A stretch of DNA of 64,000 nucleotides, taken from positions 558,001-622,000 of the forward strand of contig OY253674.1 of NCBI GenBank assembly GCA_958009085.1, read 5' to 3'. Positions 1 through 64,000 of this stretch are shown piece by piece. Below the pieces are notes generated by a model that saw only the letters and a program-made list of their open reading frames with translations, ran no database searches and was not told the DNA's origin. Position 1 is the stretch's first letter; each line of letters begins with the position of its first letter. A program made the translations under genes and the position numbers. This stretch comes from Protoeuglena noctilucae. Taxonomy: Eukaryota.

Positions 1-1732
<1,732 letters not shown>

Positions 1733-1735
1733 CTT

Positions 1736-1754
1736 CCCCCCCCCCCCCCCCCCC
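1736..1754 (-). repeat. G19 homopolymer (C19 on + strand) in the MAPK 5' leader
   Basis: Run of 19 C ending 3 nt upstream of the minus-strand ATG. Confidence 0.9.
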
Positions 1755-2548
1755 GCTAAAAACGCCCTCCCCCTGAACGCCCCGCTGTGGCCGAAAGTCT
1801 GCGGAAACGGTCGCAGCGCCGGGTTCGGAAACACGGTGTCCCAATATGAGCCAGCAGAGAGCGACGCGGATGCCGCTGGACGCCCCGGGGGCCTCGTCAT
1901 GCGCCGAGATGCCGGGCACCTATGGGCCTTCGTCACTCCGCGGGCGCGGGAGCGGGGCTGCCCGTGCAATCCGACGGTACCCACGAAACGGAAATCTAAC
2001 CGGGGAACGGTCGGTCCCCGCTTCGACCGCGCCCAACGCGCTGACCTACCTTGTGCCTGAGCTCCGAGGGGTCCTGAGGCGCCGGGATCACGGATTCGTC
2101 ACGAAATCGCTCTGTTCCATCCAGCGAGCCCTGCCGGAGCTCCTTGCTTTTGTTCAGCCGCGGCCCCGGAGTCAGTAGGTTAACGACCGCCCCAGCGAAT
2201 TCGTTTCCCGATGCCACTGTTTTGGCAATCCCTGCCTTGCGATTCATCGCAGGTCTCTGCTGGCCTCCACGCGCGACGTAATTTTCACCTGTCTCGTGCA
2301 CGAAGAAAGCCGATGACAGTCAGCCCGTGTTTGGACAAGTGACGCGTCCATGGACACCGGGAGTCCTGGGGATTCCCCAGGGGACCCTGCAGGGCCCGCC
2401 CACGGCAGCGCAAGGTGCGACTGCGGGTCAGGGGCTCACTCGCGCCTGCCGGCTCACGCTGCCGGCGCCACGCGACAGTTTCCGGATATCTCTATTCTAC
2501 CGCAGAGCTGGAGCCAGCGAGAACAGGAATTCAGCGGCAGCGCGTGCC

Positions 2549-3925
2549 ATGGCGACGCGGGACCGAAGCGTGCGATGGGACGAGCAAAACCTTGAGGAGA
2601 ACGAGCGCATCAAGGCGCGACGCGTTGCTCGCTGCTAGCTGAATACAACTGCTCGAACTTGGCATCCTCGCGGGTTCCCCGCCCGCAGCATCGGACGGCC
2701 GAGTGGCGCCTCCTCTTGCCCGCAGGCTGCGCTCAACCCCCAGAAGATAGACGAGCCAAAGACGCCTTGGATGAGCCTGCGGCGGATGTCGGACGTGGAC
2801 GGCGACGAAGGCTCTCTCGGCAGCCTCGTGGGCTCGATGCGGGTGCGCAGCTCTGGGGAAAGCAGCCGAGCCACCTCGGAGGGTCCGATGGCGGGCACGG
2901 GGGGCCAGTCCGGCGTGGTCCCGGACGCAGGGACAGCGCCTGCGGTCCACGGGGCGCTCCGGGTCGTGTCGTCCTGGGGCGCACATGGGGGCAGCGCCCC
3001 CGCACCGGCGATCGTGGCGGGCGGTGGGCCGGGTCCCTCCGTCGCCCATGCCCCCCGTCGCGTGGGGCTGGCAGCCGGCCCACGGGCGGGGGGCTGGGAC
3101 TCGTCGGATTCTGACGAGAAGGGTGAAGGGAAGGAGGACCGGTGCGCCCGGTTCGCTGCGTTGCGCAGGGACCATTACCGCATGCGCGACGCCATGGCGA
3201 GGCGGGCGGCGGAGGCGGACGCGCGGGGTTCCGGGAACGCGACGTCGGCGTCGTCGTCCACGTCGAGCGATGGGAAGGAGGGGGCCCGGGTTGTGGCGGG
3301 GAGGGGCGACGAGGACGTGGAGATGGCGGGGGCAGGGAACCCAGGGCGGGTGCGGGTGCGGGTGGCGTGGGGGGAGTCGGGAGACGACGGGGACGCGTCC
3401 GGAGACCCACGGGCGGGGTCCGGGGCGAGGGGCGTGCGCCATGCGCGGTTTAGCGAGGGAGATGAGGCCGGGGGTGGCAGCGGGGCGCCGCATGTGGACC
3501 ATGAGAAGTTTGAGCGGCACCGGCGGGAGCATTACAACATGCGGGAGGCGATGATACGGGCGCGGGCGCTCCTGGGCGATGAGGGAGAGGACAGCGAGGG
3601 CAGCGGAGGGAACGAGGGTTTGGGCGAGAGCGGTGCGGTGGGACGGGGCAGCTGGGCCGTCCCGTCGACCAGGACTGGCGTCGGTGGCGCTGTTGGTGGC
3701 CGGAACGTGGCCTGGGACCACCAGGGGCACCATGAGGCGCTCACTAGTGGTCTGCCGGTGTCGACGGCCGTGTCTGCTGCGGCGGAGCAGGGACGGGGCC
3801 CGCCACGCATGCTGCAGCGCAAGCGGAGCATGTCGGAGAAGGGGGCGACACGTGCGGTGGCCATGGCAGCTGCGCCCGCGCCCTCGGGCCGGAGCCTGAC
3901 GTCGAGCTACACAGAGGAGGGGTGA
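2549..3925 (+). CDS. Protein phosphatase 1 inhibitor-2 (IPP-2) family protein
   Basis: Exon 1 (2549-2614) reads MATRDRSVRWDEQNLEENERIK. A GC-AG intron (2615-2725) joins it in frame to LNPQKIDEPKTPW, followed by FAALRRDHY and FERHRREHYNM, which are I-2 signature motifs. Confidence 0.85.
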
Positions 3926-4345
3926 GGGGTCATGCCGCGCCGGCCTGCGTCACGCGTCGGCGTCGGCGCGTCACTTACATTTATGACCCCGTGGTTCCTG
4001 GCACGCAGGGCCTTCCTGTCCGAGGGTCTCGGGCGCGTGCGGCACGACAAGCGCCTTTCGGACGCTCTGGAGGACTCCCGGCCAGATATAAGCGCCCCAG
4101 ATGACGCCAAGCGGCCCAAGCTGGATGCGGGGACAGGGACCTTGGGGGGGAGACCCTGGACCTGACACGCTGTGCCGTGCGTGTGCATCTCGCAAGGCTA
4201 CCCAATCTCTGACAATTGAAAGGCCCGCGATTTCAATGGGGCGCAGAAAAAGAAATGTTGAACAAATGGAATCTGATACCCAATCAGCGACAGTTTCACT
4301 TGCAAACGTTTGTTTCGTGCACAAACGGTGTGCCTCCGTGCACCA

Positions 4346-7300
4346 CTACGTGCGCAGCTGGATCTCGAGCGCTCCCGGGTTGAGGGCGCTGACCGCGTAC
4401 CACACGTCCGGCTGCGCGTCGAGCAGCTCGCACACGGATGGCTTGAGGCGCGCCTCCCCGTCCTGGCTGTGCAGTCCGCGGCCGACGATGGCCACCAGGC
4501 ACGCCTTCGTGCCCATCTTGTTCAGGGCGCGGATGATTTTCAGGTGCTGCTGGACGGTGTCCACCGCCTCGCGGACGTGCAGGCCGTGCAGGTCGATGGT
4601 GAAGCGGTTTGCGTTCTGGCGCTCGTTGACGGCGCGGAAGATGCGCTGGCCCGCCACCTCCTGCAAGGGCGGGCGGGGGACGACGGTGACGATGAGAGGG
4701 GCGGGGCGACGAACGCGGCAGGAGCCGTGCGGCCAAAGAGTCGGGTGGCTCGAGACCTTGACATGGCACGGACCACGTCACGAACACCCCTGGGCCCCAC
4801 ATACCGCTAACGCAAGCACACGCGCGTCTCACCTCGAGCGTGCGCCGCTTCTCCACCACCCGGCGCTTGAGCCGCTGGAACACGTGGGCCTTGTCGGCCT
4901 TCCCGGCGGCCTTCGCCTCGGTAATTTTCTGCTGCAGCTCCGCCTCCTTGTCGCGGAGGTCCTGGGCCTCTGCACGGTGCTGGCGATAGATGGTCTCCTG
5001 GTCGTACCTGCGGCGTAAAGGGTGATGGGGTGATCGATCAGCATGCCGCCGCGAACTTGTCACCGTGTTTGGGCATGCGCGACTGTACTCCGCGCGACGT
5101 CACCTGGGAGCTTCCACGGTGCGCACCAAGGGCCCGTGCTCCGAGCGGTACTCATCTCCCGGCACGTACATCACCGGGGCCCGCGGCACGGGGCGCGCGG
5201 CGCGCGGGGGCGGGGGCGGGGGCGGAGTGGCGGGCTCCGATTTGCGCGACACGTAGCCGTAGGCCTGCAGGACGCCCTGGGCGATGGAGACGTCCCATCT
5301 CGACGTCTGCAGGACGGTCTTTAACGAGTCGGTCGCCACGGTGGGGTAGAGCTCCGCCAGGTGAGCCATCTGCGACTTGAAAAAGAGGATCCGCGCGATC
5401 AACGCAGCCCACTCCACACCAGCCACTGGGCCAAAAGCGTGACAGCCGACGCGCACGGAGAGCGCGCAATGGCTCCTTCCGCCTCGCCCCCACCTTGGCC
5501 GCGTGCTCGTCGTCAGTGGCACCGGACGGCGCAGGCGCAGCGTCCTGCCCGGCCACCCCAGCCATGCGCGCCCGGAACTGGGCCTTGTACTCCTCCACCT
5601 CCGCTTCCGTCAGCTCCACGCCCTGCTCCCGCGCCATCGCCCGCACGCGCTCCACCTGGGCCAGCAGCGCCTCCGCGGCTCCCGCCCCCGCGGCCGTCAC
5701 CGCGTCCGCGACCGCCGGCACCCCCAGGGAGTCGCGCAGCAGGTCCCGGGCCATGTCGACGTCGTCCCCCGCGGCCTCGAGCGCGTTCCGCAGCTCTCCC
5801 CGCGTCGCGCTGGGGAAGTCCAGCTGCAGCACCTCCAGCAGAGCCCCGTGGCTGCGGGCCAGCACCGTGGCCGTGCCGTCCGCACCCTCGACCCCCTCCT
5901 CGCCCTCGCCGCCGCTCGACAGCCGCGTCCTGCCCAGCGCGTGCTCGACGCTCCTTGTCTCCCGCACGACGTCGTCCAGTGTCGCGAGGTTGAGCGCCGG
6001 CGCATGGCCGTCGCCGGCCGCCGCGCCGCCGCTCCGGGAGCTCGAGCGGGACGAGGAGCTCGCCCCGCCGGCGATCTGCGTAGGCAGAGGACGTGGGCGG
6101 TGGGGGACCAGCAGGCGGCTGCCGAAGTGGGCAACGCAGGGCGAGGCGCTAAGCACACACCACTGTGGCCACGATGCGGTCGAGGTTTTCGCGGAATGCG
6201 TCCTGCAACGACTCCATCATGCCTTCCTGCGAGGGGAATGCGCGGTGGGAATGCGGGGCCATGGCTCAGCAACCGCTGCGTTGCGCGCAGGGTCGCGGCC
6301 TGCGTGGCCACAGCCACTCACCTCCGGCTCGGTCTCCATTCTAGCAATGCAGTCCACGATCCACTCCACTTCGGACTGCGGGGAAGCACGGGCCGGGCCT
6401 TGGCTGAGTAGGACTGCTGCAGGCAGAGTTCACGCGCACGTCACTCGGGACGCCCCTCACTCACCAAGTCACAGCGGGCCTGGACTGCAAGGTCCAAATC
6501 CTTCATCACGTGGTCCATGTAACTGAGCAGCGCGGCCGCGACGGTCGCCGCAGAGCCCCGGGGGCCCCCGTGGCTGCTGCCCGCACCGGCCGACCCGCCC
6601 GCGTCTGTTGTGCTGACTTTCGTGACCCTATCCTGACCCTGCGGGCCGGAGAGGGTGCGAAGATGACATCCATGGTACATCACCATGCGTAAACAAAATA
6701 ACCAAAGTCTCCCGGATGTCTTGCACTGCGTCCGTCACCATCGCACGTGGCGTTGCACCTGGGGGTCAGGAGCGGGTCCCTGGGGTAAGCCCTCCCCTGG
6801 CGCGCAGCCAGGGGTGGCGAGGGGCTGGTTACAGCCCCTGTCCGCTGGCGGCTGCGGGGAAGGTCCCCCGGCAGCCGCCGCGCTCTTGATCATCTCCATA
6901 CGATCCACGCTGTCGTAGAGCTCCTCAGTTACAAACTGCTCGCATCTGCAGCAACGCGAGAACGTTGCGGGCGGTCAGAGCCGCTCCTGGCACAACCTGC
7001 TCACTGCTCGCGCGCCGCTTCAGCTCCCGCACCTGAGAAGGGGCCCCTGGAGCACGCCGCTCTCGCGCAAGGCGAGGCTTTGGTCGGTGAGGCTGACCGG
7101 GCTCGCGTTTGGGACCCAGAAGGGCCACGCCGGCCACCACTGCCGGCGCCACTGTGAGCGGCAGTTGTCCTGGAACTGCCGGTGCACCAGCATCACGCCC
7201 TCCGTGGCGACGGCCGCCGCGCGAGCAGCCGCGTCCCCGCGAGCGTCCCCCGCCGCCGCCCGCCGCGCCGCCTCGACGACGGCCGCGAGCGCCACCACGT

Positions 7301-8351
7301 CCGGGTGCGCGCTGCCCAGGACAGCCTCCTTGGCCGCCCGCAGCGCGATTGCCAGATCCAAGCACGCGGCACCCCGGCCCTGCCGCAAGCGCAGCCCGAC
7401 CAGAGCCCCCGCCGCATCCCACACGCTCGCGTCCGCGACACGCCCCGGACCCCCCGCAGCCTCTAAGGCCGCCTCCAGCACCAGCTCCGCCTCCGACGCG
7501 TTCCCCATAGCCCCGTGGCACTCGCCAAGGCGAAGCATGGTGGTCACGAGGTCCGAGCGCCGCGGTTCTTGCGACTGCTGCAGAGCCGCCAGGGCCAGCT
7601 GGTAATGCCGCACGGCGCCGGGCAGGTCGCCCAGCTCGCGTAAGCACGCGGCCAGGTCGCACCGTGCTCCGAGCGCCGCGGGGCTGGCGCCGGGCAGGGC
7701 CGGGAGCAGGTTCTCCAGGAGCCGCATCGCATCGGCCGCCTTGCCAGCCCGGCAGAGGCAGCGGCACCAGCGGCGGGCGCACTCGACCGCAGCGCTGTCG
7801 CTGGGACCCACGGCGGTGAGGAGCGCGTCGAAGGCAGCGCTGTAAGCCGCCAGCGCCTCGTCCGTCTGCCCTAGCTCGTCATAACATCGCGCCACCTCCA
7901 GGACGAGCAGGGCCGTCCCCGGGTCGCGGGGTGAGGCCACGCGCCCCAACTTAACATGGAGCGCTGCGAGCGTCGCGCGTAGCTCCTCCGGTGCACGAGG
8001 CGGTCTGTCTGGAGAGCCTGGGTGACCAAGCGCTCCTCGCGACGCCTGCGCCGGAGAGGTGCGCCGTGGCGGGGGCGCGGGCGCGCCTTCGACGAACGCG
8101 TGAGGTAGCCACGCGCCGTCGCTGGGCGCCGACGCCGGAGCTACGCCGTGAAAGCCGTCGCTGTCCCTGGTCACGGGCATGGAGCTTCGAGCGTCCGGGG
8201 GATGCGGGAAAAAGCCGGACTCATCGGCCAAGCTCGCGGCCGCGGCTTCCAAATTGTTCGCCTGTAGCATAAGGACTCTGCGAAGAAGCTGAGGATCCCT
8301 GTCGGGGTAAATTCCTCGCAACGTGGCGAGCCCAGCTGCTAGATCCGCCAT
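4346..8351 (-). CDS. Multi-exon CUE + TPR + CUE/CUE + DUF1771-like + Smr-domain protein (Cue2/N4BP2/NONU-1-like nuclease)
   Basis: N-terminal CUE-like LRGIYPDRDPQLLRRVLMLQANNLEAAAASL; TPR-like repeats; CUE-like LQLDFPSATRGELRNALEAAGDDVDMARDLL and LAELYPTVATDSLKTVLQTSRWDVSIAQGVL; C-terminal Smr IDLHGLHVREA...IVGRGLHS...LKPSV...NPGALEI. A phase-0 intron (6758-6639) joins the TPR and Smr halves. Without it these are two genes. Confidence 0.7.
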
Positions 8352-9118
8352 GGTGATGCGAGACGCAATATCAACGAACGCTGTGCGCAAATGTCGCAGT
8401 GAGGGAGTTCTGAGGGCGCGGGGAGAGCGGGGCGCGGTTGGGTTTGGTGCGCGGACTGGCACGTTGTTTCGGGCATCTGGAATGGAAGCTAGCGTAGGAG
8501 CGTGCGGGGCGTCGCACGCGATATTTGACAGGTGCAGCGCCGGGTGGCTCTCTCGAAGCACCAGCATCTCCTCGGGAGCGGCGGAGCGGGCCCCCTGACG
8601 AGGTGAGCCCCCCTCGCGCGGAGAGCCGCGGTGACCTGCTTAAGATGTCGACGATTTATCTGCTCGACGGCTGCCCGCGCCCTCTTGCGGCGCGTCTCGC
8701 TTGTTTGGGGCGGAAACCCCATCCCGCCGAAATTCGGCGCCCTCCCGCGCTGGACGTCCTGTCGGGGAGCTCCCATGCGCATTTCCGTTTGTTGATTACC
8801 GGAAGCGACCCTCGAGGGGCGCGCTGACGACCCGCCCGCCGCTCTCCGACACTCGCCTCTCGGTCACGGCGGGGTCGGACGCCGACACTTGGTCGACGCG
8901 TGCTGGCAGGCGCCCTTTCGGAGCAGTTCCGCCGCTTGCTTCCTTCGATCCCCCGTCGGCCGTTGTATCTGCCCTGCGCGAGGCGCACGCGGGCGGTGTG
9001 TGGTTCTGGACGGGTCATCGGCGCCCCCCGCCCACACCCGCGCCTGGGGCGTCGCCGTTGCCTCCGAGCTGCTGACGCGGTGTTCCCCAGCCGCCGCTCA
9101 CGGCCGCGTCCGCCCGCG

Positions 9119-9661
9119 ATGGCGTCCGCCAGGGCCGTGCACCTGCGCCTGCTCCGGGCGTGCGCCAAGAGTGACGACGCGCGCCCTGGCGCCGCGACCT
9201 GTGCCGCGTCGCGACGTTTGGGTGCTTGAGAAACCATGGGGCGTCCATACGTGGCCCCGCGCGCCGGGACGCGAGTTTCCGCCCGCCCCTCCGCCCCCAG
9301 CGTTTCGAGGGGACGCTGAGACGCACGCGAAGGCCCTGGCGGAGATCCGCTCCCACTTTCGGAAAAACGCGCACTTGACGGACCCGGGAGAGGTCCAGCA
9401 GGCTCTCTCGTCGGGACTTGAGGCCGCAAATTTCATTGCCAACGTGACCCTCCTGGCCCCCCTCCCTCGCGTGCCCTTGGCATCTCCTCGGTGCCCGTTT
9501 GGTTTCACGACGATCCGTCCCTCTCGTGTCTGCAGTACATCGTCCAGGGAACGCTGAACGAGCGCGGGAACCTCGTGGTACGGCCCCAGACCACCCTCAA
9601 AGACATCACCATCACCCCCGATCCCCTCACCGAGTCGGACGAGGGCTGCAAGCGCCACTGA
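9119..9661 (+). CDS. LYRM7: LYR-motif protein LYRM7/MZM1-like (complex III Rieske chaperone)
   Basis: Three exons give MASARAVHLRLLRACAKTFRGDAETHAKALAEIRSHFRKN...GLEAANFIANYIVQGTLNERGN..., matching the LYR/F.GD/F/VQG pattern of MZM1. Confidence 0.75.
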
Positions 9662-9759
9662 CAAGGTCAGAAAGAAGGCTCAGTGTCGCGGGGACCCTCG
9701 CCGGCCGACCGTCACGATGGCAGATGTACGAATCGACCCTGTCGCGCGTGCCCGCAGAG

Positions 9760-11395
9760 ATGGCCCTCCAGACAGCCGCGGCCGCCCGGGTCCGCCCGGG
9801 CGCGGCCGGCATCCGCCACGCCAGGCACTCCGCTCGGTCCTCTAGCCGCGCCATCCCTCGCGTGCGCTCGACGGGCGACGGAGCCCAGGCCGGCATCGGC
9901 GTCGAGATTGTGGATCCCCCCGGTGGACCCGCTGACGCGGCCCAGCACCCGCCGAGGTCTGCTAGCCCGCTTCCTACGGTGTCGAGATCGACTCCCAGCC
10001 CCACCCCCGCTGCCGGCCCGCCCAGGCCCGTCATGCAGCCCGGCACCATGCCGGCATCGGCCGCCCACGTCCTGGCCGGCACGCCGGGCCCCGCGGGAGC
10101 TGGCCCCGCTTCCTCCTTCCCTGGCCAGCCGACCGGCGGGGCGTGGGCCTCCGCGGCTGCGGCCGCCCGGCCGCCGGTGACGGCATCCCAGGTCAAGCCC
10201 CCGGTGGTCTCCGTTAAGCCGGCGGGGTCTCCGCCGGCCGGCGCCCAGCCGTTGCCGCGGATCACGTCCGCGGCCAACATGAGCGGGGGCTACAACGGGC
10301 CGCAGGGTGCGCCGCCGATGGCGCCGCCAATGGCGAGGGCCGCGCCCCCGATGGGCGTCGCCAGCCCTGCGGTCGGGGCTCCGCGCGCCCCGACGGGCCC
10401 CCCGATGCCGCCGGGCGCAGCGCCGTACTCGATGGCGAGGCCGGGGCCGCCCCCGACGGCCATGCCCGTGCGCCCTGCGCCGGCCGCGCCCGCCTCAAGG
10501 CCAGGCTCGGTTCCTCCCCCGGGTGGCATCCGGACGGGGGCCCCTGAGGTCAGCTACGCGGCCGTGTCCCTCCACGATAAGCCCCCGGGCGACGTCTCTT
10601 TTGACGACCTGACGGCGCAGGCCACCTCGCGGATCGAGGCGCAGCTGCAGGGCACGACAGTCCAGGACCTCCTGGCTCAGGTGCGGTGCCGACGGGGCTG
10701 CGGTGGCTGCAGTGGAGGAGGCTTGCGTCATCGTCATCGCGTGAGCCCTCGTCTCGTGTGCAGAAGGAGCGCCAGCTGCAGAGCATGCTGGAGCCGAGGC
10801 CCGGCCGCCTGCCGCCCCGGTCGTCCGAGGTGGCTCCCCTGCGCGAGGAGATCAACATCCTCGAGTCCATGCTGCGCCGCGGCGTGATGCGGCCCGCGGA
10901 GCTGGCCGGCCAGACGGCGCCGGTGAGGGCGGTGGCGACGGGCAGAGAGACATGCCCCGGAGTTCGCGGCAGCTGGAGAGTGACCCGCTGCGCCTCCTGT
11001 GCCGCAGATCCCCGTCATCCAGGACCGCGCCAAGTTGGAGGCGGAGGCCGTCCTCGAGCGTATCCGCTCGCTCAGCAAGAGGGCCAACGAGATTGGTGTG
11101 TGGCGATGCTGGCCGTAGTGCAGGGCTGGCAAGTCTCCCGCCGGCCGGCGTGACGCCAGCTCGCGTCTTCCCCCTTGCAGGCTACAAGGACATGGCGACG
11201 ATCAACGCCATCCAGTCTGACCTGGAGACTCTGGAGCGGGAGAACAGCATCCTGCGCGGCATGGCCGAGGACTTACTCAAGGCCAAGGCGGTGCTCGAGG
11301 AGAAGAGGAAGAGCATGCTGGCCGAAAGCGCCGCCAAATACGCCAGGCGCAGCTTCCCCGGCGACTACAGCGACCAGGAGGCGGTCTGGGACTGA
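9760..11395 (+). CDS. Unknown, probably plastid-targeted, Pro/Ala-rich protein with a C-terminal coiled coil
   Basis: Transit-peptide-like start MALQTAAAARVRPG...RAIPRVRS; long Pro-rich exon; three GT-AG introns join in frame to a coiled-coil tail ending DQEAVWD*. Confidence 0.7.
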
Positions 11396-11523
11396 CACTG
11401 GCGCGCGCTCTGGCTTGTGCTCTGGCGCTGCGCGGCGTTTCTATCGTCGCCTGTCGCGCGCTCCGATCCCAGTTACGCTTGAACGTGTCCGAGCAAGCGC
11501 CTTGACAAAAGAAAGCAGCGGGA

Positions 11524-12415
11524 ATGGCGGCCCTCGCGACGTTCCGGGCCCCGCCAATCCAATGTGCTCATACGCCACGCAGGCAGCAGCGCCTGCTCGT
11601 CGCTCCGCACCCTCCGGCGAGGGTGCGGGATTGTAAAGAGACTACCTTGCGTTGCGGCGTTCGAGCGCACGCGAAGAGGCGCGACGACGAGCGGAGCAGC
11701 AGGTGGGTGGCAGGAAAATTTCCGGGGTGAACTCCACTCGGCGGAGGGCGGCGTGAGCGGCAGCGGAGCATGAAGAACGAATCCGTGCAACCTCTTCCAT
11801 TGGCTGCGCAGGGTCCAGGAGACGTTCGTCGATGTGGCGAAGGAGATTGTCCGTCGTATCCCTCCGCAACAGCTGGCCGCTCTCGTGGCCGTTGGCGGGG
11901 TGGGTCTGTTGCTTGTCGGGCCAGCTCTCCTCGCCGTCGCCATGACGGGAGCGACCATTGCGCTGAGCATGGTGGTCGCTGGCTCCGTCATCGTCCCGAT
12001 GATGATGGGCCTCGCCTCGCTTGCCTTCGTGGCTGCGTTCCTTTTCCCCATCGGCGGGATGCTTCTGCCGTTCACGTTCATGGGGCTGGTGGCAGCGAAG
12101 AGCATCGCAATGGTGGTGTCAGGCGCGCTGGGCTTTGGCACCATCGCTGCTCTCCTATGGTTCTCCTCCAACAAGGTTTGAGCCGGCTGCAATGGCACAC
12201 CGAGCGCGGCCGCTGCCCTCATCCCTCCCCTGACGCCTGCCCACTCGAGTTCTTCGCAGGGCTCGAAGGTGTCCAGCAGCGTGATTGACGTGGAGCCGAC
12301 GCTGCGGATGGGGGACGACGAGGAGGCGCAGGAGGAGGCCAAAAAACGCAAGTTGGAGCTGGAGGAGTTTGACGAGCTGCTCCGGCGGCGGGAGGCGTTC
12401 AAGAACCGCATTTAG
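11524..12415 (+). CDS. Unknown, probably chloroplast, membrane protein
   Basis: Transit-like exon 1 (MAALATFRAPP...), a long hydrophobic exon (11811-12175), and an acidic tail ...ELEEFDELLRRREAFKNRI*. Two introns restore the frame. Confidence 0.65.
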
Positions 12416-12635
12416 AAAGGCGCCATGTTAGACTGGCGCTGGCGCTGCTTGCCAGGAACCATCAGCGGTCCTTGCTTTTTGAAGATGCCACTTGTACTGT
12501 GGAAAGACAGCGAGTCGGACGGGGAGCTCGAGAACTCGCTGTAGATAACGGTGCTGCTGCTGGCTGAGCGGATACCCCCCTCATTTGCTCCGCCCGTCCC
12601 ACGGAGCGCGCCCGGAACGGTGGAAACCAGCGCAA

Positions 12636-13991
12636 ATGGAAGATTATCGGTACCCCAACGTGTCCTGGTCGTGGGCGGAGGACGGAGGAAGGACGGAGCC
12701 CGCGTCGAGCGCGCCGCCCACCGTCGCCCCTCCCAGCGCTGCGCCCGCCCTCACCCAGTGCCGCAAAGCCGTGGTGATCGGCATCAACTACATCGGCGAC
12801 AGCTGCGAGCTCGCTGGGTGCATCAACGACGCGGAGTGCATGGCGTATGCTCTTCGGAAGCACTTCAGCTTCCAGGACGACGAGATTGTCATGCTTCGGG
12901 ACGACCGGCCCCATCCTGACTTCTACCCGACGCGGGACAACATCCTCCGGGCCCTGTCGTGGGTGAGTCGTGCCATGCTGGGTTTTGGTATCAGGGCATC
13001 AGGGACGAGTTGGCCTTTTCTTAAAAGGCCAACGTGGGTTTGTGTGCCTCGCAGCTAATGCAAGACGTGACGAGCGGGAGCTCCCTCTTCCTCTCCTTCT
13101 CGGGCCACGGGACGCAAGTGCGCGACGAGGACGGCGACGAGGCGGACGGGTACGACGAGGCGATCTGCCCCAGAGACTACGCCACCGCGGGTCTCTTGGT
13201 AGACGACGACCTCAACCGCCTCCTGGTACAACCCCTCCCACGAGGCGCCCGCCTGCACGCGGTCATCGACGCCTGTCACAGCGGATCCGCGCTGGACCTG
13301 ACCTACATCGCACGGCGGCACAGCGGAGCGGTGCAGTGGGTGCAGGAGCTCCCGGGTCCCGTCCCTCAGTTCAAGGGGACCGCCGGTGGAGTCGTGGTGC
13401 AGTTCGGCGCGTGTCAGGACGCCCAGACGGCCCAGGACACGAGGACGCTCGCGAAGGTGCCAATGCCCTGCCGCATGCCATGTGGTGCGGCACCCTCAGT
13501 GTTGCCACACGTAGAGCAGCGTCGTGCCAACCGCCGCGCTCTGCATCTGCAGGGCGTCGCCACCGGAGCAGCCACGTTCACCTTCCTGGATGCAATGGAG
13601 CGATTTGGCCCGAGGCAGTCCTACGCGCAGCTGATCAGCAACATGGAGGACGCGCTCCGACGAGCCACCAAGCCCAAGCTGGGCACGGTGACGCTGCTTG
13701 CGCTGGCACGGAGGGCCCTCCTGGGCGCGCGCTCTGCTCGCTACATGTGACATGGTCACAACGCAAGCGTCTCTCTTTGGCCCTGCGCAGACGTTGGTTC
13801 CGGCGCTGACCTCCGCCGTCATGGGCATGCTGGCGTCGGGCGAGAGTGCCCTCCTCAGCAGCTCCGCCGCCGCCGTGGTCACCACCGTGAACGGGGTCCG
13901 CCGGGCTCTCAACCCGGCGCAGAAGCCCCAGCTGTCCGCGAGCGCGCCCTTCAACCTCGACGTGCCGATCGCCATCGCCCAGCCCCAGTGA
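12636..13991 (+). CDS. Type I metacaspase
   Basis: RKAVVIGINY...LAGCINDA, catalytic FSGHG and IDACHSG, DGDEADGYDEAICP, and C-terminal QKPQLSAS. Confidence 0.93.
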
Positions 13992-14102
13992 CGGCCCATT
14001 CCTAACCAGGTCAACTGAGCCCCCTATCGCTGCGCTCGCGCCTGCTTCTGGCTTCTGACTTGACGTCAGCTCTTGAATCGCCGTGCCAGTTTCCACGCAC
14101 CA

Positions 14103-17100
14103 TCACTTGCGGGTGTCCTTGAGCGCCACCGTGCGGTTGAGCACCAGCCGCCCCATCTTCTCGGTATCCTCATCGACACTGCGGAACACACAAAGCACAC
14201 AGCTTGATCGCGGCTGGTCCGGTGCACGTGCAGCGGGGCGCGCGTCAGCGGCAGAGAGGCGGTGGGAACGACGCGATCGTTGCAGAGGCAGGTGGTTCCC
14301 GTGACGACTAACCGTCCCTCGCGCTCACCAGAAGTACCCCACACGCTCCAACTGGAACTTCTCGAGGACCTTGGCACTGGAGAGGATGGGCGGCACGAAG
14401 CCCTGCAGCCAGGGTGCCGTCACAGGCGTCAGGCACACGTGCGCCTGCACAGCTGTGTCAGACACGCCGCGCATGGCCATGCAGACATCCCCACCTGCTT
14501 GATCACGAGGCTGTTCGGGTTGACGTCCTCAATCCAGTTGTCCCCGAACGACATGGGGTCCTCGGATTTGAAAAGCACGTCGAAAAGGCGAAACTCGGCC
14601 GGCTGCGCGTGGGCCGCCGACACCCAGTGGATGATGCCCTTGGGAGGCTTGCCGTCGTAATCGATCAAGGCCTCCGCCTGCACCTCCACCACCGCGCCGT
14701 CACGCACCGTGCACCCCGTGCACTTGATGGCGAAGCCGTACCTGCGCGGGGCGCGCCACGCCACGTCCTGAGCACTCCAACGAGACTGGCAAGCGCTGCA
14801 CCAACCACGCCGCAACAAGCGTGGTGTCTCGAACGTCAGACATCACCTGAGCATGGCCATCTTGCCCGGCGCCAGGCCGTAGTAGCCCTTCTCGTCCACC
14901 TGGCGGAAGTCCGTGCACTCGATCCAAAGCTCCCTGGGGGCCGTGAAAACGGGGAATGATCGCTTGCGTCATGCAGTGTCATTTGGCCGTCCGGGCCACC
15001 CTGGCGGGCCAAGCCCCTCAACATACACACACGCCGTGGCGCACCCCAACACACAGCGACAAGTCACGCAGACCCAAGACCGCGCGGGTCCGCAGACACG
15101 GCAGCCACGCACCGCGTGATGGGCATGGTGTACGTGGACTCGTCATCGGCGCGGCCCGGGAAGTGCCGTGCCTCGACCGTGCGCGTGAAGTCGGCCGGAA
15201 GGTTGGTGAGGACCAGCTTCAGTGGGTCCTGCACCCCGAAGCGCCTCGGCGCGTGCTGCTCCAGGTCCGCACGGACGTAGTGCTCCAGCTTGTGCAGGTA
15301 CGCTGCGGGTGGATGACAGCGAGGGGTTGTCACCCGCCTCAGCCTATTGGGCTCCGGCCACCGCATGCAACGTCGAATTGCATCTGCGAGCCCCCGCCTC
15401 ACCCATGTTCTCGTTCCTGGAGAAGCCCATGTCCCGGCAGAAGTTGTTGATGCCCTGGGGCGTGTACCCCCGGCGCCGCATCCCGGCCAGCGTGGCCAGG
15501 CGCGGGTCCGTCCACCCCGACACGTACCCGCCGTACACGAGCTTCTGGAGGCGGCGCTTGGAGAGCACCACGTCCGTGATCTGCATCTTGGAGTACTCGT
15601 ATACCACCGGCTTGTACATGTCCAGGACCTGCAGATTGGCGTGGGGTGGCACGTTATGAGTCCACCACTTGTAGTGTCAGGCCTGTGGTCATCCCACTGT
15701 GGTCGCTGAAGCGTACGATGACAGCATAAGAAGCACTGCCACTCGCCTCCAGGAGCCAGTAGTAGGACGCGCGCCGTGACTCAAACTCGAGCGTGCAGAG
15801 CGAGTGCGTGATGTCCTCCAGGGAGTCGTTCAGGCAGTGGGTGAAGTCGTAGGAGGGGTAAATGCACCACTTGTCCCCAGCCTGCGTAAGGAGGGAGACG
15901 AGGGGACTCCTACTAGGGTCCTCAGCATACCGTTGAGTTTGGCCAGCGCCACCGTGCGCGGTGGCGAGGTCGGGAGGTCCACGTAAGGGCCTGGCAAGGG
16001 AGCCACGGCCCCAATGCCCGGCGCACGTCACGCGACGTATGAGCCGGCGCTGCGGCTCACCATGGGGTGGGGCATGTACTTGATGCGGTAGGCGATGAGG
16101 TCGAACATGTTGTAGTTCTCGTTCTTCACGTCCATCTTCATCCGCAGGCACACCTCGCCCTCGTTGTACATGCCCCGCCGCATGTCCTCGAACTTCCGCA
16201 AGTTCTCCTCCACTGCGCGCGCCGTGGCACCTCTTGCGTTGACGACACCGCAGTATCGACCGACACAGCCACGCTGACCCATGTACCATGCAAGCCCGCC
16301 GACCACGCCATTGTGACCCACCACGCTTGCAAGTGACCCTGCCACCCTGCCATGCCCCTCGTTATTAGCCCGTCATCAGCCCACGTCCACCCACCTGGCG
16401 TGTCCCTCCATGGTGACGCCTCCCGGCGCTCGCGGTACGCAGCGATGTCATCTGACGACAGGTGGCACACGTACGCCTTGCCAATCTTGATCAGCTTCAC
16501 CGCCAACTCGTAGAGCTCCTGGAAATAGTCCGACGCGTGCGTGATCTTCCACGGCTTCCACCCCATCCAGCTCACTGCGATCGACCAGAGGGCGCGTTTT
16601 CTCTCATGCCAAAGCCAGCAAGTGCATGAAGTGCAGCTGCGTGTTCGTGGCTCCCTGCGTTGTGTGTCATGCTGTCTTGCAAAACACGTCGTCCTAGCAG
16701 TTACCCTTAGATGCGCGTCGCCACATCGCAAGCCCACAGTCCTGCCAGCCCATGTGCCATCAGCCCAGAGCGACACAGGGTGCACCCCACATCTCTGAGC
16801 ATCCAACATGCGCCCTCACCGATGTCCTGGATGTGATCGATGAACTCCTGCTTCTCCGCCTCGGGGTTGGTGTCGTCGAACCGAAGGTAGCAGTGACCGT
16901 CGTACTGCTCCGACATCCCAAAGTCGATGAACATGGCCTTGGCGTGGCCGATGTGCAGGTACCCGTTCGGCTCCGGAGGGAAGCGCGTCATGTACCGCCC
17001 GCCCGTGCGCCGCAAGTGGCCCTCCAGCTGCTCGGGCGTGTTGACCACCCGCATCACCGACCCGTCTGAGAAGTTCACCGTCGTGTGCACCGCCGTGTTG

Positions 17101-18431
17101 TCCTCCGGCTTGGGCAGGAACGCGAACACGTCCACCTCCGCCTCAGGCTCCGCATCCGCCTTGGCAGCTGCCGCCGCCGGCCCCGGCCCCGCCCCAGGCG
17201 CGTCGCCGTTGGCGTCGTCCCCGCCCTTCTTCCCCTTGGCCTTCGGCTTCGGCTTCGACCGCGCCTCCTGGATCCTCGCCTCGTCCTCCGCCGTCTTGGG
17301 CCCCAGCAGCGCCAGCACCTGCGCCTCCAGTTCCGCCTTCACCTTGGCCCCCTCGGCGAACCGCAGCTTGGCCCCCACCTGCCCCAGCACAGGGTTCGTG
17401 TTGACCAGGTACCGCTCCTCCAACAGCTTCTCCCGCATCGCCCCGAGCGCCTCCGCCACCGCGGCCCGAATGTCCTCGTCCGTCACGACCACGCCGATGC
17501 CAGCCGCATCCCGGAAGCCGGCCTCGTCCAGCGGCTGCGAGTGAGAAGAAACAGCCTCGCAGCTCAGGTCCCTCGCTCGCACACACGACTCGAGGTGCTA
17601 TGTGATGGCGTGGGCGCTGCATCCAGGCTCGCCTTCCCTGCCGTCTTTTTCAGAAAAGACATGGCGCCCTCCAGCTGCGCGAGGGACGAGATCCCGCCGT
17701 CCATGATGTGCCCGAGGACCATCGGGCGGTGCGCGAGGGCCTGGCCGGGGAACTTGGTGGAGACATTGTAGAGCAGCACGCCCCTGCCCTTGTCACACCC
17801 GCCCTCGGCCCCCGCCTCCTTCACGACCGTCACCAGCGCATCACGGGTCTTCCGGTTCACCGCGACGTCCCTGCAAGGGGCATGGATGGAATAGAGCGAG
17901 TCCCGATGCCGACAGGGGCGAGCGCGCGGCGTAGCGGGGGCCTGGAGACGCGCACGAGGCGGGCACACGCGTGCGCTGCCAGCGCGGCGAGAGCGACGTC
18001 ATGGGCGCGTCAGAGCATCGCAGACGTTTCTACAGCATCGAATAGAGTAGCTGCGAGGTCGGGAGCGCACGTCGGCGTACGCAGCCCACGCTCAGCTTGC
18101 ACGCCTGGCGGGGTGGACAGCAGCGCGGCGAGCGGGGTGGTAAAACGGCACGCAGAGCTCCGCAACCGATGCAGGAGTGAGCCTAGATTACGATGCACCG
18201 CCCGCGCGAGCCGCGCGTGGGCCGACGCGAGCCCGTCGACAAACAGCAGCACGCAAGCGGCCTGAAAGCCGTCGACGGGCCTCCTTCGGCAGCGAGGAGC
18301 TGGCGGTCGATGCGTTGTTGCGAAAGTCATTTGCGGGCATCACCACCGACCGCTCACTTTGCGGTATTCTCCGCAAGGCCGATGCTCAAGAAGAGGGCCA
18401 CGGCGGCCCTCTCCTGCTCCTCCCTCGACAT
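14103..18431 (-). CDS. QARS: Glutaminyl-tRNA synthetase (cytosolic, eukaryotic N-terminal domain)
   Basis: [25 protein letters not shown] exon; [74 protein letters not shown] and [11 protein letters not shown]. Confidence 0.96.
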
Positions 18432-18825
18432 CCTCAGCAGCTAGCCATCGACCCTCGGTCCTAGCAGTCCAGATTTGACCACGGAGACCGCATCCGCGGC
18501 TCGGCGACCGAGGACGCTCTTGAACTGGCACGGCCCCGCGCCAGTAAACCGAGTGATCACCGGCGCCGCCATCGAGGCGCGCGGGCCCAATGGGCGCGGG
18601 AACGATATGTGCGAAGTCATCACGAAGGCAGGTGGTCCCGGCGTCTCCAGAAAGGCCCGGGTTGACTCTTTGGCGGCCTTCCGAGCAGCATCCCCTCGCC
18701 GCGCGCGACCATCCCCGCGGAACGGCGCCCCGTTTCAGCTGCGCTTGCAGTAGGGCCCGCTCGTAGCTGCAGCCGCTGAGATCGCCCTCGCCGACCTCGG
18801 CTGGTGACGCGGCCGCGGGCGAAGG
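18432..18825. promoter_or_regulatory. Probable bidirectional promoter between GlnRS and PheRS-beta
   Basis: Only 394 bp separate the divergent start codons; inferred from gene arrangement. Confidence 0.55.
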
Positions 18826-21618
18826 ATGCCGACCGTCCCTGTAAACCGGGACCTTCTCTTCGAGAAGCTCGGCCAGACGTTCAGTGAGTTCGACTGTCAA
18901 ATGTTGCGAGCTGATAGAAAACAGCCGCGCCCGATGCCGGAGCGGCGTGTCCCCAGCGGTTGCGTGTGCATCCCCGACCCCAACTGGCCTACCCCGGCGC
19001 TGAAGCCACGATAGAGGCCGCCTCGCCTGTGCTAGACGCACATACTGCACTACGTTTGTGAGGCATCAAGTAGCGTAGCGCTTAAGCATGGGATGGCGAA
19101 AGAAACGCATCTGTGCACGCGCCCCCGCAGGTGAGGCCGAATTCGATGAACTTTGCTTCGAGTATGGGATCGAGCTCGACGACGTCACGTCGGAGAAGCA
19201 AATGAAGCGCAAGGAGCTGGGGGAGGTCGACGCCGAGGTGAGAGTCGCTGCCCTTCGCTGTGGCTGCCCATACTCGCACCGCCACCCGCATACTGGGCTC
19301 CCGAGGACGTGACGAGTTCCCCTTGCAAACTCTGCAGGTGGACGAGGACGAGGAGATCATTTACAAGATCGACATCCCGGCCAACCGGTACGACATGCTG
19401 TGCGTGGAGGGCATCGCGCTCGCCCTCAACATCTTCCGCAAGAAGATGCCGCCGCCGACGTACAAGGTCTCTCCTCACCCCTCCGTCAAGATGACTGTCA
19501 AGCCGGAGACGGCCCTCGTGCGCCCCTTCGTCGTGTGCGCGGTGCTGCGTGGGGTGACCTTCACCAAGGAGCGGTACGACTCGTTCATCGACCTCCAGGA
19601 CAAGCTGCACCAGAACCTCTGGTGCGCGCTGCTTGCCCTGCCGCGCCGCGCCTGGCCCAGTGCTCTGTGCCAGTCTGTTTCCGGGCCTGTCTCTTGGCGC
19701 TCCGCTGGCGGTGGAGGTGGTGGAGCAGGCTCCCTGCAATACAAGTCGCCTCCACCACCTTTCCAAGTGGCCATTTGAGAGAATCGTGATTGCTACTCAT
19801 GCTCGCAGTCGCCAGCGCACGCTCGTGGCCATTGGGACGCACGACTTGGACACGATCGAGGGTCCCTTCACGTACGAGGCACTGCCGCCCGAGGAGATCC
19901 GCTTCGTGCCCCTGAAGCAGACGAGGGAGTTCAACGCGCGGGAGGTACTCGAGCACTACGACGCCCACGACCTGAAGCTCAGGCGAGGGGCACGCGGGGG
20001 CTGTAAGGCAGAGTGCGAGCTCGCGACTGTGGCCATGCATGGTGCCCTCGGCTCCTGACGCCGCCTCGTCGTCCCTCGCGTTTGCAGGAAGTACACGGGC
20101 ATCATCAAGAGCTCGCAGGTGTACCCCGTGATCTTCGACGCGCGCCGCCGTGTGCTGTCCCTCCCGCCCGTGATCAACGGGGCCCACTCGGCCCTGACGC
20201 TCTCCACGCGCAACGTGTTCGTCGAGTGCACCGCGACGGACCTCCACAAGGCGCAGGTCGTGCTCAACACGGTCGTCTGCATGTTCTCCGAGTACTGTGC
20301 GGCGCCCTTCACGATCGAGCCCGTCGATGTCACGGACGCCTTTGGGGAGACGCGGACGTACCCCGACCTGTCGCCGAAGGAGTTCAGCGTCGCGTCGTCC
20401 TTCGTCAACAATTTCGTGGGCGTGAACCTCTCGGCCGAGCGCCAGGCGGACCTCCTGACGCGCATGCAGCTGGAGGCCACGGTAGTGCCCGGGACGGAGC
20501 AGATCCACGTGCGCGTGCCGCCCACGCGCTCCGACATCCTGCACCCCGTGGACGTCGCGGAGGACGTGGCCATCGCGTTCGGCTTCAACAACATCGCACG
20601 GTCCGTCCCGCCCACCGTGACGGTGGCCAAGGAGCTGCCCCTCAACCAGCTGACCGAGCTCCTGCGCATCGAGTGCGCGAGCGCGGGCTACACGGAGATC
20701 CTCACGTGGGCGCTGTGCTCGCGGCTGGAGAACTTTGACTTCATGCGCCGCAAGGTGCGCCAGGGACCGCACTTGGCTAGGGCGCTTTGCTCGGGATGCT
20801 GCTCAGGATCGGTTGCATGCAGATGCAGGAAGTGCAAATGCCTGTGCAGCATGCATGAAGGGAGTGCAAGTCCACAGTGCTGCGGCGGCCCAGATGCCTC
20901 ACTCCCGCTCGCTCTCGACTGCCCCCAGGATGACGGCAAGACGGCCGTGTCGATCGGCAACCCGGCCACCTCGGAGTTCCAGATCGTCCGCACGCACTTG
21001 CTGCCCGCCGCCCTCAAGACCCTGGGGGCCAACAAGTCCGCACCCATCCCTGTCAAGTTCTTCGAGATTTCCGGTGACGGGCTGGGTGCTGCTGTGCCCG
21101 CGCTGATGAGAGAGAGCGTGCAATGTTTGCTGGTGTTGCGCTGATCAGAGAGAACGTGCAACGTCCGCACCGCTGCTCGCTGCTTGAGTGGCTGTTGTGC
21201 GTGTCGCGCAGACGTGATGTGCCTGACGGACGAGCGCAAGGTGGGGGCCAAGAACGAGCGTCACCTGGTCGCCGTGTGCGCGTCGTCCTCGGCCGGGTTT
21301 GAGGTCATCCACGGCTTCCTCAACCGCATCATGGAGGTGCTGGGTGTACCGTGCAGCCACCCTTGCGCGGGGGAGGCGCCCTCGGACCGCTTCGGGTCCT
21401 ACACGTGGGAGCAGGCGCCGGCGGACGAGACGAGCGCCTCGCCGTTCTTTGAGGGGAGGCACGGCCGCGTGCTGCACACCACGCGCGAGGGCCGCACGGT
21501 GCCCGTGGGCGACTTCGGGGTCGTGCACCCGGAGGTGCTGGAGAAGTTCGACATCATCGTCCCCGTCAGCGCCCTCGAGATCAACATCGAGCCCTTCTGC
21601 CGGGACCAGTACGGGTGA
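18826..21618 (+). CDS. FARSB: Phenylalanyl-tRNA synthetase beta subunit (cytosolic)
   Basis: [86 protein letters not shown] and GVVHPEVL. Confidence 0.96.
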
Positions 21619-22163
21619 GGCGCCCGCTGTGTGGGACGGGCGTATGCAGGGAGCCGAGATGTGCCGCAACTGCGGTGTGGGCCCAGACAGCATGAGAGAG
21701 CATCAGAAAGAGCATGAATGTATGCTTTCCTGTCGCCTTCACACAGGAACGACTTGCTGGTTTCGTGGAAGTGATGGCGATGGAGTTGAGCGCTGGCAAG
21801 GTTCGCTTCCCGACCTCTGCTCTGCGTCATGTTTCAACCGCGGCGGGCGCTATGTGGCGGCTGCAAGCGAATGGCGTTGTGTGACGGCGCGTTGTCGTGT
21901 CATCTCGCTGCCTTCCGCTGCAGCTTCTCCATGAAGTCCCAAATTGGCATGGCGCCTGCTCCACCAATCACCATGAGCCGGCCGTTGGTGGACCGCACCG
22001 TCCCCAGCTTGCCGTTGAATTTGAACCGTGGACCGCTGACCTTCCTGCGACGACGGAGGCGGCGCACCGTTCTCAACACGCGATGCAGGCCCAGGCGCTG
22101 TCAGAGTCCCCGAGCATCGCATGGCACCACCCCATGCAGCACACAGCCCCACAGGCCGCGCCC

Positions 22164-25100
22164 TCACGAGACATCGAGGTCGACTCCGTGCGACCGCAAG
22201 GACAGCACCACGGCGGCCATCGCGGCGTCGATCGCAGCCTCAGTGTTCTCCCGCGCAGACGACGACGTGTCCATGGCGACGGCGATGCGGCGGTCCAACG
22301 CGGCCCCTCCCGCGCCACGCTCCGCGGCCGCCTTGGCACGCTGGAACGCCCCGTCGCCTACATAGGTCCGCTCGGCCACGCGAGCCGCCGCTGCACCGGG
22401 GCGCTGCGCGGGGCGACTGCGCGCCGAGCCCGGCGCGTTGCCCGACTCCGCCCGCGCGCTCGACTGGCTGCGCGCCACCGGACCCGCCTCCATCGCTTGG
22501 GGATACCCCTGTCGCTGCCCCATGGCCTGTGGGGGGGACGGTAGACATCACAATCTGCGGCGTTTGCTCATCTACCCTATCTCTGGGATGGCTCACGTCG
22601 CATACTCTCAGCCCAAGTCATTCGCCTCAGCACCCGGCCTCACCTCGAACACTCCTGGGCTCTGCCTCCCAGGGACCGCCCCGAATTGCGACGCCGCCTC
22701 GTAGATGGGATGACCGAAGAGGGAGTCGTCCCGGGCGTAGTTCCCAAGCCCCAGGGACCCCGTGCTCGCGTCTGCACGGGCGTGGGAAAGACACGGCAAC
22801 AATCGAGCGTCAGGAGCGACAGATGCGCATCTGCCGACATGGTGGCAACGCCCCAGTGCTAGACCATGTGCTGGTGGCCAGGAGCTATACACCAGCTCAC
22901 CTGACAGGTGCGAGTTGGTCTTCTGAGGGACGCCGCCGTAGCTGTCCCTGACACTGTTGGCCTCGTCTCCGCGCGTGGCGCTCGCCCGCATCATCTCCGC
23001 GATTGCGCTGCCCATGACCGCCCGCATGCTCCGGGAATGCACCAGCGCGGCCCGCCCACCGCTGGGCTGGTTTCCATACTCGTTCCCACCACCACTCAGC
23101 GCCTGCTGCGCCTTGATGTCCGCAGCCACGCTCATCCCGTTGCCCACAACAGGGTCACCGGGCGCCGGCTGCGTATCTCTGCGATCGAGCAAAATCGCCG
23201 GGTTTGCTAGATCCCTCACGGGCGCCTCGTGCCTTCTAGCTCTGCCGGGGCAGCCAGGGTCCCAGCCTGAGGCAGCACGGGGGTCCAATGTCGAGCCCCT
23301 GAGGTCACCTGAGGAGCTTGTTCTCCATTTCCAGGAAGCTGACTTTGGTGGCGAGCTCGTCCGCGGCGTCCTTGGCCGCCATGGCCTGCTTCGTCGCCTC
23401 CGCCGCCCGACGGTCCGCGATGGTCGCACGGCTCTCGGCACCCTCCAGCTTGCGGTACAGCTCCTGCACCTTGGCCTCGTCCTGCGCGAGCGGAGAGCAA
23501 TCGCGTTCATCTCATCGGGACTATCGCTGTCCGGGCGGTTGACAAAGCCGGGCCCCTGCACAGGGAGCAGTGCCGTGCGCGTTCCCCAGGCCCCTGCGCG
23601 CGCGGAGCCTCGCCTGCGCCGCTCTCCGCGCCGCGGACTCCTCCCGGGCCTTCCCCTGCGCCATTTGCGTGCGGAAGACCTCCACCTGCCGCCGCGCTTC
23701 CTCCAAAGCCATCCGCGCCTGCCTGGCGTCCTCCTCAGCCACGTGCTCGCGCCGGTTCGCCTCCTCCAGGTCCCGCGCCGCTGCGATGAAATCGAGCAGG
23801 ATCAATTGTTTACACAGAATCTTCAGTAACGGCGCGAGGCCTGTATGATCTCCGCATGACAGGAAGGCTGTTGGGGAGAGATGTGCGCCGCGGACCCCTC
23901 GCCTGCTTCCAGCGACCCCTGGAGGTCCGAGACGTTCTTCATGACGGCCGCGATGGTCCCGAGGCGCTTCTTGGACTCCCCCAGGGCCTTGGACAGGCCA
24001 CGTACCCCGCGCTCCAACGTCGCCCACGTCTCCGCAGAGGCGCGTACCTCCCCGGAGTCGCCCCGCATCTCCGGGACGTACTTGGCCAGCCTGCGAAGAG
24101 CGGGGCTGTCGCAAATGACCGCGCAGGCGCAGACTAGCGCTGGATGCGTGCTTGACTGGAGCAATGGGGCAGAGCACGGGGGCCCATGACATGTTGATCG
24201 TCACCGCACCTGGACAGATAGTCGGGGAGGTTGGGCGGGAGCAGCCCCGCGGTGTTGTCAAGATTCTCCCCCGGGACGTACTGGCTCAGGCGGGCGTACA
24301 TGCCGTGCGCGGCCGACACCGCCGTCTTGTGCAGGGCGTGGGCCAGTCGGTGCCCCATCGGCTCCACCAGCGCCCCGAACGCCGCGTCCACCATCTGATG
24401 CCTCTCTGCGAGTCACACACCGAGCGCAGCACTTCATCGAGCCTTCGCAAATTCTGGCTGCCGTCCAGCAGACGCTGGTTGCTACGTCCGCTCGCTTGCA
24501 GCTTGCCAACGCGACGGTGCAGCCTCGCCTTCCAGCCCACCCAGGGCGCCCCGCCCCCGCCTGTCGTCGAAGTCGTCAAACAGCGACGTGCTGGCGTCCT
24601 CGAACAGCACTTTCAGGGCTTGCAGGAGGTTGCTGACCATCTTCTGGAAGAGAGGCGTCATCTCCCTCTGCGAACGCGCAAGCGCAATGAAAGCATGAGG
24701 CACAGCACATGGCCCCAAACATGTGACGCACTCCTTCCTGCCACAGAAGGCGTCTCCCTCGCGCGTACCACGCCCATCGCGCAGCCCCAGGTGAAAAGCG
24801 AGGTGAGCTCTCCATCCCCAGCCCCAGGCGAGCCCTCTCTCACCAGCATCGCCTCCAGCTCAGCCGCCGCCACATCGTGCATGGCCTCGGGGCGCGGTTC
24901 GCTCGGAGACTCCTCAGGCGGCCTCGCGGCTGCAGCTGGGCCGTCCTCTGCGGCGGCCGCCACCGGGCTCTTGGATTCCTTCCGTGGCGTCGCAGTCAGG
25001 GAGAATGCCGACCGAATGGGCGCCTGCGCAGACGCTTGGCCGGACGGAGGGCCTGGCGATGGCCTGGCTGACTCCGCATGGGCGGGCGTCGTCACGTCAG

Positions 25101-28100
25101 GCGGCGACCCCGCTTGCGGTGCTGCTGGGGCCGGTGCGGCTGCAGCGGGGTCCTGCTGCGGGGACGCCTGCGCGTCGGGCTGCGACGGCTGCGCGGCCGC
25201 GTCCTGTGCCCCAGCCGGAGCGGCGGTGGAGGGACCAGGGGCCTCTGCGTGAGTCGTCGCCACGTCCGCCGCTGCCGATTCGAACACTGGGTTGGGCGTC
25301 AGTGCCGGCGGCTGCCCCCTCGCGCTCGACACCGCGCTCCTCGGGGAGTCCGGGAGAGAGGAGAAGTCCTCGTCCTCGTTGTCGTGTGCAGGTGCGGTCG
25401 TGACCCTCTGGCTGCCGGGCGCAAGGTTTGCTGCCGCCCCATCCTGTGCAGCCGGGAGCGTCGTGGTCGGCGGGGCTCCCTGTGCGAGCGCAGCGGCCGG
25501 CTCTCCGCCCGCGCCATCAGCAACCACCGTTTGCGCCGCGCCAGTCGTCGCTGGTGCTGCGCCCTCCGCCGCGGCCTTGCTCATCACGGCGCGCACGATG
25601 GTCTCGAGCCGCTGCTCCGCGTACCGCTCCACCGCCGCCTCGAGCAGCTCCCGCGCGCGAGAATGGCCCAGCATGCCTTCCAGCTCCCGGAAAGGGTCCC
25701 GCTCCCGGTCCTCCCCGCCCCTCTCAGGCCCCACCTCCCCGTGCTCCCTACCCTCGCCGTCCTCCTCGCCTCTCGACCACGCTGCGCCCGAAGCGTCCAC
25801 GCGCGGCCAGGACTGCGCCAGCCGCGACGGCTGGTGCGGGTGCGGGGGCTCGTGGGCACTCTGGCTGGCGGAGGAGCTGGCCATCTCCGCGCCCGAGTCA
25901 GCTCGGGAGGCGTCGCGGTGGCGGAAGCCCAGGGACACGGTGCTGGAGGGAGAGGCGGACTCAGCGGCGGTCGAGATCACGTGCCTCGCCAGGCTGGCCG
26001 GGACCAGCGCTGGGGAGTCCAGTGGGACCGAGTGGTGCGACAGAAGCGCGTCCATCGCCTGCTGCTGCGCCACCACGGCGTCGCAGAAGGCCACCAGCGC
26101 CGGCGCCGCGGGCGACACGGTCGCCAGCTCGTGGCCCACGTCCGCGGAGCTGAGGCGGTCCAGCACGCGCAGCGTCGCGTCCTGCGGCACACGGTCAAAG
26201 CGCGCGGGAGTTCGCGTGCGCCATCGCAGAGTTCGCGCAACGGCGCCGCGAGCGCAACTGCCCGGCCCGCACCCCGCAGGGAAGGTGGTAATGCGCCTCC
26301 CGAAGGGCGAGGCCTCCGGGCATCGACCCAGGGTCCGCGAGCCACCCCATCCACTGCCTGCGGTCACCGACACGCGAGGCGCTTGGTCCAAGGACGCCCC
26401 GGCATGCGCCATGGGCGGCGACACGTGACTTCTGTCGCCACACTCACCACATACGGGCCGAGTCCCGCAGCAGCCATGCGAACGACTTGCCGTGGTTCCC
26501 GGCGTCAATGAGCGCCAGGAGCATCTGGTCGTCACGCCCGGGCCCCGGCTTCTGCCGTGCGGCGCCCCTGCCCGGCCGCTGCGCGTAGTACATCGCCACC
26601 TCTGCCGGCGGCTGCTCCACCAGGGGACGCACGAGGCTCAGCAGGAGGCCCAGCAGGGCGTCGACGGAGGAGCTCGAGGACGCGATGAGGTCGACGAGGC
26701 GGCTCTCGCTCATCTGCACCTCGGACAGCGCCACCTGGGCTCGGTTGATGGCACCCTCCAGGTCCACGGCCTCGTCGGCCTCATCGCCGCCCTCTCCGGG
26801 GCTCCCGGGGTACGGCGCCCTTCCCTGCGCGGTGAGGTCAGCGCGGTGGTCAAAGCATGCGACGAGGCTTCTGCCACCGGGATGGCGGCGACGCACAGCG
26901 AGAGCGGCGCTGCTGAAGGTGGGGGCGCACCTGGTCCCCCGTATCTGTTGGCTGCTCCTCTGGGATCGTCGTGATGGACAGGCGTGCGGAGTGGGAGGCG
27001 GACGCGTCCGCGTCGCTCCCAGCATCCCGGGCAACACGCGCGTGCCTGCGAGCCGAGAAAGGGCGACGTACATTGCTACGCCGCCAGCACCACGGTGCAG
27101 CCAGGAGTGGTGCATGCATCTGCACGCTTGAGAAGGTGCGGCTTACCTGGGGAGCTCCTGGGTCGGCTGAGACGAGGCTTCGGTCTTCGATGGAGACTCC
27201 ATATCCATCGCATGCAACATGGGATGCTCAAACACGGGACCTGTGGACGGTTGAAACCCAGAAAAGTCTGAGCTCCCGCCTGGGCCCTCCTTCGGGCCCG
27301 TGCTGGGTGCGTCGCTTTCCGCGGGGTCCGGCTGCGGGGCTGCTCCGGGCTGGCTGGGCGCAGCGGACTCGGCAGGTGCGCCGCTCGCGCTGTCCAGATG
27401 CATCGAGAACGCCATGTCCGAAAAGGTCGGGTTGCGCTCGGGAGTCCCGTGTGCCGCGGGTCGGCGGTCGATTTCGTCAGCGAAACTCCCGCGGCTGCTG
27501 GAGACCTGGGAGCTGCGGGGCGACCGCACTGGGGCGGCCCCGTGGGCACGCGATGTGGCTGGGGTCGCTCGGGAGCCGCCCGTCTCGTCGTCGGCCTGCG
27601 ATCCCGTCACATCGGGGGCCTGCCACCTGCCCTGAGCCGCGGGCCTCTTGCGGGCACGCTCCACCGGGGTGTCGTCTGGGGAAGGCGTGTGGGGCGCCGG
27701 GGAGCTGGGCGACGTCTTGAACTCCCGCGAAAGGTCCGGACGATTCTGCAAACGCCCCAAGCTGGCGTGACGTGGCGACAGGGACGCTGAGCTCGGCGCC
27801 GGGGAAGAGGGGGCGCCCTGCAGGGCACATTGATGGGTGGGTCGCGCGGATTGGGGCACTGCAGAGCGCGCGGGGCGGACCTCGCAACGCTCGAGGACGC
27901 ACCTGGTCCCGGGGACTGGCAAACGTATCGTGCGGACGATTTGTGGGCTCCCGGGACCCCACGAGCTTGGGCCCAGACGAGTGTGGGACCGGGACGAGGC
28001 TGCGGAGGTGAGGGAGGAGTTGCGAGGCTGGTGATGAGGCGTTCGTGGCTCATGGATGTCTATGCAAGCCTCCGTCATGTCATCGGGCTCCAAAGATGCC

Positions 28101-28123
28101 CCGATCGGCGAGTTGCGCGCCAC
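22164..28123 (-). CDS. Large multi-exon unknown protein (disordered N-terminus, helical/coiled-coil domains)
   Basis: A chain of minus-strand ORF segments is linked by splice sites. The junctions from 24100 to the stop at 22164 were checked in frame. Some 5' junctions (about 27145-26830 and about 24500) are unresolved, so this could be two genes. Confidence 0.55.
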
Positions 28124-28661
28124 AATGCCGCAACATGCGGGGACTGGCTGGAGAGAGGGCGCGCAGGGCTCATCTTCCAGCGGTCAAGGCGTGCGACAAC
28201 AGGACAAATGCACATCTAGCTTTTCGGCTCCCACCTGGGCTCGGATGGGACTCCGTTGGGGTTCTGCCAGCCCGGACGTTGCGCTTGTCGACGGGGCTCA
28301 GACCCGTCCCGCTGCTGGAGCATCGCCGGCGGTGGGGGAGGCACTGCCCCGTAGCCGAGGCCTGGAGACCGACTAGACATCTCGTCAGCGTGAACGTGGG
28401 CCCCTCACCCCGCAGGAATGCAAGCGCTCAAACCTGCATGGCCTGCCACCCCACGATCCCTGGTCGCCAGCTACGCGGCACCGCCTCTCACGCTCTATTC
28501 CGTTAAGGAGTGCGCAGGTCGCTTCCTCCATGGACGTGGCGGACGCTCCCTTCCCTTGTGCCAGTGACACCCCGTCCGACCAGCGTTCTATCTCCGCGGG
28601 GGGCCGCAGAGCGTCCAGTCCCTTGCCCCATAGCTCATCTCCACAAGCGACATCGGAAACC

Positions 28662-31285
28662 ATGCAGGCGGTCACCATCAGCGCAGCGGCCACGGCCGGC
28701 GCGGCTCCGGCCCGCCGGGCAGGCGCGAGGAGGGTGGCGACGAAGGTCCACGCCGTCGCGAAGGCCAAGCTTAACACCAAGAGGTCCGAGGAGGTGCGTC
28801 GCTCTGCCCCATCGGCCCCAGCCGGGCAACGCGCGACCGATATCCACGGAACGGGCGTTGGGGGCCATTTGCGCTGCGCTTGCGCGTTTATTTGGATCAC
28901 CGCATTGTCATCCATCATAATGAAACCATCACGCACGCTCTCCCGGCGCGACGCTGCCAGATCGGCTTGCTCATGCGCGCTCGGGTTGGGGTGGCTAAGG
29001 CGTCGCTCGGCACCATCGAGGAGACCCGAGGCGGCCACCTGACCATCCACGCCGCTTTTTCCCATCTATAGCTGCCATCACGTCGCGATATAGGCTGGGG
29101 CATGCACGGGGCCGGCAGGGAACGCGGTTCCCAGCGCACCCGCTTTCGCAGATCTTCAAGGAGGCGCAGGAGCTCCTCCCCGGCGGCGTCAACTCGCCCG
29201 TCCGCGCCTTCAAGTCCGTTGGCGGCCAGCCGATCGTGTTTGAGCGCGTCAAGGGGGCGTACTGCTATGACGTGGATGGGAACAAGTACATCGACTACGT
29301 CGGCTCCTGGGGTGAGGCGCGACGCGCGTTTTCGAGGAAACTAGCCACCTTGTCATTGCGAGGGATAGTGTGCTCGCTGTCCGGTCCCCTTCCAGCGCGT
29401 GAGACCACCGGGCGCCCCTCGACGCAGGCCCTGCCATCGTCGGGCACGCCAACGACGAGGTGAACGACGCCCTCAAGGCCCAGATCGACAAGGGGACGTC
29501 CTTCGGCGCCCCCTGCGAGCTCGAGAACGAGCTCGCCAAGATGGTCATCGACCGCGTGCCCAGCGTCGAGATGGTGCGCTTCTGCTCGTCCGGCACGGAG
29601 GCGTGCCTCTCGGTCCTCCGCCTCATGCGCGCCTTCACCAAGCGCGAGAAGGTCCTCAAGTTCGTCGGGTGCTACCACGGTCACGCCGACTCCTTCCTCG
29701 TCTCGGCTGGCTCGGGTGTCCTCACCCTCGGCCTCCCGGACTCCCCCGGTGTCCCCGCCAACGTCGCCGCCGCCACCCTCACCGCGACCTACAACGACCT
29801 CGAGTCCGGTGAGGGAGCATCCCGCCGGCGACGACGGGATGCCATTGCCTTTACAGCCGCGGAAGGGCCCGCTTGTGTGCGAGCGGGTGGGCCAACAGCC
29901 ACACCCACACCTCGCCTCCCGCCCCTCGACCTGCTTGGAAGGAGCCAACACTCAGCCAGCTGCAACGGCACGCCAAAGCATCATGCGGCCCTTTGTCATT
30001 GCAGTTAAGAAGATCTTTGAGGCGAACAAGAACCAGATCGCGGGCGTCATCCTGGAGCCCGTGGTCGGCAACTCGGGCTTCATCCCCCCGACCAAGGAGT
30101 TCCTGGAGGGCCTGCGCGAGATCACCAAGAAGGAGGGGGCGCTCCTGTGCTTCGACGAGGTGAGGGAATGTGCTTCGGCAAGAGGTGGCGTGGTGGGCTA
30201 GTTGGGAGGGGTGTCCTTGACTCTACTGCACCCTGCTCCGCGCATCATGCAAGTATCGGCACTCCGCCGCTGACTCTGTCGAGCGTTCCTGGTTACTCGG
30301 CTTCCGCCGTTGCCTGCGCTTGCAATCCCTGAACCAGCGCCCGTCCTGCCACACCCTTGCAGGTGATGACGGGCTTCCGTGTGGCCAAGGGTGGGGCCCA
30401 GGACTACTTCGGCGTGACCCCCGACCTGACGACGATGGGCAAGGTCATCGGTGGTGGTATGCCGGTGGGCGCGTACGGTGGCCGCAAGGACATCATGCTC
30501 ACGGTGGCGCCCGCGGGGCCCATGTACCAGGCGAGTAAAGCAGGCTTCAATGTCCAGGCCTACATGTGGCGCCTGTGTCACGGAGCGACATGGGTGCTGA
30601 TGAAGCACCGACGGTCCCCTTGGCTGCGCTCTTCACTTCGTCACCCTCGTGTGGCCATGCCTGCGCCCACCGCCCCATCCCCTCGCAACCAGACCGATGC
30701 TGCGGCTGTCCCTGTGCAGGCGGGCACCCTGTCGGGCAACCCCCTGGCGATGGTGGCGGGGATCAAGACACTGGAGATTCTGGCGCGGCCGGGTGCGTAC
30801 GAGTACCTGGACAAGATGACGGGCAAGCTCATCAATGGGATCGTCAAGGCTGGCAAGGACGCGGGCCACGCCATCACGGGGGGGCACATCAACGGCATGT
30901 TCGGCTTCTTCTTCATGGTGAGAAGCACAGCATCGAGTGGCGCTGGAGAGAGTGGCCGCTGACAGCGGGGTTGTGAGGGTGCTGATGGCGTCGAGCTGCG
31001 ACGGGTGGCACCCACACACACGTATGCACGCACGCACGCACCCATGCACCGGCACACACGCACTCATGCACGCACCCGCTTGCGCAGAACGGCCCTGTGA
31101 ACTGCTTCGAGGACGCCAAGAAGTCGGACACGGCCAAGTTCGGGCGGTTCCACCGGGCGATGCTGGAGCGGGGGGTGTACCTGGCGCCCTCGCAGTTCGA
31201 GGCGGGGTTCACGTCTCTGGCCCACACCGAGGCCGACATCGATGCCACCATCAAGGCCGCCAAGGAGGCCTTCGCTGCCATCTGA
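28662..31285 (+). CDS. GSA: Glutamate-1-semialdehyde 2,1-aminomutase, plastid
   Basis: Transit peptide [93 protein letters not shown] and PSQFEAGF. Confidence 0.97.
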
Positions 31286-31319
31286 GACGACTGTTTGCAT
31301 GGATTTCTACTAGCTTGCT

Positions 31320-31324
31320 TGTAA
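31320..31324 (+). promoter_or_regulatory. Possible TGTAA polyadenylation signal of GSA
   Basis: TGTAA lies 35 nt after the GSA stop. This is the known chlorophyte poly(A) signal, but it was not seen consistently behind other genes here. Confidence 0.3.
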
Positions 31325-31796
31325 GCGGACCCTCTGCTGGGTGGCGCGGGGCGCCGCTAGCGCCACAGGGTGTCGCCCCGCTGGGGTGGGACTGCACGAC
31401 GTGTCCCCTGCCCAGGCCAGCGCCGTGATCCGACGGCAGCTTCCGGGGTGTTTCAATTCACAAAAGAGAATGGAAGAAACGAGCGCCACACCGTGGCTTG
31501 CAGCAAGAATGGCTGGCCCGCTCCACGGTGCAACATTGCAGCTCTTAGGGGGTGACCTGGATGGCGAGATGGACGGGCGAAGGGGGCGCAGAGACAAAGA
31601 GTGCCGGGGGACCAGCCCTGAAGAGCAGGAACTCAGAGCAGAGCAACCAACAAGCCCAAACAGGAGGGCGGGGCATCAATGGGGTGCGCCAGATGCCCTG
31701 GTGTGCTCTCCAAAGCACCCCCCCGAGCGACGCGTGACGGACGCAAAGCAGCAGAGACGTCCCGCGGGCGCCGAGGACCGCAGCAGCTCACCGCAG

Positions 31797-34594
31797 CTAC
31801 TGCCCCGCCTGCTGCGCTTGCCCCTGCGTCTGCAGCTGCTGCTGCTGTACGCGCTGCTGCTGGATCTGGATCAGCACCGCCAGGTGCTGCTGCAGCTGGT
31901 TGAATCGGTGGACGTACACGGCGTTCTGCTGGTGCAGCTGCTGCTGCTGCTGGGGGGTCAGGCCCGAACCACCGCCCTGGATCTGCGCGGAGGAGGGCGC
32001 ACGAGGTGAATGGGGCCGTTAGAGCGCCGAAATGTCAATGCATACTATCCCAGAGAAAGCGGCGCCGACGCAGGCATTGAGGGCGGGCATGCGCACAGGC
32101 AGAGTAAGTCGCGCACCGCTCCGCGTCGCACCTGCTGCTGCAGCTTGAGGAAGAAGCCGTGCAGCTGCTGCCGTTGCATGTTGTACTGATGGATGAGCAT
32201 GGTCAGCTGCTGCAGGGGCATTTGCTGCACCTGCTGCATCGTCAGCTGCTGCTGAGGCTGCTGCGCCTGCATCTGCGCCATTGGCGCGGCGGGGGCAGCG
32301 GCACGCGCCGCGGGCGCGGCAGCCGCGACCGGCCGGCCCGCCACATGCGCCTGGGGGGCTGCAGCGGCCGCCGAGGTCGGGACGTGGCCCGGTGCGGGTG
32401 CCTGCCCCCCCTTGGGCCCCTCCTGCTCTGCGCGCTGGTGATCCCGGTGCTTCTCCACGCTCTTCTGCCAAATCGCGCCCTGGTGGGCGACCATCCGGTG
32501 CATGACACGTAGCCGCGCCCGCCCCGTGAGGTTGCGCGCGAACCGCGCCATGCTCCGGNNNNNNNNNNNNNNNNNNNNNNNNNNNNNNNNNNNNNNNNNN
32601 NNNNNNNNNNNNNNNNNNNNNNNNNNNNNNNNNNNNNNNNNNNNNNNNNNNNNNNNNNNNNNNNNNNNNNNNNNNNNNNNNNNNNNNNNNNNNNNNNNNN
32701 NNNNNNNNNNNNNNNNNNNNNNNNNNNNNNNNNNNNNNNNNNNNNNNNNNNNNNNNNNCCCCACGGTCTGCAGATCCATCGGCTCCTTGATGATGGTCGA
32801 GTACCCGGGGGCGACGTCGTCCGTCACGGGGCGGGCAAAAACGCCGTTCGGGTCCTGGGAGAGGCGCGGCAGGGGCTGTGCGGTTAGCACCGAGCGCAGC
32901 GGCGCTTCTGCGATGCCCCGGCGTGCGCATGCCAGCGGCGCGCTACAGGTCCTCCGAGCCCCGTGCGCCGAGCGTGCACCCGACTGCACCCACTCCCGCC
33001 TCACCTTCTTGCGGATGCGTTCCAAGAGGTCCTTGAGCACCATGCGCGTGGCGGGCTCCTCCGGGCCCTCGTAAGGCGGCGGCGGGGAGGGCAGGCGGGG
33101 CGGCGCTGGGGGTCCGGCGGGGACGGCGGCCGTGGGCGCGGGCGGGCGCGCGGGCCGGGGGCGGGGTGATGGGGAGGGCGACGAGGATGGGAAGGATTCG
33201 TCTGAGTCGAGGTCCACGAAGACGCGACGGCGGACGGCGCGGCGCGAGCGCACCGGTGAGGGGTCCACGGAGCTGAAGGGGTGGACCCCCGCGCCGCCGG
33301 AGGGTCCGCGGCGGGGCGCCCTGCCTCCCGGGGCCTTGCGGTTCTGCCCCAGGGGCAGAGCGCCGATGGGAGGGAGCTTCGGCCCCGCGAGGAGGGCGTT
33401 GCCGAGGCCACCCAGCGACAGCTTGAGCTTGGGCATGGCGAGCTTGGGCATGGCCAGCTTTGGCATGGCGGGCTTGGGAGGATGCTGGGAGGTCGCGGGC
33501 GCGATGCCGCCCATACCCGTCGACGCCTGCGGGAGCGCGGGACAGCGATGACTCATGGCACGGGGGGTGAGAGGGCTGCGCGGGTTCGTGGGGTGCACTG
33601 CATTGCAGCTTGCCTTGAAGCTGGCAGGGAGATTGAGCTCGATCTTGCTTGACAGGGCAGGGATGCCAGGCGCACGGATTTGCTGCGGTGGCAGACCTGC
33701 CGCGATCTTGGGCCGCTTGATGCTTAACGGAGGGATGCCCCCGTCGCCCAGCGCCACGTATCCCGGGCGCTTCCTGCGACACGCACACCGAGACTCGGTG
33801 ACGGCGCGGACACGCGACACGTGGCGCGTGAGCCAGCCCAGCGGCATCGCCGGCAAACCGTGCAAGGGAGTCACCTGGGGCGCGGTGCGTTGCCAGAGGG
33901 TGGGGGCCGCGGCTTGCGGATGCCGCCCGTCGGCGCAGGCCTGCCGCCCAGCCGGAACGACCCCGCGCCTGCGAGGCCTGCAGCGCTGCCCGGCGCGACC
34001 TTGGACAGGCCGCTGATCTTGATAGTCGATGGAATTCGAACCCCTGGTGCCCCCGACGGTGGCGGAGGGGTCCATGCGGTCCCCGAAGGCCCCGCCGACG
34101 GCGCCGAATCCCTTGCCGGTGCAATCCCGGAGCCAAGCTTGACCTTGAGCTTGGGCGCCGGTGCTGGAGCGCTCGGCCCCGGCCCTTCCGCAGGCGTGGG
34201 CGCGGGCCCCACCCGCCCCTCGTCCTCCGCGTCCTTCTTCGGCGCGACGTTCACCAGCTTGAGCTTCTTGACACCCAAACTGGCCGAGGGAGGCGGCGCC
34301 GCGGGTGCCTCGGGCGGATCCGCGGGCACCTGCGCGGGCAGACGACAGGAAGTGGCGCTGGGGCGGGTACCACCCAGCCAGCGCGTCCCCAGGGGTCAGG
34401 AAGGAGTTCGCGCGATCGCTGTGACCAAATCGCACTTCGACCACGCGTCGCACGTGCCCCCGTGCTTGGAGGGAGGCGTCTAGCGCAGGGCGACGCGGTC
34501 TGCGCTCGCAGGGCGCCTCCGTACGGTCGCGGCGCACCTTCTCGTCGTCGCCTGCCTTCATCGGCACTTTGAGCTTAATCTTGAGCCCGAGCAT
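31797..34594 (-). CDS. Bromodomain protein (BRD7/9-like domain) with Gln-rich C-terminus; spans the assembly gap
   Basis: LKDLLERIRKK|DPNGVFARPVTDDVAPGYSTIIKEPMDLQTV, then the N-gap, then Q-rich exons ending QAGQ* at 31797. Confidence 0.85.
32559..32758. other. Assembly gap (200 N)
   Basis: Run of N inside the bromodomain coding region. Confidence 1.
33426..33470 (-). repeat. Three-copy 15-bp coding tandem repeat (AMPKL x3)
   Basis: agcttgggcatggcg / agcttgggcatggcc / agctttggcatggcg. Confidence 0.85.
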
Positions 34595-35540
34595 GGTCCT
34601 CGACCTCAGAGGGGCCGGCCGGGAGCCGGGGCGGGGCAGCGGAGCACACGCGCACGCCCTCGGCCGCCAGCGCAGCTCAGCTGGCCCCGAGGAGCACGGC
34701 TACGCAAATCATCCACCCTCCCCTTGCGGCCAGGGAATTGGCCGGGGAAGGGGCCCCTCCGGGGCGCGAGGAGGCACGCTCTGCCGCGACAAGCCCGCTC
34801 TGCCTGCGCCGTGCCGGAGCCTTGATTATTTGGAAGAATTACCCGGCTCTCGCACCAGACGGATTGGAGCGGGTGGAACAGCGATCGAGGAACTCAAGGC
34901 CAGCCCTCGACAGCTGGGCGACGAGTATTCGCGTTCCACAGACGCAGAAGGAGGGGGGCAAGTCAGGGCGGGGAGTGGGCGGGGACACGCGCGCTCGCCC
35001 AGACCCAGCTGTGCGCTTTCTGGCGACGCGCGGGCCAAAAGTTGGACGGGGCCAGTGCATTCACGGCGTCGATGGGGAGCATGCAGTGGTTATCGGAAGT
35101 AGTTGATGGGGGGGCGAGGGCGGGCGTTGGATCCAAGATTTGGAGCATTGCTCCCCCGTCACGTTCGTGCTGATTAGCACAAAATCGCATCGCTGCAGGG
35201 GGCCTCACAGCAACGTCCGTAGTCGCGGGCAGTTGGGGAACACGCACGGGTTCGCAGGCCAGCAGGCTGGGAGTGGGGAGCCCGGCGTGGCGTGGATGGG
35301 GCGTCGTCAAAACCCCCGCAGCCCTACCCTGAATTCCCCACTGCTGTCTCTCCGCCGACCCTGCGTTATGCTGTTCACAGATCGCACATTGCAAGGGCAA
35401 AAGAGTGCTGCAGGCTGGGACACAAGCTTGGCTGACCGCAGCCAAGACTTTTCTTGGCTAAAGGGCTATGTACGGGGGTGATTGGGTGGGGTGATGGGTG
35501 AATGCCGCACGGCATGCTGCGAGTGCCACATCCTATCCTG

Positions 35541-36271
35541 CTAGACAAACAGATAGCGCAAGCCGTTACGCATCCTGCGAGGCCTCCTCTTTGCACCCCT
35601 CCTCAATTGCGCCTGGATGCTCTTTGGAAGAGACGTGTTGGGAGTGACACGTCCAGCGGCAAACAGCAGCCACGCCCTCCAGCTGTAGCTAGCGCGGAAC
35701 TCGCCTTGTCCAGCGGAAGCCCGGGCTTGCTCGGCCAACGCGCCCGACGCCGGCGTTGGCAGGTGCTTGAGGATCCCCCGGTCGGCATGCTTGTCATCCA
35801 ACGCAAGCTGGCTTGCGCTCTCGCGAAGGCTTCGCATGGACGACTCTGCGTCGGAGCCAGGCAGCTCGCTTACGGTGTCCTCGTGCTCCCGGTCCTCCTC
35901 CACGAGCGCGTCTTTGAGCCGCGATGACGACTTCCCCGGAGTCATCGCGCACACGGCACGCCCTGGGATGAGGTTAAGGCACAAGACGTCCATCGGCGAA
36001 GTGAAGGCCGCTGGGCGCTGGCTGACAGCGACGAGATGCGCCCAGATGCTTATTGCGCAATTGCGATCGACGCACCGAGGTCGCCGGGCGGCGGAGTCAG
36101 CCGCCGAAGCGATCTCGCCGTCGGAGAGTGTACTGAGGAAGAAGCGTTGCCTCCCTCCTCCTCAGGAATGCTCGCAGGGCCGGCGACCGGCTGAAGCCAT
36201 CGCGCGCTCTCAGCGAGCGCGCCCGGGGGCGGCGTTGCACGCTTGACTACCTGGGCCTCGCCGCCATCCAT
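35541..36271 (-). CDS. Hypothetical protein (3' end uncertain)
   Basis: The MDGGEAQVVKRATPPP exon splices (G|gtgcgt...cccag|GG, phase 1) into the acidic ORF ...KDALVEEDREHEDTVSELPGSD. An upstream GTAAG donor at about 36578 suggests a 5'UTR intron. No recognisable domain. Confidence 0.35.
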
Positions 36272-36664
36272 CGTTGAAACGAGGCTCGTGTGCAGCTCGC
36301 TTGCAGGCTCGCAAGGGCGGGGCGAAAACACTGAACGAGCGACCCACGAGACAGCAAAATTGATCCACGCGATGCCGCTGCCTCTGCAATGAACATGCAG
36401 TCGGGATACGCAGTGACCACATGATTTGGGCTCACGCGTCACGCCGTTTCGTGCTTGGGCACCGCTTCCTGACGCGGGGGCAGCCCCAGGCCCCAGGAGG
36501 GCGGGAGATGTCAAGAGCGCTCCAACCACTCGCGTGCTCGAGTCAGAGACCGGAACCATCACGCGCGACTTGCCTTACCTGTCAAAGCTCTCCACGATGG
36601 CGATGTGCCCCGTTCGTGGAGCTTCCAGCAAAAGTCGAGCCTTTTGCGATTGAACGAGACGGGG

Positions 36665-39600
36665 ATGGCCGCGACCGGCGAGCGAAAGGTGATGATACCT
36701 GGCTTTTGCTGCCGTAAGCCTGAAGGGCGTCCCGCATCGTGGCTTTTGTGACGAGACCGCGGGTGCCTGAGTTAACTTCCTGACTTAACCCGCGTGGAGA
36801 GCTCTCCTTCGCAGCTCGCCGAATTCAGGCGTGCCAAGGAGGAGCAGGCGCAGCTGTTGGCGCGGCACGTTCCCGGAGGGGCTCCTCGCGGCAGGACTGC
36901 TGTGCTCCTCGGTGCCTGCGCTGCGCTGGGTCTGCTTCGTCTGGTGTTGATGCGCTGGCCCGTTGTTCAGGGGCGCACGGAGATATGTTGAGCATAATTG
37001 GGCATTCTCTCCTCGCAGATGACTCGAGCGATGAGGAGGCCGACGGCAATGCCCATGGCTCAGCACGCGCGTCCGCCTCCACCGGCCAATCCTCGCGAGA
37101 GAAGGCCTTAGCGTACCTGGCCATGAAAGCGGACGAGGTAGGCGGTCCTTATCATGGGGACACGACGCCGAGGAAGAACTTAAGCAGGAGAGGCGGGGGC
37201 AGAGAAGTGCGCGTGGACCAGGACGCGCTGATGCAGATGATTGGGCAGCAGCTGTCGGGACGGAGCGCAGAGGGGTGAGAGCAGGGCCACTGCATCGATG
37301 AGACGAGTGCCTCTCGTCCCGCGCATGCGTTACGGTGGTCTACGCGCTCAGCGATTACCCCACCTGGGTGCGCATGCAGGCATCTTCCGACGGCGTCCGA
37401 GGTCGACGGCGCGTCTCCCACGGAGCGCGCGACGCGGGAGCTCGCGGCAGCCATCGCCGCCTCCGTCGCCAATGACCACCTGGCGTCCCTTCGACGGCGC
37501 GAGGCCGCCGCTCGTGAGCTGGCGGACGGTTTCAAAGAGCGGCTCAAGGCGGCAGTCAAGAAGGGCAAGACGATCGAGGCTGAGAGAGGCGAGGGACGAT
37601 AGCGGCGGCAGCGATGCTGGTCTATCCCGCAGTGCTACCCCGGTGTCATTGCAACGCCCCGCTCGCCCGCAGACGCGCTGGCGGCGCAGCTGGGATCGTC
37701 GGCCCGGAGTCTCACCGGCCGGGAGGGCGAGGCAGGAGCCCGGTCCGCGTCGGAGGCACCCGCGGCGCCCCGGGACGCGGGCCTCGCTGGCCCCGTGCCC
37801 GAGGCGCAGCTGCGGGCCGAGTTAGAGGACATGCGGCGGCAGTACGGCGAGGTGCACGAGCTGCTGGCGACGCTGCGGCGGCACCAGGCGGAGAAGGCGG
37901 AGGCGTTTGAGGCTGTCAAGCGCGAGTCCTTGGACCTCAAGGCGAGTGCCGGCATGCGCAGCACGTTTGATGCTCTGACAAACGGATGGCGCACGGGCGC
38001 CCCTGGGACAGCCAAGTGCGCACAGCCACGGGGACGACGCTTGCGTCTCCGCCGCGGCTGAGTCCTCTGGCACTCCACGCCATGCTCGTGCATGGGGCGA
38101 TGCACCATCACTTGTGGCCTCCGCTGCGTTGCTGCAGGCGAGGGCACGGCGCGCCGTGGCGGACGCGGCGGAGCAGCGACGGCGGGCGGAGGCGGCGGAG
38201 GCGAGGCTGGCGGCCGCAGGGTCGGCATCGGCTGGGTCGGCGGAGGCGGGCGGGGCGGTGGTTCGACTCGAGGCAGAGGTGGCGGCACTTCGAGAGAGGC
38301 TCCGGCGCGCGGAACGCGAAGGCGCGGACGCGATGGCCGAGCCGGCGGCGGCGCTGCCTGCGGAGCGCACGGGGGCGACGGTGGCCGAACTCCGCGCCCA
38401 GCTCGAGGTGATGCGGGAGGCCGTGTTTCGTGCTTTGTGCCTCGCCATGGCTCGCTATGGCTCCCGTGTTTGCGTCTTCTCTGTGGGATTGGAATTTTCG
38501 AGAAGCAGTGCGCTGCTTTCGGCGAGGGTGAGGAGTTCGAATGACGCTGACCGACGTCTCTCCCTGCCCCAGGCGCGTGCGAGGGCGCTGGAGGATGCGC
38601 AACGGTCGGCAGCGGCCGCAGAGGCCCGGAGCACGCGAGCAGAGCAGAGTCTCGACCGGCTGCGGAGAGACACGGCCGCGCTGGCCGACCGCGTCGCTGA
38701 GAGGGACCGCGCTGCCTCGGCGTTGCAGGCGCGCATTGCGTCCATGGACAGAGACGCGGCGGAGAGGGACGCTGCCCTGCGACGCGCGCAGGAAGCGAGG
38801 GACGAGGTGCGCTTGTTGCTGCGGCTGTGCAGGGCTGCGTGGCTGCTCCTCGATGTCCCCACGGTGGGTCGATCATCGCGTGCGCCGACACCAGCACGCC
38901 ATCACCTGCGCAGGTCGCCCGCCAGCTCTCGCTGCGGGACCAGGAAGTCGAATCGCTGCGCACCGCGGTGGCTGAGCTCGAGTCCCGCGAACAGGCGACC
39001 CAGGCCAAGAGGCCGCGTGTGGCAGAGCCGACCCCGAGTGCGCGAAGGGTCCAGGAGCTGGAGGTCGCGCTGGCTGCTGCCGACGCGGAGCAGCGGCGTC
39101 TGCGGGAGCGAGTGCGGCGGTTGGAGTCAGAGCTGCGGACGGAGCCGCCGCGTGCCCCGACAGCGCATGGGGCATCGACCGATGGGGCCGCCTCCCCGTC
39201 CCGTGGGTCCACCTCAGGGCGCACGTGGGGCCCCGTCCTGTTTGGGGGCACCGCGGAGGTGGGCGACGGGCCGACCAGCACGCCCACCAAGCGCGGCCTC
39301 ATGGGGGCATGGCACGGCGCAGCGGGCGGCCGTGGGGCGTCGGCCCCGGGCACCCCGTCGCGTGCCGCGCCTCCGGGCGACACCGAGGTCGCCCGCCTCC
39401 TGCGCGACCTGTCCGCCATGGCCGCGAAGGAGGAGGCGCTGGTCGCCGAGTGGGAGCGCGAGCGGTCGATGAGGCTCGAGGCCCAGCGGGAGCTGGCAGA
39501 GATGCGCGACGGGGCGGGGCGGGGGGCGGTGATGCCTGCGACCCAGGCTGGGCAGAAGGGCGACTCCGGACACCAGGACGGCCCGTCGCATTCTGCCGGG

Positions 39601-42600
39601 ACCGAGGCGGGGACGCTGGCAGGGAGGCGACGGGAGCCGGAGGCTCAGACAGAGCGGGCGGAATGGGACTCTGCGGGGGCGCTGGCGCAGAGGGAGCTGG
39701 CCTTGAGCACTGCCGAGGCCAGGGTGCGGGAGCTGGAGAGCCAGCTGGCGTCTGTCGTGGCTGAGAGAGACGGGCTTGCGGGGGACCTCGAAGCGAGCCG
39801 TGTGCAGCTGGCGCGGGCGCGTGGGGAGGCATCTGAGGCGCAGGGTCTCTTGCGGGAGAGGGAGAGCGATGTGGCCGACCTGCGCGTTTCACTCGAGGAG
39901 CGGAGGGTGGCTTTGGCTCGGGCAGAGAGCTTCCTGGAGGACGCGCAGCGGAGAGCAGAGGATGCGGAGGGATGGGTCGCGGTGGCTGAGGCGAGGGCCG
40001 CCGAGTCAGAAGCGAGAGCGGAGGGAGCTGAGGCGAGGGCGGGGGATGCGGAGTCGAGGAGTGAGAGGGCAGAAGCGAGGGCTGCCGAAGCGGGTGCGAG
40101 GGCTGCCGAAGCGGTGGCGAGAGCCGAGGAGGCTGAGGGGAAGGCCGCCGAGATCGAAGCGAGGGCGGCTAAAGCAGAGTCAAGGGCTCGGGAGGCGGAG
40201 GCGAGGACGGTTGAGCTGGAGGCTATGGCTGCGGAAGCGGTGGCCAGAGCTCAGGGGGCGGAGGCGAGGGCGGCACAGGGGGAAGTGAGGGCTGCCGAGG
40301 CAGAGGCGAAGGTTCGGGAGAGCGAGGGCCGGGTCGCCGTGCTGGAGACGGCGGTGGCAGAGGCGGCGTGGAGAGCCTCGGAGCTGGAGGCGAGGTTGGC
40401 GTCGGCCGAAGGCGCCAGGGCGGAGGCGCATGCGCGCGCCAAGGCCCTGGCGGTGCGTCTGGAGGAGGCCGAGGGGCAGGTCCGAGCTCTGGAAGAAAGA
40501 CTGGAGCTCTTCTCCGTCCAGCACGTCGCTGTGGCGCGAGACCACGCGGCCTTGTCGGAGGAGTGCCGGGGCTTGCGCCGGGAGGCGGAGCGGCTGCGGG
40601 AGACGGCGACCGCTCGGGGGGTGGAGTGCGAAGAGCTGCGGGAGGTGCTGGCGCGTCGCGACAAGCGCGTATCGGAGCTAGAGCAGAGCCTGCGAGAGGC
40701 GGAGGGGGAGGTAGAGAGCCTCAGGGCGCGCGTCGGGGACGGGGAGGCCGGGGGTCCCGGCGAGTGGCTGCCAGAGACCAGTCGAGCCGAGGAGGCGCTG
40801 GGCCTGGCTCGGGAGGCGGTGGAGATGGCCATCGATGCGGCAGAGTGGTCGGCGAGGGACGCGACTCAATCTGACGACGAAGTGCAGCAGCTGGCGGGCG
40901 CGGCCGAGGGGTCGCTTGCTGGCGTCAGGGCCCTGCGGGCCGCTGCGGAGGCTGCGGAGATGCGCCTCGCGGCGGCAGTGGAGGCCCGGAGTGCGGCAGA
41001 AGCGCCCTCGGATGAGCTGGCGTCTCAAGTGCAACGTCTGGAAGCTCACTCGGCAGAGCTGGTGCGCGAGAGGGGGGCGGCAGTGTTAGCGGAGCGCGAG
41101 CGACAGGAGCGGGAGGTGGCGGAGGTGCGCAGGGAGGTGCAAGACCTGCAGAGAGCATTGCAGGAAGCAGAAGGTCAGTACCGCGACGCCCTCGCGCGCG
41201 TGGCGAGCCTGGAAGCGTCGGAGGTCCAAGCCAACGAGAGGGCGCATCAGTCGGCGGCAGTCGCGGAAGAGCTGCGGTGCCGTGTTCGAGCCATGGAGGA
41301 GGAGCTGTCCTTGGAGCGTGAGCGTGCGGCGGCGGCAGAGGCGGCGGGGGCAGAGCAGAGGGCGGCGCTGGAGGGAGAGGTCAGGGCGGCACGGGATGCA
41401 CGGGCGCGTGCGGAGAGTGACTTGGCGGAGGCACGCCGGGAGCAGGAGAGCGCCGGGATGGAACTGGAGGGCGCCCGCGAGAGGGTGCGGGCGCTCGAGG
41501 TCGACTTGGCGGGGCTGGCGGGGAGGGCCGAGGCTGCCGAGGCGCGGTGTGCGGAGCTGACGGGTGCCGTTGAGGAGCAGCGGGGGCTCACGGCGCAACT
41601 ATCGGAGGCGGCGGGCGCAGCTTCCGATGCGCGAGCCGACGCGGACGCGGCGCGCGCTGAGGTGGCGCGGCTGACTGGGGAGTTGTCGGCTGAGCGCACA
41701 CGGGCAGAGGAGAGCCGAGCAGCTGTGGAGAGGGCGGATGGCGCGCGGGCAGAGGCAATTCGGGACGCAGAAATGGCGCGAGAGGAGGCCGCGACGGCTG
41801 AGGCGGCTCGGTTGGCGGCTCAGGAGGCGGCGGAGGCACTGCAGTCGGCGCTGCGTGAGTCAGACGGTGCACGTGCGCGGGCAGAGGAGGCCGCGGACTG
41901 TGCCGGGCAGTCGCTGGCTGCGAGCGAGGCGCGGGTGGCAGAGCTGGAGCGGCAGGTGGAGGCCACGCGAGCGCTGCGGGACTCTCAGTCGGCCGATGTG
42001 GAGGAGGTGCGCCTTGCGATCAATGACCTGGCCACGCACCTGCTGGGCGCCGAGGGTCCACATGGAGCCATCGATGTGGGTCTGCTGTCTCCGGACGATG
42101 TCGAGGGAGTGGCATCTGAGGCGACGCAGGCGGTGTCGTGCCTGGCCGAGCGCCTGGCATCCCTCGCCCGGGACTGCCAGGCGCATGAAGACCGCAACGA
42201 GGCCCTGCAGCGGGAGTTGGAGGGCATCCGCGAGCAGGGCCGCGCCGCGGACGCCCTGGCTGCCAGGCACGCGGCGGAGACTGCCTGCACCGTCGGGGCT
42301 CTGCGCGCGGAGGTGGCAGAGCTGTCGCGGCAGCTGGAGGCGACACGTGGGGAGGTCGCAGAGGCACAGAGCCTGGCAAATGAGGAGCGCGCTTTACGGG
42401 AGGAGGCTGAGAGGGCGCGGCTCGCGTCGGAGGGCCGGGTGGCGGCAGCCGGAGAGACGGTCGGTGTGACACTGGCGGTGCTGGCAGAGGCAGAGGCGGT
42501 GGCGTCTGGAGTGCTTGCGGCAGCCCAGGCGGACGCGCAGTGCTACGAGGCTGCAGCGAGAGAGGCCGACCTAGTAGCGCGGCGGTGGGAGGGGCTGCTG

Positions 42601-45600
42601 GAGGAGGTGGCTGTGGCGAAGGACGCTGCGGAGGGTGCGAGGATGCGCGCAGAGCAAGCAGAGGCGGCGCTATCGGCGGGGGATCAGGAGGTGGCGGGGC
42701 TGCGGGATGAGCTGCGCAGGGCAGAGGCGGCGCTGTTAAGCAGGGCCCACGAGGTGGCTGGGCTCGCCGAGGAGGCAGCGGCTCTGCAGGCGAAAGCCGC
42801 CGAGGCCGAGGCCCGCGCTTCAGCATCTGGGGAGCGCGTGCGGGAGCTGGAGAGCCTCCTGGTCGCCAAAGAGCGCGAGGCGACTGCGGCGCTGGCGGCT
42901 GCGGAGCACCGGGCTGCTGCTGAGGTGGCTGACTTGCGCGCGGCGACGGAGGCCGCCCAGGAGTCAATGCGAGCGGAAGCGGCGGCGGCGATGGAGAGGG
43001 TGGAGGAAGCACTCGCGCAGCGCCAAGAGGTGCAGACCGAGCTGGGCCGGGCGAGGGCGGAGGTGCGGGGCCGTGACCGTGCTCTGGTGGCCCTGGGGCA
43101 GCGGATGGCGGAAACGGCTCTCGCGGCCATCGGCGGCAACGACGCAGGCCCAGATCCCGTGTTTGAGAGGATGTCGTCGCTGGCAGACCGCGCCCTCGCG
43201 GAGGCAAGGCAGGCGGCTGCGAGTGCGCGGGCCCAGACGCGCGTGGGTCCGTCTGGGCCGAAGCCGGAGGTCGTCCTCGCTGCCAAGCTCAGTGAAGCTG
43301 TTCAGAAGGCCAAGGTGATGCAGGCCAAGTGGCAGGAGGCTGATCACCGGGCTTTGGGTGCGGAGAATCGGCTGTCCAGTGCGCGCGAGCAATTGGAGAA
43401 AGTGCAGGGGGTCTTCATGGATGTGGAAGCTCGTATGGTGACCCTAACGGAGGCACTGCGGGAGATGCTGGGTGAGGCAGATAGTCTCCAGGCTGCGGTC
43501 CTGGGAATGGGGGCCAGCGCTGCTGATGGGCAGGGAGACGCGGCGGCCGCCGTGCCGGGTGCCATGGAGGGTACGGTGGCCGATGAGCAGCCCGGGGCAG
43601 GGGTGCCCGGCGGTCTGGACGGGTGGGGCGACGCGGCCTTGGGCACGGGGGATGGGTGGGAGGGGGCGGGGGCGCTATGGAGTGAGCCGGAAGCCGCGGT
43701 GCCACTGGCGTCGGTGGGTCTGCCGTCCAGCTCTGGTGTGCCAGGGTTGCAGCGCGGGGCTGGAGTCTTCGAGGCCGCGTTAGAGAGACTGGTGCTGCCC
43801 GCACGGTGCGAGGCGGCCGAGGCGCTGCTGCGTCAGCTGCGGGATCGGTGGCAGCTGTGCCGGCAGCAGGTGGATGCGGTACCCGGTCATCGCATCCAGC
43901 GCGACGACGCTGCTGCTCCAGAGCGGCTCTCTGACCAGGAAGTGTCGAGAGCAGAGGAGCGCGGCTGTGACGCCTCCGGACATGCGGAGGGCCAGGGGGA
44001 TGCCGTCAAAGCTTCGCGACTCGTGGAGCTGGAGGCCGAGGTAGCTGAGCTGCATGAGGAGCTGGAACGGCGCATGGCAGAGGCTCGGGAGGCGGAGGCT
44101 CGCGGGGCGGAGTTGCGAGCGAGGGCAGAGCGGGCGGAGAGCGCGCTGCAAGCACAGGAGGGGCGGGAGACGGAGGCGAGGGAGGCGCTGAGGGCCATGG
44201 GTGCGGCATCGGAGCAAGAGCGTGACGTGATGAGGGCCGAGCTGGCGTCGGCACAAGGCCTCGCGGTGGCTGCGCAGGCGGAGGCGACGGCTCTGCGGGC
44301 GGAGGTGGAGCGGCTGCGGGCGGAGTTGGAGGGTGCTTGTAACGCGATGCAGGCGGCGGAGGACGGGGCGCGGGCGGCGTCCGAGGCGGCGTCCGCTCGG
44401 CTGCGCGCGGCGGTGCGGTCGCTCAAGCGGGGGATCCAAGAGGCGCATCGGGAGCGGGACGAGGCGCAGGGGCAGCTCGCGGCGTGCCAGGCGGCGCTGG
44501 CGGAGGCATCCACCGAGCTGGCGACGTCCCGAGAGGATCTGTCGCGGTGTCAGGAAGCCTTGGGCGATAGGGAGCGGCAGCTGGAAGACGCGCGGGAGGA
44601 GCTGCGGGTGGCGACCGCAGCCTTGGCGGAGGCGCGGCAGGGTCTCGTCATCGACTCCCGGTCCTCAATAACAGTGCCGGGGTCGTCTCTTGCGCCAGCG
44701 ATGGACAGAGCCGAGGGCGCGGCGGAAGGGGGCGCGCCCGCTGCGTCTGTCGGCACGCCTGCGTCACAAGCGATGCCCCTGGTCGACATGCGAGGCACGA
44801 CTGTGTACGGCATCGCATCAGATGGGAGCGCAGGCGGCCACCATGCTCCAGAGCCCACAGCTGCTGTCGACCCATGGGGCGTTGGAAGTCCGATGGGTGG
44901 CAAAGACGGCATGCCCGCTGAGAGCGCGTCTGACGGGTGGGACCTGGGCACCTCCTCAGTCTTTGCGTCCCCCAGCCCGCTCTCGCAGGCCCGGCGGGGT
45001 GCCGCAGAGCGCCCAGGCGCAACCGAGTCCCTCCCCTTCGGGGCCGACTGGGGTCAGGACGAGGTGCCTGGGGGCGCTGAGGGTTGGGGTGGGGTCGCGT
45101 TTAAAAACCCTGTGTTTGACGACGCGCCTGCTGAGTCGCCAGGAGGGCCCCGGGAGGGCAGGCCGGTCCCGACCGAGGGTCTCACAGCCGCCGAGCCGAC
45201 AGCCGCGCTGGCGGAGCGCGTCAGGGAGCTGGAGTCGGAGCTGCTGGCTCTGTGCGAGTCGCTGGCCGCCGCGCAGACTGCGCGCGACGACTTGGAGAGG
45301 GCGGCGGAGGGGCTGCGTGCGGCTGCGGAGGACGCGGCAGCGAGGGCGGGGGCGGCGGAGTGCGAGGGGCGCGCGTGGAGGGAGAGGGCCGCGGCAGCGG
45401 AGCGCGAGGGTGCAGCTGCGGCTGAGGACCTGCGGGCGCAGGCGGCGGCGAGCGAGGCGGCGCGGCGTGATGCGGAGGCAGCGCTGCAGGAGCTGCAAGC
45501 GCGTCTCGACGCAGTGACGAAGCAGCGCGACAACTTGCAGCGCGCGGTCCGGCTGCTGCGGGACGGCGCCGACGCATCGCGCGAGGCTTTGGAGGCGAGC

Positions 45601-47725
45601 CAGACCCGGACGGCTGCTCTCGAGGCGGAGTTGGCTGGCGTGACAGAGCGCCTCTCAGAGTCAGAGGGCCGCACCGCTGCACTGGAGGCACAGCTGGCGG
45701 AGGTGGCATTGCAGCTGGAGAGGAGCCAAGCTGATGCGAAGGAGGCGCTAGTTACGACTGCAGCTCAGGAGGGCTCTGGGTTGGCAGAGGCCGAGGGCGT
45801 GATTGGCGAAGAGCACACCAGGGATGCCGTACAGTTGCAGGCGCTGGAAGAGGCCCTGGCCAGTGCCCGGGCGGAGGCGGAGGCTCTGCGCGTTGATCTG
45901 GCGGCCGCGACGGAGGCGTGGGCGACGTCGCAGCGGCGGGAGGAAGCAGCGGCCGCGGCGCTGAGTCAGGCGATGGGGAAGCTGGAGGGACTCCGGGCGC
46001 AACTGGTTGATCGTGCGGCAACGGCGGCGGAGGCGACGGCAGCTCAGGACGAGGCGCAGCGCTTGCGGGAGCAGCTGGACCGCGCCACGGCTGACCTGGA
46101 GAGCGAGCGGCGGCGGGCGGAGGGCGCCGAGGCGCATTTGGCGGAGGCGCAGAGGTCCGCTGAGCAACTGCGGCGACGGCTGGGGCGGGAGGAGCAGCGC
46201 CGTGCGGATGCCGAGCGTCGCGTGGCAGACCTCGAGTCAGCGCTGGCAGCGGCCCGGCGCGAGGCCTCTGCTCTGCGGGACGGGCTGGAGCAGGAGTGGG
46301 CGCGCGTGGCGGCGTTGCGGACCGAGGCGGCAGCGGCCGAGGGCGCATCGGCCACGCATGGGCAGGCGCCGCTGGCGGAGGTGGATGCCGAGCGCCACGC
46401 GTTGGCGACGACCCTGGGCGAGCTCAGGTGCGCCGGTGGCGGTGAATGCGCCCCAGTAACTGCGCACCTGTCGTCTGTCTGCCGCTGCAGCTTTGACACA
46501 CTCCTTGGCCCGCCTCGCCCTCGCAGGGTCAAGATCGTCGATGCCGAGACGCGCCTCGAGGTCCACCGCGCGTCCACGGAAGCCGCAGCTGAGCTGGAGG
46601 GCGTGGCTGCCGGTCTTGAGGACGCCCTCAGGGCTCTCGCCAGTGCGATGGCAGGCGAGGGCGGCGTGCGCTGCGTCGGAAAGCGCTCTGCGTGGCGCTG
46701 CGCCACTTGATTCCGTCCGGGGCCGCAGTGGCGTAGGATGGACCTGCTCTGATCTCCGCGAACCGCAGATGAAGCTGCAGGGACGGAGCATGGTTTGAGG
46801 CAGAGCCAGGACGGAGAGCGGGCCACGCTGCGCGAGGCTGCCGAGGCCGCCTGCGCTCTAGCGGGCGAGCTGGCGGACCGCGCGGAGAGCGTCAGGGCTG
46901 GCGTTGCCAAGGGTGTGGTCCACGGGGCGCTGGGCGCCACAGCGGCGGCTTGCCGGGCGGCTGCAGACGTCGGGCGACTGGTGGCTGAAGCCCAGAGGCG
47001 TCAGGCCGCGCGCAGGCGCCCCTCTGCCCCCGCGTCGCCGAGAGCGGCCCGGGCAGTGGCGGAGGAGGCCCTCCCACGGGCCAAGAACGATCCTCCCTTC
47101 GGCAGCCCAGCTGGGAAGAGCGTGCGGCGGCGCCCTCAGGAGGACCCGGGGGACATTGAGATGGGCGTGGCACGCGGAGCAAGCGCAGAGGACAGGACAG
47201 GAGGCGGGGCGGCGGCGGGGACGCTTGGCGGCGCTGTTGCTGGCATGGGTGCCGCGCTGCCGTGGCTGCGTGGCCTGTTCGCTGGCAGGGGAGCCGAAGC
47301 GGACCAAGCGGATGGTGACGTGGCGCGCAAGGTCCCTGGAGTGGGGTCTGGGGTGGGTGGGTCCGCTGCACAGCCCTCTGCCGATCGGAGCGGGCCGGAG
47401 GCGTCTCTGGTGTGGTTGCGCGGGGCGGGGTCGACTCTGCGTGGTGCGGTGGAAGCGACGGACCGCGCGACCGCGGGGGCCACCAAGCACGTCTGCACCT
47501 CTCCTGGCACGCGCGTGGCGGCGTTGGGTTACACAGGTGACAACAGGCGGCGTTTGCGTTGTGAGGTGTAAGGTCGGCAAGCTGGCATCTTGTCGCTGTC
47601 GCCAATCCGCCTTACGCTTCTCTGCGCCTGCAGTTGCGTTGCATCTGATTTTGCTTTGGTCAGTGACATCGTCGCACGGCTGCCCCTCAAGTATGGGCTC
47701 GCTTTCAGGGGCCGGGGCAGGCTAG
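36665..47725 (+). CDS. Giant (~3,000 aa) coiled-coil, tail-anchored golgin-type tether (TNO1/CASP/golgin-84/giantin-like TMD)
   Basis: MAATGERK|LAEFRRAK start; ERLKAAVKKGKTIE motif; a 7.5-kb exon (38914-46427) of E/A/R heptads; last intron 47537-47633 yields the C-terminal TMD RVAALGYTVALHLILLW with a Y-x3-LH signature. Confidence 0.8.
39985..40330 (+). repeat. Degenerate 21-bp (7-aa, AEARAxE) coding repeat array
   Basis: AEARAAE SEARAEG AEARAGD AESRSER AEARAAE AGARAAE AVARAEE... Confidence 0.8.
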
Positions 47726-47852
47726 CGACGCCTCTGCATTTGTGCAGTGCACTTTTGATTCACCAGGTAGCTGCCGCATCCTGCTTTGCCCCATCGGGCG
47801 TGCTGCTAGGTTTGACCCCAATTGAAGCAAAGACAGGTCGCAGTGCGCAGCG

Positions 47853-49441
47853 TCAAGCGGGGACCAAAGCGGGCTCAGCCACGTCGCGTGCCGCCTCGGG
47901 GGCAGCGACGTTGCCCGGAAGCTGATCGAAGGCAATAACGTGGTTGGCCACCCAGTACGCCGCCCAGTCCTTGAGCCCGCTTTGGGAGATGTCCACTTTG
48001 CGGTACTCAGACTCGAGCCACCCCAGCATCGCGGGCAGCGTGAGGTCGATGGTGGCCTGGCACGACAGCCGGCCACCGCCGCACAGCAACCTGAAGCGAG
48101 GAACGATGCAGGTGGCGTGCGTCGCAGACAAGACAGAGACAGTGGCTGTGTGCAGCCCACTCCCTGGTGTACGCCCAGTGCTGTGTACGACTGAGATAGG
48201 TAGTAAAATACCAAGACGCCCCCTCACCGGTAGGCCTGGCGCCATGGCTGTGGCGGGAAGACGAAGTGTGCGTGGCCCGCGTCCACGACGAGCTCGAACC
48301 AGCTCCCAGGGCCAATCACGCGGTGGAACTCCTTCCAGTTGCGCCCCTCCGGGTTGCATCGGCCCGTCACACCGGCGCCGACAAGTCCCAGAGCCATGCC
48401 TGGGGTGGGCGGGGCCAGGGTGCTTGTCATGGGCGATAACAACAGCATCTCTTGGGAGAGCATCGAGTGTGGGTGGGTGCAGTGGGCGGGCAAGTGCAGA
48501 GGGCCCCCTGTGGCTCAGTCACCTCGGTCCTTCAGGGCAGCGACGGCGGAGGGCGACTGGGAGCCTCCGTCGCTGTCGACGGGGTCGACCAGGAAGGCGG
48601 TGGCAGAGATGCCCTCAGCGGCATGCAGCGCCGCCATCTTGCCGCCCCGGCTGTGCCCCGCCGATGCCAGGCGCGTCGCATCCAGGAGTGAAGCGTCGAA
48701 CCCTGCGCGAAGGGAGCGCCTTGCCCACCGCTAGGCAGCAAGTGGTCTCACAAATGACACACCCTAACCCTACTCTAGCCGATTGCGAAGTGGTACAAGC
48801 GCAGGGGCTCACAGACGACACTGACCATCCGTGCGAACCCCGCCCAGCAGGCGAGAGTGCCCAAGCCATTGTGTCAGGCGCCGCGTACCTGGCGCCTGCG
48901 CAGCGAGGCTCGGGAGCGCCTCACGGATCACTCGCGCGTAGCCGCACTCCTCCTTGTCAGCCACCAGGCGGCCCGTGTCATATTGCACGACAAAGTAGCC
49001 GTGCGAGGCCAGGCGGGTGGCGTAGGGCACGTAGTCGCTGGCTGACATCATGAATCCCGACACGAAGAGTAAGGGAAGCACGGTCTTGGTGGCGTCGCTG
49101 GGGAACGTCAGCGTGAGCGCGAGCTTCTTTGCGCTGCTCCCCTCCGGCATCTCTAGCGAGGTGCGCCACGACTGTGGCTTGTAGGGGCCATCCTGGGCGA
49201 ACGTGCATGCCGGCGGGTCCCAGGCTGCGGGGAGGGCACCGGTGGTATGTGCATCGAGGTTTTGTGAGCCAGGAAAGAGGCAAAGATGGCATGGTGGAAC
49301 TGCGTGCTCCGGGAATGAGCGGATCAGCATCTGACCTTCCCCGCGACCTTGTTTTCGCAAAGATCCGACGGCCACGACGGATAGGAGCGCGACGGACACG
49401 CCGAGCAGGCCACGAGGGCCTGGGGCCCGGCGCGACGCCAT
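47853..49441 (-). CDS. Chlorophyllase-like alpha/beta hydrolase with N-terminal signal/anchor
   Basis: Hydrophobic N-terminus; LLFVSGF, YATRLASHGYFVVQYD, nucleophile AGHSRGGK, FLVDPVD, CNPEGRNW and AGHAHF. Confidence 0.8.
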
Positions 49442-50107
49442 GGCGTATCGCGACTGGTGTCGATCGAGGGCTTGAGGTCAGTCCCTTGTTTTTCCTCCTT
49501 AACAAGCGAGGGACTGCCGTGACATCAGCGACCCCTGCTGTTCACGTGAGGCCATGCGATCGTTGTTCTGGTGACGCGCGCGTGCCGCAGCGCCAGGGAA
49601 AGCCCGGCGTCGTTTACAGCCGCCGCGAGCTGCCCCCTCATAAGTTAACGCTGTGAAGCATCGCGAGTCTGCGGTTTGGGGTCCATCGCCGCGGCAAGGC
49701 GAACAGGAGTCCGGAAGTCTAGAAGGTGACCCGGATTGGGGGTCAGGCGGACTGTGTTGCCGGATCCGACAGTGTCAGGAGTTTATTTGCTTTCCGTTCA
49801 TCGTCATGGGATGGGATTTCGGGGAATGGGTGCTGCCGCCGCGCTGCAGCAGTGCCGCCTGCGCTCATGGCTTTCCCACCCGATTCTCGCTTCGTGCGGG
49901 CGCGGCATCGCCGACTCGTTGGCTCCGATGCATCATTCTTTCCCAAGTGCAACTCCTGTGCCGGGATCATTCCCGAACGGATTTTGTATAGTGCGCACAG
50001 CCTGGGTGCCTGCGTTACGTATATCACCCTCCGCTTCGGGGTACGCGCGGCTCCGTCTGCGAATCACGCTCGCCTATATCATCTCGTTGCCTGCAGCGGG
50101 GGCAGAG

Positions 50108-50526
50108 ATGTCGGCTGCGAAGCGGTTCATCCCCCTGCTGGACCGGGTTCTGGTGGAGAAGGTGAAGCGGGATGCCAAGACCGCCGCGGGCATTCTGCTG
50201 CCCGACACGGCTTCCAAGATGAACGAGGGGGTTGTCATCGCCGTCGGACCGGGGCGCGTGGCTCAGGACGGGAAGACCATTTCGCCCCAGCTCAAGGTGC
50301 CCACTGCGAGGGTAGCACAGCCTTTATCTGTGGCCCTGGGCGAGCTGCTCGTCCGCCAGCGTCGACAGTCGCGCGACACCGCGTGCGTGTGCTGAGTCAT
50401 ATCTGCCATTGCCCGCAGGAGGGTGACAAGGTGTTGCTTCCGGAGTTCGGGGGCTCGTCCTTCAAGTTCAATGGGAAAGACCTGACCCTTTACAGCCACG
50501 AGGAGATCCTTGGCAAGTTCGAGTAG
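50108..50526 (+). CDS. CPN10: 10-kDa chaperonin (mitochondrial HSP10/CPN10)
   Basis: KRFIPLLDRVLVEK...KTAAGILLP...VIAVGPG...K|EGDKVLLPEFGG; one coding intron and a probable 5'UTR intron 49726-50096. Confidence 0.93.
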
Positions 50527-50645
50527 GCGCGCAACGGGCAGGCCTTTCCAAAACCTTGAAGCGATGCACTCTCCCATGACTTGGGCCATTGAGTGGCCGC
50601 ACTGCATGCCTGCCCAAGCCGGCCTCCTGTGTTGGTCCGTTCCGC

Positions 50646-53277
50646 TCACTGCAGGCCGGGGCGCGTCCTGCGCTTCCGGCCCTCCCCCTGCTGCACGCGG
50701 TCCTCCTCGTCGCTGAGACTGCCGAGCTCCGACTCCTCAGCGGCCTCTGCCACCTGCCGCTCCAGCTGCCTGGGGTCACAACGACAAGCAGGGGCGGGGT
50801 CAAGGTTCTCAGATGGAAGCATGCGGGCGGGTGAAGACGCAGCGACATAAGAGGCAACGATTGGTGAGACGTAAGACGTGCGGGCAAGGTGGCCGAGCGT
50901 GGAGGGAGGCGCTGCGCCAGAAACGCACCGCAGCCTCATGATGGAGGGCGACGTGGACAGGTCGCTGTCGTTGCCGTCCTCGAGAGACGCGAGCTTGAGG
51001 CGCGCCACTGCCGCTGCCGCCGCCGCGAACTCCTTCTCTTGGATCTCCTGCGATTGCACAGGCACGGCATCGTACCGTCATGACACGAGACCAACCCCAA
51101 ACGCTGCCCTTGGCAGCCCTGCCCTGCCCTGCGCGCCCTGGCCAGCGTCGCACTCACCTGCGCCACCTCCTGCTGGACCTCGTTGAGTTGGTTCTGGAGG
51201 CTCTCGTAACGGGTCATGATCTCCTGGCGGCGCGAGCTGAACTGGCTGGGGAAGAAGCTGGGGAAGTAGCGCTGCAGGAATCCGAAGATGAGGACGTGGC
51301 CAACGGGCGTGAGGGGCGCGAGGAGGATGATCGTGAAGGGCACGAACGACAGCATGTCCCGCGCCGTGCGGCGGAGGGCCGTGACCTCCCGGGGCTTCAG
51401 AGTGCCCCCCATGGCCGCCCGCATGAACACGCGCCCGGCAGCGCCCAGGTCCGAGCCCATCAGCCTGCGCGGAGCACGGGGTGGGGTCGATGCGATGCGA
51501 TTTAACACCACAGCGCATGCACGGATTGACTTGTCCTGGGTTGTGCCCTGTGCCCCCTGCCCACAACGCACCGGAGACCCCGGGAGAAGAACTGGACGCC
51601 CTCCAGCACCTTCCCCGCCGATTCCTTGAAGCTCAGCTGCAGCCGCCTCGGGCTAAGCGGTCCCGGGCCTCCGAAGACCTGCGGAAAGGGATGCGTGCGT
51701 GTGATGCCCCTGCCCTAGCCCCAATGCACCTGCCGGACCCCGCAGGTCCACACCACCGCACCTTCCCGTCGTTGATCCCCAGGCGGATGCGCATGTCAGG
51801 GATCTCCTGGGCCAGCCTCGCCAACGCGTCGTCCCGGGCCACCGCCGCGGCCCACCCCGCATCCTTCGTGACGTCCGCAGCCGGCAGCAGCTCCTGGATC
51901 TCCTCGGCGAGCAGCTCGTACTCCGCCACAAGCAGCGCGACCTCGTCGGAGGTGCCCATGCGGACGGGCGGCACCTGTGGGTTGTCCCAGAGTGACTCGG
52001 GCGTGATGTCCAGCGCCTCCTCCTCCAAGGCGGCGAAGATGTACTCGAGCTGCAGCTGGAGCGTCCGGACGGCCAGCGCGCGCGACACGGCCATCACGCG
52101 GGCATCCAGGTCCCGCAGCTCCGTGGCCAGCAGGGCGCGGCTTTCGATGCCCGCCGACCGCAGCCGCCCCTCGCGGCGCTTGCTCGCGTCCTGCAGCTCC
52201 TTCTCCAGGCGCTCGATCTCCAGCGCGAGGTCGTCCAGCCCCTCCTGCACCTCGGCCCGCGAGTTGGACGGCAGCGGCAGGCCCCGGGGCGTCACGGTCT
52301 GCGCCCGACGGCCCCCGCCGTTCAGCCGCACCCACACGTCCCGCGCCCACGACGCCGCCTCCTTCACGGTGCTCCCGGGCGTCTCCGCGGCCATCTCCAC
52401 GTACGGCTTGACGGTGCGAGACACGAACCGCTCCACGTTCTTCTCGGCCTTCTCCAGGCGCCTGCGGGGGTCGCCGGGACTCCTCAATGACCGCGACCGA
52501 AGAGCCCCTGGCTTCGGCCCAGGAAACACGTGGCGAGAAGGTGCGGGCGGTCCGTGGGAGCGCCGGCGCCATGACCACAGCGCGCATCGCGACTACGAAA
52601 CTCACTTCATGGGGCTGGTGGCCTCCGAGCCCTTGCTCTTGGGTTTTTGCAGCCCCAGCTTCTGCATGACGGCCTGCTTGACCTCGTTCTTGGTCAGGGC
52701 GCCGCTGGCCAGCTGCAGCTCACGGTCGACACGCGCCGCCAGGCCCAGGTGCGTCTCCTTCACGCGCGCCTTGATCTGCGCCAGGGTGTCCGCCCGGCCC
52801 TCGAACACGCGCAACGCGTCGTTGCGATCGAGCACCGCCCGCATCATCCGCAGCTGCTCCCCCGTCACGGCCATCTCCGCAATGAGCTCCAGCGCGTCCT
52901 CCACCCGCTCCTGCACGGCCGGCTCCACCTCGTCGTCCGCGAGCTCCTCCCGCTCCTCCTCCGAAAGCGGACGGTAGAATCCTTCAGGTAAGTTCAGCCA
53001 CCGCTCGCCCCTGCACGCGGGGAGCAGCGAGGACGTCGCCGTTGTCGCCACCCACGGGCGCCGCGTCCGGGAGGCCGCGAGGCGCGCCCCTCACCGTATC
53101 AAGTTCCGGTAGATTTTGCGAATGCCCACGAGGGCCTGCAGCCTCTGGATGCGGTCGGCGTAGTTGATGCGAGTGGGTCGGGCCGACAAAGCCGGGGACG
53201 ACGCTCCAGACGTGGTGGCGTGGCCGCTGCTGCGCTGCGGCTGCGCGGACTCCACACCCTCCGACTTGGCCCTGCAT
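50646..53277 (-). CDS. LETM1-like chloroplast protein
   Basis: Transit-like start, coiled coils, then [75 protein letters not shown]. Confidence 0.8.
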
Positions 53278-54225
53278 GGCCGCAGGAGATCCCTGCGGCG
53301 CGCGACGGCATCTAGTGATCCAGCATGACGGGCCTGTGCGCGTTCGATGAGCGGCGAACCGACGGCCCAACTCCGCAGACAGAAAGAGACATCGCAGGTG
53401 CCTCCGCGTCAGCCACGTTCGAACGACGCGGGCCACGCGGCGCAGCGGGAGCGACTCAGGGGCAGGGACCCACTCGTCGCTCGCGTCGCGCACACGGCGC
53501 GCCGCCGAGCGTCCCTGCCCCACAGTGGCGAGTCCACAAAGATCGCAAGAAACGGGGTGGTAGCTGCAGTGCCCGCCGCACCAGCGGCGGAGGAGCGGGG
53601 GCAGGTGCCCCGTCGCCTGCACCGCGCTTCATCCGAGGCCGAGGTTCCCGGCAGCTGCCCGCGGCGTCCGCCCCACGGCAAAACCATCCCCCGTCACCTT
53701 CTCTTCTCCAAGCGAGCTTGTAGAAGCGGCTGCGCCCCTGGACGGCGCGGAGCAGGGCGACTGCTCGCGGCCAGTGCGCGAACGCTCGGCGCGAGCCCCA
53801 ACGCATTCCACGTCATCGCCCCAACGACTCGGGCGACCGTGCGGGAGCACTGAGCGATGCCGGCTGGCCCGGAGCGACCAACAACGCGCCCGTCCCGCGG
53901 ATCCCGTCGTCGACGCGCAGGCGGAATGCGCGTCCGCTTTTACATACGCATGTCGTATCCCGTGCGAGCCAGGTCCCGCAGCTATCTTGCGAGACCTGGC
54001 CCGACAGTCAGACACTCAGTGTCACACTGAGGCAGCCGGGGCAGACTCCGCACCCAAACGACCCTTCTCCCTCCAGAACGCCGATACAGAGCAGTCGGAG
54101 TTGCACGGTGTCAGCATCGCCGCCATCGCCGCTCTGCGCTCGTCAAGGCAGGGCAACGTGGCACGGAGGGGCCGTGCAGGGACTGCAAGGAGCGCCTCTC
54201 GGCGGAGCGTGGGGTGGGCGTGACG

Positions 54226-55661
54226 ATGAAAGTGACGGTCGTCAGCCGCAGCGGCAGGGTCCTGGTGGAGGCCCTCGAGATGAAGAACACGGTGCGTGTG
54301 CGCATTTCCGCCCTTGCTCCCAGACCTAGGGCCCTGGGCGCTTGCGCTGTCGCTGTCTCGCATCTCTTAGCTACGATATCTTCATTTACCGAGCGTGTAG
54401 ACGCCTGCTGCGCCCTCCGAGTCGGCATCGTTGTTGGCGCGCAGGACACGGTGGGGGACCTCAAGGACCGCGTGAAGCAGTCCCTCAAGGTCGGAAAGGA
54501 GCGGCAGAGGCTCACGATAGATGACCCGAAGGGCGGGAAGCCCGTCGTGCTGGGACAGGACGACGTGCAGCTCCGGTGGGCCCGGCGCCCTGGCATCACT
54601 GTGGCATGTGAAGGTGTTTTGAAACGGCTCGGAAGCGCAAGACCCGCTTCTCCTTCCCACAGGTCGATTGGGTCCGGCCGGGACATGAAGGTCGTCTTCA
54701 AGGACCTGGGCCCGCAAGTCGCCTACCGCACGGTCTTCATTGTGGAGTATCTCCTGCCCCTGTCCCTCTACGTCCTCGTCTTCCTCGCCCGCGACAAGCT
54801 CTTCCCCGCCCAGGGCGTCCCGTGAGCTTTCCCTCCGACGCTGCGCCCGGGCGCTCAGGCCCTCGCGTCTCGGACGCCCGTCCCACAGCACGTTCCGCCC
54901 GCAGGATCTCGAGGAAGGACGCATTCCCGTCCCGGGCCCAGACTCTCGCGCTGGCCTACTGGGTGTTCCACTACCTCAAACGCATCGCGGAGACGGTCTT
55001 TGTGCATAAGTTCTCCCATGCCACCATGCCCATCAGCGGCATGGTCCGCAACTGCACCTACTACGGACTGGCGGGGTTCGTCGTCTCCTACTTCATCAAC
55101 CACCCCGCCTACACCAACCCGAACCTCATGGTGCGCCTCCCGACCCTGCAGCTGCGCATGTTGCTGACAACGCACATGGCCGCCTGGCCTCACCCGGGCG
55201 CTCCTTCCTCCCTCGCAGCCCTACCAGGACGTCGTGTTCCTGGCTCTGGGGATGGCCATGCAGGGCGTCAACCTGGGCTGCCACCTGCATCTCGCGTCCC
55301 TGCGCAAGGAGGGCGACACGGGCTACCGCATGCCCACGTGGGGTCCCTTCCGCTTCATCGCCTGCCCCAACTACACGGCCGAGATCATCGGGTGGATCTG
55401 CTTCTCCATCGCCACGCAGACCCTCCCCAGCGTCGCATTCACTCTGCTGGGGATGTACCAGGTGGGACGCTGCTGCTGGTCGCTTGCACGGGCGCTGGCA
55501 CGGTCGCTTGCACGGCCGCTGCCATGCGGCGGGGGTTGCGAAGCGGCGCCGTGCCTGTGTCGCAGATGGGCCAGTGGGCCGTGCAAAAGTACAAGAGGCT
55601 GCGTCAGCAGTTCAAGGAGGCCTACCCGGCGAGGTACAAGATGCTACCGCCATTCTTCTGA
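54226..55661 (+). CDS. ECR: Very-long-chain enoyl-CoA reductase (TECR/CER10)
   Basis: MKVTVVSRSGR ubiquitin-like N-terminus, FKDLGPQVAYRTVFIVEY, HYLKRIAETVFVHKFSHATMP, RNCTYY, CPNYTAEI, QMGQWA and LPPFF*. Confidence 0.93.
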
Positions 55662-55787
55662 GGGTGGGGTCAAGTGCGGGAGAGAAAGCTGGAGTGGACA
55701 TGCAGGGCCTGTCACAGCGCAGTGATCGATCTAGAGCACGCTGGCAAAGGAATGAACCAGGTCCAATGCATGGCTGGCTGTGTCTCG

Positions 55788-57687
55788 CTAGTCGCTGCAT
55801 GCCTCGCTGCCGGTGCAGTAGGGCACGTCGACTCCCTGGGCCCAAAGCATGAGCAGAGTGCGCACGATGTACTCGTGCAGGTGACTCCGCTGCATGATGA
55901 AGCGCATCATCTCCCGGCCCCTCCTTGCCACCTCAGCGCACTCCTCGGGGTGTTGCCTGCACTTGCCGGCGTAGCAGAGCATCGTGAGCGTCGATCGCCG
56001 ATCAACACCATCCATGTCACACACACGTGTCACGCTGCGGCGCACCTGGCCCATGCTATGCGGTCCTCCAAGTCGCTGCCGTCTGGAGCGAGAGCCAGGT
56101 AGTGCACCCCCTCCTGCATCAGAGGCCACCAATAGGCGTAGAGTTCTGGCGGTCGCCGCGCAACCCACACGGTGCATCCCATCAGGAAGAGGTTGGGGAG
56201 ACGGGCGCTGTAGCCGTTGCCCCGGAGGTCGATGCAGTGCCGGTATTCTGCCCATCCCCGCATTGGGATGGACAGCCTGCGTGCTCAGGTAGAGTAACGA
56301 CGTGGTCAGGCCAAGCGCTGTTCACCAGTGGGGCGCTTGGCAACTGTCGGGGGATTGGCTCTCACCCACTCTTCGGCTGGCCAGAGAAAGGTGGTGGGGC
56401 ATCGTGTATCTCCAAAAACGGCGCCGGGTCCGGCCGCCGCTCCGCCAGGCGATGGCTCGCATCCACGAACACCCGGCGGTCTCTGCAAGGATTGGGAACA
56501 TGAGCGGGGGAGGGAGCATGCGTGGGGACGTGAGCGGGGGCGCTGGCATGGCATCGGGCGCTGCCTGCCCCGAATGGCACATGCCCGTCGCCTTTGCTCG
56601 TCGCAGCTCACGGGGAAACGGCCACGGAGCCGACCCAGACCCACGCCTCCTTGCGAGTGTCCCAGGGGTGATCTTTGCTGTACTCCTCGCCCCACGTCGC
56701 GAATTGCTCCAGGCTCGCCATGCCTTCGATCTCCGGGTAGCCCACGATGAAGGGGTCCGGCAGGGGGACGGGATATCCGAGGGTGGTGCTGCGGTGACCG
56801 AACGCCGCGATGGGCAACGGCCGTGGTGCCAACGGCGATGGCCGCGGCCCCAGCGTCCCTTCTCTCAGACTCTGTCTATATTGGCCATCCGGGCTCGCTC
56901 ACCCTACGAGGGGGTAGAGCTGGCTGTCCTGGACCTCGACGCCGTCCTGCCGGTCCGACGTCGTCACTGCAAAGACCACGTCCGGCACCAACCCAGGGAA
57001 GGCCGCCAGCGCTTCCCTCACGAGCGCCTTGAAGAGCACGCCCCGACTCTCGTACTGGGGCTTCTCCCAGAGCTCCACCAGCTCCCCGTTCTTCACCCTG
57101 CGCAAACAGACGCGACGCTGTGTGTGCGCTGTGCCTGGCACACACCCCTCAAAGAGGCCCTTGGCTGCGCGAGCTCACTCCAGGCCCATGAAATTATTGC
57201 GGCTTCCCCAATGGTCGCTCCGGGGACCGTCGCGTAGCACGTAGCTGCGCCACGCCGGCGTGCTGTACGGCTGCACAGGCGAGGCGGGGGCCGTGAGGGA
57301 GGGCACGGCCCTGTACGATTTGGGGAGCGTTGGAACCTCGAACGACTCCCCGCGCAGGGCCAGCGGATCGTCCAGCGCCACCTCCGTTCCGTCCAGCACA
57401 CGGAACCGGTCTCTGCTCGTGCACAGGCAGTGCACCTTCGGCGCGCTCTTCCACTGCAGGCCCTCCGCAGAGACTACACGACTCCTGCGGCTCCAGGCCA
57501 GCACGAGGGCGCCGAAGACAAGCGATGCCACCAACAAGATCGCCTGCGGGTGCGTCGCGTCGAAATCATCGCCATCCGACCGTGGAGCGAGGTTTGGATG
57601 TGCCAAGGCAACGGTGCTCGTGTGGAAACTCACGCCGATGTGACGGGTCGGGCGCTTCGCCGCGGGGTCTTTGCCGTGCTCCTCCAT
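55788..57687 (-). CDS. Glycosyltransferase family 90 (CAP10 domain), type II membrane
   Basis: N-terminal TM; PDVVFAV.TSD, PWDTRKEAWVW.GS, YRHCIDLRGNGYSARL..L, WWPLMQEGVHY, DLEDRIAW and EECAEVARRG. Confidence 0.8.
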
Positions 57688-57897
57688 TGGAACCCGAGCT
57701 ACGTCGCCCCGCTGAGCCGCTCAGCACGTGGTTAGCCCCATCGTGAGGCCGTTCCCACTCCAAATGATGCAGCCCAGCGTCGGCCTGCCATCGCCAGGCA
57801 GCCAGCTACCGCTAAGCAACGCCTGTGTAAGCATTGCGCCACAGCTAAAGCTTTCAATTCGGAGATCTTGAGCCAGAAACATTGCTCTGAAATGCTT

Positions 57898-59327
57898 CTA
57901 GCCGTTGATGATGCTCTCCGACGCGCTCGCGAACAGGAACGGGTCCGTCCCGAAGAGAAGCACAGCGTAGGGATCCTGCTCCACCGCCTCGAAGGGTCCC
58001 TCCGGGTGGGACCGGAACGTGTTCCATCCGTGCTCGTAGGTCCACGCCGCCTGCAGATCGAACGACTGGCAGTACGACCGCTTCGCCAGGAACGAGTCCA
58101 GGAGCCGCCACGCCGACTCCCGGCGCAGCATATACGCCACGGGGCACAGCGCCGTCCAGAGGGGCGTCACGCCCTCCCCGACCGGTTGGCCCCTTGCTGC
58201 CCACGTGAGGCAGTGCTCGTTGCCCAGGTAGAGCGCGCCCCACGCCCTGCATGTGACGGACATGAGGGCCGGGGCCGCGTGTGCAATGATGGAGTCGGCG
58301 CCCCCTGCCCGCGATGCGGCGTGTGCGTGTGCGAAATCACCTTGGAAGGGCATTGAGGCGGTCTATCAAGATGTTCTTGAGCGGCCTGCCTATCAGCCGG
58401 TCGGTGAGGACGGCGAAGTCGTCCTCGAGGATCATCGCCACGTCGTCCTTGCCAAACGCCACGCTCGCCACGGCGCGGATGTGCCCAAACGCCGCACCCT
58501 GGTTCTGCAAAGAGGGCGTGGACATGGGAATGGAGCGGGTAAGCTTTATCTGTTGCAGTGATAAGCTAGCTCCAACTCGCAAGCAATCATACTCACCTTG
58601 AGGCCGTGGAGGAAATCGGCCCTCTCCTTGTCGGTCATGTTTCCAGCCTTGTACCTCGCGTGCTGCTCCTTGTACTGCCTCGCGTCTGCCTCTGGCAGGA
58701 AGTGCCGCACCATCCCGTCGTTGAGCTCCTCGCCGCTGCCGCCCTCCACGCCCCAAACGAAGCGAAGGTCGAGCCCGTGCTCCGCCGCGCTCCTGCGTGC
58801 CAGGGATTGGACAATGCGCGTCACACCATGTCAGGCTTGCCGCGGAGATGGCGGGCCTGGGGCTGTGGGAGTGGTAGCACCTCTTCGCGGCCTCGTGGCG
58901 CTCCGACGAGTACATGGCCACCACGTAGGCTGGCATGGGCAGCTGGTCCGCGCCGTACTCGGCTACGTGAGGATGCCCTGGCTTGTACTGGTACCGCGGG
59001 CTCCTGGAGAGAACGCTCTCGACCTCCGCATGGGTCATCATCATCTCGGCGCCCGACACTGCCGACGGGCTCTTGAGGCGCGGGAGGAACTTGGGCAAGT
59101 GCTGCCTCCCATGACGCGACGACCTGGCCGCGATCAGCAACACGATGCCAAGCACCGCCACCAGAAGCACGGACATTCCCAGGAGGAGAAAGCGAGGCCT
59201 GGTGGCATCTGCGAGCGATGAGGAGCAGCCCCGCTTGTCTAGAAGCGACAACAACACGACAAGCTCTCCCAGCAATCGTTCCTGGGGCCAAACCTTTGCG
59301 TTCGGGAGCAGCGGCACGATTTTTCAT
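57898..59327 (-). CDS. Glycosyltransferase family 25-like, type II membrane
   Basis: MKNRAAAPERK|DATRPRFLLLGMSVLLVAVLGIVLLI TM; YVVAMYSSER, FVWGVEG, GAAFGHIRA...AMILEDD and CPVAYML. Confidence 0.7.
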
Positions 59328-59603
59328 CACCCCGGGCAGGCCGACGCCTCCCTGCCTGTCGCATCCAATGTAATTTTAACGCAAATAATTCGCGTTTGCT
59401 CCCCGGCGAGGCTCCTTCAATCCCTCGGGCTGAGTCAGGGACTGCGCCAGACGCCAGGGGTTTCCGAGAGGGCTCGCACGTGAGCAACGTGGGGCTGACG
59501 CTGATTAGGGCCGGTTCAAGAGCATGCGGAAGCAGCGGGCTAAAGGCATGCGCGCCAGGGGCGCCCCCTCCACGAGCTGGGCATGCGACCCTTGAGTGCT
59601 CGC

Positions 59604-61310
<1,707 letters not shown>

Positions 61311-61714
61311 ACACGACACTTTTATGGCGCGATATCGGGAATCGGCGGACCGGAGGCGCGGGTGTCGTCGCGCAAGGTGGCCCACCCTCGGAACCCCGCC
61401 CCGGCGCCCGGAGGGGGCCTCGAATCGCCCGACACGATGCGGTCCGAAACCATGTACAAAAGAGCTCGTCGACATCAAAAGTCAAGCGCTCCCAGACCCC
61501 GGCGCCTCGAAACACTCACCGGCCTGGAGGCCGCCCGATGCGGCAACGGTGCAAGAGATCGAGGCAAGCATCTTGGCCACCGAGCTTGTGTCAGTCGAAT
61601 TTGGCGACCCGAGGGTTCCCGAACCGAGAAAAGGCTCTGAGCCGCGCAATGACCCCGCCTGAAAGTGGTTTGCTGTGCAACGAGATAGTGGACTTCAAGC
61701 TTCTACTCATGGCT

Positions 61715-62769
61715 CTAGGCCTTGCAGAGGACGTCGTTCTGCCGCAGCGCCACGTACTTCTTCCCGTCCGGCGTTTCGAGGGGATCCCCGGCGTACTTGA
61801 AGTACACGACCCTGTCGCCCACCTGGAGCTCCATCGGCTCGTCCTGCGCGCGCGAGTCGGCGTCTGCCTCGAGGCACGCTCCCACGCCGCGGCAGAGGCA
61901 ACGCACAAGCGCCGACAGTGACCGGGCTCGCCTTGGTCCCCCAGCCGACGGCCACGACCTCCCCCATGACGGGCTTCTCCTTGGCGGCGCTCGGCAGCAG
62001 CACCCCGCCCACCGTCACGTCCGACTCCTCCGTCACCCGCACCAGGACGCGCGTGCCGACCGGCTGCATCTGCGGGATGTCGGCCGCGTTCACGTCCGAC
62101 TTCGGCATGACCCCGATGCAGTCGTCCTCGCGGATGAGGAGGTGGGGCTGCCCGTTGACCTCCACGTCGGTGCACCCGATGCCGAAGCGGCCGTACAGGA
62201 CCGTGGTCCCCGGCTGAAGCTTCATCTCCAAGGTCTCGCCCTCCACCTTGCCATCCCCGACGGCCACGACATCCCCCGCCGTCGGCCTCTGCGGGGCAGT
62301 CGGGGTGGGTCGGGGTGGGCGCAGGAGGCACCCGGTGCGTCGCCCTCGCCGAGCCGCTCAAACCCACACCTTGCGGACAGAGTCGGGGAGGATAATGCCC
62401 CCCGCAGTCTTCTCCTCGGCCGGTGCGACCTTGAGCAGCACCAGGTCTCCCTTGGGCGTCACCTGCGCACTCGCGGAGGCCGCTGGGGATCGCTCGCGCG
62501 CACGCAGAGCAGGTCCCATCCAGACAGACGCGGCAGGGAAGGCAGATGTGGGACATACGCAGCGAGCTCGCGCCCACAGCGCTCGCCGAGCCGCGTTCTA
62601 GAAATGTGGCAGCCTGGGACGGCTGGAGGGACCGGCGTGGGCCAGCCGCTCTCACCGTCTTGAACTGGGCGGGGATAGGCACCGCCTGCGCCCGCGCGAC
62701 CACCAGACCGCGAGAGGGGCCTGCGGGCGGGGCGACCCGGACCCCCAGGAACGATGGCGCCTGAGACAT
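61715..62769 (-). CDS. CPN20: Chloroplast 20-kDa co-chaperonin (double GroES domain)
   Basis: Transit peptide; PKGDLVLLK...KTAGGIILP and PVGTRVLVR...TVGGVLLP...VYFKYAG; last intron is GC-AG. Confidence 0.92.
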
Positions 62770-62932
62770 GGGCGCGATGAGATCACAAGTTCCACCAACT
62801 TTGTCGGTGACGATTCGGCCCGCCGTCGCGTCGCCCCCGCGCTCTAAGCCGGGGATAACGAATTCTGACAAAGTGAAAAGCCTTCCAGGGACTCCCCGGC
62901 GCCCGCCGCCCGACTTCATTCGCTTGCGCAAC

Positions 62933-64000
62933 ATGTCGAACCTCGTCGCGTGCCGCGGGGCCCCGGTCTCGGGCCTTTGCAAGGCGGGCAGGGCGAGGGA
63001 TGGGCTCCCTGGTCCGCTAGGCCGGGCATTGCGCCCGACATGGACTTTCGAGGTGCGTAAGGCCGTCGCGCTCATGCTCGACTTGACCCAACAGCCCCAG
63101 CGACGGCCGCGAAGCATGGCTTTTGTTCGCGCCATTGCCGTCGCACATCGGCTGCCGTGCCAGGCCTCCTGCCGCTGCCACGGGGTCGTTTTGTTCGTCA
63201 GGTGGCGCGCATGTCGCCGCAGACGTCCACGGTGCAGCCTCGACACGAGTCTCGGGGGATATCCGCCACCTGCGTGACGCATCGCAGCCAAAGCCTGAAC
63301 CCTGGCTCGCTAACTCGCGGGACTTGCTGCGCCGCAGTTGTCGACTGAGGGGAGGAGGGCGGCGGTCATCGTGGCTGCGGCAGCGGAGGCGCCGGCGTCG
63401 ACCAAGACCTCACGCAAGCCCCCCTTCCCGTTCGTCAAGGTCGTGGGGCAAGACGAGCTCAAGCTGGCCCTCATTCTGAACGTCATCGACCCACAGGTGC
63501 CCCCCCGCGTGATGTCTAGTCCCCGGTCGCGCTCAGCCGCGGCCATCGACCCCGCATGATGGCCCTGCCGTTGCAGATCGGGGGGGTCCTCATCCTGGGA
63601 GACCGGGGCACCGCCAAATCGGTGGCCGTCCGCGCGCTCGTGGACCTGCTGCCGGAGATCGATGTGGTGCCCGGGGACGACTTCAACTCCTCCCCGACAG
63701 ACCCCAAGCTCATGGGACCGGACGCCCTGGCGCGCCTGAATGCCGGCGAGGCGAGTTGGCCCAGACGCGCAGCCTGCGGCGTTTACAGGTAACGTCCGAG
63801 AGGTGTTTGCCACATATCTCGTCTCTCGTCCCACCCGGCTTGCCCGCTGCGCCGCAGACGCTCCCGTCGGTCAAGGTCCCGACGCCGCTGGTGGAGCTGC
63901 CGCTCGGGGCGACGGAGGACCGCATCTGCGGGACGATCGACATCGAGGCCGCTCTCAAGGAGGGCGTCAAGGCGTTCGAGCCTGGCCTGCTCGCCAAGGC
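62933..64000 (+). CDS. CHLI2: Magnesium chelatase subunit I, CHLI2 type (5' part; start approximate)
   Basis: [72 protein letters not shown] and FEPGLLAKA. Confidence 0.88.

Follow-up and report, generated by a model that had tools for sequence, protein, structure and literature searches.

The LYR gene and ORF2

The window analysed in this work is a stretch of 64,000 nucleotides from Protoeuglena noctilucae, whose genome is compact and GC-rich, and all positions below are counted from its first letter. The RNA evidence consists of contigs from four RNA runs (X7, X8, X10 and X13), which were aligned to the locus. On the + strand two genes, both of them real, follow one another closely, viz. 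a gene for a small, mitochondrial-type protein, which judged by its sequence is a member of the LYR family, and a longer, unrelated gene referred to here as ORF2. The start codon (ATG, 9119-9121) and stop codon (TGA, 9659-9661) of the LYR gene are both confirmed in the sequence, and its exons (9119-9170, 9301-9443 and 9536-9661) yield a 106-aa frame without internal stop, in which no further ATG occurs in any frame after splicing. Exon 1 is 52 nt long, encodes LLR at the position of the LYR tripeptide, and has a 52-nt counterpart of the same phase in a second organism (contig L001, see below). Intron 1 (9171-9300) is a model, supported by the reading frame and by L001, where the exon structure is identical; it is unspliced in two low-depth contigs (X7 record 8 and X8 record 15), and the pieces covering exon 1 (X7, 8995-9297; X8, 9057-9310), which are of low depth and unspliced, may represent DNA or pre-mRNA. 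Exon 2 encodes the core of the Complex1_LYR domain (Pfam PF05347, E=3.5e-7, 30.5 bits against a cut-off of 24.8). Intron 2 (9444-9535, 92 nt) is removed in X13 record 4, which joins 9443 to 9536, and its acceptor at 9535/9536 is used by a second upstream exon described below.

Homology searches with the LYR protein were carried out exon by exon. The exons searched singly against PDB sequences matched only NDUFA6, NDUFB9 and LYRM4, all weakly (E at least 0.14). The neighbours of the peptide in the Atlas were all LYR clusters (best score 0.82). No named homologue was found for exon 2, either alone or as a two-species profile, the sole match being the window's own ORF (P0007). The C-terminal (I/V)QG...VRP block of the protein may resemble that of LYRM7. 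Of the names given in the sequence-only reading, 'LYRM7' is thus supported as far as the LYR family, and 'plastid-type' for ORF2 as far as an N-terminus like an organellar presequence.

ORF2 starts at ATG 9760 in its first coding exon (9758-10680), whose N-terminal part resembles an organellar presequence and is followed by a Pro/Ala/Gly-rich region. The second coding exon (10764-10922) contains a conserved PGRLP...PLREE(I/V)N(I/V)LE block and is supported by RNA joints, by the transcript-derived protein P0001 and by alignment A1; the third (11008-11095) is supported by RNA joints and P0001, and the last (11181-11490) includes the stop codon (11393-11395) and about 90 nt of 3' UTR, the RNA contigs ending at 11465-11490. 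The splice model as a whole agrees with P0001, a C-terminal fragment, which was also the sole match in the homologue search with exon 1. A HMMER search with P0001 against 1.84 billion representatives gave five matches, viz. three fragments of itself, one 1546-aa protein matched over nine short stretches, and P0006, the ORF of L001. The first two coding exons gave no Pfam match with E<=1, and only sub-threshold matches of coiled-coil type were obtained for the last exon and P0006; the PDB sequence search with ORF2 gave no match, and its best Atlas score was 0.77. The C-terminal 192 aa were modelled by AlphaFold as an all-helical structure (pLDDT 74, pTM 0.34), and a Foldseek search of this model against PDB found nothing at E<=0.001.

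The arrangement of these genes is kept in a second organism. On L001, a divergent metagenome contig, the LYR gene (exons 343-394, 571-713 and 866-1012; 61%, 55% and 59% identity to exons 1 to 3 of the window) lies upstream of an orthologue of ORF2 (32% identity over 211 columns of the C-terminus) on the same strand, and the spacer of 146 nt contains no ATG. The LYR stop codon here is TAG, followed by C, and an acceptor-like CCCGCAG stands 3 nt ahead of the ATG of the ORF2 orthologue, with ACG between the two. A blastn comparison of the window's upstream regions with L001 detected no conserved non-coding block. The synteny of the pair, which an earlier reading made from the sequence only had proposed to look for, is thus found at this one locus.

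Splicing in the spacer and in the ORF2 mRNA

The spacer between the LYR stop codon and ORF2 (9662-9759, 98 nt) reads CAAG/GTCAGA...CCCGCAG/AG-ATG, where the slashes mark the ends of a 92-nt intron (9666-9757). Its removal gives TGACAAGAGATG, in which TGA-CAA-GAG-ATG leaves a spliced spacer of 6 nt and places ORF2 in frame with the LYR gene. The joint 9665/9758 (92 nt skipped, GT..AG) is present in X8 record 16 and X10 record 2, i.e. in two of the four runs, and all of the spliced ORF2 contigs spanning it come from one study (P3). Since the other RNA-confirmed introns here measure 83-109 nt, a length of 92 nt is typical. Run X13 does not cover the site, and X7 record 9 (9522-9691, low depth) is unspliced at the spacer donor; however, this contig looks like DNA or pre-mRNA, because the end of intron 2 is still present in it and other X7 pieces of low depth are likewise unspliced. 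The spacer intron is real, as the sequence-only reading had proposed, and the positions given there for the codons at 9119, 9717, 9724, 9760 and 9659-9661, together with the local size of the intron and the spliced reading frame, are all borne out; the lack of spliced 9665/9758 sequences, which would have spoken against it, is contradicted by X8 and X10. The intron contains two ATGs, of which ATG 9717, in another frame than ORF2, begins a 42-codon ORF that extends over the ORF2 start, whereas ATG 9724 is in frame and would extend the N-terminus of ORF2 by 12 residues.

The 5' part of the ORF2 mRNA is seen in X10 record 2, a contig of 1661 nt that aligns with 8547-8600, 9534-9663, 9756-10677, 10761-10921 and onwards to 11485, with no other letters. 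It joins a non-coding first exon (exon A, 8547-8602, + strand, donor GAG/GTGAGC at 8602/8603, the 5' limit being the end of the contig) to 9536, with 933 nt skipped, GT..AG ends and no letters in between. The removed segment (8603-9535) includes LYR exons 1 and 2, so that the contig bypasses them. This joint is known from one contig in one run (depth 68.7, a side of 54 nt, 0 mismatches), and its donor and acceptor fit the local GT...(C/G)CAG pattern. X8 record 16 (1586 nt) has its first letter at exactly 9536, and its joints downstream are the same. Exon A has no ATG and occurs once within the window, and the exon that follows it (9536-9665, seen in X8 record 16 and X10 record 2) is both the last coding exon of the LYR gene, with its TGA at 9659-9661, and a 5'-UTR exon of ORF2. 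This shared exon is also without ATG, so that no ATG precedes position 9760 in the leader and ATG 9760 is the first AUG. As neither the LYR start codon nor exons 1-2 are present in the X10 contig, ORF2 has a monocistronic mRNA, in which the last LYR exon serves as leader. Pfam gave no match for the ORFs within 8489-9596 on either strand, and the 933-nt segment therefore shows no sign of a hidden gene. Exon A adjoins a divergent TPR gene, whose RNA contigs end at 8431-8464.

The transcript of the LYR gene is seen in smaller pieces. Among the contigs listed for the four runs, none connects ORF2 with LYR exon 1 or 2, none reveals the end of the LYR transcript, and the only piece joining exons 2 and 3 is X13 record 4, which stops at 9565. 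Positions 8604-8754 are without RNA cover in all four runs and 9359-9509 are without cover in X7 and X8, and these gaps are not counted as evidence. The contig word depth, a poor proxy for RNA abundance, is 2.6-3.8 for LYR exons 1-2 and 163.5 (X8) or 68.7 (X10) for ORF2, a 20- to 40-fold difference. No loose poly(A) end lies within 9662-9759 in any of the four runs, in a type of contig that rarely retains tails. Contigs of this kind are also unable to phase two junctions 130 nt apart, or to show the starts, ends and levels of RNAs. The earlier proposal that one mRNA encodes both proteins is thereby upheld in one part, in that the ORF2 mRNA includes the last LYR exon, and not in another, as the mRNA in X10 lacks the LYR start. 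A poly(A) site between the ORFs together with an independent start of ORF2 had been named as evidence against that proposal; an ORF2 mRNA without the LYR start does exist, whereas no poly(A) end was seen between the ORFs.

Evolutionary and mechanistic interpretation of the locus

The reading which we prefer, and for which the chances appear evenly balanced, is that of a locus with a shared exon and two outputs, in which ORF2 would be expressed mainly from a monocistronic mRNA and the LYR protein from a minor, possibly bicistronic transcript. As the X10 contig shows, the ORF2 mRNA begins at or upstream of 8547, beside the 5' end of the divergent TPR gene; exon A is spliced from 8602 to 9536, at the acceptor shared with LYR intron 2, and the mRNA then crosses the last LYR exon as an untranslated leader, drops 9666-9757 and presents ATG 9760 as its first AUG. 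By ordinary cap-dependent scanning this mRNA would be the main source of ORF2, and the LYR protein would come from a much rarer transcript, in which exons 1 and 2 are joined to the shared third exon (of these joints, that between exons 2 and 3 is observed). It is about as probable as its opposite that the rarer transcript runs through ORF2 and is structurally bicistronic. It probably continues into ORF2, since no poly(A) end is found in the spacer and the linkage in L001 is tight, and, given the purine at -3 and the G at +4 of the LYR start codon, leaky scanning would yield little ORF2 from it. If, further, a single unit from about 8547 either includes the LYR start exons, giving a bicistron, or skips them, giving ORF2 only, then the locus would be a conserved splicing switch, in which the last LYR coding exon doubles as the ORF2 leader. 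At 9090, which is 28 nt from the LYR ATG on its 5' side, the sequence CTGAC...TTCCCCAG/ is a plausible acceptor and would allow exon A to supply both forms. Retention of the 92-nt intron would add a further layer of control, as ATG 9717 would then open an overlapping uORF and ATG 9724 would provide the 12-residue extension. We offer this switch tentatively, and consider it rather unlikely.

If instead each gene has its own monocistronic mRNA, the two overlapping, and there is no bicistron, then the LYR transcript will keep the 92-nt segment and acquire its poly(A) tail inside it or just inside ORF2, and the exon A mRNA alone will reach ORF2. This is possible, and we regard it as doubtful. In its favour, the 129 nt between the ORF2 stop and the ATG of the next gene already accommodate both a 3' and a 5' end, as the RNA contigs break there at 11485/11487 and the depth ratios across the gap differ between X8 and X10. 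Due to this neighbouring gap, the earlier argument that 98 bp leave too little room for a terminator and a promoter is weak and is not retained. One loose poly(A) end, at 12496, is preceded by TGTA, and TGTAC occurs at 9725 inside the spacer intron; this is a weak lead, because it has one example only and the 3' end region of ORF2 has no TGTA. The unspliced X7 record 9 would also fit two separate mRNAs, but its retention of the intron 2 end marks it as probable DNA or pre-mRNA. The lack of any loose poly(A) end in the spacer in all four runs argues against two mRNAs, which would also leave the tight linkage in L001 unexplained except as synteny. The exon A joint itself, on which our preferred reading depends, might be an assembly chimera, the start of the ORF2 mRNA then lying inside LYR exon 3 or immediately 5' of it. 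The single contig from one run and the exact start of the X8 contig at 9536 point in this direction. However, the ends of the joint are GT..AG and its 54-nt side is free of mismatches, its acceptor is independently verified by X13, exon A is found 933 nt upstream on the same strand and is not repeated in the window, and a contig start at an exon border would be expected from a branch in the assembly graph; a chimera is accordingly very improbable.

In the sequence-only reading a single mRNA was taken as the source of both proteins, with ORF2 translated by leaky scanning past the LYR AUG. The 6-nt spliced spacer, the lack of any AUG between the two starts, the ATG-free conserved pair in L001, and the LYR proteins reported on leaky-scanning algal bicistrons in the excerpted parts of PMC7896298 and PMC11892635 are all consistent with this. 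However, the X10 contig bypasses the LYR start, and the depth of LYR exons 1-2 (a poor measure) is far below that of ORF2 in the same runs. Further, the absence of ATG from the LYR exons, which was correctly described, does not amount to depletion beyond chance. In dinucleotide shuffles of the spliced CDS plus spacer, a count of zero ATG had P=0.068 in the window and P=0.083 in L001, and for exons 1-2 alone 0.33 and 0.47; synonymous resampling gave P(0)=0.50 and 0.78, respectively. The AUG-free state upstream of ORF2 is within chance, occurring about 1 time in 14, and the AUG depletion beyond chance that would mark a leaky bicistron is not seen at this pair. The strength of a start codon is generally judged by positions -3 and +4. 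The LYR AUG (CGCG-ATG-G, with G at both positions) is not weak by this rule, which may differ from the local consensus, and neither is that of L001 (CGCC-ATG-A), which also has a purine at -3. An obligate bicistron of this kind is thus improbable. Readthrough of the UGA in the spliced mRNA, which would give a LYR-Gln-Glu-ORF2 fusion protein, is suggested by the common frame after splicing and by the C that follows the stop. It is scarcely credible, however, as it depends on a bicistronic mRNA that is itself only a candidate, the fusion would bury the presequence-like N-terminus of ORF2, and the frame is not conserved: in L001 the stop is TAG-C and the spacer of 146 nt is not a multiple of 3, two by-eye intron removals leaving 31 or 37 nt.

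Relationship to known bicistronic loci

LYR proteins on algal bicistrons have already been published (Gallaher et al. 2021, PMC7896298), and in the portions of that work drawn upon here they are frequent partners on green-algal bicistronic transcripts (TOM22-SDHAF3, and pairs with LYRM9-like, ETFRF1-like and LYRM1-like proteins), partly polycistronic loci are common, and some loci give both mono- and polycistronic transcripts. The term 'LYRM7' does not occur in its main text and seven supplementary files. Like the loci described in these portions, the present one couples a small LYR-family ORF to an unrelated ORF on one strand, with a short gap, no AUG and colinearity in a second species; unlike them, ORF2 here has its own mRNA, which arises by skipping the LYR start exons, the contigs listed include none that spans both ORFs, and the two ORFs are unequally represented among the contigs. 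Table 1 of PMC7896298, as excerpted, characterizes exclusively polycistronic loci by a mature transcript across both ORFs, a transcription start at the upstream gene only, the absence of a monocistronic downstream mRNA, a poly(A) site behind the downstream ORF only, near-equal abundance and a colinear pair in another species. At our locus the listed contigs do not connect LYR exon 1 or 2 with ORF2, no loose poly(A) end lies in the spacer and the contigs end at 11465-11490, the exon A contig is an ORF2-only mRNA, the contig depths (a poor measure) are 2.6-3.8 against 163.5/68.7, and a colinear pair is present in L001, at one locus. In the Chlamydomonas and Auxenochlorella leaky-scanning bicistrons, as described in part of PMC11892635, the upstream ORFs have weak Kozak-like contexts; the present locus is similar to the TOM22 locus in its AUG-free ORF1 and inter-ORF region, but its LYR AUG carries G at both -3 and +4.

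The human MIEF1 mRNA encodes an upstream LYR-motif microprotein, altMiD51, and the excerpted text of Samandi et al. 2017 (PMC5703645) describes both as co-expressed from one transcript. The likeness lies in a LYR-motif protein encoded ahead of a longer, unrelated ORF; however, altMiD51 is an animal 5'-UTR ORF, whereas here the LYR gene has three exons and the ORF2 mRNA is mostly without its start. At SNURF-SNRPN and CDKN2A, alternative first exons or exon skipping are combined with a shared downstream exon, and as at the present locus the choice of 5' exon onto a common exon sets which protein is made. In contrast to these, the exon shared here is coding for one product and leader for the other, and no residues are shared.

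If the rare LYR transcript runs through ORF2, then it would add another LYR-family protein to those on algal two-protein messages, and splicing, beyond start-codon context alone, would set the output of each protein at the locus. For the annotation of this compact, GC-rich genome, an upstream ORF free of AUG and a short distance to the next ORF are insufficient for calling a bicistron. A search of 8000-12500 against Rfam gave one sub-threshold NiCo match (E=0.73), which is taken as chance. As a separate observation, the GAPDH within the window, uninformative as to lineage, is of the cytosolic type.

Splicing of the ORF2 mRNA

The window comprises 64 kb of eukaryotic sequence with ~68% G+C and short introns. 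Upon re-reading, all positions in the sequence-only reading were correct (ATG 9119, TGA 9659-9661, and ATGs at 9717, 9724 and 9760), as was the spacer between the LYR gene and its downstream neighbour, ORF2 (CAAG/GTCAGA...CCCGCAG/AG-ATG). The spliced LYR frame (9119-9170, 9301-9443 and 9536-9661) encodes 106 residues without a stop, and its exons lack any ATG beyond the start codon in all frames. The ORF2 model (plus strand; coding exons 9760-10680, 10764-10922, 11008-11095 and 11181-11395) encodes 460 aa, and a transcript-derived protein, P0001, is the same as its final 192 residues except for the called start residue of P0001.

Parts of the window are present in 16 public runs, 7 of them recorded as RNA, and RNA contigs were mapped to 8000-12500 from four runs, viz. 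X7, X8 and X10 (study P3) and X13 (study P4); contig depth is a poor measure, and contigs are unable to show RNA starts, ends or single molecules. The proposed 92-nt spacer intron (GT..AG) is spliced: two contigs, of 1586 nt (X8 record 16) and 1661 nt (X10 record 2), carry the joint 9665/9758. All three ORF2 introns are also spliced in both, and their 3' ends lie at 11465 and 11485, respectively. The initial 54 letters of the X10 record map to 8547-8600 and are then joined to 9534; given a 2-letter ambiguity, this joint is 8602/9536, with GT..AG ends and zero letters between. The acceptor used is the same one that closes LYR intron 2, and this mRNA skips 933 nt in which LYR exons 1-2, and with them the start codon, are situated. 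The leader, consisting of a non-coding first exon (exon A, 8547-8602, with no second copy in the window), 9536-9665 and AG, is ATG-free up to 9760. ORF2 has an mRNA whose first AUG is that at 9760, and the last LYR exon is the leader in this ORF2-only mRNA. The X8 record starts exactly at 9536, which matches the expectation for an assembly-graph branch at that acceptor.

Spliced expression of LYR exon 2 and the removal of intron 2 are confirmed by X13 record 4, in which 9443 is joined to 9536 (contig end at 9565). Intron 1 is unspliced in the contigs covering exon 1 (X7 8995-9297; X8 9057-9310) and in a further X8 piece from ~8891, deduced from depth bins. The word depth of these unspliced pieces is 3.6-4.2, as against 163.5 (X8) and 68.7 (X10) for the ORF2 contigs of the same runs, a comparison that should be taken only as a hint. 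Because X7 record 11, of low depth, is unspliced over two ORF2 introns, the unspliced pieces over LYR exon 1 may be DNA or pre-mRNA. An unspliced low-depth X7 contig carries a 9-nt deletion at 10483, in the Pro/Ala-rich part of ORF2, which is probably a strain variant.

Spacing, ATG content and conserved linkage

The 98-nt spacing of the two frames had been regarded as a sign of co-transcription, but the neighbouring 129-nt gap (stop 11395, next ATG 11525) separates RNA contigs. The contigs of X8 and X10 alike break at 11485/11487 between ORF2 and the next gene, and the depth ratio of these genes is 163.5:32.9 in X8 versus 68.7:62.9 in X10, indicating that separate mRNAs can abut at 129-nt spacing in this genome. 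The ORF2 contigs end at 11465-11490 and those of the next gene start at 11487 (X8, X10), so that the ORF2 mRNA at its 3' end meets the start of the next mRNA or runs a few bases into it. A 98-nt gap by itself is no proof of co-transcription. In the RNA contigs, this next gene (ATG 11525) has introns at about 11703-11811 and 12176-12259 and poly(A) after 12496; at 12140 the window has A and the contigs of all three P3 runs (X7, X8, X10) have G, for which either RNA editing or a difference between strains could account.

The paucity of ATGs, invoked earlier in favour of leaky scanning, is within chance, zero ATGs being seen in 6.8% of dinucleotide-preserving shuffles of the spliced LYR CDS plus 6-nt spacer. 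Exons 1-2, the one part in which service as ORF2 leader does not already account for the depletion, have zero ATGs on their own in 33% of such shuffles; with synonymous resampling, out-of-frame ATGs are absent in 50% of trials. The context of the LYR AUG is CGCG-ATG-G; in published algal bicistrons (PMC11892635), ORF1 contexts are weak and a strengthened context lowers ORF2 output. Of the two ATGs that intron retention would restore, both suggested earlier to be decoys, that at 9717 is in a different frame from ORF2 and begins a 42-codon ORF that extends across the ORF2 start. ATG 9724, being in frame (+12 residues), is an alternative start and not a decoy.

A HMMER search over 1.84 billion representative proteins gave 5 matches, viz. 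three of ORF2's own fragments, a 1546-aa protein aligned in 9 short stretches, which is taken to be a coiled-coil match, and P0006, which is 39% identical. Scanning of metagenomes with an alignment of P0001 and P0006 identified one contig from a second organism, L001 (2598 bp, 77% G+C), encoding P0006. By tblastn, a LYR protein is found 5' of P0006 on the same strand (three pieces at 61%, 55% and 59% identity), and reading of the DNA gives exons at 343-394 (52 nt, as in the window), 571-713 and 866-1012, i.e. the same exon structure. The LYR stop, TAG, is followed by a 146-nt spacer and the ORF2 ATG at 1159, with an acceptor-like GCGCCCGCAG located 3 bases 5' of the latter; ATG is absent from both the spliced LYR CDS and the spacer, a state within chance (P=0.083). 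As the length of this spacer is not divisible by three, readthrough in frame is not conserved, which argues against the fusion protein by UGA readthrough considered earlier. The pair is tightly linked in L001, at this one locus, and this conserved linkage is the best argument for functional coupling of LYR and ORF2, the alternative being that it represents microsynteny among related compact genomes.

Expression of the LYR gene and ORF2

The single mRNA for both frames envisaged in the sequence-only reading agrees with the presence of the last LYR exon in the ORF2 mRNA, but not with the X10 mRNA, which lacks the LYR start, and no contig linking LYR exon 1 or 2 to ORF2 is seen among the pieces listed (4 RNA runs, 8000-12500). 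ORF2 would be expressed mainly from the exon A mRNA, and LYR from a rarer transcript having exon 3 in common with it. There is about an even chance that this rarer transcript continues through ORF2 and is bicistronic, the alternative being that it terminates in or near the spacer. It may start either from its own promoter, coverage beginning near 8891-8995, or from exon A, which a plausible acceptor at 9090 would join to the LYR exons. A TTCCG-N12-CGGAA palindrome (8783-8804), situated downstream of exon A and 5' of the LYR start in a patch locally less G+C-rich, could be part of a LYR promoter. On the minus strand, the RNA contigs of a TPR-repeat gene (ATG 8351; Pfam TPR_12) reach to 8431-8464. 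This leaves only ~85-115 nt to exon A of the ORF2 mRNA (8547), which suggests that the two share a compact bidirectional promoter.

According to Gallaher et al. 2021 (PMC7896298), LYR-motif proteins are often found on bicistronic transcripts, with SDHAF3 paired with TOM22 and LYRM9-like, ETFRF1-like and LYRM1-like pairs as examples, and partly polycistronic loci there are as many as fully polycistronic ones; the word 'LYRM7' is absent from its main text and from the 7 supplementary files searched. Human altMiD51, a LYR protein, is encoded in the MIEF1 5' UTR (PMC5703645). The present locus thus falls within known kinds; it is characterised by the shared exon, the skipped start exons of the first cistron and the spacer-closing intron.

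Identity of the two proteins

ORF1 is a LYR-family protein, its exon 2 peptide matching Pfam Complex1_LYR above the curated cut-off (E=3.5e-7). The narrower LYRM7 label of the sequence-only reading is putative: exon-wise queries gave only weak matches in PDB, to NDUFA6, NDUFB9 and LYRM4, generic LYR clusters in Atlas, and no named homologue. The N-terminus of ORF2 is Arg/Ala/Ser-rich, and one of its first 45 residues is acidic; this composition is typical of organellar presequences and does not distinguish plastid from mitochondrion. Its middle region is 58% Pro/Ala/Gly, and the C-terminus is a conserved domain, predicted to be helical, for which the searches gave neither a family nor a solved relative, nor any match in fold. 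A 101-aa predicted database fragment (P0004) is 84% identical, over the match, to ORF2 around MATINAIQ...AVLEEK and then diverges from it; it could derive from a related strain, or else reflect a chimeric contig or the use of an alternative 3' end. Elsewhere in the window, an unbroken open frame of 2669 codons (38701-46707, plus strand) has no Pfam family at E<=1e-5, and a 200-N run at 32559-32758 is an assembly gap.
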